This document shows, in pieces, positions 1 through 64,000 of a stretch of DNA of 64,000 nt. The notes below the pieces were generated by a model that saw only the letters and a list, made by a program, of their open reading frames with translations, was not told the DNA's origin and searched no databases. Every line of letters begins with the position of its first letter. The first letter of the stretch is position 1. The position numbers were made by a program, and so were the translations under genes. This stretch comes from Okamejei kenojei (taxonomy: Eukaryota): assembly GCA_035221665.1 (NCBI GenBank), contig CM069158.1, forward strand, positions 6,882,001 to 6,946,000, in the 5' to 3' direction.

Positions 1-754
1 TTGACTCCTGTCTCTCCAAACCTTTCCTACTCGTTTACCAGTGAAAGTTCAGAACTGAAAGGGTTAAAGGTGTATAAATAGTGGAATAGGAGCTATAAGG
101 AATGTGTGCAAACAAGATTAAAGGCATAGGGTAGTTGAGATTGCAGATGGGATACACGGCAGAGGGAATAGATTTATGATGTGGGAACTAAAAGATAAGA
201 TGCCAAATGGCTATCAAACCACTTTAAGACAAGTCTGATCTAAACAAGATAAGTAACTGGGGCCAACACAAACGAGGGGTATACTGACACAATGTGTTAA
301 GGAATGTACTGGCTGACTGATTAAATGCCGGTGGAAAAGCAATGTACTGGTTGTGCTTAATGTAATTGGAGTGGGGCCGCGAGGAGCAACCTCCATACTC
401 GCGTGTTCTCTCCCACTCCTGCATATGTAATAAAAAGGAATTGTCACAGTCTTAAAGTGACTAATGTGGTTTGCGAGAATAGAACTTTAAGTGCAAATGT
501 ATTTTAAATGATGTCATTGTACCTCTTCCTTCAGCAGCTCATTCCACATACCTGCCACTATATGTGGAAAAAAATAACCCCTCTGGTTTCTAGTAAATCT
601 TTCCCCTTTGAACTTAAACCTAAACCTTCTGGTTCCTGATTCCCTTACTTTGGTGGAAAAATACTTTTCGCCCCATCTATTCCCCTGGTGATTTTATACA
701 TGTCCACAAAAAGATCCATGAGCCTCCTGAGATTTGCGGCACATTGGACAGTCT

Positions 755-1022
755 GATGGCGCAGCGTAGAGTTGCTGCCTTACAGCACCAGAGACCCGGT
801 TTCGATCCTGACGACGGGTGCTGTCTGTATGGAGCATGTACATTCTCCCCATCACCGCGTGGGTTTTCCCTGGGTGCTCTGGTTTCTCCCACATTCCAAA
901 GACGATACAGGTTAAGTTAATTTAGCTACGGTAGAACTAAATTGCCCCTACTGTGTAGGATAGTGCGGGGATCGGTGGTGGGCTGAAGGGCCTATTTCCG
1001 TGCTGTATCACTAAAACTAAAC
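755..1022 (+). mobile_element. tRNA-derived V-SINE (HE1-like). Further copies near 7640-7730(+), 15217-15445(+), 24912-25110(-), 29690-30020(-), 47500-47800(+), 53240-53490(+), 54383-54695(+), 59712-59875(-)
   Basis: A-box-like tggcgcagcg, B-box ggtttcgatcc, V-domain gtgggttttccctgggtgctctggtttctcccacattccaaagac, and a ctaaa-type tail. Confidence 0.85.
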
Positions 1023-4000
1023 ACTTAATGAAATAGAATCCTAGCCTCCCCATCCTCTCCCTGTAATTCAGGCGAGTCCTGGCAGCATCTTCGTAAATCT
1101 CCTTTGCACCGTTCCATCTTCCAGATATGTTTCATTATCAGTTGCTCAGATATAATTCTGATTTTGCAACTTTATCTTCTTGCTCCTCCTGATTGGTTTT
1201 GCTGTAATCGTCTCCAACTACATTTCTCCAACGTACTAACCACTGCTCTGAATTTGATAATGCAAGTTGTGGATTCACTGATACTTTATTGTCTCATGTA
1301 CCTAGGTACGGTGAAATGCTTTGCTTTACATACAACCCTGTAAAATCGTACAGCTGACCTCACCTAGGCAGCACACAAGAGTCACCACATTTTGACATTG
1401 ACAGAGTTACAAAAGTTCACAGAACATTCCAATCTATTGAACGTTTGTAACTTTGTCGGCGTCAACATGTGGCGACTCTTGTGTACCGCCTATGTATATT
1501 TTAAAGCATCATGCACCACACTCGTCCACTCTATTCTAAGCACTATTGAATGTGATGGAGTTCTTGGTGGTTTGCATGGCTACAATTTGTCAAATAAATC
1601 TATCGGTGTTTTGATTGGGAAGATATTAACAGGAAGCAAAACAAGGAATCCCTTCCAATGTCTCTCAGTGAGAGGAATCGTGGAGTGCAGGGCACAGTTC
1701 TAATCTTACTTGAGAAAGGAGAAACTAGAGTTGAGCGCTTATTTCGCTTGGTTTATTCCTGAGATTAATGGATTTTTCTGAGATGAGTGGATTGAGACTA
1801 CAAACACGAGTGTAGAAGGATGACTAGTGACCTTATTGAAATATGCAATTGTGAAGGGGATTGATCAAGTAGAAGCTGGAAGACTATTTCCATGTAGGAA
1901 GTAGAGGCATTGTAGAGATAGATAGACAAAGGAACTTCTTTCGGGGATCCTAAATCTTTCTAACTCTTTACCCAGAGAACTGTTACGCTTAACCATCGCT
2001 TGCACGCAAGGCTGATAGTTTATTGAGCAAACGGTTTGGTGATGAAAAACGGGTAGGCAAATGAAGCTGAGACCAAGCATGGATTTTTTGTTATCTTGTA
2101 GAATGATAAAGCTAGACTAAGCCACGTCGCCTATTGCACTTGTATTTCCACAGTATTTATAGCTGCATGCATAGTTTCAGCTGGTTTTAACATCTCATTG
2201 AAAATAAAGCATTTTGTGTAATTGGTTCTTCAGTCTTTGAAGTGTTGGTGTAGTTTGTTCCTCATTGCCTGGAGCAACACTTGAACATCTGCATCGGTAT
2301 CTGTAGCTCAAATGCTAAAGAGATAAATCCCATGATATTCTTTCAAGCCATTCATGTTTTAAAGTCGTATTAAACCGCAATAAAATTCTGATAATCTGGC
2401 ACCCTTGTCGTTTTGGCAGCCTGGGCTTTTTGCCAAACCTCAGATGTCACTCCTATTGAAACCATGCTTTTACTTTCTTTTTGCATGTTGCACAATATGC
2501 ATGATTTGTTTCAGTGAATTCAATGAGTTTAAAGGGAATAGAAAAAAATCTGTACTATTAGGATTTCTGAACAATCTGATGCCTGCGTTATCAGAGTTTC
2601 ACTGTGCATCAAATGCAAGAAGGCAATGGACATCCCACCACAATGTGGAGTCCTAGAATAGTTACAAGAGGAGGCCATTCAGTTCATGTCCCCGTTGGCT
2701 TATCACCAGAACAACCGTTCCACCATAAACCTTTGGAGTAAATCTTTCTCCAGCATGTATTTATCCAAGTTCTTCTTGAAAGCCACAGTAAAATCTGTCT
2801 TCCCCTTATCCAGCTTCCAACCACACACTACATACGTTTTACCTCGTGTCATTCTCAATTCTCTTGACCTTATTCACCTGTCCTTGAATATGTCCAATAC
2901 TCAAAAAGACATTATTCTTTGGAATAGTGATGGCTTTTAAATAATACGTGGCAGCATCTCTGTCCTGAGAGGCACCATGTTGATGAACGGTGCCTACATT
3001 TGTTTTCTTTAAACGTGTTGCCTCCTCTTCAAGTACTTTGTTATCTCTCACTGCTTTTATAAGGTTTTGTTCTTCAATCAACTGCACATCATATACCATG
3101 TGCACAGTTTTGTTCAGCACATGTGGGAATAACAAAAATATCTTGGACCCTAATTTCAAACGTTTCATACTCTACATTTTGTGGCTTAATATGTGTGACG
3201 TTGCCATCTGTGTGGCTATGATCATTTTATTTTGTGTGGACAATCCGGGTAGTTTAGTTGCCTGTGGTTGAATTATATAAATTTTGAATTGAATGATTTA
3301 ATTTTGAGTTTCTAAGTGCAATGAAGATTGTAAAAGTGCAGATTTCCCTGCCATTTTTATCTTGGTTCCTTAAGATGAACACAAAATGCTGGAGTAACTG
3401 AGCGGGACAGTCAGCATCTCTGTAGAGAAGGAATGGGTGACGTTTGGCGTTGACGCCCTTCTTCAGACTTAAGATATGATTCTTGTGTACTATGTAGCTC
3501 AAGTCATGGATTTGCTGTAATAATTTTAAACTTGTAAATCGTTTTTTAAATGTTTTCATTTTGAGTAAAATTCCGTGGATTGAGGTGTGAGGATGCAGAA
3601 TTATGCTGGAAAAATATGGCGTTGCCTCACCTAGTTTTTGAGTGCCCTATTTTGTTCTTAACGTAAGCGTGTCCTACAGAGATATGTTTATCCATAGTTG
3701 TTCAACTTACTTTGGGATGCAATTACCACGCAACCAGCAAAGCCCAATATGCTGCATATTTATGGTTTATTTGAATAATTCGCTTTGATTTATCTTATTT
3801 GGGAGATTTTTGGTACTTCGTCGCATTTGCCACAAAGCCACTTCCATTTTGTGAAGATCACCCATACAGATGAGAATACTAGCCCAAGGTCACTTGCACT
3901 GAGCAAACTAACATGTTTGAGATGAGCACACAAAGTGGATAACCCAAGTCTCACTTTAAGAATATGCCATTATGCTGCTCGTGAATAGCCAGTGACTTAT

Positions 4001-5199
4001 GCCATTCTGCTATCCAAAAGGCCAAGATAACTCAATTTCAATTCGGGGTTATCACCTAAGACAATTGTCTATGGAAATCTTCCATTAGATTGTTTTTTAT
4101 TTCTAGTTTCCATCATTTTCTTTATTTAATCATTGTTTTTTTCTTTTGGAACATTGTCTTAAATTTTCTTTTTATATTTTAACTGTTGTGCTATAGAAGT
4201 TGCATGCTTCATGGGGAAGATTAATAAACGTATAAAGGGTAAGATTCACATTGTAGCATGCATATTTACTACTTGTAATATGCAAGTTTTTAACCCTCAC
4301 ATATAACAATCTACTAAAGCAAGCACAAATTGTGCTTTATCGCTTTAGCATAACTTTCTCTTTTGCTATATAATTGTTGCAATAAGAAACTATGAAGAAA
4401 AAGCAATGTTTTTGAGACCCACCCTGGGGTATAAATGCTCGGGTGCAGCTGCCTTTTCTGGACCCACTAGACTTGCTCATCTTTGCATAGTTAACATGAA
4501 TCTGTACATTGTTTTATTATTTTATATTCCAGAGAATCTCCTGCTCCTTTTGACACAAGAAAAAAATATGTTGTATGCCAAGGATGTGGTCCACATTGTT
4601 AACATTCTCAGAATGGGTGCCAAAAAGAACTTTTCTAAAACACATCTCCAGTTTCAACACTCATGCGTATTGTTATCTTTACTGCAGTGGGCAGTGAGAC
4701 CTGTATGCTGTCAGGGAGAGGTGGAACATCGCATCATAATTGACTCAGATTTGCATGCTGTAAATTGGATGCTGGTGTTTGAATGTAACCATTGTCAGTC
4801 TGGTTTTACAGAGCTCGGGAAATATGGAAACTAAATGAAAGTGAAGATGGTCAGTTCCAGAGCTGCACATTTTTGAATATAGCAATTTTGGACGTGGTGC
4901 AGAGGGTAGTTCTGGTAGACCCGTGCAGTCTTTGGAGTTCCTTCTGGTTATTGATAACCAGTAACCCTTGTATTCATTCCCTGACCTCCCTTCATCGTGA
5001 TTGTTGGGGACAAATCAAAACTATCTCGGGCAACATACCGAAAACATACCATTATTTGTCCTGGCTTCAGTCTGAGGAAGGGTCTCAACCCAAAACGTCG
5101 CCTATTTCCTTCGCTCCATAGATGCTGCCTCACCCGCTGAGTTTCTACAGCATTTTTGTCTACCTTTGATTTTCCGGCATCTGCAGTTCCTTCTTAAAA

Positions 5200-7196
5200 A
5201 TTATTCCAGTAAATGTTATGTTCTGTGGTTTTTCCAAGAATTGCAAAGTACACGATTATCATAACATGATAACATTACAGTACCTAATTTGTGCATAGCA
5301 TAGGCTTAAAACATTTCAGTACATAAATCAATACAATGATAAACAGTATGATAGACCCATAGTGAACTATCATTCCCCATGTTAAATGGCCACCACCCTC
5401 CACCTCCCTGGTTATACCTGTGCATGTCAGCTCCTACTTTCTGGATCTTTTCTCCAGAGTCTCCATCGGGTAACGGCTCTGATTCTTTCACCGGTAAATG
5501 TAATGCTGACAGGTTAGTTTGATGAACATCGGTTATTATTTCATCACCTAGTGCATGTAAATCTAAAGTATCTTCATGGGGTCTACTAGCTCCCGTGGAG
5601 TCCTTAATGGTTTACCATAGATAATCTCTGTAGGTGATAGATTTGTAGCACTGTGGGGGGTTACTCACATTTCAAATAGGTCTAAAGGCAACACCTTAAT
5701 CCAAGTTTGTCCCATTTCTCCCATTAACTTTGTAATTTTATTCTTGAGGACTCCATTAGCTCTTCCCATCATGTCGGAGGTCTGTGGGTGATGAACTGTT
5801 GTTGCATATTAAAATATGCACATAGTTCTTTGTTCAGTAGCAGACTGTTAGTTAAAGTTCTCGTCTCCTGCATCGTAAAAGGTCTGCATTTAATTACCTG
5901 AGCGATTCTCGGCATCACGCTTTTCCCTTTTTCAGTCTTCTTTGTTTTATATCCTGTCTCTCTGGTGCTCTGCGTTGTGTAACTCTCTCACTGCTGGATT
6001 CAATACTGCTCCTCCTTCCTCTTCTGCCTCAGCCCTTTCCCTTCTTTATCATCTTCCTTTTCAGTCTCCAAATCGCTATCAGTATCATTTTCTTCTAGGG
6101 GTTGCACTTCCCTGTAGGGAGGCCGGAGACCCCTCGCTACGGGGTCTTATAGGGACTGGTGGCCAGGGCATATGGGGGAGGTGGTCTACACTATTCCCGA
6201 ATTTGTCCCTCATCCTCCTCTTCTATAAACAGGGTCGCCATGCCAGACCTAGGGTTTCTGGAGGGTTTACTGGTACCTGTTTTTTTTTCTTAACTACGAA
6301 TTGTTTTTGTTTCAAGCTCTTTTTATCAGTGCTCTCCTTTTCTGCTTTAGGTCTTTTCTCTCACACGCGTTATCTTTTCTTTGTTCCTCCTACTGGCCAA
6401 GATTTATCTCCCGAATGTTTGGTTAACATATGACTTAATATTCTATAATCTTTGTTATTTTTAGGATTCAAATAACACATGTGTTGTGCAGGTGTTCCCT
6501 ATTTTAGCTTGTTCTAGCCAATTGCTGACTACTTACTCAGTAGTAAAGCATATTAATTAACGACAAATCTTTTTAGCTTGCTCTATCCAATTGCTGACTA
6601 CTTACTCAATAGCAAAAACATACAAATTACAGCCGATTTCTTAGGAGCAAAAACATACACAATTGGTCTTAGCTTCACTGTCTGTCTCTAAGCATCTCGG
6701 CAGGGAACCAGATCCTCTGATGGGGGACCACAGTGTTTCCGAGAGGTCCTTCGGGAGGTCGGTCCTCAAGGGGTCCGACTAGTGCACTTTTTCTCCCTGT
6801 CCAGTCCCGGTAGAACTGCAGCCTCTTACTCAGTTGTCTGCTGATGATTCCCGCGAGATCCTGCCGACTACGCCAATGATAAAGTTTGCTGCTTAAAGCA
6901 GACAACAACACATGGTTAAAGGTAAACCAAGCCAAGCTTTAATCGGTCGTCAGACGGGAGGGGAGGACTTGTGCAAAGAGTATCCACTCAAAGATGCAGC
7001 ATTTTACCATTTAGTATATACTGTTCAAGTCACATAATTTATCCAAGAAGCAATTTCCAAGAAGCAACTGCCTATGTCCCACAGTTGGCTTATTCCAGTA
7101 AATGTTATGTTTTGTGGGTTTTCCGAGAATTGCAAGGTTCGGTTATACCCACATGTGTTAACAACATACAAGCAGGTCAAGCTGAGTTAATAGACA
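5200..7196 (-). mobile_element. Internally deleted endogenous retrovirus remnant (class I / epsilon-like by inference): LTR-like ends, PBS, gag-like region, integrase fragment
   Basis: Minus strand 5796-5608 reads VHHPQTSDMMGRANGVLKNKITKLMGEMGQTWIKVLPLDLFEM*VTPHSATNLSPTEIIYGKP, a retroviral integrase core. PBS-like TGGTTCCCTGCCGAGA at 6710-6695. Shared ~48-bp block at 5200-5248 and 7090-7137. Outer boundaries approximate. Confidence 0.75.
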
Positions 7197-7943
7197 TTAA
7201 CTCTTTCACTAATGTTGGGGCTACTTTAGCAAAGTATATTTTGGACCATTACTATTGATTAAATAGTGACAGGTATTGCTGCTGCTACTGTTTGAAGGGA
7301 TGAACTAGTTTCCAAAGGAACAGAAGATGAGGGCTTCCTATTTCTAACCAGCAGTGTACTAAAAAAAAAAAAAGCAGGAGTGTTTAATGTATATTGGGTC
7401 CCTGTGTACCAATTCCGTGCCATTCTAGCTTCTGTACCGAGGTGCCTTTTTTTTTTAAGAATGAGTGAATTGAGACCATTCCTGACTTAACCCAGTGTAA
7501 CCTACTATTGTGATTCATAAATAACTTGCAGAGTTATGAAGAAACGGGCAGGAATTTTGTGAAGTTATGCTAAATATAGAACTAGTTCTTTTTGGCTGTG
7601 ATTCTTTTTTCCCCCAAACAAAAATAATGTAAGCAAATGGCACAGTGGCGAAGCGATGAATTTGTTGCCTTACAGCGCCAGAGACCTAGGTTCAATCCTG
7701 ACTACAGGTGCTGTCTGTATGGAGATTCCATCTCTCATGGTGGTATCCAAACTCATTCCTTGATCAGTGGGCCAGAATTCTGTCTAGTAACTTAACCACC
7801 ATATTGATTGTTCAAGACTACATTAATGGCTTTTGCTTATTTTTAGAACTTGTCAACTTGGTTTTCTTTCAAGCATGACATTTTGAGTACTGTTGATGAA
7901 TGTATAATATTGCCCATATTTATTTCCCCCTTTTTAACAAAAG

Positions 7944-8032
7944 GTACTGCTGAAGTCTGGCAATTCTCCCACTGAAACACCCGAGACAAATTCAGATTGT
8001 TTAGATGTCCAAATAATATGCTTGGATAAAAG
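7944..8032 (+). CDS. PWWP3A: PWWP3A/MUM1-like coding exon, first one found (VLLKSGNSPTETPETNSDCLDVQIICLDK/R)
   Basis: Acceptor ...aacaaaag at 7941-7943. Translation resembles the mammalian PWWP3A N-terminal VL...LAVQILSLEEK segment. Ends at a GC donor AG|GCAAGT (phase 2), compatible with the next exon. Confidence 0.8.
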
Positions 8033-8844
8033 GCAAGTATTGAAAATTAAATTTGATTTTATCAATGCGATTGTTAACATGGTCATGGCCATTTGATTAT
8101 GCTGCTTGTTTAGAAAATGTGATAATTGTCAGGATTTATTTTATCATTGTGCCTTGTTTTCTTCCCAATATGACAACGTTGTGTTCATTTCTCAACTATA
8201 CTATTGTGCTCTGACATTAAATAGATTGTGGGGCAAAGGTTATGCATTAGAGTATGGATGATGGGTATGTCATTATTGAATTTTTAGGTACTTTTCTTCA
8301 ATGTTAATGGGCAATAGTAGAATAATGCAAAAAAAAAAGGAAACACACAGTCTTCTAATCTAACATTGGGCCAGTTTATTGCCCAATCGGATGGTGAATT
8401 ATCTGATTTTATTAGTCTTCGTAGAGTGACAATTTGAAAGGTTTCCCATCGTGCATTGATTAAAGGAGAATAAGCAATATGTATTTGTGATGGTCGGATT
8501 TCAATTTGGGATAGATATTTTTAAATGTTGCATATATGTGGTGATGCTATTAAGTTAACATGATTTTTACCAATTCATAAGCAACTTTTTCACAAGTGCA
8601 ATATTCCTAATTGATCGTTGAAATCATATGATCAATTTGGAAGATTATTTCCAAAGTAACAGGCATTGGAAGGATAAAATCTCTAATTGTGTTACTTCGC
8701 GTAGAAAAACAGTATTTCATTTAACCGCCAAAAAAGCGTCACTGAAATTCCTAATGGCAAATTGGTTATCCTGAGTTTGGTGCTCATTTGTCACTATATT
8801 AACCGTACAAAACCATGTAGTATAACATTAATTTTGTATTTTAG

Positions 8845-8915
8845 ATTAAGAGTTAAGCGCACAGACACAATACCATTTGAGGAAGAACAAGCCAAAACCA
8901 TTAGCAGTGGATTAG
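8845..8915 (+). CDS. PWWP3A: PWWP3A coding exon (RLRVKRTDTIPFEEEQAKTISSGL)
   Basis: ttttag acceptor and G|GTGAGT donor. Resembles PWWP3A IKVKSTEVEILEKSQIEAIASSL. Phase 2 in, phase 1 out. Confidence 0.85.
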
Positions 8916-9532
8916 GTGAGTCCTTGTTCGTGAAATGATGTTACCATATGGAGCGCCATAATTATAATTTAGAATATACATGCAACTGACTTAATTTTGA
9001 AACTTCATTTTCCTATTATTGTTTTGCATGTTTTTGTTTTGAAAAGATTTGCATTTCTCACTCACAACCTTTGGATGATGCAAAGTGCTTTGCAGCCATC
9101 AGAGTTTTTTTTAGATATGCTCATTCATATTCCTTTCATTAATTCACTTTGTTCACATCAAGCTCTCTCAAAGATGTGAAAATGGGATACTTTACCCCCA
9201 CTTGAAAGCACACAGCCTTCAGTTTCATGTTTCATTTGAAAGATATCTGCACTGCTGTGTCAATCTAGCTCTTTGGGTTCCGTCTTGGGGTGATAGATGC
9301 AGCATGGAAACAAGCCCAGCCAGTTCACACTGATGATTCAACCACCTGTTTACTTTAGTTTCATGTTTATTGAAAGTCTTTGGCATTAGAATGTTGTCAA
9401 AATGCTAAATAGCTTTCAAATTTAAAACTTTGCAATGCAACGCTCCAATGTGCTTATGAGGAGTAACATTTTATTAACATGTACAAATGAAGAAAACAAC
9501 ATTCAATTTGTGGAATTAATAATCTTAAGCAA

Positions 9533-9942
9533 TAGGCACGGAAATCGCTATCAAAACGTGGGGTGGGGGACACAATTTCTTACACGCGAGGCTTCGGCCG
9601 TGGGCCCAGTGGACGGTAACATCTGGAGCTGACCTGGTTGGTAACCGACTCCGAACTCCAGCAACGGCAGCTTCGTCCACCCCGAATTGTGGGGCCTGAA
9701 TCGGACTGTTCACGGGGCCTTTCATCGGCAGGCGGGGGCTTCAACATTGGGAGCCTCAACGCAGCAGTCTGATTTTAAGCGCGCCGGGCGTTGAAAGGCC
9801 CGGCGAACGGGCCTATTCAGCCCTTAGAAAGCGTCTGATAAAGTCCGGATTACAAAACATGGGGGGGTGGGGGAATTGTCCCCCACCTCTCAAAGCATGG
9901 GGGGGACGTATATATCCCGCCCCACCAGGATTTCCGACCCTG
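9533..9942. mobile_element. Non-autonomous hAT-type DNA transposon (MITE)
   Basis: Imperfect TIRs taggcacggaaatc / gatttccgaccctg and an 8-bp TSD ttaagcaa (9525-9532) / ttaagcat (9943-9950). A related left end begins at 12964. Confidence 0.8.
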
Positions 9943-9951
9943 TTAAGCATA

Positions 9952-10485
9952 CAATACACCCTTGGTATTATGGACCAAGGGAGGTGAGGAGAGGAGGTGG
10001 TGTCCAGTATTGCCGATTGTCCGTTATAACCAAGTGAGGTGGGTGAATTTTAACTAGCTTAAAGGCTGGTTGGGAAGAAACACATCATCCGGGGGGGGGT
10101 TTAAACCAAGGGGAATTCACAAGATGGAAAGCTGTGGAGCCCCAGGGACGGTCCCGGTACTAACGCCACCTTCATGCTGCTCGCTCTCCGCCTCCTGGTG
10201 CCTGTGGTGTGCAATGGGAGCTTTGCTCTGTTACCAGTCGATGGAGGCACGCATTGCCAAGGCGACACGTGCCATGGAACGCTCTGCACCTGAAACCTCA
10301 GGACCCCACTTTGTGGCAGCCGCCGTAAACTCATGCCCAATGCAACACTGTTCAAGAGTGTTCTTCTGCTCGCTCTCCCCCCGCCACCGTCTTTCTGCCG
10401 CTCGACAGCCACCACCATGAATGGACACCCCAGTCCGTTATAACCAAAATTTGTCGTGTAGAGGTCTAATTGCGAGGCTTTACTG
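9952..10485. mobile_element. Probable Tigger/pogo-type MITE
   Basis: Begins after TA with caatacaccc and ends gaggctttactg. Repeated subterminal gtccgttataaccaa motifs near 10019 and 10433. Confidence 0.45.
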
Positions 10486-10721
10486 CATTTAAATGCAAGT
10501 TTAAATGACATTATTATAAAATTATAAATATCTTTTATCTCAAGACAGATTCTAATTCCCAACGTTCTGTACAAAGGACCAATGTTTCTTCCCAAATGTG
10601 TGCGTTTTTCAACAGACGCCATCAAAGATTTTAATTACATTTGTTTTAGAGGAAATAAGATGTTTTGCAGCTTTATTTCCCCTTTTCTGATCAATATCAC
10701 TTTTTCCTTTTCAAAACACAG

Positions 10722-11972
10722 TGTGTAGAGAACACTTTACTCATGAAGAAACATTGGAGGAATTGACTTATAGGAAGGCACTTCGAATTGCCTTGAATAT
10801 TTTAGCTGGCAATGACTCCTATCTGCCTCCAATGACGATAAAAGAACCCGTATTGGCAAAGACTGGGTTGTTTAATTCAGAGAAGCTTAAAAATAATGCT
10901 TGTGCTTTCAATACTAAAGGAACACAAACAGCTTTGAAGCCAAATGGGATGCATTTGCTTCACGAACAGGAGAGCATATGCACTCGGCAAAGCAGCAGGA
11001 GAGCATCTTGTGTTAAAAATACGCCAGAAAATGAACAAACGAGAACGTGGACTCGATCATACACATTAAACCAGTCTTCAAGTAACTCGAAAAGCATTGT
11101 CGAAAAGGCAGAAGGTGGTCGTGTAGGGAAAAGGAAAAGAGGAAGGGTGAAAACAGATATTTGTCATCCCCAGACAGATTCTTCAAAAAATAGCTCCCCA
11201 CAATATGAACAGCCACTGCAACCTACAAAATCAACACCTGAAAAAAATAGATCTTTGGGAAAAAAATGTGGAAGATTACGAAAAGAGGAAAAGTCCCCAA
11301 TCCATGCCAGTAGTTCGACAGTCTCTGGAGTAAACAAAGACCAAAATGGAAAAATTAAAAAGAGCAGACAGAAATCAAAGTTTTGTAAATCTACCTGTGA
11401 AGGAAATACAGATTATTTCCCATCCAACTGTAAATCTGAGGAAGTTTGGGCGTCTGGTATTTCTTGTAGCTATTTAGAATCTACTCCGAAACGTGGGACA
11501 TGCAGCCACGTTGGATCATACAAATTCCCGCTCCTTTTAAGCAGCCAAAGAAATATTCCGTTTGAAAATAAAAATGATTTGAGCCAAACTAGGGAAATAA
11601 ACCAGAAAAGGAAACGAGGAAGAAAGTCTGCAGAATCAAAGGAGTGCCTTAATGTCAGCGAGACTTCAGCTGATTTGGATGCTAATGTGAAATCAAGCAA
11701 CAGGTCAAATGTAGACTCTTTTGCAGAAGGGAGTCCAGAACAGCATTTTATGAGTACTATTTTTGGGTTGCCTTTGGATGGGCAAGTGAGCCCTATTAAT
11801 GGATGTATCCAGAAACATAGTAATATGGACAGCCCTCATACGAACTGTCCGGCTGAAATAAGTACGGAGCGAACATTCAATGCTTCAACCATTACCAAAG
11901 AAGAAGGAACTTTATCTACCACAATGCAGCAAACTCACCTTGGGTCATCATTGTTTGAAATCGATGAAGTGG
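10722..11972 (+). CDS. PWWP3A: PWWP3A large exon (conserved LEELTYRKALRIALNIL followed by a long S/K-rich, probably disordered region)
   Basis: Lies in the 441-aa ORF 10721..12046. cag acceptor ends at 10721 and the G|GTAAGG donor starts at 11973. Length 1251 nt, phase 1-1. Motif matches PWWP3A LEELAYRRSLRVALDVL. Confidence 0.92.
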
Positions 11973-12314
11973 GTAAGGTTATCTCTTTCTATTGTGACAT
12001 TTATCTTCTTTATGGTCAAAAGCAACATGAAAATCTGAATGTTTGACTAAAAATTAAGTTTTTTTTAGGATTTTACCTCTTACGAAGTAAAATTACCTTT
12101 AGAAAGTATATTGATGTGGATTAGAATAGTAAAAATGCTTATTGAAATGCAGAGTCTCAGATCCATTTACACAATCATTAGCAAACACGTTGGTTTAACT
12201 GTCGGATTTTTTTAAAGTAGACTGCTAATCGTTAGTCACTAATAATCATTGAGCATCACAGAGCTGGTAAAATGTGCTTTGGGAATTAGGAAATGTACAT
12301 CTTTGCATAGCAGT

Positions 12315-12963
12315 AGAAACAAGGAACTGCAGATGCTGGTAATACTCAAAAGGGAACAGTGCTGGAATAACTCAGTGGGTCAAGTAGCATCTCTGGAGAA
12401 CATAAATAAGTAGACAGACCTACACAGCCGCACAGCCCGTTTTTACCCCCCCCCCCCCCCCCCAAAATCCGCAAACACAACTGCCCTGACAGACCCATTG
12501 TCCCACGGAAGTGATTTATATGCACCTCAACTTCATCCTATCTCCCCCCCCACCGCCCCCTGGTCCAATCTCTCCCGACCAATGTCCAAGATACCTCACA
12601 TGCCCTTCGTCTCTTTAATTACTTCCACTTTCCGAGCCCCTACTCCCTCATCTTTACTATGGATGTTCAGTCACTCTACACCTCCTTCCCCTACCAGGAT
12701 GGCCTTAAAGCCCTCCATTTCTTCCTCAACCGCAGAACCATCCAATTTCCCTACTCTAACACTGTTCCGCCTGACGGAGCTGGTCATCCTCAAAACATCT
12801 CCTTTGACTCCTCCCACTTCCTCCAAGTCCTAGGCGTAGCAATGGGCCCCAGCTATGCCAGCCTCTTTGTAGGGTACGTTGAACAATCCCTGTTCCAGGC
12901 GTACACTGGCCCTATCCCTAAACTCCATTGGTTTGATGACTGCATCGGTGCTACCTCCTGCAC
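12315..12963 (+). mobile_element. Penelope-like element fragment (terminal-repeat piece plus degenerate RT)
   Basis: MDVQSLYTSFP..DGLKALHFFL, GVAMGPSYASLFVGYVE and FDDCIG motifs typical of Penelope RT. Interrupted at 12964 by a hAT-like left end. Confidence 0.8.
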
Positions 12964-13029
12964 CAGCCACGGAAATCGGTATCAAAACATGGAGGGGACA
13001 GGGGGGACACAATTCCTTGGCGGCCACAT

Positions 13030-13047
13030 GCACACTCGCACTCGCAC

Positions 13048-13091
<44 letters not shown>

Positions 13092-13092
13092 C
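13030..13092. repeat. (CA)n microsatellite
   Basis: Read directly from the sequence. Confidence 0.95.
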
Positions 13093-13779
13093 CCTCACAC
13101 CCTCACACCCTCACACTCTCCCTCACACTCACAAGGCTTCTGAGGCTTCAGCAGTGGTCCCTATGGACGGTAATTAGTGACCGGTGCCGGCAGTTATCGA
13201 AAAAATCGCGTAAGCATGGCTTGAAATAAGCGGTTGCCCGGGTGCCATTGTAAACTTACAGTCCTGCCGGGCAACCTAAAAGCAGTGCCATTTTGCCCGG
13301 CTTGGCAAGCAACCGGGAAACCCGCCCGCCATCCATGTCCGGGTCTCGGCTCTCCGCTCGGTGCTAACACTCGGCTCTCGGCGCTAGCTCTCGGCTCTCT
13401 GCTCTACGCTCGGCTCTAGGCTCAGCTCTCGGGTCTCCGCTGTGCACGGCCGGCTGCCGAGCACATCATCGGCCGTGGTTGTGCGCATGTGCAGCACTGC
13501 ACATGCGCACTGCAACTGGTCGGCCTCGGCCACTTTCTCCCTCCCTTTGCATTGTGGGAGTTCTGGCCGCCAATGCTGTCCGGTCGCTGCCTCACCGTGA
13601 CCGCTGAAAAACAATGCAGAATCACTCCCTGGAGCTGGAGTAACTCTTGTTTCTTGGTTTCCTGGTCCTCCAAAAATATTCAAAATGGAATTTAAACTAG
13701 TGGACCCACCACCACCAAACTCCAAACTCTGGAAAAATAACAGCCTATTGCATTTTATCTGTTGACTTATTGTGTATAT

Positions 13780-14720
13780 GATTAGATTAGATTAGATTAC
13801 CTTTATTGTCATTCAGACCTTTCGGTCTGAACGAAATTTCGTGCCTGCAGTCATACATATAATAAAAGTAACAGAAACACACAATAAACACAAATTTAAC
13901 ATCCACCACAGTGAGTTCACCAAACACCTCCTCACTGTGATGGAAGGCAAAAGTCTTAGTCTTTGTCTCTTCCCTCCTTGTTCTCCCTCTGCGCTGAGGC
14001 GATCCAGGCCTCCGACGCCGCCGGCAACGCCTGAACGCCAGAACACCGCCACAGCACCAAAGTCAGGCCACAGCTCCAAGTCGGGCCACCGCCGCCACCG
14101 GAACGCCGGAGTGCCGCCACAGCTCCAAGTCGGGCCGCTGCCGCCGCCGGAGCGCCGCCACAGCTCCAAGTCGGGCCGCCGCCGCTGCTAGGCCGGGCCG
14201 CAGCTCCAAGTCGGGCCGCCGCCGCTGCTAGGCCGGGCCGCAGCTCCCAAGTCGGGCCGCTGCTGCTGCTAGGTCGGGCCGCAGCTCCAAGTCAGGCCGC
14301 TGCCGCTGCCGAAACGCCGGAGCGCCGCCACAGCTCCAAGTCGGGCCGCTGCCACCGCCGGAACGCCGGAGCGCCGCCACAGCTCCAAGTCGGGCCGCCG
14401 CCGCTGCTAGGTCGGGCCAGTCGGGCCACTGCCGCTGCTGGAACTGCCGCCACAGCCCCGAGGCCGTCAGCTCCGCCATTAGGCCTCAGCGCAGATGGAG
14501 ACAGGGGACACGACTAGAAAAGGTCGTATCCCCCAGAAGGAAGAGACTAAATCATGTTTCTCCCAACCCCTCCCCCCCCCCCCCCCCCCCCCCCCCCCAC
14601 ACTTACACAACCTAATAAACTAACTAAACTAAAACAGACATAAGAAAAACAACAACAAAAAGAAAAAACAAACGGACTGCAGGCGAGCCGCAGCTGCCAG
14701 GCAGCGCCGCCACTTCCGGT
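13780..14720 (-). mobile_element. Non-autonomous retroelement with a (ctaat)n tail and an internal GC-rich minisatellite (cagctccaagtcgggccgc..., about 14040-14460)
   Basis: Tail gattagattag at about 13780-13798. The 3' region resembles that at 53644-53828. Multiple degenerate tandem units. Confidence 0.6.
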
Positions 14721-15446
14721 TAAGATTCCAATAATATATATATGGTCTATGGTAGATAGACACACTGCACTTTTATCTCCTGTTCTGTATTATGTTTACA
14801 TATTCTGTTGTGCTGCAGCAAGCAAGAATTTCATTGCCCTATCTGCGACACATGACAATAAAACACTCTTGACTTGTACTTAAGCAAAAAAGGGTTCTTG
14901 GGGAAAAAAGAGCTACCTTAAATTTAGTTGTCTGGTTGGGTACCTATGGTAGGGTGAAGACTATTCCATGCTTTAATTGTGTGGGGGAACTCCATGGAGC
15001 AGCCAGCATCTCTGGATAGAAGAAATTGGGTGAAAATAGGAAGAAACCCTTCTTTAGATTTCCACTGATTTTAGTGTTTTTAGTTTAATTTAAAGATACA
15101 GCCTGGAAGCAGGCCCTTCAGAGGCCCTTAGAGATTTAAGACTGAAAATGGATAGTTTTTTTTTAGTAACCAAAGTTATCAATGTATAATTTTTTGTGTG
15201 TTGGAAAATAAAATATAGTGGCGCAGCAGGTTGACTTGCTGCCTCACACGCCAGAGATCTGTGTTCGATCCTGTTCTCGGGCACTGTCTGTGTTGAATTT
15301 GCATATTCTCCCTGCAAGCATGTGGGTTTCCTCCCACATCCCAAAGGTGCATTGGCTTTATAGGTTAACTTGTCTCTGTAAAATTGCCCCTGACGTATAG
15401 GGAGTGGGTGAGGAAAGTGGGATAACAGAACTTGTGCGAATGGGTA

Positions 15447-16380
15447 GACAAAAATGCTGGAGAAACTCAGCAGGTGAGGCAGCATTTATGGAGCGAAGAA
15501 AATAGGCAACGTTTTAGGATTGAGACCCTTCTTCAGACTGATGCGAGGGGGGTACGGGAAGACGAAAGGAAGAGGCGGAGACATTCGGCTGAGGGAGACC
15601 TGGGAAGCAGAGGAGAAAGCAGGGGACTACGTGAAATTGGAGGTCAATGTTCATACCGCTGGGGTGTAAACTGCCCAAGCGAAATATGAGGTGCTGCTCC
15701 TCCAATTTATGGTGGGCCTCACTCTGACCATGGAGGAGGCCCAGAACAGAAAGGTTGGATTCGGAATGGGAGGGGGGGTTGAAGTGCTGAGCCACCGAGA
15801 GATCAGGTTGGTTATTGCGAACCGAACGGAGTGTTGGGCGAAACGATCGCCAAGCCTACGCTTGGTCTCACTGATGTAGGGCAGCTGACACCTAGAGCAG
15901 CGGATGCAATAAATGAGGTTGGAGGAGTTGCAGGTGAACCTCTGCCGCACCTGGAAAGAAAGCTTGGGTCCTAGAATGGAGTCAAGGGGGGAGGTAAAGC
16001 ATTTCCTGCATTTGCAAGGGAAAGTGCCAGGAGAGTGGATAGTTTGGGTGGGAAGGGACGAATTGACCAGGGAGTTACAGAGGGAATGGTCTCTGCTGAA
16101 AGCTGACAGGGGAGGAGATGTGAAAATGTGGCCAGTGGTGGGATCCCATTGGTAGACAAAGCTGGAGAAAATCAGCAGGTGAGGAAGCATCTATGGAGCA
16201 AGGAATAGGCGATGTTTCGGATCGAGACCCTTCTTCAGACTGATGCCGGGAAGGGTGGGGGGCAGGTAAAATAAAGGAAGAGGCAGAGACAGTAGGCTAT
16301 GGGAGGGGAAGGAGGGAGAAAGCAAGGACTACCTGAAATTGGAGAAGCTAATGATCATACTGCTGGGGTGTAAACTACCC
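15447..16380 (-). mobile_element. Penelope-like element 3' part: GIY-YIG endonuclease remnant between two direct terminal repeats
   Basis: FTCNSSNLIYCIRCSRCQLPYISETKRRLGDRFAQH is the PLE GIY-YIG motif. Repeats start near 15447 and 16155. Confidence 0.88.
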
Positions 16381-16589
16381 ATCTGGGACACATGACAATA
16401 AAACTCTCTTGACTCTTGACTTGGACTTAAGCAAAGAGGGGTTCTTGGGGGGAGGGGGGGGGGGGAAGCTACCTTAAATTTAGTTGCGTCTGGTTGGTAC
16501 CTATGGTAGGGTGAAGACTATTCCATGCTTTAATTGTGCGAGGGAACTCCATGGAGCACCCAACATCTCTGGATAGAAAACATTGGGTG

Positions 16590-17705
16590 ACATAGAATCA
16601 TAGAAAATAGGTGCCGGAGTAGGCCATTCGGCCCTTCGTGCCTGCACCGCCATTCAATATGATCATGGCTGATCATCCAACTCGGTATCCTGTACCTGCC
16701 TTCTCTCCATACCCCCTGATCCCTTTAGCCACAAGGGCCACATCTAACTCCCTCTTAAATATAGCCAATGAACTGGCCTCAACTACCTTCTGTGGCAGAG
16801 AATTCTACAGACTCACCACTCTGTGTGTGAAAAATGATCTTCTCATCTGGTCCTAAAAGATTTCCCCCTTATCCTTAAACTGTGACCCCTTGTTCTGGAG
16901 TTCCCCAACATCGGGAACAATCTTCCTGCATCTAACCTGTCCAACCCCTTAAGAATTTTGTAAGTCTCTATAAGATCCCCCCCCTCAATCTCCGAAATTC
17001 CAGCGAGTGCAAGCCGAGTCTATCCAGTCTTTCTTCATATGGAAGTCCTACCATCCCAGGAATCAGTCTGGTGAACCTTCTCTGTACTCCCACTATGGCA
17101 AGAATGTCTTTCCTCAGATTAGGAGACCAAAACTGTATGCAATGCTCCAGGTGTGGCCTCACCAAGTAGTAGAGCCTCTCTGCTCTTGTACTCAAATCCT
17201 TTTGCTATGAATGCCAACATACCATTCGCTTTCTTCACAGCCTGCTGCACCTGCATACCTACTTTCAATGACTGGTGTACCATGACACTCAGGTCTCCTT
17301 TTCCTAATCGGCCACCGTTCAGATAATAGTCTACCCTCTTGTTTTTGCAGCCAAAGTGGATAACCTCACGTTTATCCACATTATACTGCATCTGCCATGC
17401 ATTTGCCCACTCACCCAACCTATCCAAGTCACCTTGCAGCCTCCTAGCATCCTCCTCACAACTAACACTGCCCCCCAGCTTCGTGTCATCCGCAAACCTG
17501 GAGATGTTGCATTCAATTCCCTCATCCAGATCATTAATATATATTGTAAATAGCTGGGGTCCCAGCACTGAGCTTTGCGGTACCCCACCAGTCACTGCCT
17601 GCCATTCTGAAAATGACCTATTTACTCCCACTCTTTGCTTCCTGTCTGCCAGCCAATTCTTTATCCACATCAACACTGAACCCCCAATACCATGTGATTT
17701 AAGTT
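16590..17705 (-). mobile_element. 5'-truncated CR1 LINE
   Basis: RT motifs GVPQSSVLGP, FADDTKL and HLEHCIQFWSP, with a (ttctatg)n-type tail at the low end. Confidence 0.93.
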
Positions 17706-17739
17706 TGAATGCTAAGTTTGACAGCACCCATATTCAGGA

Positions 17740-18121
17740 TCAATTCCGGGTGAAAACGACCACCTTCGACTACACCACCTACCTTCGAATATACTATCTA
17801 CGTCTACGTTCGATTACCTTCGATTGCCTACGAATAACCTACTATGGCCTAGTTCAACTAAAGCTACGAGTAAAAATGTTTTTTTTTTTGTTTTTTTTTT
17901 CCCCCCCTAAGCCAACCCATTTTTACTTGCGGACAATTTTCAGCATGCTAACAAATACTCCTCGACCAAACTGAGGGCTCGAGTATGCAGGAACGTCTCT
18001 CGAGCATAAAGGAGCATAACATTGACCTCCTAGGACCCTGTGTCGATCATGCAGCGAGTTTGAGTCGAGCGCAAACTCTTCTAAACTTGCAAATTAGGTC
18101 CCCGCATTGGGACAGGCCCTT
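17740..18121. mobile_element. Partial PIF/Harbinger-like MITE
   Basis: Ends in tgggacaggccctt, the same TIR class as 49722-50024. Left end not seen. Confidence 0.55.
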
Positions 18122-18197
18122 TACTTCCTCTAAATGATGTAGAAGTGCAGGAACAGTCGGCGATTAGATATAGCAAACTAAAAAGATTTGTCATAAA

Positions 18198-18770
18198 TTA
18201 GAGGGCTGAGAATGGGTCAAGCCCTGGGTAAGAGTAATGGTACAGGATTTGGATCCAATATGTTATTTGGATCTGAGAAAAATGATCAGGCGAAAAGATT
18301 TTCAAAAAAGAGAATATAAAGAAAGCGCGAAAACGGAAACCTAAGCCAAATATCCCTGCGGACCCCTTGTCTGGCATGGCGACCCAGTTTATAAAAGAGA
18401 TGGATGAGGAACAAATTCGGGGGGAATGAGGAATAAAGTCTCGGAATAGCGTTGACCACCTCCCCCCATCTGCCCTGGCCACCAGTACCTCACAGCAGGA
18501 GCTACCCCACTAAGATCCCTTTGGGAGGGGGGCTCCGGCACCCCTACAGGGAAGGGCATCCCCAGAGGAAAATGATACTGATGGCGATTCGGAGACTGAA
18601 ACGAAGATGAGAAAGAAGGGAAAGGGCTGAGGCAGAAGAGGAAGGAGGAGCAGTATTGAATCCAGCAGTGAGAGAGTTAATGCAGAGCACCAGAGAGACA
18701 GGATTCAAATCAAAAAAGACTGAAAAGGGAAAAAAAAAGATGATGCTGAGGCACTGTACCTTGACGACCC
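18198..18770 (+). mobile_element. Second fragment of the ERV gag-like region, in opposite orientation to 5900-6450
   Basis: About 18575-18735 is the reverse complement of about 5920-6095. The shared peptide NSLTAGFNTAPPSSSASALSLL appears in ORFs 5942(+) and 18544(-). Confidence 0.75.
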
Positions 18771-19695
18771 CTGACTGACTCAATGCTTGAAACTGTTGAT
18801 ATGCAGTGGCGGACCTACATTTTGGGGGCCCTGAAACTTGAACTGTTATGGGGGGGCCCTTCTCAACCAGCAACGAGGTCTGGGAAACCACTGTGATCTT
18901 CCTCAATGAGGTTGTCCCACAACAGATCACCGCAAATTTTAATTTCTGTCATGGATGTTAATAGTGTTTTAAATTATTTTATGTTAAATATTTAGAATGA
19001 AACATCCTTAATTTGAATGTTTTTTTTGCTTACGGCTAGCCTACATGATACTTTAATAACCTTTTGATTTGTATTTAAACTATTATTTTGTATTGAATTA
19101 TACTATTGTTAATATTGTTATTTTAGAAAAACCCCTTCTCATACAGTAGAGCCAAAATTTTTAAGCAATGTGGACTAAGCATATTTACCTCTGGGGGAAA
19201 AAAAGTAGGAAGTGTTGGCCGGGGTTCCAGGAGGCTGGCTAGGCCCCTGGCGGGGTCCAGGGGTAGCTCCCCGGTGGGGGTTCAGGGCGCAACTCCTGCA
19301 TTTCCAATAAATTGAAAGTGATTCTCAATCTTTCTGCTGGTAGCTTACATAACAGAAGCTTAGAATTTTTCTAACACATAAGCAGTAAAATAACCCCCAA
19401 ACTATATATTTTTCATGAAATAGACAATAAGTGCAGGAGTATGCCATTCGGCCCTTCGAGCCAGCACTGCCATTCACTGTGATCATGGCTGATAATCCAC
19501 AATCAGTACCCTGTTCCTGCCTTCTCCCCATGTCCCTTGACTCCGCTATCTTTAAGAGCTCTATCTATCTCTCTCTTGAAAGCCTTCAGAGAATTGGCGA
19601 TGAAGGAGACGAGAACTTTAACCAACAGTCTGCACACGGTCTATACCAGCTGTCCCACGGCTCAGCGGTAACAGTGTGCTGATAAGGAAAAAGCT

Positions 19696-21791
19696 TTCAA
19701 GATTCGTGATTCAAGATAATTTATTGTCATGTGTCCCTGATTGGACAATGAAATTCTTGCTTTGCTTCAGCATAACAGCACATAATAGGCATTGACTACA
19801 AAACAGATCAGTGTGTCCATAAACCATTATATAAATATATACACACATGAATAAATAAACTGATAAAGTGCAAATAACAGATAATGGGCTATTAATATTC
19901 AGAAATTTGTCCGAGCCAAGTTCAATAGCCTGATGGCTGTGGGGAAGTAGCTATTCCTGAACCTGATCGTTGCAGTTTTCGGGCTGCTGTACCTTCTACC
20001 TGAAGGTAGGAGGGAGATGAGTGTGTGGCCAGGATGGTGTGGGTCCTTGATGATACTGCCAGCCTTTTTGAGGCAGCAACTGCGATAGATCCCCTCGATG
20101 GAAGGGAGATCAGAGCCGATGATGGACTGGGCAGTGTTTACTACTTTTTGTAGTCTTTTTCTCTGCAAGGTGCTAAAGTTGCCGAACCAAGCCATTATGC
20201 AAACAGTCAGCATGCTCTCTACTGTGCACCTATAGAGGTTAGAGAGAGTCCTCCTTGACAAACCGACTCCCCGTAATCTTCTCAGGAAGTAGAGGCGCTG
20301 ATGTGCTTTCTTAATAATTGCATCAGTGTTCTAGGACCAGGAAAGATCTTCAGAGATGTGCACGCCCAGGAATTTGAAGCTCTTGACCCTTTCAACCATC
20401 GACCCGTTGATATTAAACGGGACTGTGGGTCCTCATTCTACTCCTTCCAAAGTCCACAATCAGTTTTATTGGTGTTGAGGGCCAGGTTATTGTGCTGGCA
20501 CCATATGGACATTCGCTCGATCTCTCTTCTATACTCTGACTCATCCCCATCAGTGATACGTCCCACAACAGTGGTGTCGTCAGCAAACTTGATGATGGAG
20601 TTCGCACTATAACAGGCTACGCAGTCATGAGTATAGAGTCAGTACAGCAGGGGGCTGAGCACACAGCCATGAGGTGCTCCCGTGCTGATTGTTATCGATT
20701 CTGACACATTTCCACCAATACGAACAGACTGTGGTCTGTGAATGAGGAAGTCGTGGATCCAATTGCAGAGGGATGCGCATAGACCCAGATCTGAGAGTTT
20801 GGTAACCAGTTAGGAGGGGATGATTGTTCTTTAATGCCGAGCTGTAATCAATGAATAACAGCCTGATATATGAGTTTTTGTTGTCCAAGTGGTCCAGAGC
20901 GCAGTGGAGGGCCAGCGAGCTGGCATCCACTGTTGATCTATTGTGGTGGTAAGCGAGCTGCAGTGGGTCCAGGCTTTTGTCGAGGTAGGAGTTGATTTGC
21001 TCCATGATCAACCTCTCAAAACATTTCATCACCACAGGCGTTAGTGCCACAGGTCGATCGTCATTGAGGCACGTCACCTTACTCTTCTTGGTCACTGGTA
21101 TTATTGATGCCCTTTTGAGGCAGGTGGGGACCTCAGACCTCAGAAGTGAGAGGTTGAAAATGTCCATAAAATCTCCAGCCAGTTGGTCCGCACAGGTTTT
21201 TAGAACACGACCAGGTATACCATCAGGTCCAGGCGCTTTTCGAGGGTTCACCCCTCTGAAGGATTTTCTGTGAGTGAGACTGAGACTGAAATACCATCAC
21301 AGCGCATGGGGGCTCGGGAAGGCACATCGGTGTTCTCCCTATCAAAGCGTGCGTAAAACGCATTGAGCTCATCAGGGAGTGATGTTTCGCCGACATTCGA
21401 GCTGCCTTCTGGTTTTGCCTTGTAGGAGGTGATTGCATTCAGGCCCCGCCACAGCTGCCGAACATCTGTCTAATCCTCCAGTTTGGAGCAGAAGTCCCTT
21501 TTGGCCTTTTTAATGGCCTTACCAAGGTCGTATATGGACTTATTGTATCATCCTGTATCATCTTGTTTCATCAGATGAATGCTCGGTGACTGGTCTTCAG
21601 AAGAGTGCGGTTCTCAAAGTTCATCCAAGGTTTCTGATTGGGAAACACTTGGCAGGTTTTTGTGGGGATGCAGTCCTCCACACATTTCTTAATGAAGTCT
21701 GTTACGACTGTGGCGTATTCATTGAAGTCCGTTGCCGAGTCCTTGAACATTGCCTGGTCTACAGACTCCAAACAGTCCTGTAATTGGTCCT

Positions 21792-21822
<31 letters not shown>

Positions 21823-22775
21823 GACCAGCTCTGTACTGTCCTCACCTCTGGGGGTGCGCTCTTTAATTGCTGCCTGTAGGCAGGAAGAAGCAGCACCGCG
21901 GTATTGTCGGATTTATCGAAGTGAGGGTGAGGGATAGAGCGATATCCATTCTTGATGGTGGTGTAGCAGTGGTCGATGGTGTTTGGTCCTCTGGTGCAGC
22001 AGGAGACATGTTGGTGGAAGTTAGGGAGCGATTTCTTTAGGTTTGCCTTCAAGTTCCCAGCAATGGTGGTAAATGCCTCGGGATAAGACGTCTGATGTTT
22101 GTTGACCAAGGTGTGCAGCTCCTCCAGTGCCAGACGGACGTCTGCCTGGGGTGGGATGTAGACCGCGGTCAGGATGATGGAGGTGAATTCCCTCGGAAGG
22201 TAGAAGGGACGGCACTTCATCGCCAGATGTTCGAGGTGTGGAGAGCAGGTGTTGGACAGGACTGCCAAGTGTGAGCACCACGCAGAGTTGACCATGAGGC
22301 AGACACCCCCTCCTCTCCCTTTCCCAGATGCCAGTGTACGGTCCATACGGTGGATGGAGAACCCTTCAGGCTGGACCGCTGAGTCTCGAGAGCTGGGGGT
22401 GAGCCATGTCTCTGAGAAACAGAACGCAGAGCATTCCCTCAGCTCCCTTTGATAAAGCAGCCTTGGCCTTAAGTCCACTTTGTTTTCAAGGGACTGTACA
22501 TTGGCCAGTAGGATATTAGGGAGAGGGGGCCAAAGTCCCCTGCGCTTCAGTCTGACCTGAAGTCCTGCCCGTCGGCCACATTTCCGGACACAATGGAGAC
22601 TTCCCCTTTGTTTCCAGGTACTGTACATGCTGTTTCTGCGGACCTGTGCTCGAACGGGGATTTCTTCATAGACGGCAGCTCCAGCTCCGTAACGAACGGG
22701 GGTTTCCTGTCTGTTTGCAAGTACAGAGATAAGAAGGACGCCATGGCAAGATTGTAGTATATAGCTAACATTGCA
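19696..22775 (-). mobile_element. Near full-length degenerate Rex1/Babar-type LINE (APE endonuclease plus RT, frameshifted)
   Basis: ORF 21759..22628 has FSETWL, GRGGGVC and YLPREF..AVYIPP. ORF 20625..21251 has [21 protein letters not shown]...[14 protein letters not shown]...LLFIDYSSA. (cttgaa)n-like tail near 19696-19715. Confidence 0.9.
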
Positions 22776-24083
22776 AAGATAAGTAAGGTGTCATTGTAGT
22801 TGTTTTAAGTACTAAATTAAAATAGAAACATAGAAATTAGGTGCCTTCAGCCCTGCAGAAAACATGGCTGATGTATCTTGGTGGGGCCACATCCAACTCA
22901 CTCTTAAATATAGCTGAACTGCCTCAAAAAAGAGAAAACTGCGAAGTTTGTAGAAAAGCGTGCAAAGTTGTAGAGATAAGTAATGTCTTGTTATTGGATA
23001 GGCTTGATGTGGGCATAGTTTTTCTAGTGTTCGAAAAAGCTGCAGAACCTTCCAATCGTGCCATATATGGACATGGTAGGATTGTTTACTGATAAGATAT
23101 TTGTATAACTATACTATCTCTCCTTTGTCTCGGTGAGTTGGACCATGAGGGAGCTGAGGGAAGCTCCTCCTGCCAACTCTCGCCTGGCGTTACAATAGAA
23201 GAATCTTGCTTTACTTAGGTTGTCAGTGAAGGGTTAAAGAACTTTAACAATTACTTCCTCTAAATGATGTAACAGTGCAGATTTACATAACTGACCTGTT
23301 AAACATTTATGATATATAAAGCAGATTATAGGTTATGACAGAAATTTAAAATGTTTGTAAGACCTGGCTCTCGAAATCAGTGACATCGTGGCCCTTCATC
23401 TTTCTGTTAAATCTATCCCCTCTCAGCTTAAACCAATGCCCTCTCGTTCTTCATTTGCCAACTCTGGAGCGGAAACAACTCTTTGCCCTATCTATTCCCC
23501 TCATGCTTTTATACATCTCCAAGTTCACCACTCGGCCTCCTGCACTACAAGAAATAAAGTTTTGGATTGCCCAGCCTCTCCCCATGGCTCAGGCCCTCAA
23601 TTCCTGGCAACATCCTCAAATCTTTTCGGCACTCTTTCCAGCCTAATGCCATCTTTCCTTCAGCAGGGTGACCAAAGCTGAAATCAATGCTTCACGCGCA
23701 GCCTCATCAGCTTGTAAAACTGTAACATAGTGTCCCAACTTCTATGCTCCATTTCCCAACTAATGAAGACCAGCATGCCAAAAAGTTGCGTTCACCACCC
23801 TGTCTATCTGCAATGCTGGAACTGTACAGCAAAGAAACAAGCCCTTTGGATACAATGTCTGAGCCGAATATGATGCCAAGATAAACTTATCTCATCTGCC
23901 TGCACGTGATCCATTCCTGGCATATCAATGTGCCTCTTAAATGCCACTATCATATCTGCCTCCACTACCCCTGGTAGAGAAATCACTAATTCTTTGTCTT
24001 GGAGGAAATGCCCTGGTCAACTTACCTCAGTATCTTTAATACATGCCAATGTTGCTGTGGGCTCTATTAGTGCAATACTAATG

Positions 24084-24504
24084 TGTAGATGGTATGTGTA
24101 TACACCTTTAATTGATAGTGACGATGTCCATGCTAACCACTCCCCCCACCAGTTAGTATAATTGTAACCCACACGCCCCTAGCTCTCTCTCTGGTGATCG
24201 TGACAGACCACGTACAGCTAGGGCTATATCATGTATGATTAATAAAGTAGTGAAGACCTTAAGGTGTCTGTGTACTTTCTCTACATGTTTTTTTTTTTAA
24301 CCATGTAGAGAAAGTCCACAGACACCTTAAGGTCTTCACTACTTTATTAATCATACATCATATAGCCCTAGCTGTATGTGGTCTGTCACGATCACCAGAG
24401 AGAGAGCTAGGGGCGTGTGGGTTACAATTATACTAACTGGTGGGGGAGTGGTTAGCATGGACATCGTCACTATCAATTAAAGGTGTATACACATACCATC
24501 TACA
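24084..24504. mobile_element. Two ~200-bp LTRs in inverted, tail-to-tail arrangement flanked by one 5-bp TSD
   Basis: Arms 24084-24285 and 24304-24504 are reverse complements, each TGTAG...CTACA with AATAAA. TAATG occurs at 24079-24083 and 24505-24509. Confidence 0.88.
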
Positions 24505-26599
24505 TAATGGTAGATGAAATTAGTGGTAAAACTATGTGAAGAATCCATTCAACTGGAATATGCACAGGTCTTTAAAGGCACAGATGACTCTTTTTCAGTG
24601 TCATCTTCCCCACCTTAAGGTGCCAGTTAGCACAGAGCTATGATTCCAGTGACTTATGTTAACTTGAATGTCTACTTGTTTTTTAAATTTGCAGCGATTC
24701 TCTGCAGAGAGAATGGCACAGGTATCTGCCATTCATCTACATGACTTTGTGTTAGTTTCCAGTTAGTAATTGGGACCACGCGACCCATCTTGGTTCAATG
24801 AATGTCACAGCAATGGAAGTACACAAACATTCAGATAGGATCAGGAATGACAAATGTGACCATTCAAAAAAGTCATGACAATCAACAGCATCTTCCCGCT
24901 TGTTTATTGTTTATTTTTAGTCAAGAGATACAGCGCGGAAACAGGCCCTTCAGCACACCGGGTCCGCGCCGACCAACGATCCCCGCACATTAACACTATC
25001 CTACACACAACATACTAGGGGCAATTCTTACATTTACTAAGACAATTAACCTGCAAACCTGTACATCTTTGGAGTGTGGGAGGAAACCGAAGATCTCTGA
25101 GAAAAACCACGAATGTTCCTGCTTCTCTCAGTCCTAAGTGGCTAAAGCCTTATTCTGAGTCTTTGCCACCTGATTGCAGATTTTCCCACTAAAGAAATAT
25201 CTTTGCAGCAGCTATGCTGTCGGGTCACCTCATAATCTTGCATCTAATAACTTCTCATTCTTCTGAACTCCAGAAACCATACACCCCATTTGCTCACCCT
25301 TTCCTCATAAGAGTGTCTCCTCAGGATCCCGGAATTAATTGCCTGAACATTTGCTGCGCTATTTCTTAAAGCAACTACCTTTTCTCAAATGACATCAGAA
25401 CTCTGCATGTGGTGAACTAAGATCATTAATTGATCAATCATAAATAATAAACTAACAATTGGGTTTAGAGTCATACAGCTTAGAAAAAGGCCTTTCGGCT
25501 CAACTTGCGCACGCCAACCAACATGCCTTATCAATGTTAGTCCTAATGTTTCTTAAACGTTGCAAAAGTACCAGCCTCAACTATCTCCTCCGGCAACTCG
25601 TTCCATACACCCACCGCCCTTTGTGTGAAAAAGTTACCCTTCAGCGTATTAAATCTTCCCCCCCCCCCACCTTAAACCTATGTCCTCTGGTTCTCGATTT
25701 CCCCCACTCTGGGCACGAGACTCTGAGTCTACCTGATCTTGTTCCCCTCATGATTTTGTACACCTCTATAAGATCACCTCTCATCCTCCTGCGTTCCAAG
25801 GTATAGAATCCTAGCCTGCTCAACCTCTCCCTATGGCTCAGACCCTCGACAACATCTTTGTAAATCTTCTCTGCGCCCTTTCCAGCTGGAAGCGATTGAA
25901 CTGTAATCCAGTTGGACCTTTCAGTTCCACTGTGTTTTCTTAGCCTCTCCATGTTGGTTCCCATTATCAAATTGTCCTCTAGATTTGGTCTCTCCAAAAA
26001 GCCACATCCCCTGGATCGATGACTGGCATCCTCTCATCCTGGCTTTTCCATTACATTAATGGATTGCCGCGCTATTACTGAGATCTGCAAATATGATAAA
26101 ATGGCTGGATGAGGGTTAACAGAATATTATAATTCCTCTGCTTTCCTATTTTTGGCAAACATTAGTACTATTTGAAGTCCCACTTTTGTATTTAAATCTT
26201 AAGTTAAATAGATCTTCAGATGCTGCTTGACTACTAAGTTCATCTAGCGTTTTTTTTTTTTACTGCTCCAGAATCCAGCTTCTGCAGTCTCTTGTGTGTC
26301 TCCAATATAAAAGTTATCTTGAATTTCGCGATCAGGTCTTCATTTATTTCCCATTCGTACTATCACAGGGTCCAGCTTCAAACCCAATTAGATCTTGTGC
26401 TGTGACCATATCAACACATTTGCAGGAAGTTTGGATTGTGGGTATTTTGGGTGTTCACTCAAAGTTTAAGGTGAATTAAATGACAAAAGTGCTTCAGGGT
26501 AGGTTGTAGAAGTTCAAGAAAATAGCCCAAAGAGCACTTCATATGGCAGTCCATTGCTAGTACCATCTTTAAGTATGTAAATATTTGGACTTTCTGCAG

Positions 26600-26728
26600 G
26601 AGTACAATCATCCTCTTTATTATCAGTAGAGTTTAGTTCACCAGACTGCCTTTCAACAAGCCAATTCACAGAAGAGGTTATGGAGGAAGAAGATGACGAG
26701 AACCTTCCAAGCATACTGGCGCACCAAG
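26600..26728 (+). CDS. PWWP3A: PWWP3A coding exon (GVQSSSLLSVEFSSPDCLSTSQFTEEVMEEEDDENLPSILAHQ)
   Basis: ctgcag acceptor, G|GTGAGA donor, 129 nt, phase 1-1. Acidic tract plus LPSIL precedes the PWWP domain as in PWWP3A. Confidence 0.88.
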
Positions 26729-27224
26729 GTGAGATTTATAACTCCAGTTCTTTGTGTCTTAAAATCATAATTTAAACTTTTTCTCTCATCTCTCACAGTT
26801 CACTATGTACTTGGGGCTGACAGAGTATAATATGTTGTTCAATATATTAAAGTTTCAAAGCATATTTTATATGATGGAAAAGTGATATTTAAGCAATAAC
26901 TACTGTTATGTTATAGGACCAGAATTAGGCTATTTGGCCCATGAAGTCTACTAGGCCTTCAATCATGACTGATCTATCTTTCCCTTTCAACCGCATTCTC
27001 CTGCCTTCTTTCCATAACCCAACATCCTGTTAATGACAAATTTAAACTACCTGCTGTTTAATATCATCCCAGTTTCATGGAACAAGTGTTTTTTTGCAAT
27101 AGTCAAATCTTTTATTTTTTTAAATGAAGTGTTTTTTTATATTAATTAGGCTGCTAAATTGGTGTTGCACTCTTAGTAGGATCATATGTAAGTCCACAAT
27201 ATATTAAGATTCTAACTCATTTGT

Positions 27225-27650
27225 ACCAAACGTGGTCGCTTGAGGTGTACGGCCGCGCGGGGCCGGTCCCACTTCGAACCGCGGAGGCGTATGAAGTTGT
27301 GCTGGGCTGGTCCCAACATCCCGCAAATGCTGCACTGTCCGATAATTCCGCGCGCCAACAGCCTGTCGGCCCACAGGCTCATTGAGGGCTTACGAAGCGT
27401 CTTGACGGCATATGCCTAGCGCGCGGCGTTGCACGATGACGTCACCGCCCGGCGCCGTGCGACGTCCAAATTCAGTCGGCCCGCCTCCTGCCCAGCTGAT
27501 TGGTGAGTAGGATGTCGGGACCAGCCCCACACAACTCCATACGCCTCCGCGGTGCAAAGTGGGACCGGCTCCACGTGGCCGTACGCCTCAAGCGACCACG
27601 TTTGGTCGTGCTAGACGCATGCAATCGCATGCTGGTGGGACGGGCCCTTT
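27225..27650. mobile_element. CpG-rich Harbinger-like MITE with long internal inverted arms (about 27225-27321 and 27510-27607)
   Basis: accaaacgtggtcgcttgagg... pairs with ...cctcaagcgaccacgtttggt. Right terminus gtgggacgggccctt. Left terminus missing. Confidence 0.7.
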
Positions 27651-29013
27651 TAACTAACCCGAAAAATATATTGTTCAGCGGGTCAGGCAGCATCTCTAGA
27701 AGACATGGAGAGGTGACTTTTTGAGTTGGGGGCCTTCTTCAGCCACTCTTTATTAACCTGCCTTTGTTCCATGTTCCTTAATACCAAATGCAGTTTTGAT
27801 CATTTCTTGGTATTGTTCAAGATTTAATTTAAACTTGAAAGAGTCTCATTTATAACTACAACAAAGCATAATATTTGGAATGGAATACTTTATTGTCACA
27901 TGTGACAAGCCACAGTGAAATTCTTTGCTTGTATACCCAAGGTAGGCAAATAGCGGCCACCTACGGCGATGACCAAGTTATGAAGTACCCCTGCCGGCTC
28001 CTCCTCTGTTCACCTCCCCCACACCGGGTCCCTCTTTATTCTCCCACTACCCCTTCCTCACGGCGGTCCCCCCCACTCTGGGTCCATTGTTATTCCCCTT
28101 CCTCCTCTCCCCTATCAGAAGTCTCCTCCCCCCCCCCCCTCCACCACCAAATTTCTTCCAAAAAACGAATTTGTTGCCATCAATTATCTATATTCCCAAG
28201 GATGAAAGCTAAAGTTCTGAAAATTGTGGATAAACAATATCGCAGTCAGATGCAGGTCAATCACCCCCGAGACTTATTTTCATTTTTCATACGTCCCCCT
28301 GGCCCTGTTGGAGAACAAAAGAGCAGTATAGGAACATATGGAATAGAACACGTATATTCCTGGCGTGGTTCTCCCAGGGATCTATAATTAGAGTTAGATG
28401 TGTTTAAACTTGCACTCTTATCCTCTTGCAATAAAGGCTTACATAATATTTACCTTCCCGATTGCTTGCTATACCTTGTTAGCTTTCAGTGATTTATGTA
28501 CAGACATATTAGTATCCCCCTAAACAGCGACTCCTTTCATTCTCTCACTACTATAAAATATTTGACCAAATTGGATTGGTATTTTCCTCATTATATTCCA
28601 TTTTTCACATTTTCCCATTCACATAGTCGGTCTGCATCTCCTGAAGCCCATCAGCATCCTCCTCACCAACCACAGTTTTCCCCAGCTTAATATCATATTT
28701 CCCAAGCTGTGTTTGCTACTCTCAGGTTGCAAGTAAGTCTGATAACTGTCTACAATACAGTTGTGTGCCGAATTTGGTTAGTGTATCTTTAAGTGTCCTA
28801 AAATTATTAACCTTTCAGGCAATAAAATCCCAAAATAAAAAAAAAAGAGTTGCCTCAAGATTACGATTTGGAAGAAAAACAAATAATTTAAATGCTTTCT
28901 CTTTTTAAAACAAAAAGAAATGAAGTTGATGGAGTTTAATTATTATTTTCATGCCATTTTCAATCACTGCCAAATTCAAAGCCGATTCATTTATCTTGTG
29001 TTTACTTCTGCAG

Positions 29014-29084
29014 AGCAGTGGTCAGTCGCTGAAGGAATGTTGGTGTGGTGTAAATTCCAAAAGTACCCATATTGGCCTGCAATG
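29014..29084 (+). CDS. PWWP3A: PWWP3A exon with the PWWP signature (EQWSVAEGMLVWCKFQKYPYWPAM)
   Basis: ctgcag acceptor and ATG|GTGAGG donor. GMLVW..K..YPYWPA is the PWWP-domain motif. Confidence 0.95.
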
Positions 29085-30150
29085 GTGAGGGAAAAATTAA
29101 ATCACAGCAACAAATTCATGTTCTGAACTTGCATTTGAAATCTTTCTGGAAAAAGTTGTCGCATGTGTCAATAGTTGCATTGTAATAATGTCAAATTATG
29201 ACTTTGCACCAGATTACTGGGGAATTGAAGGCTTTTGTGAATCACTTTGCTGTAAATTTGATGCAAAGTATTTCTATTACGTTAAGTGGTTATTCTGTAT
29301 GTTTAACCTAAAACTCGGGTCTCGCCGTGAGATGATCAGTGAGAATTACCTGGAATTGGAATTCTTCATTCCACTTAACCTCAGGGTCAGTTCAGGCCTA
29401 AGATCCCCAATATTTCAAGGGGGGCTTGACCATAAATGTTTCTCATGGCTGGAGAGTCCTGAACCAGAAGATGTAGGCTCGGGGAGAGAGTTTAGATATT
29501 TTGGCCTGAGCTGAGAATTTTTTTTTTTTTAAAGATGTGGACCTTTAGAATTAAGAAGCCAACCTTGGGCATTAAAGGAATGAAGATAAAGGGATCAAGA
29601 GGGAAAGTGGACAACACACAGATTCACTTGCGTTCTAAAGACTAATTTCTGTTCCTTCAAAGTTGAAAATAAATAAAAATCATAGAAAAAGCAGAGCATA
29701 GGAACAAGCCTGTTGGCCCCGTGAGTCCATGCCGCCAAGTGCTAATTTTAACATTAAACTACCCGAACCCATGTTATTCTCCTTCAAGATCCAGATTCCT
29801 CCGCCCGTCCCTCCCAGGTTCTATCAGCTGTAATCCAAGGGCAATTTGCATTGGCCAATTAAAGACATGCAGACTAGTGGGTTGAGAGGTGGGAGGAAGA
29901 TGGAGCATCTAGAGGGAAACACATGCAGTGACGGAGAGAGCGTGCCAACTCACACAGACTGACCCAAATCACTGCTGCTGAGAGGCAACAGTACTATTAT
30001 CATTGTGCTGCCCTTGTCGTGTATAATTTTTGTTTCGGGTAAATTGAAATCCTTGCAATGTTATATGGGGACATGGTGGTAATAGGTCACCATTTAATTC
30101 TAGATCAGATTGGCCCAAAGTCAGCTCATTGAAAAGAAAACATTCACATA

Positions 30151-30245
30151 AGTCTGAAGAAGGGTCTCGACCCGAAACGTCGCCCATCTCCTTCGCTCCT
30201 TAGATGCTGCTGCACCCGCTGAGTTTCTCCAGCTTTTTGTGTACC
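30151..30245 (+). mobile_element. Penelope terminal-repeat fragment containing a minimal hammerhead-like core
   Basis: ctgaaga-a-gggtc-tc-gaccc-gaaac-gtc at 30154-30181. Same repeat family as the ends of the Penelope element at 15447-16380. Confidence 0.7.
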
Positions 30246-30359
30246 CACATAATTATTGCGCTTGTTTTCATGGCATTTTTTTCGCACGTAAGTGTAGCAA
30301 AACATACTTTAGCATTTTTAATAAAGTTTAACTTCATAAGTGCACATCTACTTGAACAG

Positions 30360-30445
30360 GTAAGAAGTGTAAAGAATAGGATAAAAAAGGCCAGCATATT
30401 GTTCGTGGATGAAAATATAATAGACGTTGAAAGGAATAAAAAGGG
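30360..30445 (+). CDS. PWWP3A: PWWP3A PWWP-domain exon (VRSVKNRIKKASILFVDENIIDVERNKKG)
   Basis: aacag acceptor and GG|GTAAGT donor. Resembles VKSVRQRDKKASVLYIE. Confidence 0.92.
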
Positions 30446-30929
30446 GTAAGTGAATACCAACATTTTTTGCTTGAGATTCATTTTGAGAAACAGGATCTAG
30501 TCTTTCTCTTTCCCATCCTCCATTTTCCTGGTCATTTTGATTTACAAATTAGCATGTGCCATCCTCTAGTACTCGAAAACATTGAGAGCAAGATAGGCCA
30601 GTTAGCTCTACAAACATATTCTTCAATTCAGTAAGGCCATGGCTGATCCCATCTTGGCCTTGACACCACTTTCTGTGTTCTTTAACCTTATCCCTGATCC
30701 CCTTGCAATTTAACTATCAGTCTCCATCTTCAGTGACGCTGCCTTCAAAGCACTGTGGAGAATTCCAAAGATTCAGAACCTTCAGAAAAAATAAAATTGT
30801 TCTTGTATCCATCTTGGGTAGGCACTGTATATTCTGAAATATTTTCTCTCGGCATCCACCCTGCCACTCCCCCTCATATTTTGTTTCAGTAATATTACCT
30901 CTGCATTCCATTGGGTACAGTCACAACCT

Positions 30930-31955
30930 TATAACCATATAACCATATAACAATTACAGCACGGAAACAGGCCCTCTCGGCCCTTCCAGTCCGTGCCGAC
31001 CATTTGTTTTCCCCTAGTCCCATCTACCTGCACTCAGACCATACCCCTCCATTCCCTTCACGTCCATATACCTATCCACTTTACTCTTAAATGTTAAAAT
31101 CGATCCTGCCTCCACCACTTCTGCTGGAAGCTGATTCCACACAGCCACCACCCTCTGAGTAAAGAAGTTCCCCCTCACATTACCCCGAAACCTCTGTCCC
31201 TTAATTCTCATGTCATGCCCTCTTGTTTGAATCTTCCCTACCCTCAATGGGAAAAACATATCCACGTCAACTCTGTCTATCCCTTTCATCATTTTAAAGA
31301 CCTTCCTATGTCAACCTCTTCAACCCAGCAATCAACCCAGAGAACTGCACTTCTCCAGTGCAAGCATATAAAGTCATAGTCAAACAGCATGGAAACAGAC
31401 ACTTTGGCCCAACTTTCCCAAATGTCCCAGCTGCATTGGTCCCAACTGCCTGGGTTTGGACCATCTCCCACCAAACCTGTCCTATCCATGTACCTGTCTA
31501 ACCGTTTCTTAAACGTTGGGATACTCCCTGCCTCAACTACCTCCTCTGGAAGTGTGTTCCATACACCCACCACCATTTGTGTGAAAACATTACTCAGATT
31601 CCTATTAAATCTTTTCTCCTTCACCTTAAACCTATGTCCTCTGGTCCTTGATTCCCCTGCTCTGGGCAAGAGATTCTGTGCATCTACTCGATCTATTCCT
31701 CTCATGATTTTATACACCTCTATAAGATCTCCCCCTCATTCTCCTGTGCTCCAAGGAATAGAGTCCCAGCCTATTCAGCTTCTCCCTGTAGCTCAGACCC
31801 TCAAGTCCTGGCAACATCTTCGTAAATCTTCTCCGTACCCTTTCCAGCTTGACAACATCATTCCTACAACATGGTGCCCATAACTGAACAGAATACTCTA
31901 AATGTGACCTCCCAACTTCTATACTCAATACTCTGACTGATGAAGGCCAATGAAT
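30930..31955 (-). mobile_element. Two adjacent CR1 3' fragments
   Basis: YKIMRGIDRVD...TRGH..K...FTQRVV..WN.LP CR1 C-terminal motifs in ORFs 31014, 31289 and 31710. (atatggtt)n tail near 30930-30950. Confidence 0.88.
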
Positions 31956-33412
31956 AAGATGATATATTTAGTTTAATAGGAAGAGCAAAGTCCTATGCAG
32001 TCTCCGGATGTGGTCTCATCAGCATCCTGTACAGTTCCATCAAAATGTCTCTACTTTTATATTCCAGCTCTTTAAAGTTAAATATTCCATTGGTGCCTAA
32101 TTATTTGCTGTACTCGCATTAACTAAGTGTCTCGTATACTAAGATCCACAAATGCCTTTGCAGTCTCACACTTATTTAAATTATTTTTAATCACTTTTTT
32201 CCACCCTGCCAAAGTGGAGAACCTCACCCTTTCCCACATCATACTCCATCGGACTGCTTCTTATCCACTCGCTAGTCCCATCTGTATCTTTTTGCATGCT
32301 CTGTGTGCTCTTCTGTTGTTAATCCAGCTGTTTCTGCTATCCATAAATTGAATTGCAGCAGTGTGTGTGATTCCTTCAGTTAAATCACTAATATGGCCCC
32401 AGCACTTTTTCCCTGTGAAGCCCCACTCTGCCCCATTATATACTGATTGACAATTTGAAAATGACCCAACTCTTACCTATTCATGACCAAGACCCTATTC
32501 ATGACAATATATTCATTAACCTTTGAGGGTGGCATGTTAATTAATGCCACAATTACTGGTAGTATATATGCTAAATCTAAGCTTAAATCTGCTGACCAGT
32601 AATGGTATCATTGTGAAGAAACTTAAATACTTGGCTTGTGTGTGTGGTCGTTGAGTCAATCTCTTGGTTCTCAGCATAAACATAACTCGCATCTGTAGAA
32701 TTGCAGTCTGCATTCCAGGAAGTAATACTATCCCCTCCTGTATTGAGTAGGGCCAGGTGCAAAAGCAGTTCCTGCGCACTCCTCCCTCTCCGCCACTCAA
32801 ACTGTCACTGTTGATCCACGTGACAAAGCTTGGAGATAACAAAGTCATTGGAAAACCGGTAAAATAATAAGGAAACAGTTTGAGTAGAAGATAATCAAGG
32901 AGAATAAAAAGTCAACCATCTCAAAAGGTTTGTCCATACATTGGGAAGAATGTAGAAAAGCAACAGCGAATCTACCATAATGTGATATGATAATATGATC
33001 AGCCATGATCACATTGAATGACGTTACTGGCTCGGTGGGCCAAATGGCCTACTCCTGCACCTATTGTCTATAAGTAGAGAAGTACACTGAGAATGAGCAT
33101 CTCTGGTATACAGGCAACAAAGGATGCAAGTATTCCAGAGTATTAACAGTTGAGATGATATGGACAAAATACCAAAGGATAGCACTACATCCAAGGAGAT
33201 CAAATTAATTAAATGGATAGTAGGAAAAAGGATTTACCTGAAAAATGCTAGGAATCTATTTAACAAGTGGTGTTAGAACTTTGGTAATAGTTTCCCATAA
33301 ACTAATGGTCATGTTTGGATCCAAGCTTGATAGTTCATGTCTTCTAATACACATTGGGCAGCTTTATGTAACAGTGCAATTAATTATACCAGTTCTTTTC
33401 TAAATACTACAG

Positions 33413-33473
33413 CTTTTGCGTGTCCATAAGAACATTAAAGCCCTTTGATTGTGAGGAACGACATCAATTTACA
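33413..33473 (+). CDS. PWWP3A: PWWP3A coding exon (GFCVSIRTLKPFDCEERHQFT)
   Basis: tacag acceptor and ACA|GTAAGT donor. Resembles GFTVSLKSLKHFDCKEK. Phase 2 in, phase 0 out. Confidence 0.92.
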
Positions 33474-33856
33474 GTAAGTGTTTACAAATCTCACTTTGCT
33501 TCTGTTCCAACATTTAATCTAAACCAGCTAATTAAATCTGTTCATAGTTCTACTGATCTCTTCCTGGATAAATTAGATCTTGTGGGTTTTAACCTTATCT
33601 TTTGATGGTCGATCTGTGCACTAAAAAATCATTTATCATATGATGAGTCTTGTTGGCAAGGAGCCAGGATTTTTGTTTTTGACTACATTGCTACAAATTG
33701 CAATTTGTACTATTACATTGCTACAAATTGCAAATGAGTTGTCACAGCAGTAAGAAGTGGGTTCTGATAATGTTAACTGCGTGTAAAATGTTAATGTTTG
33801 CTGCTTATAGTTCACATAAAGGCCAGTGCTCCTGAAGTAATCATTTAGCAGCTTCA

Positions 33857-36800
33857 AGGGTCAGGGATGTCACTGAACGGCTGCAGAACATTCTGGAGGG
33901 GGAGGGTGAACAGCCAGTTGCCGTGGTGCATATTGGCACCAACGATATAGGTAAAACAAGGGATGAGGTCCTACAAGGTGAATTTAGGGAGCTAGGAGAT
34001 AAACTTAAAAGTAGGACCTCAAAGGTAATAATCTCTGGATTACTACCAGTACCACGTTCCAGTCAGAGTAGAAATAGGAGGATATTGCAGATGAATACGT
34101 GGCTTGAAAAATGGTGCAAGGGGGAGGGATTCCAATTTTTAGGGCACTGGAACCATTTCTGGGGGAGGTGGGACCAGTACAAACAGGATGGTCTGCACCT
34201 GGGCTGGAATGGAACCAATGTCCTTGGGGGAGTGTTTGCTAGTGCTATCGGGGAGGATTTAAACTAATGTGGCAGGGGGATGGGTACAAGAGCAGAGAGG
34301 CAGGTGGGTGTAAAATGAGGGTAGAAGCAATAGGGAGCAAGGTGAAAAGTAAAAGGCAGACAAAACCAGGGCAAAAATCAAAAAGGGCCACTTTTCAACA
34401 TAATTGTGTAAGGGGTAAGAGTGTTGTAAAAAAAGCCTGAAGGCTTTGTGTCTCAATGCAAGGAGTATTTGTAATAAGGTGAATGAGCTGAACATGCAGA
34501 TAGCTATTAATGATTATGATATAGTTGGGATCACGGAGACATGGCTCCAGGGTGACTAAGGCTGGGAGCTGAACATCCAGGGATATTCAATATTCAGGAG
34601 GGATAGAGAGAAAGGAAAAGAAGGTGGGGTAGCGTTGCTGGTTAGAGAGGAGATTAACACAATGGAAAGGAAGGACATTAGCTTGGAGGATGTGGAATCG
34701 GTATGGGTAGACCTGCGAAACACTAAGGGGCAGAAAACTCTGGTGGGTGTTGTAGACAGGCCACCTAACAGTAGTAGTGAAGTTGGGGATGGTATCAAAC
34801 AGGAAATTAGAAATGCGTGCGACAAAGGCAAAACAGTTATAATGGTTGACTTCAATCTACATATAGATTGGGTGAATCAAATTGGCAGAGGTGCTGAGGA
34901 AGAGGATTTTTTGGAATGTATGTGGGATAGTTATCTAAATCAACATTTAGAGGAACCAACGAGAGAGCAGGCTATTTTAGACTGGGTATTGAGTAATGAG
35001 GAAGGGTTAGTTAGCAGTCTTGTTGTACGTGCCCCCTTGGGCAAGAGTGACCATAATATGGTCGAGTTCTTCATTAGGATGGAGAGTGACATTGTTAATT
35101 CAGAAACAATGGTTCTGAACTTAAAGAAAGGTAACTTTGAGGGTGTGAGACATGAATTGGCCAAGATTGACTGGCAATTAATTCTAAAAGGGTTGACGGT
35201 GGATATGCAATGGAAGACATTTAAAGACGGCAAAAGAATAAATCAGGGAAGGTAGTGCATCCGTGGATAACAAGGGAAATCAGGGATAGTATCAAAGCAA
35301 AGGATGATGCGTACAAAGTAGCCAGAAAAAGCAGCATACCTGAGGACTGGGAGAAATTCAGAGACCAGCAGAGGAGGACCAAGGGCTTAATTAGGAAAGG
35401 AAAAATAGATTATGAAAGAAAACTGGCGGGGAACATAAAAACTGACTGCAAAACGTTTTTATAGATATGTGAAGAGAAAGAGATTAGTTAAAACAAATGA
35501 AGGTCCCTTGCAGTCAGAAACAGGTGAGTTGATCATGGGGAACAAGGATATGGCGGACCAATTGAATAACTATTTTGGTTCCATCTTCACTAAGGAAGAC
35601 ATAAATAATTTGCCGGAAATAGCAGGGGACCGCAGGTCAAAGAAGGAATTGAGTGAAATCCAGGTTAGTGGGGAAGTGGTGTTGGGTAAATTGAATGGAT
35701 TAAAGGCCAATAAATCCCCAGGGCCAGATAGGCTGCATCCCAGAGTACTTAAGGAAGTAGCTCCGGAAATAGTGGATACATCAGTGATAATCTTTCAAAA
35801 CTCTTTAGATTCTGGAGTAGTTCCTGAGAATTGGCGGGTAGCAAACATAACCCCTCTTTAAGAAGGGAGGGAGAGAGAAAACGGGGAATTACAGACCAGT
35901 TCGTCTAACATCGGTAGTGGGGAAACTGCTGGAGTCAGTTATTAAAGATGCGATAGCAGCACATTTGGAAAGTGGTGAAATCATTGGACAAAGTCAGCAT
36001 GGATTTACGAAAGGTAAATCATGTCTGACGAATCTTGTGGAATTTTTCAAGGATGTAACTAGTAGCGTGGATAGGGGAGAACCAGTGGATGTGGTGTATC
36101 TGGACTTCCAGAAGGCTTTCGACAAGGTCCCAGATAAGAGATTAGTATACAAACTTAAAGCATACGGCATTGGGGGTTCAGTATTGATGTGGATAGCGAA
36201 CTGGCTGGCAAACAGGAAGCAAAGAGTAGGAGTAAACGGGTCCTTTTCACAATGGCAGGCAGTGACTAGTGGGGTACCGCAAGGCTCAGTGCTGGGACCC
36301 CAGCTATTTACAATATATATTAATGATCTGGATGAGGGAATTGAAGGCAATGTCTCCAAGTTTGCGGATGACACTAAGCTGGGGGGCAGTGTTAGCTGTG
36401 AGGAGGATGCTAGGAGACTGCAAGGTGACTTGGATAGGCTGGGTGAGTGGGCAAATGTTTGGCAGATGCAGTATAATGTGGATAAATGTGAGGTTATCCA
36501 CTTTGGTGGCAAAAACAGGAAAGCAGACTATTATCTAAATGGTGGCCGATTAGGAAAAGGGGAGATGCAGAGTGGTTTATACTCTCTAGAATATAGGCGA
36601 TTGAGGGGATCTTATAGAAACTTACAAAATTCTTAAGGGGTTGGACAGGCTAGATGCAGGAAGATTGTTCCCGATGTTGGGGAAGTCCAGGACAAGGGGT
36701 CACACCTTAAGGATAAGGTAGAAATCCTTTAAGACCGAGATGAGAAAGACTTTTATCACACGGAGAGTGGTGAGTCTCTGGAACTCTCTGCCACAGAGGG

Positions 36801-36995
36801 TAGTTGAGGCCTGTTCATTGGCTATATTTAAGAGGGAGTTAGATGTGGCCCTTGTGGCTAGGGGATCAGGCGGTATGGAGAAAAGGCAGGTACGGGATAC
36901 TGAGTTGGTTGATCAGCCATGATCATATTGAATGGCGGTGCAGGCTCGAAGGGCCGAATGGCCTTCTCCTGCACCTAATTTCTATGTTCTATGTT
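33857..36995 (+). mobile_element. Long CR1 LINE: ORF1 SGNH/GDSL esterase remnant and disrupted ORF2 (APE plus RT)
   Basis: VHIGTNDIG...DGLHL in ORF 33923..34267. APE LDWVL...SDH. RT LDFQKAFDKV, GVPQGSVLGP and FADDTKL. Internal deletion near 36570. ttctatg tail. Confidence 0.95.
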
Positions 36996-37253
36996 CAAGA
37001 AATGAATGGACAGGATTGTTATAGTTTTCTAATCTACTTAGAAATATATCGATGCGGCTATCATGTACCATGTAACTTGGGAACCCCTGGTGCCAATGTT
37101 ACATGGGGATAAGTTGAAGTATTGATTTAATATCTGCTTTAGTGAATTAGGGGGAGTTGAGAAGTTGGATGAATTGGTTTAGAGCAAGGTGATGCTAAAA
37201 CGTGGAATATCTTGTCACAACTGACGAACAAAGAAAAATCTGTTGCAGCATCC

Positions 37254-37870
37254 TAATTTGAGGAAGGACATTTTTGCTATTGAGTGCAGCGTAGGTTCAC
37301 AAGGTTAATTCCCGGGATGGCGGGACTGTATTCATGCCTACTATATTCTGTTGTGCTGAAGCAAAGCAAGAATTTCATTGTCCTAGCTGGGACACAAGAC
37401 AATAAACTCTCTTGACTTGACTGTCATATGATGAAGGAATGGAGCGACTGGGCTTGTATTCACTGGAATTTAGAAGGACAATAGGGTATTTTATAGAAAC
37501 ATATAAAATTATTAAGAGATTGGACACGTTAGATGCAGGAAACAGTTCCCGATGTTGGTAAAGTCCAGAACCAGGGGCCACAGTTTAATAATAACGGATT
37601 TGGCCATTTACTACTGAGATGAGGAAAAAACTTTTTCACAGAGTTGTGAATTTGTTGAATTCTCCGTCTCAGAAGGCAGTGGAGAATGCTGTGGAGAATC
37701 ACAGATGCATTCAAAAAAGAAATAGATAGAGCTCTTAGGGCTAGCGGAATCAAGGGATATGGAGAGAAGGCAGGAACAGGGTACTGATTGTGGATGATCA
37801 GCCATAAGCACATTGAATGGCGGTGCTGGCTCGAAGGGCTAGATGGCCTACCTCTGCACCTATTGTCTTC
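37254..37870 (+). mobile_element. CR1 3' fragment interrupted by a short Rex-type tail (about 37335-37420)
   Basis: CR1 3' coding and UTR motifs (gatcagccat...ggtgctggctcgaaggg). The insert ends acaataaactctcttgacttga. Confidence 0.8.
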
Positions 37871-38163
37871 GTAAGTATCTATGTATCAATAATAGGAAAT
37901 TGTGACCACATGGAAGCAAATATTAAGAGCAAGGAGGTTGTATCGATATAGGCAATTCCAATATAACAAGCACAATTCTCAATATAACAAACAAAATTTC
38001 AATGTGCTTGTTTCGGTGTGCTAACACCTTTTGCATTTAACAGGAACATGCCAGTTTTAACTGCTATTGCAGCCCATTATGCAAGCATCCATTATCTTTT
38101 CAAAGTTTTACTTGATTTGCTTAATATTTGACAATCTTGTAATTGCTGACCACCTTCTTGCAG

Positions 38164-38239
38164 GCTGCAGCAAGACACGTTTACAAGAATGCAATTGACT
38201 GGTGTGTGGCTCTAATTGATGACTATCGAATTAGAAGAG
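38164..38239 (+). CDS. PWWP3A: PWWP3A coding exon (AAARHVYKNAIDWCVALIDDYRIRR)
   Basis: ttgcag acceptor and G|GTGAGT donor. Resembles DIGWCVSLITDYRVRLG. Confidence 0.92.
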
Positions 38240-38523
38240 GTGAGTTGAAGGGTTTTGAAGTGTTATTGTGGTCTTTTTTTCCTTCAATCCAATTGTTCGG
38301 AGCTATAAATATTTCTAGATGTCATTTGGCTTTAATTTGACAATCAAAAGATTTTAATTTGTACTACTTTCATTTAAGGTACTAGTTTGGAAATAACTTT
38401 TAAAATTTAATTTAGTTTGGAGATGTGAAGGCGTCTATAACGCGAAGTTATTCAGTTGCTGACTTGATTAGTATTAAAATAAAATTTGTCCACTTGACTG
38501 TATGTATTGAACTTTCTTGGCAG

Positions 38524-38574
38524 GTTGTGGGTCCTTCACAGGTTCCTTTGTTGAATATTGTACAGCTGAGCTCA
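38524..38574 (+). CDS. PWWP3A: PWWP3A coding exon (GCGSFTGSFVEYCTAEL)
   Basis: ggcag acceptor, A|GTAAGT donor, 51 nt, phase 1-1. Resembles CGSFAGSFLEYYAADIS. Confidence 0.92.
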
Positions 38575-38793
38575 GTAAGTATTTTTGACTTTGGAATGTT
38601 ACCGTTTTAAGTGACCCATGGTTCAATATATTCTACAATGTGGTGAGTTGAATTGAACACCACCTCATGTTAATTGGATTTTGTTTTTGTTTATAATTAA
38701 TGGGAAGTTTGTAAATCATTTTTCTCTAGACTTTATATGATTAGTATTTTAGTTCTCTTTGGCTTGGATCTAAGTTCGCCATCTCGGGAGCAA

Positions 38794-41700
38794 TGTTGTG
38801 TTGTGTATTTGGGTGCTTAGACTTAAATAAGGCTCGGACACGGGAGTAAACTAACAAGCCTCTTTATTCCAGGACGTCACCTTGAGTCTCCCTCGCGCAT
38901 GCGTCCTTGCACAAGACATCACATATGCTAATTATATCACATACCTAACACTCCTCCCCCTTTTACTTGGAGGCAGGTAACACCATTTCTATTACATACC
39001 TAACACTCCTCCCCCTTTAACTTGGAGACTGGTAACACCATTTCTATTACATGAACCGGACTCCTCCCCTTTAAGTCAATTTCACCTGCATGGTATATGC
39101 TCTTAACTTGACATTTCATTGATTGCTGTTTGAATACACTGTTGCAAAATAGTATTATTACATTCATCTTACAATGCATCCTCATAACTGTAATAATCCT
39201 ATCTAAACCAGCACTTATAATTTTTTCCATCCACCCATCTTCCTTAAACTAAATACATTGCCCCTTGCTTTGTGTTATCATTTTCAGTTCCTTTATGTGT
39301 AACACTTTCTAATCACTCTAGCTCGACCTGTATCTCTGCTTCTTCCCTTTTTACATGTCCTAATCTAATTTGCAAATTTCTTCCTGTTCCTGATATTCTG
39401 CGTTTCTTTTTTTTTGGTTCATGTATTTGTTTTGTTTTCCTCTTTGTAGGTGGGATTTGACCTATGGCTGCAAGTTTTCGTTTTCCAGCAGCTTCCTCTG
39501 TTCAATTTCCATTTGCTGCGTATTTATCTGCTCTTGTTGTTTAATGAGATTCTGCAATGCATAACCATTTGTCCATTGCTCAGTGAAGGAGGCTCCATGG
39601 TGGACTATACAGAAGCGTCCTAATCGCAATCGGTCCTGCATACTTTTGTCTTGACCGACAAGCCTCTCTTCTTTAGACTTTTCTATTAGCAGCTTTCTAC
39701 TCGTTGTCACACATTTATTTAACCTTTCTTTGTATCATTTAAGCCTTTTCTGTTGTTCATCTATTTGTCCACTTACATCTCTGGTTTTTCATCATGAAGT
39801 AAGATCTATATTGTCTTTGCAATACAACGGTGGCTTTGATTTGTGCTCTGTATAATTTTCTTGTTTTATAAGCACGGTAGTGAGACTGCACTATAACTGC
39901 TGTATAATTCAGTTTGAGGAAGTCTTTCCTATATCGTTTAAGCCTTTTGTATCGTTTCAGCCTTTTCTGTTGTGCCTCTATTTGTCCTCTTGCGTCTTTC
40001 CTATACCAACTCATACGGAGTACTGACTGAACTTTTACAGTAGCTCTCTGTTGCTTAACCCACTGCCTAACCACCATACTCTTGTAGGCAGCCTGAATGG
40101 TAATAGTTGTATCCCATATTGACTGATGTTGCACAAACTGGGAATGCCCTATTTTGCATGCTTTGTACCATCTCTGGATCGAAATGACTGCTTGTCCCAT
40201 AGCTCTGTAGCGTACCCTTAATCGGTAACCACGGTATGTAGCTTGCAGAGTGACTACAGCCGCCTTTTACATCAAGAAATGCTTTCTTGTAATGCACATC
40301 CTTATGAATGACTTAATATGGCGTGCTGCCTTGATTTTCTCAACCAATACTCTGGGTTTGATCCCGCGGTATAAGACCTGAATACAAACCACTGCTTTTC
40401 TCAAACTATTATGTCTCACTTGGACATTTCTTATTTGGCAAGCTCTGTATCGTTGCTGTATCGCAATGGCAGACCAGCGTAGTTTCTTGAAATACTGATG
40501 CTGGTTATGCATCTGATAATAAGTCTGTATGACCTTGGCAGATTTGTGCATGCACCGCAATTGCCTTCGAACATGCATTCCTCGGTAGGCAGCCTGAAGC
40601 AGCACAACGCGGCTGCGTACCTTCATGTAGGTTTTGCGATCACTTTCCATTTGAAGGTGTGCCCTATAATGGGTTTGTACTATTATAGCTGCCAATCTCC
40701 TTGCCTTGTATTCACGGTATACTCTGTGCATTATAAATGCTGCTTGTATTACCGTTGATGCCTTCTGTTTGTTCCAGACCTCTCTCTGTACCCTTCATAC
40801 CCTTGAATACAGCTTGAATAATTAGGGTTGCCCTCTGGATGGCAATTTCCCTTTGCCTTTGACTTTTTTCCTTTGCCTTTTACCCTTGGCCTTTTGCACT
40901 TGACGTTCGTCACTTGGCACTTGACTTTTGTCCTTTGAGGGACTCCCTGCCCTCTTTAGTTCGGGCTCCATGCCTCTGGATGCCCTTGGAGGTTTTGGAG
41001 AGAAATGAGCCATTTAATGCCTCCTTACACTCCTCGTAAGTTTTATCCGTGGGCTTTGCTAGCCGCAGTAACGTACGTAAGGTGTGATAACCCTCTCTTC
41101 ATAAGCCTAATATGAACCATGTTCTCCTCTGCAGTGATATCATTGGAAATGAACGAAGCCTCCAAGACTTCAGTCCATTTCTCAAAATTACACCCAGAAT
41201 CTAACTGGGGCAACTTTTCTACCATTTGAAAAGCCATGCTACCTGTTGCTATTCAGGTGCCCTATATTCTGTTCTCTCGCTGTGTTTTCTGCCCTGGACT
41301 TAATCCTTTTACATTCTAAGAGATTATCCATCTCACTGACTATTACTCATTCTTATAATAATAGATTTATACAATTAACCAACATTTCATGTTAATAGCC
41401 AACTACAACATTGTAAACCATATTCCTTCTATGCGCACAGATTTACTATTAATAACAGTGACCAATGCATTACATCCAAACAGTCCTGCTTTTACTTGAA
41501 GTAATAGTGAACAATGCATTACATTCAAAGAGGGCTTTTATTGTGAAGGATTTCACCACTCCAGCTTGTCGGCCTGTGGACTCTGGTGCATCCTCGACCT
41601 CTCTGATTCTCAAGAGGTTCTCCCAAAGACACTTGCTTTTGCTGCTGGCCTCCCCGGACCTCAGCGTTACTTTTAAATTCTGCTGGCCACTCCAGACCTC

Positions 41701-41875
41701 CGATGTTGCTGCTGGCTCAGCCGTTGCTGTTGCCTCCGCTGGCTCGTAGCCAAGTCGACACCCGCTGTTCCACTGACTTGCCTGCTGTCTCCCTTGGACG
41801 CCCTGTGGAAGGTAAGTCGCTGCTCATTACTGCTGCTGGTCCCCGCTGCTCCAAGCGTCGAGAATGTGGCTGGCT
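38794..41875 (-). mobile_element. Non-autonomous Gypsy-like LTR retroelement remnant carrying a captured host fragment; 5' LTR not seen
   Basis: 3' LTR 38794-38950 (TG...CA, AATAAA on minus) preceded by PPT aaaagggggaggag. Gag-like N-terminus FEKWTEVLEASFISNDI in ORF 41043..41237. Weak integrase-like IVHHGASFT in ORF 39462..39710. Confidence 0.7.
39771..40821 (-). pseudogene. ASPM: Frameshifted ASPM-like IQ-repeat fragment
   Basis: Dense tandem IQ motifs (IQAVFKG, IQAAF, VQTHYRA, LQAAYRG, IQTYYQM, IQQRYRA, IQVLYRG, IQRWYKA, IQAAYKS, VQSHYRA, LQRQYRS) at the close spacing typical of the giant IQ exon of ASPM. Split over several frames. Confidence 0.8.
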
Positions 41876-42430
41876 CAGAGATGCCAAGTGTCCCGGATTC
41901 GCCGTATTTTATCCCGGCGAAATAAACTTTTTACGGTGTTCTGGCAGCCAAACATGCTGTTACGGAACACCGCCGCGCCGGTGTTCCTCCCGTGGTGAAC
42001 ACCGGCGCCATGTCCTGGGGGAGGGTTGCCGGGCCCCAGTGGCCGCGCGTGCGCAGTGGGGGAGGGTTGCCGGGCCTGGCGCCATTTCGAGCCACGCCAC
42101 GCCCGGCCCAGAGCCCGGGCGGCGCCGGCCCGCGCGATCAGCGGCACTTTCTTGCCGCCAGCCGGCCGCTCGCGGCAGCCCCATCACCGGGCCTCCCCCC
42201 CCCCCACCCCCACCCAGTGCGCAGGCGCAGACCCGCCGGCAACCTTGCCAAGTGCGCATGTGCCGCACCCGCCCGCCGGCAGCCCGCTGATCTGCACCAG
42301 TGCGCAGGCGCATAGCCGCCGGCAACAACCCCAGGTGAGTATGTTACGGAGAGAAATGCATTTAACCCCATTTGTTACGGACAAATGGGTTAAATGTTAC
42401 TGTGAACTAAATTTAGGGTTGGCATCTCTG
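41876..42430. mobile_element. GC/CpG-rich hAT (Tip100-like) MITE
   Basis: Perfect 12-bp TIRs cagagatgccaa / ttggcatctctg and repeated subterminal ttacgg motifs. No matching TSD. Confidence 0.75.
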
Positions 42431-44413
42431 CATATACCCCCTCATTCCCTGCACTTCCATGTGCCTGTCTACAAGCCTCAAACCACTATTGCATTTTCCT
42501 CCACCACCATCCCTGATAATGTATTCCAGGACTCCACTTCTCTCTGTTTGTAAAAAAAAAAGCTCCATTAAACGTTCCCCCCCCTCTCACCTGGCAGCTA
42601 TGCACTCTAATATTGGACATTTAGACCCTGAGATAAAGGATCTATCTACCTTATCTCTGCCTCTTATAATTTCTCAAGTCTCCTCAAACTGATGTTCCAG
42701 GGAAAACGATCCAGATTCATTTAACCTCTTTCTAAAGCTGAAACCCTCTATTTCAGGCAGCATTCTGGTAAAGAATCATTCTTTGTGCTTCCAAAGCGTC
42801 CACATCTTTTCTGTAATAGGTCAACCAGAACTATACGCAGTACTCTTGTAGAGCTGCTTCAAGACTTATTGACTCTTGTGTTCAATGTCTCTAGCAATGA
42901 AGGCATGCAAACCTGACGCCCGCCTTTACCACCCTATCTATATGTGGTGCCACCTTTAGTGAGTTATGAATTTGGAACGCAGGATCCTAATGCTTTAAGG
43001 GTTTTGCCATTAACTATATACTTTCCCTTATATTCAACCTCCCCAAGTGCAATTGCTTGGGGAATTGGGTGAAGCAAAAACATATCCAGTTTGCATCCGA
43101 TATTGTTATAATGCTATTGGGGCTGAGACGTCCCAGAAAGGTGATTAGCCAAAATTTGAATCAAATTGAAGAGACTTTTTGGATAGAATCCAAAGGTTTG
43201 TCTGGGGAGTGTTCAGGAAATGGATTCCAAGACCTGGTGCCCAGAATCCTTGGAAGGAAAAGCAACAAATGGGATAATATTCACGCAACCCAAGACGGGT
43301 TAGTAGGGAAATCTCAAGTTGTACGCTTGGGTGCAGGGGTGATATAGACACAAGGTACAAGGTGTAGAATTTCAATATTTAAATTGCGTATTTGCGTGCA
43401 GAAGCCAATTTAAAATAGCAACCGTGACTGAAAATGAAATGAATTTGGTGTGAGTTGCCACGGGATACAACAGCCATCTTGGCAATCACCAAGCTTTCTA
43501 AAGAAGCATTTTTAATGCTTATGTGAGGGGATAATTGTCTTTCGCAGAAATGTCAAGCCTGTAGTACTGTGCCTATTTTGCAGATCATTTTTGTTTTTAA
43601 CACATCACAGATAAGTGCAATACAGGATGGATGGAATGTTTTATTGGACTAAGTTTTGCATGACACAGTTTATCTAAAAGCTTCAGTTTCGTAATGCATG
43701 TTAAAAATGTAATTTTAAAAAAAACCTCAAAAATATTCCTTTGTAAAATGGTAGTTGAGCAGTTAATGTTATGAGACCTAGATCTTTTGTCAGGGCAGAT
43801 CCCTCTTCTCAGATTATATCTGGTCCTGCTGACTGTTTTTGTATTTATTTCAGATTTCCAGCATCTATAGTTTTTTTTTGTTTTCGTTTACTGTAATTCC
43901 ATCTAAGGAATTTATATTTATACGGTATTTATAGACTGTGGTGATTGGATTGCACAAGCATTAAGTTTAAAGATTGGGTTGTTTTTGATACAGGTATGCA
44001 ACCAGTAAGAAGCACACAAATCTCCCTGGTGTCAGCTGCACTTGGAAATTTAAGCACAAACTGCCTTATTTAGATGGCAGTGCTTGTGTGGATTTTGCAG
44101 AATGCTACTGAATTCACCCGCTGGTTCTCGCCTGAAAAACATTGTTCTCATCAAACACAGACAGACCTTCCCCAGTGAGATTACTTTAAGACAGAATCCA
44201 CTATGCTTTGATTATAAGGAAATGCAGTTAATGGAAAGATTTTTACTTGGAGCAGAAAGGAGAGTGAAACTGGGAGATCAGTGTAGTTGGCTCATAACCA
44301 AAATAGAAAAATGAATTTAAAATTACATTGTTACACAGCAAGCACTTGCTCCACCTGCTTTTTGCAGTCAAGAGAAAGTGAATATTGCTCATTCCAAGAA
44401 CATTATTTTAAAA

Positions 44414-45445
44414 GACAATAGGTGCAGGAGTAGGCTCAAGCAGCACCGCCATTCAATGTGATCGTGACTGATCATTCACAATCGGTACCCCGTTCCTGCC
44501 TTTTCCCCATATCCCTTGACTCTGCTATCTTTAAGAGCTCTGTCCCGCTCTCTCTTGAAAGCATCCAGAGAACCAGCCTCCACTGCCCTCTGAGACAGAG
44601 AATTTCACAGACTTGCAACTCTCTGTGTGGAAAAGTGTTTCCTCATCTACATTCCAAATGGCTTACTCCTTATTCTTAAACTGTGGTCCCTGGTTCTGGA
44701 CTCCACAAGCATCAGGAACATCCTGCCTCTAGTGTGTCCAAACCCTTAATAATCATATGTTTCAATAAGATCTCATCTCATCCTTCTAAATTCCAGAGTA
44801 TACTATCCCAGCCGCTCCATTCTATCAACATATGACAGTCCCGCCATCCCGGTAATTAACCTTGTAAACCTACGATGCACTCCCTCAATAGCAAGAGCGT
44901 TGTTCCCCAAATTGGGAGACCAAAACTGTACACAATACGGGTGTGGTCTCACTAGGGCCCTGCACAACTGCCGAAGGATCTCTTTGCTCCTATACTCCTC
45001 TTGCTATAAAGGCCAATATGCCATTTACTTTCTTTACTGCCTGCTGTACCTGCAAGGTTACTTTCATTGACCGATGAACAAGGATCCCCAGATCCCGTTG
45101 TACTTCCCCTTTTCCCAACTAGACTCCATTTAGATAATAATCTGCCTTCCTGTTTTTGCCACAAAGGTGAATAACATCACATTTATCCACATTAAACTGC
45201 ATCTGCCATGCATCTGCCCACTCACCCAACCTGTCCAAGTCACCCTGCATTCTCATAGCATTCTCCTCACAGTTCACACTGCCACCCAGCTTTGTGTCAT
45301 CTGCAAATTTGCTAATGTTACATTTAATCCCTTCATCGAAATCATTAATGTATATTGTAAATAGCTGCGGTCCCAGCACCGAGCCTTGCGGTAGATACCC
45401 CACTAGTCACTGCCTGCCATTCTGAAAGGGACCCGTTCATCCATA
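44414..45445 (-). mobile_element. 5'-truncated CR1 LINE
   Basis: PQGSVLGP...FADDTKL in ORF 45119..45403 and CR1 3' UTR near 44414-44500. Confidence 0.92.
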
Positions 45446-45750
45446 CCCTCTGTTTATTGTCACATGTACTGAGGTACAGTGAAAAGCTTTTGTTGCGTGC
45501 TAACCTGTCAGTAGAAAGACTATACATGATTACAATCAAGCCATCCACGGTGTACAGATACAGGATAAAGGGAATAATATTTAATGCACGGAAAAGTCCG
45601 ATTAAAGAAAATCCGAGGGTCTTCAATGAGGTAGACAGTTGCTCATGACCGCTCACTAGTTGTTGATAGGATGGTTCAGTTGCCTGATAATAGCAATGTC
45701 TTTATGCTTATAATTATCCAAGCTTAACTCTCTTCTCTGACATTTTGCAG

Positions 45751-46196
45751 GTATCCCTGTACGAAAATCATTTGAACAAGATCCTTCATTAATGACTTTT
45801 CCATCCAGTTCGATTGCAAGTCAGGTGGAAGGCCATTCTGATTTAGAATACGACGCCACACCAACCAGACAACAGCCTACCAAGAAACTACTCCCAGACA
45901 GGAAGAAAGCTGCCAGGGATCGAGCAAATGAAAAACTAGTGCAGTTCATTGTCAAGGCCAGGGGAGTGGAGAAGCACCTTCAATCTGTAATTACAGGGAA
46001 AAAGCACTCCAAGTGGCTTGAGGAGTTCAAAACCCGTACCCGCAACTCGAGTGTTATTGACACCTACCTTGAAGACGACTGGCAGGTGGACAAAGTGATC
46101 AACTATTTAAAAAGCGTCTATGAAATGAGTGTGGGCACAGAGCTGTTGGTGGATTGCGAGAGGTCCCGCTTTATCTTGGATGTCCTCGTACCAGAG
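45751..46196 (+). CDS. PWWP3A: PWWP3A C-terminal conserved-domain exon (SIPVRKS...LLPDRKKAARDRANEKLVQFIVKARG...FILDVLVPE)
   Basis: ttgcag acceptor and GAG|GTGAGT donor. In frame with ORF 45792..46211. Strong match to the PWWP3A LPDRSRAARDRANQKLVEYIVK...RFILDVLLPE region. Confidence 0.95.
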
Positions 46197-49124
46197 GTGA
46201 GTTCTAACTGAATTGTATGAACTGCATTGTTCGAGCCTCATTGATTTGCCTTAATGGAAAGGAAATAAAACTATAAAGCACTCAGTTAAAGAAACTACTG
46301 AAGCATTCAGAATAAAGGAACATTGATTTACAATCTCAGCTTTATAGTCATACACAGTGTGGAAACAGGCCCATCAGCCCAACGTACTCACACTAGTCCC
46401 ACTTGCTTGCGTTTGGCCCACATCCTTCTAAACCTGTACTATCCACGTACCCATCTAAATGCTTAAACTTTGTGATAGTATCAGCCTCAACTAGCTCCTA
46501 CAGCAGCTCCTTCCAGGCACCCACCCCCCTTTGTGTGGAAAAGGTTACCCCTCAGGTTCCTGTTAAATCTTTCCCCCATCACCTTAAACTTATGTCCTCT
46601 GGTTCTTGAACATAACTAGACTTTATCATTAGTTTCAGTAAGCTGATGCTTAGGTTAATTTACAATTACGTTCACTTGTTCTCATGTTTTAAAGACTGAA
46701 TAGAGCATTTAACTAGAACATAGAACAGTACAGCACAGAGCCGGGCTCTTCGGCACACAATGTCTGTCGAACATGATGCCACTATCATATCTGCCTCTAC
46801 TACCAACCCCAACTAAGAGTTCCAGACATTCATCACCATCTGTGTTTTTAAAAGAAAACATGCCCCGCACATCTCCTTTAAACATTGCCCCCCACCTTAA
46901 ACTAATGCCCTCAAGTATTTGATTATTTTCTATCTGGGGGGGGGGGGAAGGTTCTGACCGTCTACCCTATCTATGCCCCTCATAAATTTTCTCTTCTGTC
47001 CATTCTCCCCACAACATCTGGCATTCCAGAACAAACCAAATCAAGTCGGTTCAACCTTTCCCTGCAGCTGATATTCCCTAATTCATGCATCCATGTGGTA
47101 CAGTTAAAATTATAAAAACTGGTATGGTTTATATGGAGAAAGTTATTTCTAGAGGAAAGTTTTAGCAAGATGTACAATTTGACATTGCAGGAAGCATTTT
47201 TTCACACATGATAGTGGAGGTTCTGAAATTCACTCGAAAGCTGTTTGCTGAAATATTTTTTTTAATTCTGAGATTAACAAGAGAATTGGAGCAAACAAAT
47301 GGCGCTGAGAACCAAATCGGATTGATTTATTATTGTCACGTACACTAGGATACAGTGCAAAATGTTGCATACTTCCCAGTCAAATCATCTTGCACATGAG
47401 TACAAGCAAATCATTCAGGAAGTGCAAAGAGAAAAATACCAAAGTGCAGAATGAAGTGTTACAGCTAATAGGAGTTCAGATTTTTTTTTTTAAATGTACA
47501 AGTGAGGTAGAACGCACCTTCTCACAGTGCTAGAGGCTCGGGTTCAATCCTGAACTCGGGTGCTGTCTGTGGAGTGTTTGCACTATCTCCCTGTGACCAT
47601 GTGGGTTTCCTTAGAATGCTCCAGTTTTCTCCCACATCCCAAAGACACGTGTGTCTGTAGGCTACTTGGCCTCTGTAAATTGCCCTTGTTGTGTCGGGAG
47701 CGGATGAGAAAGTGGGCTAACATGGAACCATTGTGAACGGGTGATCGACGTTCAGCGTGGACCAAAGGGCCAGTTACCATGCTGCACCTCTAAACTATAC
47801 GGGTAAGAATTAAATGAGGTAAGTTGAGAGATTGGAACTACATCTCAGCTTACAAAAGGTCCGTTCAGTGGTCTGATAGCATGGAATTCTGCCCACCAGG
47901 TCAATACTGACCAGCAGTATTCATCCCATTATCTAGCACTTGGTCCATGGGCAATGCAGATGCTCATCTAAACACTTCTTAAATGCTGTCAATTACTCAT
48001 CTTCCATCGCTTTGTCAGGCAGTGTGTTCCAGCTACTCATTACATTGGATGAAAAAGTGAGATCATATAACCTGTGCTAAGCAGAGAACTAAAATGTTTA
48101 ACTTTAAAAAATATACCGAAAATATAGTATAGTTGTGGCTTTATTAACTGGAGCTCTGTGGCTGGCAGAAGCATTGCAATCGGATGAGATGGAAAGTTCA
48201 TGCTATAGGGGCAGAATTAGGCTATTCGACCCATCAGGTCTACTCCGCCATTCAGTCATGGCTGATTTATCTTTTCCTCTCAGTTCCATTCTCCTGCCTT
48301 CACCCGATAACTTAATTCTTCTGAGAATTGTGTCTTTGAAACTTACACAGAAAGCGGAGGTTTTTACATAAAAATTGCACAAAGAAAATTACTGACCATC
48401 ATACAATGTTTAAGAAAGAACTGCAGATGCTGGAAAACAAACGTAGACAAAAAAAACTGGAGAAACTCAGCGGGTGAGGCAGCATCTATGGAGCGAAGGA
48501 ATAGGCGACGCTTCGAGTAGAGACCCTTCTTCATACTGATGTCGGGGAGGGGAGTGGGTGGCGGGATACAATAGTACTCTACATATCTTTAAATTGCTGA
48601 ACTACATATTGTAGTGGCAGATTTTCATATCTTTCAGAAAATTAGCGCCCTAGCGCATGGTTGAGGGGGGTGTTTTTGAAACGCATGCAAGCTCACTCAC
48701 AGATACATTCAGATCTTCTTCACAGATATGGCTTCAAAACGGTCTTTTGATGAATAAATGCTTTATTGTTGATAGAAAACAGTAAGATACATCCAAATTT
48801 CTTTCGACTCGTTACTACAATCTTCATCGAACTCCAGCTTATTACTTTAAACATTAGAAAACTCCTCGTGTCTCCATAACAACACTGGAATGATCTCCTT
48901 TAGATCTCGCATGGACTCCGCATGGTCGAAGAGTTAACCCTCCCCATCGTCTCTCCAAACTAAAAAACTAAACTTCTGCACAAGCATCTAAGCTCCAAAC
49001 ATGCCCAAAAATATGCCATAAATCCCATCACTCAATATAATGGGCAGCCTAAAATTTAAAGGTACATGCCATCATCAAGTACATGCAAAACAGGCCAAAT
49101 GGCCACTACACATGTCATTTCAAT

Positions 49125-49705
49125 AGACAATAGAGGTGCAGGAATAGGCCATTCGGCCCTTCGAGCCAGCACCGCCATTAAATGTGATTATGGCTGATCA
49201 TCCACAATCAGTACCCCGTTCCTGCCTTCTCATATCCCTTGACTCTGTTATCTTTGACCCTTGAGCTCTCTATCTTTAAGAGCTCTGTCTAGCTCTCTCT
49301 TGAAAGCATCCAGAGAGCCAGCCTCCACTGCCCTCTGAGGCAGAGAATTCCATAGACTCACAACTCTCTGTGTGAAAAGGTTTTTCCTCATCTCCGTTCT
49401 AAATGGCTTACCCCTTATTCTTAAACTATGGCCTCTGGTTCTGGACTCCCCCAACATCGGGAACATGTTTCCTGCCTCTAGCGTGTCCAAACCCTTAATA
49501 ATCTTATATGTTTCAATAAGATCCCCTCTCATCATTCTAAATTCCAGAGTATACAAGCCCAGCCGCTCGATTCTATGAACATATGACAATCCTGCCATCC
49601 CGGGAATTAACCTGGTGAACCTACACTGCACTGCCTCAATAGCAAGAATGTCCTTCCTCAAATTGGGAGACAAACTGCACACAGTACTCCAGGTGTGGTC
49701 TCCTT
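49125..49705 (-). mobile_element. CR1 3' fragment (partly deleted in duplicate copy 2, near 56620-56800)
   Basis: ORF 49248..49682 with RLGLYTLE.R.MRGDLIETYKI and FTQRVVSLWNSLP. Confidence 0.92.
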
Positions 49706-49721
49706 AGTGAAGACAGACTTA

Positions 49722-50024
49722 AAGCCCTGTCCCACAGTACGAGTTCATTTCAAGAGCCCTCCCGAGTTTGGCCTGATTCGAACTCGGAGATTGATGGTAA
49801 TAGCCACTCGTCGGTTGAAAAATGCTGAGAAATCTTCACGAGTCTTGCTTACCCGCCGTTAGCGAGTCTTCCCGAGTACCTGCCGTTAGCGTTATGAGAC
49901 GCTAAGAGACGTCCCCGAGCTCCGACGTACCCACTACGTTCATTCTCCGTGCTTACCACGAGTTTAATTTTTTTTTTAACTCTGAAGAGCTCTTGGAATT
50001 AACTCGTACCGTGGGACAGGGCTA
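49722..50024. mobile_element. PIF/Harbinger MITE (duplicate near 56815-57144)
   Basis: TIRs agccctgtcccacagtacgagtt / aactcgtaccgtgggacagggct with a TTA TSD on both sides. Confidence 0.85.
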
Positions 50025-50649
50025 TTACCACCTTAAATAACAATATTTTACACTGCAATTGTGTAAGGCATGTACATTGTGAATGGCTCGATTGTAATCA
50101 TGTATTGCCTTTCCGCTGACTGATTAGCACGCAACAAAGGCTTTTCACTGTACCTTGGTACACATGACACTAAACTCAACTATAAACAGAATCCAAACAA
50201 AATGCAGCAAAAATAAGTGACTGCTCAACATAATGTACCAAATCTTTAAAGAGGATGTTACTGCTAATTCTCCTACAACTGTGTGTCCCTTGTGTATAAA
50301 CATAAATTAACTCATTTTTTCATACATCTTACATAGTGCTTGAAATAGAATTTACTGTTTGAGCTTTTTTTTCTTAAAAGCAAAACAACCTTAAATGGGC
50401 TTTTCATAGAATTTTAGTCTAGGCTACCATTTAAACAAAAATGACTCTATTCTAAACATTAAAAAAAACAATTCAATTTGTTTTCACCAACATTTCTGTT
50501 CTGGATACCCAAGAATCTCATTAAGTTCAACAGAACCTTTGGTGACAAAAGGCTGAGGAGATGTATATTTACTAGCCTACTTCATTAGATCTCTTGTGTC
50601 CCCTGCTTTCATACCTCCCACTCTCGGGCAAAAAGTGTGAATGAAGGTG

Positions 50650-52230
50650 AAACTGCATTACAGCTAGAGTAGTATGGCAATTTTATTGTTCAAGTTTCAA
50701 TATGTTAGTGAGTCCTTCAGCAGCAATGTCCCAGGAGATTTTTCCTCTCTGCTCCCCTTCATCCCTCCTTTTGATTTTAGGTTTATTGCAATTCAGGACA
50801 TTTTCTATGACTGCATCGGAATTTAATGTCACTAACAGAGACCTCCTTGCCAACGTTCTGCCATTCACTTCTTGAAAAATGCATTCACTAGATTTTCAGT
50901 ACAGCCGTAATCCGATAATTCCATAATTTCATCACAGTCACCATCTTTACGCACACAAAATCCTTCAAAAGTTACTTCACGTGACCCTTCAAACATGGCG
51001 GAGTAGTTTTCACAGCGGGTGAGGCAGCATCAATGGAGCGAAGGAAATAGGCGTCGTTTCGGGGCAAAACCCTTCTTCAGAAACGTTGTCTATTTCCATC
51101 GCTCCATAGAAACTCCACCTGCTGAGTTTCTCCAGCATTTTTGTCTGCCTTTGATTTTCCAGCATCTGCTGTTCCTTCTTAAACAAGTAGTTTTCACCAC
51201 CATTTTTGCCATATTCACTCTTCACCTGCTTCCATGCATGAGACACATTACAAAGTTGTCTTGTCAATGGAATATTTTGACTGACAATCTTGAATTATCC
51301 TTTCTTCAATCAGCCTTGAAGTCACTCTGGTACTCCTCTTTAGCATTGTATCATGCCTTATGAAAAATAACATATTCAAGATTTTCAGTCAAAATGTTCC
51401 AACAATAGAGCATTTTAATCCACAGACAGAATTAATCTTGTCACATTGGCAGAGAGAAAAGTAACACATATTTCCATTCACAAGTTATTGTGCAGGAGGA
51501 TTTGTACAGCAGTTATCCAACACAACCACTATATCTTCAGACAGGAAAGAGTCAAGATGCTGGAGTAATAGTAGGTCGAGCAGCATCCCTGGAGACCGCC
51601 AGTAGGTGAAGCTTCAGGTGGGCATCCTTCAGATTGAAGAAGGGCCCAGATATAAAACAGCACCTATCCATGTTCTCCAGGGATGCTGCCTGACCTGCTG
51701 AGTTACTCCAGCATTATGTCTTTCCTTTGTAAATCAGCATCTGCAGTTCCTAGCTTCTACATTTATCTTTAGACAGTCCCCTTTAAATAAATGTTCTTTT
51801 ATGCTTGGTACAAATATATCATAAAACCGTCAAACAAGTTTCTGCTTCCATCCAGACATTACATTGAGATTTATGATCAGCAAGGAAATAGGTGGTGCCT
51901 TTAGAAAGAAATTTGCTTTGAATACTTCCCAACGACAAGTGATTTCACTCAGATGCTTCCTGTGACATTCACACATGTGGTCAAGCGATCTTTGATTTGT
52001 TTAACCCAGGACAGAACTATTTTGTTCACTTCAACTAAAATCGTTTGGAAGGCGGAACCACGTTAAACCTTTTGCAGCAGGGTTATAGATTTGCTCATCA
52101 GTCAGATCGTGTTCACTAACTAAATTCTTAAATGTTTCATAAAATTCCTCTGCCATCATATTGCCCGATTTCTGTTGGCTTAGTCTTCATGACGTACCGC
52201 ATCTCAAAGCAAATAAACTGTCCTTGAGAA
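50650..52230 (-). mobile_element. Ancient Tigger/pogo transposase remnant interrupted by Penelope repeats (duplicate near 57770-59285)
   Basis: Minus-strand peptides EHDLTDEQIYNPAAKGLTWFRLP (cf. QIYNADETGLFW), LDNCCTNPP (cf. LDNCSAHP) and TFLSANVTRLILSVD (cf. FLPPNTTSLIQPMD). Confidence 0.75.
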
Positions 52231-53489
52231 AAGAGACACAACTCCGATTATATATTTTTTCATAATTCATTTGCATTTTGCACTAGCAATGGCCCTTCAT
52301 CTCTTTAAGGAAAAAGCCATATAAAGCATTCGATTATCACACCTCATGAATGCGGGCGATTGCATTTCTGAGACACTTCTCAATCATTTACCTCTGCCAC
52401 TGTTGAGAAGAGCTCTAAAGTTTGGATTATTATGTGAAAATTGTTTCACAATAATATTAGAACATTGATTTTCACTTAATTTTTATAAGGCCAAATTTAT
52501 GTATTATTGATACAAAAAGTTAGTAAAATTTATATAATTTCTTTAATGTTAACAATATCTTTATCGTTGGTAAAAGGCTATTCCCGTTAATCTTCCTACC
52601 TTTTACCAGGATTTCTCGCGATTCTTATTCAACATCCATCTGTCTAAATATCCATAAGATGGATGGGAGAAACACAGTCCAGTTTATATAATGCAGTTGG
52701 TGACCATTGTCATTCATAAAAGCCCATGAGGCACTGCAAATGGGCTGCTGTTCAGAATATGAACCAAATCGTATCAGAACCCGGCAAGCCAGATTAAAAT
52801 TCCTGATTCTGAACAAGAATTCTGAAATTATGAAATTAATATTCGTAGAAATATTTACTAGTTGCATGTGAATTCCTCTGCGTGGTTCTACTTTCATTCA
52901 AATTATTTCCATAAAGACTAGGGAAACAATTTGAATGAAAGCAGAACCATGTGGAGGAATTATAGACTATGGATCGTGAGTAATTGCAACGTAGAACTCT
53001 AGTACAATTTGAAGTTTTATTTCCTAATGTCTGGATGTAATGAGGCAAAAGTGGATTCCTTTAATCATTTTGTCTTTTGAGTTAACTACTTTTGCTGTCA
53101 TGGGTAGTAATTCCTCTGGTATCTTGCATGAATTTTGATAGCATTTGTCAGCCGCCTGAAACTTGTTTCTAGCACCGTCTCTGCTTGTCCCACAATCTAG
53201 AACAAGCATACAGAGCCCGATTGTAAGGGGCGACACAAAGTTGCTGCCTGACGGCGCCAGAGACATGGGTTAGATTCTGACTACGGGTGCTGTCAGTATG
53301 GAGTTTGTACGTTCTCCCTGTGACCACATGGTTTTCCCAGGTGTTCCAGTTCCTCTCTTATCCGAAAGACATGCAGGTTTGTAGGTTAATTGGCTTCCTT
53401 AACCATTGTAAAATGTCCCTCGTAGGATAGTGCTAGTGTGCAGGGTGATCGCTGGTCGGCACAGACTCGGTGGCCCGAAGGGACCAGTG

Positions 53490-56400
53490 CCAGGCATTCA
53501 CCACCACCTGTGTTTTTAAAAGAAAACGTTCCCCGCACATCTCCTTTAAACTTTGCGCCCCCCCCCCACCACAGCTTAAACAAATGCCCTCAAGTATTTG
53601 ATTTTTTCCATCTTGTAGGGGGAGGGGGGGGTGAAGGTTATTCAATGATACAATTATGATACAATGATACAATTTATTTGTTGACATTTGAACCTCATTG
53701 AAGTTCAAACGAAATTGTGGTTTCTGCAGTCATACACACAATAAAAAGAACCAAGGCACAACACAATGTACACAAACATCCATCACAACGAATCCCCTCC
53801 TCACTGTGATGGAAGGCAGTCTTGTCTCTTAGGTTCTGACTGTCGACTCTATCTATGCCCCTCATAAATGTTATACACTTCCAGCAGTTCTCCCCACAAC
53901 CTCTGGTATTGCAGAACAAACAAAATCAAGTCTGTTCAACCTTTCCCTGTAGCTAATATTCCCTAATTCAGGCATCCATGTGGTATAGTTAAAATAATAA
54001 AAACTGACATGGTTTATATGGAGAAAGCTATGTCTGGTTGAAATTTATAGCAACATGTACAATTTGACTTTGCAGGAAGTATATTTTCACACATGATAGT
54101 GGAGGTTCTGAAATTCACTCAAAAGCTGTTTGTTGAAATGTTTTTAATTCTGAGATTAACAAGAGAATTGGAGCAAACAAATGGAGCTGAGAACCAAATC
54201 GTATTAATTTATTATTGTCACGTACACTAGGATACAGTGCAAAATGTTGCATACTTCCCAGTCAAATCATCTTGCACATGAGTACAAGCAAATCATTCAG
54301 GAAGTGCAAAGAGAAAAATACCAAAGTGCAGAATGAAGTGTTACAGCTAATAGGAGTTCAGATTTTTATTTTAAACGTACAAGTGGCACAGTTGGTAGAA
54401 CACACCTCCTCACAGCGCCATTAGCTCGGGTCAATCCTGACCTCGGGTGCTGTCTGTGGAGTGTTTGCACTATCTCCCTGTGACCATGTGGGTTTCCTTA
54501 GAATGCTCCCGTTTTCTCCCACATCCCAAAGACACGTGTGTCTGTAGGCTACTTGACCTCTGTAAATTGCCTTTGGTGTATAGGGAGTGGATGAGAAAGT
54601 GGGCTAACATGGAACCACTGTGAACGGGTGATCGACGTTCAGCATGGTCTTGATGGGCCAAAGGGCCAGTTACCATGCTGCACCTCTAAACTAAACAGGT
54701 AAGAATTAAATGAGGCAAGTTGAGAGATTAGAACTCCATTTCAGCTTACAAAAGGTCCATTCAGTGGTCTGATAGCAGGGAGTTCTGCCCGCCAGGTCAA
54801 TACTGACCAGCAGTATTCATCCCATTATCTAGCACTTAGTCCATGACACTAAGCTGGGGGGCAGTGTTCGCTGTGAGGAGGATGCTAGGAGACTGCAAGG
54901 TGACTTGGATAGGCTGGGTGAGTGGGCAAATGTTTGGCAGATGCAGTATAATGTGGATAAATGTGAGGTTATCCACTTTGGTGGCAAAAACAGGAAAGCA
55001 GACTATTATTTAAATGGTGGCCGATTAGGAAAAGGGGAGATGCAGCGAGAGACCTGGGTGTCATGGTACACCAGTCATTGAAAGTAGGCATGCAGGTGCA
55101 GCAGGCAGTGAAAAAAAGCGATGGTATGTTAGCTTTCATAGCAAAGGATTTGAGTACAGGAGCAGGGAGGTTATACTTCAGTTGTACAGGGTCTTGGTGA
55201 GACCACACCTGGAGTATTGCGTTGCAGTTTTGGTCTCCAAATCTGAGGAAGGACATTATTGCCATAGAGGAGTGCAGAGAAGGTTCACCAGTGATTCCTG
55301 GGATGTCAGGACTGTCTTATGAAGAAAGACTGGATAGACTTGGTTATACTCTCTGGAATTTAGGAGATTAAGAGGGGATCTTATAGAAACTTACAAAATT
55401 CTTAAGGGGTTGGACAGGCTAGATGCAGGAAGATTGTTCCGATGTTGGGGAAGTCCAGGACAAGGGGTCACAGCTTAAGGATAAGGGGGAAAATCCTTTT
55501 AAGACCGAGATGAGAAAGACTTTTTTCACACAGAGAGTGGTGAGTCTCTGGAACTCTCTGCCACAGAGGGTAGTTGAGGCCAGTTCATTGGCTATATTTA
55601 AGAGTGAGTTGGATGTGGCCCTTGTGGCTAAGGGGATCAGAGGGTATGGAGAGAAGGCAGGTACGGGATACTGAGTTGGATGATCAGCCATGATCATATT
55701 GAATGGCGGTGCAGGCTCGAAGGGCTGAATGGCCTACTCCTGCACCTAAATTTCTATGTTTCTATGTTTCTATGTTTCAATGCAGATGCTCATCTAAACA
55801 CTTCTTAAATGCTGTCAATTACTCCTCTTCCATCGCTATGTCAGGCAGTGTGTTCCAGCTGCTCATCACACTGGATGAAAAAGTGAGATCATATAACCTG
55901 TGCTAAGATGAGAACTAAAATCTTTAACTTTAAAAAACATTCCGTAAAGATAGTGTAGTCGTGGCTTTATTAACTGGAGCTCTGTGGCTGGCAGAAGCAT
56001 TGCTATCGGATGAGATGAAAAGTTCGTTAGGGGCAGAATTAGGCTATTCGACCCATCAAGTCTACTCCACCATTCAGTCATGGTTGATTTATCTTTTCCT
56101 CTCAGCTCCATTCTCCTACCTTCTCCCGATAACTTAATTCTTCTGAGAATTAAGTCTTTGAAACTTCCACAGGAAGCGGAGGTTTTTACATTAAAATGAC
56201 ACAAAGAAAATTACTGACCATCATACAATGTTTAAGAAAGAACTGCAGATGCTGGAAAACACAAACTTAGACAAAAAAAGCTGGAGAAACTCAGTGGGTG
56301 AGGCAGCATCTATGGAGCAACGGAATAGGTGACGCTTCGGGTCGAGACCCTTCTTCAGACTGATTGGGGGGGGGGGGGGCGGGATACGATAGTATAATAG

Positions 56401-59400
56401 TACTCTATATATCTTTAAATTGCTGAACTACATGTTGTAGCGGCAGATTTTCATATCTTTCAGAAATTAGCATGATCTCCTTTAGATCTCGCATGGACCC
56501 TGCATGGTCAAAGGGTTAACCCTCCCCATCGTTTCTCAAAACTAATCTAAAAACAAAACTTTTGCGCAAGCATTTAAGCTCCAAACACGTCATTAATCCC
56601 ACCCACAATATAACAGGCAGTCTCCACTGCCCTCTGAGGCAGAGAATTCCATAGACTCACAACTCTCTGTGTGAAAAGGTTTTTCCTCATCTCCGTTCTA
56701 AATGGCTTACCCCTTACACTGCACTCCCTCAATAGCAAGAATGTCCGTCCTCAAATTGGGAGACAAACTGCACACAGTACTCCAGGTGTGGTCTCCTTAG
56801 TGAAGACAGACTTAAAGCCCCGTCCCACAGTACGAGTTCATTCCAAGAGCTTTACCGAGTTTGCCCTGATTCGAACTCGGAGATTTATGGTAATGGCGAC
56901 TCGTCGGTACTCGGGTCTCTGGTGGACATTTTTCAACATGTTGAAAAATCTACACCAGTCTTCCCGTGCTTACCTGCCGTTAGCGAGTCTTCCCGAGTAC
57001 CTGCCGTTAGTGTTACGAGCCGCTAAGAGACGTCCCTGAGCTCCGACATACCCGCTACGTTCATTCTCCGTGCTTACCACGAGTTTGATTTTTTTTAAAC
57101 TTGAGGGAGCTCTTGGAATGAACTTGTACCATGGAACAGGGCTATTACCACCTTAAATAACAATATTTTACACTGCAATTGTGTAAGGCATGTACATTGT
57201 GAATGGCTCGATTGTAATCGTGTATTGCCTTTCCGCTGACTGGTTAGCACGTAACAAAGGCTTTTCACTGTACCTTGGTACATGTGACACTAAACTAAAC
57301 TATAAACAGAATCCAAGCAAAATTCAGCAATAATAAGTGACTGCTCAACATAATGTACCAAATCTCTAAAGAGGATGTTACTGCTAATTCGCCTACAACT
57401 GAATGTCCCTTGTGTATAAACATAAATAAACTAATTTTTTCATAGATCTTACATAGTGCTTGAAATAGAATTTACTGTTTGAGCTTTTTTTTCTTGAAAG
57501 CAAAACAACCTTAAATGGGCTTTTCATAGAATTTTAGTCTAGGCTACCATTTAAACAAAAATGACTATTCTAAACATGAAAAAAACACAATTCAATTTGT
57601 TTTCACCAACATTTCTGTTCTGGATACCCAAGAATCTCATTAAGTTCAACAGAACCTTTGGTGACGAAAGGCTGAGGAGATGTATATTTACTGGCCTACT
57701 TCATTAGATCGCTTGTGTCCCTGCTTTCATACCTCCCACTCTCGGGCAAAAAGTGTGAATGAAGGTGAAACTGCATTACAGCTAGAGTAGTACGGCAATT
57801 TTATTGTTCAAGTTTCAAAACGTTAGTGAGTCCTCCAGCAGCAATGTCCCAGGAATTTTTTCCTCTCTGCTCCCCTTCATCCCTCCTTTTGATTTTAGGT
57901 TTATTGCAATTCAGGACATTTTCTATGACTGCATCGGAATTTAATGTCACTAACAGAGACCTCCTTGCCAACGTTCTGCCATTCACTTCTTGAAAAATGC
58001 ATTCACTAGATTTTCAGTACAGCCGTAATCCGATAATTCCATAATTTCATCACAGTCACCATCTTTACGCACACAAAATCCTTCAAAAGTTACTTCACAT
58101 GACCCTTCAAATATGGCAGAGTAGTTTTCACAGCGGGTGAGGCAGCATCAATGGAGCGAAGGAAATAGGCGACGTTTCGGGGCAAAAAAGTTCTTCAGAA
58201 ACGTTGTCTATTTGCTTCGCTCCATAGATGCTGCCTCACCTGCTGAGTTTCTCCAGCATTTTTGTCTACCTTCGATTTTCCAGCATCTGCTGTTCCTTCT
58301 TAAACAAGGAGTAGTTTTCACCACCATTTTTGCCATATTAACTCTTCACCTGCTTCCATGCATAAGCCACATTTACAAAGTTGTTTTGTCAATGGAATAT
58401 TTTGACTGACAATCTTGAATTATCCTTTCTTCAGTCAGTCTTGAACTCACTCTGGTACTCCTCTTTAACATTGTATCATGCCTTATGAAAAATAACAAAC
58501 ATATTCAAGATTTTCAGTCAAAATGTTCCAACAATAGAGCTTTTTAATCCACAGACTGAATTAATCTTGTCACATTGGCAGAGAGAAAAGTAACACATAT
58601 TTCCATTCACAAGTTATTATGCAGGAGGATTTGTACAGCAGTTATCCAACACAGCCACTATATCTTCAGACAGGAAAGAGACAAGATGCTGGAGTAATAG
58701 TAGGTCGGGCAGCATCCCTGGAGACCGCCAGTAGGTGAAGCTTCAGGTGGGCATCCTTCAGATTGAAGAAGGGTCGAGATACAAAACAGCACCTATCCAT
58801 GTTCTCCAGGGATGCTGCCTGACCTGCTGACTTACTCCAGCATTATGTCTTTCCTTTGAAAACCAGCATCTGCAGTTCCTAGCTTCTACATTTATCTTCA
58901 GACAGTCCCCTTTAAATAAATGTTCTTTTATGCTTGGTACAAATATATCATAAAACCGCCAAACAAGTTTCTGCTTCCATCCAGACATAACGTTGAGATT
59001 TATGATCAGCAAGGAAAAGGTGGTGCCTTTAGAAAGAAATTTGCTTTGAATACTTCCCAACGACAAGTGATTTCACTCAGATGCTTCCTGTGACATTCAC
59101 ACATGTGGTCAAGCGATCTTTGATTTGTTTAACCCAGGACAGAACTATTTTATTCACTTCAACTAAAATTGTTTGGAAGGCGGAACCACATTAACCCTTC
59201 TGCAGCAGGGTTACAGATTTGCTCATCAGTCAGGTCGTGTTCTCTAACTAAATTCTTAAATGTTTCATAAAATTCCTCTACCATCTTTGCTATATTTAAG
59301 AGTGAGTTGGATGTGGCCCTTGTGGCTAAGGTGATCAGAGCGTATCGAGAGAAGGCAGGTACGGGATACTGAGTTGGATGACCAGCCATGATCATATTGA

Positions 59401-59484
59401 ATGGCGGTGCAGGCTCGAAGGGCTGAATGGCCTACTCCTGCACCTATTTCTATGTTTCTATATTGCCCGATTTCTGTTGGCTTA
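53490..59484 (+). repeat. Intronic segmental duplication, copy 2
   Basis: Same order of elements as copy 1. Both end at tattgcccgatttctgttggctta. Confidence 0.93.
54845..55777 (+). mobile_element. 5'-truncated CR1 insertion present only in duplicate copy 2
   Basis: CR1 RT C-terminal sequence with a (tttctatg)3 tail. The empty site in copy 1 reads ccatgggcaatgcagatg near 47945. Confidence 0.92.
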
Positions 59485-60454
59485 ATGGCCCTGTCTCACT
59501 GTGCGACTTGACCCACGAGGTACCCCGAGTGACAGACTCGTGGTTGTGCATGAGATCCCAAGTTGATGTTCAAGTGTTTGAACCGAGTTCCCACGGGTAT
59601 GGTATTTTGCCGTTTACTGCGATGTTCCAAGTTCGTCTCCCGTTTACTCTTGAGCTGACAAAGTTCGTCTCCCGTTAACTCTTGAGCTGACAATGTCTCC
59701 TGAAAAGTGACACAGTGTTTCTAACAGGCCCTTCGGCCGACCAAGTCCGCGACGACCAGCGACACTAGCACCATCCTACACACTAGGGTCAATTTACATT
59801 TTTAGTTACATTTACATTTACTAAACTTATTTTTAGTTACATTTTTAGACAATTTACAACCAAAGCCAATTAGCCTTCTTCAGAAAAAAATCAGAGGTTT
59901 GAAGAATTGCCCGAAACATCTCCTGCCCATATTGTAGTCAGGCCCACTGAGTTCCTCCAACATTTTAGGTTTTGAGTGACATTGGCAGGATTGCTCTGAT
60001 ACCCACCATAGACTCGATGGGCCCAACAGGTCCAGTGTCATAATGAAATATGAAGCATTCTGCGATTCGGCCGTGCGCCTGTTCACGCTGGATATCGGGG
60101 CCAGAACTCGCTTTGAAAGTTCATGGTAGAAAACGAGAGGGGACATTCCGGGTTAACAACTGAGATGAAGCATTTGTAGTGAAGAAATGGGTATTTGTGA
60201 TTGGCTGCATATTTGGCCCATGTGCATTTCTTTACCAAATTCCTTGCATAAAGCAGCCCTGCCCGGATCTGTCAGTACCAGGAGTATGAGAACAGGTGCG
60301 GACAGGCAGCAAGCGGCGGGGACGTTTGCCAGGAGTGGGGGCATCATGTACACATTAGCCAGCTCACCTCATACATGTTGGACACATACATGTGGTGTCC
60401 ACAAATACACAGACTGTACGTTTACTTGTGTGTGTCTGTCAATGTCTGCGAGTT

Positions 60455-60765
60455 AAAATAGTAAGATTAAACGAGAACTTACCAGTTCGAAGTTTGATCG
60501 TTATTTTATGAGGAGTAACGATGAGGGATTACGTGAAGAAGCCCCGCCTGGCGCTAGAACGGCATACTTCAAAGCAGCGGCATGAAAAACACAGAACACA
60601 ATAGCCGGAGTAAGATAGTAAGGCTCATCATAGATTTAGAACTACCAGATGATCATTTATTTTATGAGGGTGGGGAGTGGAGGGCACGTAATCCCTCATT
60701 GTTACTCCTCATAAAATAACGATCAAACTTCGAACTGGTAAGTTCTCGTTTAATCTTACTATTTT
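60455..60765. repeat. 81-bp inverted repeat: DIRS right-end extension and internal complementary region
   Basis: 60455-60535 is the reverse complement of 60685-60765 with one mismatch seen. The element ends in TTT(T) on the minus strand. Confidence 0.92.
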
Positions 60766-61041
60766 ACTACGGAGTCACGTGAGTGATTACGTGAAGATTT
60801 TGAAGCTTCTGTGTTTTCCATGTCGTAGAATTCTTCCATACGACAGTCCGGCTAGGTCAACACATACATGAGTAAAAAACCTTTTACCAGACCAGTTTTA
60901 GTTCTTTCCATAAATCTTTTAATGATAAAAGAACATATAATAACCCCCTTTTTACATCTGGGGAAACCATTACAAAGTGATAAAAGATATAAGTGATAAC
61001 ATAATCGATAATATCAATCGATAGTGAAACAAAGCAGGTGA

Positions 61042-61984
61042 TTATAGTGAACCCAACACCGCGTGTCCAAAGCCTGTCATTGTGTGAACAGGTTTATTGT
61101 AGAACTTTGAAAAAGTTTCTTCTTTACACCACCCTGCGGTTTCTAAAATGTGTTCGAGTGGTACGTCCTGTAACTTCGCCGCGGATGTAGCTGCTGCCCT
61201 GGTGGAGTGAGATTTGAACACATCAGTGTCTACTCCTGCTAAAAGTAACACCTGTTTTAACCACCTTGAAATTGTTTGCACTGAAGCTTTAGTGTGTGGT
61301 TTCTTATGCGTAATCATTAATGTTTTTTCATCACTCAAAGAGTTTTGGTAACTTTTACATATTGATTCAAATGTGTAACTACACACAACGTTGGATCAAT
61401 AGGGTAAGCTTGAAACATTACCTTTGCTTCAGTTCTCCCTGGTCTGCTTTGTTTGATCAGATCGTAAACATAGAACACATATTATCTGCAGCCACATGCA
61501 TACAGTCTAAACGTAGCATTTGTAATGTTTGCACCCTTTGAGCTGAAACCAATGCCATTAACATTACTAATTTAAATGTTAACTTTTCCAATGACAAAAC
61601 ATCGATTGGAGTCCATTGCCTAAGTAAAGTAAGTACAATGCTGACATCCCAAATTTCTGTATATCTTGGTTTGGGTGGATTTTTGTTAAAGATTCCTTTC
61701 ATAATTGATTTTTGGTCAGAGATTTTCCCTAAATAAGATGATAAGGCACTACGTGCACTATTAATGGCACTATAACTTAAGTGCTGTTCAAAATGCAACT
61801 CGGCAAGGAACTCCAATATGTTTGCAATGTTCACAGTATGATAGGATATATTTGATTGTCTACAAAAAATTTCCCATTTCTTTATATGTGTCATATATTG
61901 TCTCTGAGTGCTATCTCGCCATGATGCGACTATAATATCCATAGTTCTATCCGACAATCCAAGCTCTTGTAGTGGTCTGGTCAA
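61042..61984 (-). pseudogene. DIRS tyrosine recombinase, split by a frameshift/stop
   Basis: SAQRVQTL (catalytic R), HSTR, AGW and FSKFY motifs in ORFs 61457..61984 and 61042..61386. Confidence 0.9.
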
Positions 61985-63836
61985 AACCTGCAGATTAACA
62001 AATTCATATAAGCATGTAATGGATGAATTTCTTTGGTTACTGGTTTTATCAATAAATCACTGCTGCTAGGAATTGACATATATGGTTCTTTAATCATGTT
62101 TAACATCAATGGGAACCATGGTTGTGTCGGCCAATTTGGAATCACCAATAATCCTGTGGCAGAATCTTGTTCTATTTTCTTCAGACATTGCTGAACCAGA
62201 GCAAATGGCGGAAAGGCATAAAAGAACATATTCCCCCAATGTAGTGAAAAAGCATCTACTGCTACTGCATCTGGATCTGGTTCCCAAGACACATATTTAG
62301 GCAATTGATGATTTAATCTGGATGCAAACAGATCAATGTCTGGTAACCCATATTGAATCACAATTTTACTGAAAATTACTGTGTTCAACATCCATTCTGT
62401 GTTATCTTTAACCACCCTTGATCTATTGTCTGCCACCACATTGTCTTTACCTGGGATGTAATTTGCCGAAATCCAAATTTGGTGCTTAATACACCACTGC
62501 CATATCTGATTGACCAGACAATCACATGATACCGATCTGACTCCACCCATGTGATTAATATATGCAACAGCTGTTTTATTGTCTAATTGTATCAGTACAT
62601 GCAGATTCTTTTTTGTAGAACAATAGGCTTTTAACCCATAAAATGCTCCCTATAATTCTAAATAGTTAATACCATATGTTTGGAGAAACATTTCCTCTTG
62701 GACAGTCCATCTGCCCCCACAGCTGGTAAATGAATCTGTCGCCCCCCCATCCGAGAGCACTAGCATCTGTTTGTAAAATTACTTCAGGCTGTTGTATCAG
62801 AATGTTTTTAAACAGCTTGTGGGACATTTTCAATCCACCATTGTAATTCCAATAAAGCTTCTTTTGTTAATTGCATAGGCCTATCAAAATGGCCTGCTCT
62901 CTTTTTTAGAACTCTTATTTTGTCCCTTTGAAGGTTTTGGTAATGTAATGGACCAAATTCTACTGCAGGAAATGCTGCTACTAATTTACCAATAACCTTT
63001 GCTACTTCTCGGATGGACGGATAAGGTTTGTGAATGAGACCCCTACAGGTCATTAAAATATCATCAATCTTATCTGTTGGCAAAGTTACTAACATAGTAA
63101 CTGAGTTAATCACAAACCCCAAATAGTTAATTGACTGTGCTGGCTGCAGCTGGGACTTAATTGGATGAATCAAGAAACCTAACTTCTCAAATAAAGTTTT
63201 AGTTGCTGAAACTGATTTTTCAGCTGATTCCTGATTACTATTGATTAAAATGTCATCCAGATAAGCCATAATGATGTGCTTTTGTGCTCTTAATTGTGCT
63301 AAAGCTGGTTTGAACAGCTTTGTAAAGAGCCTGGGAGCTGAACTTAACCCATTTGGTAAAGCTTTGAATTGCCACAGCTGTCCCAGCCAATTAAATTTTA
63401 AATACCTTCGAAAGAACTGATGTATCGGTACTGAATAGTACGCATCCTTTAAATCAATTGTAGCCATATAACAACCTGCTGATATCAAATGTCTTGTAGT
63501 GTTGAATGTTTCCATCTTAAAATGTTTATACTCGACAAATTTATTAAAGTTTGTAAGGCCCAGAATAATTCTGCAACCACCATCTTTTTTACTTCTTGGA
63601 AATATATTTGACACACGTTGATGTTTATGTTCAACAGTTTTTTCAATAACACCTTTTTTAAACAATTTGTCAATTTCCACATTAATTTCTGCCTCTTCAA
63701 TTGCAGAAAACATGAAACCATAAGCAGGTTTATTTTGTACCGGATAGTTAACACCTTTAAATGTAATAGTAGCTCCTGAAACTGTTTGTAAAATACACCG
63801 ATCAGATGTGATGGCAAGCCATTCATCATAAAACAT
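61981..63836 (-). pseudogene. DIRS pol: RT (IDLKDAY, LPNGLSSAP, YLDD), RNase H (TDAS..GWG, INYLEL, DNKTAV) and adenine-MTase-like domain (IDLFAS, YAFPPF)
   Basis: ORFs 62808..63836 and 61981..62550. A break near 62808 and an in-frame stop (INYLEL*GAF) disrupt RNase H. Confidence 0.9.
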
Positions 63837-64000
63837 TTGTCAATCTCCCTTCAACTGGAGATTTGTCCACAGTTTCTTTAAGAATAGAATAATTTTTTTG
63901 TACCTCTCTATATGAACGTGGTGGTCTCCTTCTCCCATATACGGGTGAACATTAGGCTGTGTCGGATGGTAATATTTTCTTATCATATTCCTGCCTCTGT

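Follow-up and report, generated by a model that had tools for sequence, protein, structure and literature searches.

Two Gypsy LTRs joined tail to tail inside one target site duplication in a skate intron, and a small class of insertions with U3 at both ends

How can two long terminal repeats (LTRs) come to lie tail to tail inside a single target site duplication (TSD)? We investigated this question at positions 24079-24509 of a 64,000-nucleotide stretch of the Okamejei kenojei genome (contig CM069158.1, positions 6,882,001 to 6,946,000; hereafter the window). A first-pass annotation, made from the letters alone, had reported there two units of about 201 bp beginning with TGTAG and ending with CTACA, joined around an 18-bp T-rich spacer and enclosed by the direct repeat TAATG. 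Our analysis confirmed the palindrome and its single TSD as a real observation (Table 1). The inserted unit is 421 bp long, and the chance of a 5-bp TSD match at any one locus is about 1 in 1000. Both arms read TGTAGA...TCTACA, so the LTR starts and ends with a 6-bp inverted repeat. They differ by exactly the 3 substitutions and 1 indel, the latter in a C run, that had been estimated before. The 18-nt spacer consists of TG, eleven T, A and ACCA. The minus-strand arm was said to be followed by TGG, like the start of a primer binding site (PBS); the remnant is in fact TGGT, and the plus-strand arm also runs into the start of a PBS, TG. Each arm contains the AATAAA that had been noted, the sense copy at 24241 and the complement of the other at 24343. 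In a canonical LTR element or TRIM, direct LTRs would enclose a PBS and a polypurine tract (PPT); here the arms are inverted and there is no PPT between them. No microhomology was found that would account for the turn. A PPT altered by G-to-A changes and the T-rich box upstream of the PPT were each considered as the source of the T11-A filler, and both matched poorly.

Table 1. Positions of the palindrome, its parts and the neighbouring exons in the window.
Feature	Position	Strand	Basis
Upstream coding exon of PWWP3A/B-like gene (approximate)	10721..11974	+	tblastn, 90% to P0001
Left TSD copy, TAATG	24079..24083	+	sequence; TSD length of the LTR family is 5 bp
Arm A, complete Gypsy LTR, 202 bp, U3 end outward, sense to host gene	24084..24285	+	98% to dispersed LTRs; PBS/PPT context of relatives
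AATAAA of arm A	24241..24246	+	predicted pairing with TTTATT at 24343 in the hairpin
TG, first two PBS bases after arm A	24286..24287	+	5' LTRs of the family are followed by TGGYGTCAGAAG
T11-A filler	24288..24299	+	sequence; weakly like the T-rich box before the PPT
TGGT, first four PBS bases after arm B	24300..24303	-	same 4-nt remnant at the turn of L125
Arm B, complete Gypsy LTR, 201 bp, U3 end outward, antisense to host gene	24304..24504	-	
Right TSD copy, TAATG	24505..24509	+	flank past it is single-copy
Next coding exon of PWWP3A/B-like gene (approximate)	26599..26733	+	tblastn

The first-pass annotation had called for the parent LTR element, and such a parent was found. The arm had 2118 candidate matches in the 2.76-Gb genome, and its first 23 bases had 1226 exact matches. 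The relatives comprised solo LTRs, 5' LTRs running into TGGYGTCAGAAG and 3' LTRs with a purine tract in front of them. Their TSDs measured 5 bp, at solo LTRs as at full elements, within the 4-6 bp of LTR elements, and related loci showed the TG...CA ends, the PBS after the 5' copy and the PPT before the 3' copy that mark Ty3/Gypsy LTRs. A 4.6-kb copy of the family encodes reverse transcriptase (RT), RNase H and an integrase zinc finger in Gypsy order, and its relatives are named Gypsy or K02A2.6-like. We take the PBS to represent the 3' end of tRNA-Leu(CAA), and the family presumably belongs to the Mag clade. We identify the arm as the LTR of a Ty3/Gypsy family whose normal elements have direct LTRs. 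From the PBS and PPT context of the relatives, both outer ends of the palindrome are U3 ends, and 2 and 4 PBS bases are present at its inner ends. Normal copies have the PBS, the PPT, the Gypsy domain order and the 5-bp TSD, whereas the palindrome, built from the same LTR, has inverted LTRs, two U3 outer ends, no PPT and no coding sequence. Because it has neither PPT nor genes, this insertion is probably a dead end.

We searched the whole genome for pairs of outward-facing U3 ends separated by no more than 400 nt in three related LTR families, a pattern whose counts represent a lower bound. It was found at 48 loci, versus 1 for the reversed control. Exact 5-bp TSDs were present at 14 of these loci; 24 had a purine tract on one side and are thus part of a longer element, 7 were not family LTRs, and 3 showed neither feature. 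Where both ends were family ends and a purine tract was absent, 14 of 17 loci had an exact TSD versus 1 of 272 cross-locus pairings, and two of these 17 comparable loci stayed without one after extension (L109, no TSD assigned; L124, 4 of 5 bases). Extension of 20 other census loci yielded 5 more U3-U3 elements with exact TSD, and a PBS-anchored search with 8 matches yielded another; the 3 census loci extended earlier gave no such element. Altogether, at least 20 insertions, the palindrome included, combine two outer U3 ends with an exact TSD of 5 bp. Five belong to the arm's family and 12 and 3 to two sister families. They range from 217 to 3134 bp, and their junctions and TSDs are all different.

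Several candidates were set aside. Two inverted LTR pairs of 1.5-1.8 kb were dropped, L031 with arms 90% alike and no TSD, and L033 with a truncated left end. L054 was a short local inversion, L119 and L140 were nested insertions, and L056, L058, L062, L066, L103, L127, L130, L133 and L139 were ordinary U3/U5 elements with inner inversions.

A U5-U5 control, run on the arm's family only, gave 2 matches, neither with a TSD at the matched ends. One of them extends to a 1375-bp element with U5 at both ends and the exact TSD GGGTA (L175:574-1948, G000:C33), which means that the U3 bias is not absolute and that insertion works with two U5 ends as well as with two U3 ends. Among short insertions with TSD, the arm's family has 5 of U3-U3 type versus 0 of U5-U5 type. 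The first-pass annotation had asked whether the junction marks a family or a single event. The exact tail-to-tail junction matched once genome-wide, and mid-LTR anchors matched twice, the second match being a local inversion. The palindrome in its exact form therefore exists once, but with 20 U3-U3 insertions it is no one-off: within a small, recurring set of Gypsy LTR insertions that arose by self-copying, it shows the greatest symmetry.

Two other recurrences were seen. Two elements that differ in age terminate in an identical inverted U3 stub of 27 bases, which follows a complete 3' LTR (L065:1700-1727 and L068:1736-1762). In L119, L126 and L140, sister-family elements lie in LTRs of the arm's family, in opposite orientation and at nearby sites close to the poly(A) signal.

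Comparison of the two arms within single insertions was informative about their source. The arms of L063 are identical at 259 of 260 positions, and both carry the same odd base, G, opposite tRNA position 58. Those of L106 agree at 106 of 106 positions across a private jump from U3 into internal sequence, and those of L125 share a base found in 0 of 79 other LTRs. These comparisons show that in several class members one arm was copied from the other. Rare alleles were also shared by both arms of the palindrome. G at LTR position 9 (G9) occurs in only 8 of the 1226 LTR starts, both arms counted, and T193 was found in 2 of 53 other LTRs in one comparison and 1 of 70 in another; no other copy among those examined had the pair. 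All six other G9 LTRs are 5' LTRs, and G9 is absent from the 4 of 4 partners that were readable, as would be expected of an error in plus-strand synthesis. The palindrome's arms differ at 3 sites and ordinary LTR pairs (n = 9) at 3-9 sites; by this low value the insertion is young within its family.

The turn between the arms was also investigated. Read by eye, it lies 0-7 nt from the LTR end in at least 8 of the 20 U3-U3 insertions, including the palindrome. A copy of 18 nt of the tRNA primer is present in 8 of the 20, versus the 2 and 4 nt of PBS at the palindrome. Ordinary copies of the arm's family match the tRNA for 12 nt only (the sister families were checked less well). Genome-wide, an LTR end is joined to the 18-nt tRNA 3' copy at 768 sites, in several LTR families, which indicates that plus-strand transfer often goes wrong in these families. 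Reading on into the tRNA was counted by hand in 67 of the 100 listed junctions, where the next base was T in 32, A in 21, C in 7 and G in 7; in a second set of loci it was T in 12, A in 10, C in 2 and G in 2. The read-through sometimes reaches the anticodon arm (for example L054, L072 and L077-L090), and ARAGORN did not call these partial tRNA copies. In HIV-1, m1A58 of the primer is the plus-strand strong stop (PMC8599865). The mixed base at the A58 position is what copying across a methylated A58 would leave. Taken with the 18-base copies, it indicates that these junctions were likely made during reverse transcription. The hundreds of read-through copies kept by these families record, like fossils, how the primer was modified and how reverse transcriptase behaved.

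Some of the tRNA copies occur in more complicated structures. One inverted site within the integrase region is joined to the 18-base copy repeatedly (L015, L023-L025, L027, L033, L042, L062 and L146), with different structures behind each join, and this site is a hot spot of wrong plus-strand transfer. At L160:580-1579 and L077, several successive jumps with repeated pieces of LTR end and tRNA still lie within a 5-bp TSD.

The first-pass annotation had suggested the integration, as a unit, of an aberrant cDNA that had folded back and had U3 at either end. With a recurrent class of 20 loci with exact TSD, this became the best-supported reading, and we consider it probable that the palindrome is one insertion of two U3-outward Gypsy LTR copies, made by strong-stop fold-back at the PBS followed by opening and integration. 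The plus strong-stop strand, comprising U3-R-U5 and a few PBS bases, would fail to pair with the short PBS and miss its transfer. It would then gain the T/A filler, turn onto itself and copy back to U3. Since the resulting hairpin would have one duplex end, it would have to be opened to a linear duplex, most simply by re-priming at the polypurine tract and strand displacement through the loop; yeast Ty1 work reportedly supports such a step. The product would be a linear palindrome with two U3 ends, inserted in concert, presumably by the element's integrase, to give the 5-bp TSD. We infer the fold-back itself, the opening step and the use of two U3 ends by integrase from the structures. Several observations speak against this reading: the T11-A filler is more suggestive of end joining or slippage, the 2 and 4 nt of PBS at the palindrome are too little by themselves to prove an origin in reverse transcription, and L137 joins the CA of the LTR directly to an inverted U3 stub, which fits autointegration equally well.

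A chromosomal event is a different way to obtain the same structure. A normal element could have inserted and later suffered a break at the PBS, with fold-back synthesis over the 5' LTR, rejoining at the 3' LTR end through TCTACA and loss of the interior. This would account for the one TSD, the filler and two arms that both derive from a 5' LTR (G9), and the 6-bp inverted repeat of the LTR would favour it; it fits the palindrome taken alone, and host fold-back repair with end joining has been described in yeast (10.1101/2024.03.07.583931). However, the yeast fold-backs are mostly shorter than 14 bp (same source), and such repair gives no reason for breaks so close to the LTR end at at least 8 of 20 loci. 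Short U5-U5 insertions should also be equally common, contrary to the 5 versus 0 in the arm's family. We therefore regard a chromosomal origin as unlikely. A somewhat fainter prospect is that one integrase complex took its two U3 ends from different cDNA or strong-stop duplexes, whose inner ends were fused with the T-rich filler by host end joining. The filler without microhomology and the unequal PBS remnants would follow naturally from such a fusion, but the arms share two rare alleles, one of them found otherwise only in 5' LTRs, and L063 and L106 need one molecule. Moreover, no mixed-family U3-U3 pair with TSD was found, both extended mixed pairs being nested insertions.

The remaining two explanations are both very improbable. 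The first-pass annotation had offered an undescribed MITE-like LTR derivative, that is, a family spreading as a unit with inverted LTRs as its terminal repeats. The long terminal inverted repeats and the TSD agree with the definition of a MITE, but no internal structure was found in many copies, and the ends are those of a retrotransposon LTR where a MITE would share those of a DNA transposon. Because the exact palindrome is single-copy, with one junction match and a local inversion as the only other anchor match, it is not a MITE family; the short-spacer tail-to-tail form was found once and the junctions differ in 20 of 20 insertions, so this suggestion is not supported. A fold-back artefact of assembly would agree with the result that, in two runs of organism A, no listed contig crossed the junctions, the left one included, and none covered 24004-24059, a gap that by itself is no proof. 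Against an artefact stand the 3 substitutions and 1 indel between the arms, two of these differences being private to one arm each, the exact TSD, and the 19 other cases with TSDs of their own. In the related organism B, a 581-base contig from two runs in two studies follows 23940-24083 and departs where the LTR begins, which is the pattern expected of an empty site, the other 437 bases lying outside the comparison.

The palindrome lies inside a 14.6-kb intron of a plus-strand PWWP3A/B-like gene, about 2.1 kb before the next exon, and its placement within the pre-mRNA of a gene was thus upheld by the tblastn exons on both sides. The best named relatives of this gene are from rays and skates. 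The predicted RNA hairpin of the palindrome, a candidate ADAR/Dicer substrate in the first-pass annotation, has an energy of −386.6 kcal/mol, and none of 100 shuffles was as stable; the AATAAA at 24241, a putative premature poly(A) signal, is buried within this one predicted hairpin. Of 24 sequencing runs listed, none was recorded as an RNA run containing the locus, which speaks neither for nor against a transcript. With every insertion of this kind the genome gains a long hairpin made of the family's own LTR, and because this one lies in a host intron, a self-silencing effect can be tested. Mu killer of maize is likewise an inverted duplication of a transposon's own end in a host transcript, able to form a hairpin (PMC3440606). 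However, it derives from a DNA transposon, is about 4 kb long and has been shown to silence, whereas the palindrome is 0.4 kb, intronic and vertebrate, and its hairpin is predicted only.

We then compared the class with known systems. Integration in vitro with two like ends is known, and so are deletions by mis-transfer from older retroviral work, so that the ingredients of the proposed mechanism are known ones. DIRS elements have inverted terminal repeats and Penelope-like elements have inverted pseudo-LTRs, and they resemble the palindrome as retroelements with inverted terminal copies. They have a tyrosine recombinase or GIY-YIG parent and no fixed 5-bp TSD, whereas the palindrome's parent is a Gypsy element that bears an integrase, has its LTRs in direct orientation and leaves a TSD of constant length, 5 bp.

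Asymmetric and inverted HIV-1 proviruses have been reported (PMC9278108). In retroviral faulty plus-strand transfer and tRNA read-through, plus strong-stop DNA similarly stops early or enters the tRNA and lands at a wrong site (PMC8599865, PMC9278108). However, PMC8599865 states that read-through products cannot integrate, whereas many of the skate products are fixed in the germline and 20 have two U3 termini with a clean TSD. Autointegration (PMC7197481) also yields inverted segments beside LTRs, and a direct join of the LTR-terminal CA to element DNA is present in class members such as L137. The products described in that source are circles inside the particle, whereas the palindrome lacks the direct CA join and has PBS remnants and filler at its centre. 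In the literature searched, as far as its text was available and with older virology and yeast papers mostly outside it, no account came up of inverted LTR pairs that are integrated within a single TSD; the available portions of PMC11042837, PMC2939329, PMC3187697 and PMC12220202 describe no inverted LTR insertions.

If the strong-stop fold-back reading is right, the class would provide evidence from the germline that DNA with two identical ends is a possible substrate for insertion by an LTR integrase, and that self-copying is one way for plus-strand transfer to fail. These insertions resemble MITEs, and tools that require direct repeats would miss or misfile them. A broader idea, which we find doubtful at this stage, is that Gypsy elements with a short PBS routinely make linear plus strong-stop palindromes that integrase inserts through their two U3 ends. 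This would be an unrecognised in-vivo route that plants perfect LTR hairpins in introns, as possible double-stranded RNA or hairpin RNA genes. If true, intronic LTR hairpins could be a source of double-stranded RNA that acts on the parent family, as a vertebrate equivalent of Mu killer, or could seed new hairpin RNA genes, by a route invisible to LTR finders based on direct repeats.

Some other features of the window were observed. In the right flank past the TSD (24509-24520), 10 positions match the first 12 bases of the LTR, which may be due to chance or to a role in targeting. On the minus strand, an open frame at 61457-62056 has a weak match to a phage-integrase N-terminal SAM-like domain and lies beside an RT frame (62808-63839); together they are probably a DIRS-type element. 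A GC-rich tandem array with units of 40-49 bases occupies 14048-14462. Finally, 49622-52157 and 56715-59285 form a 2.5-kb local duplication with 94% identity.
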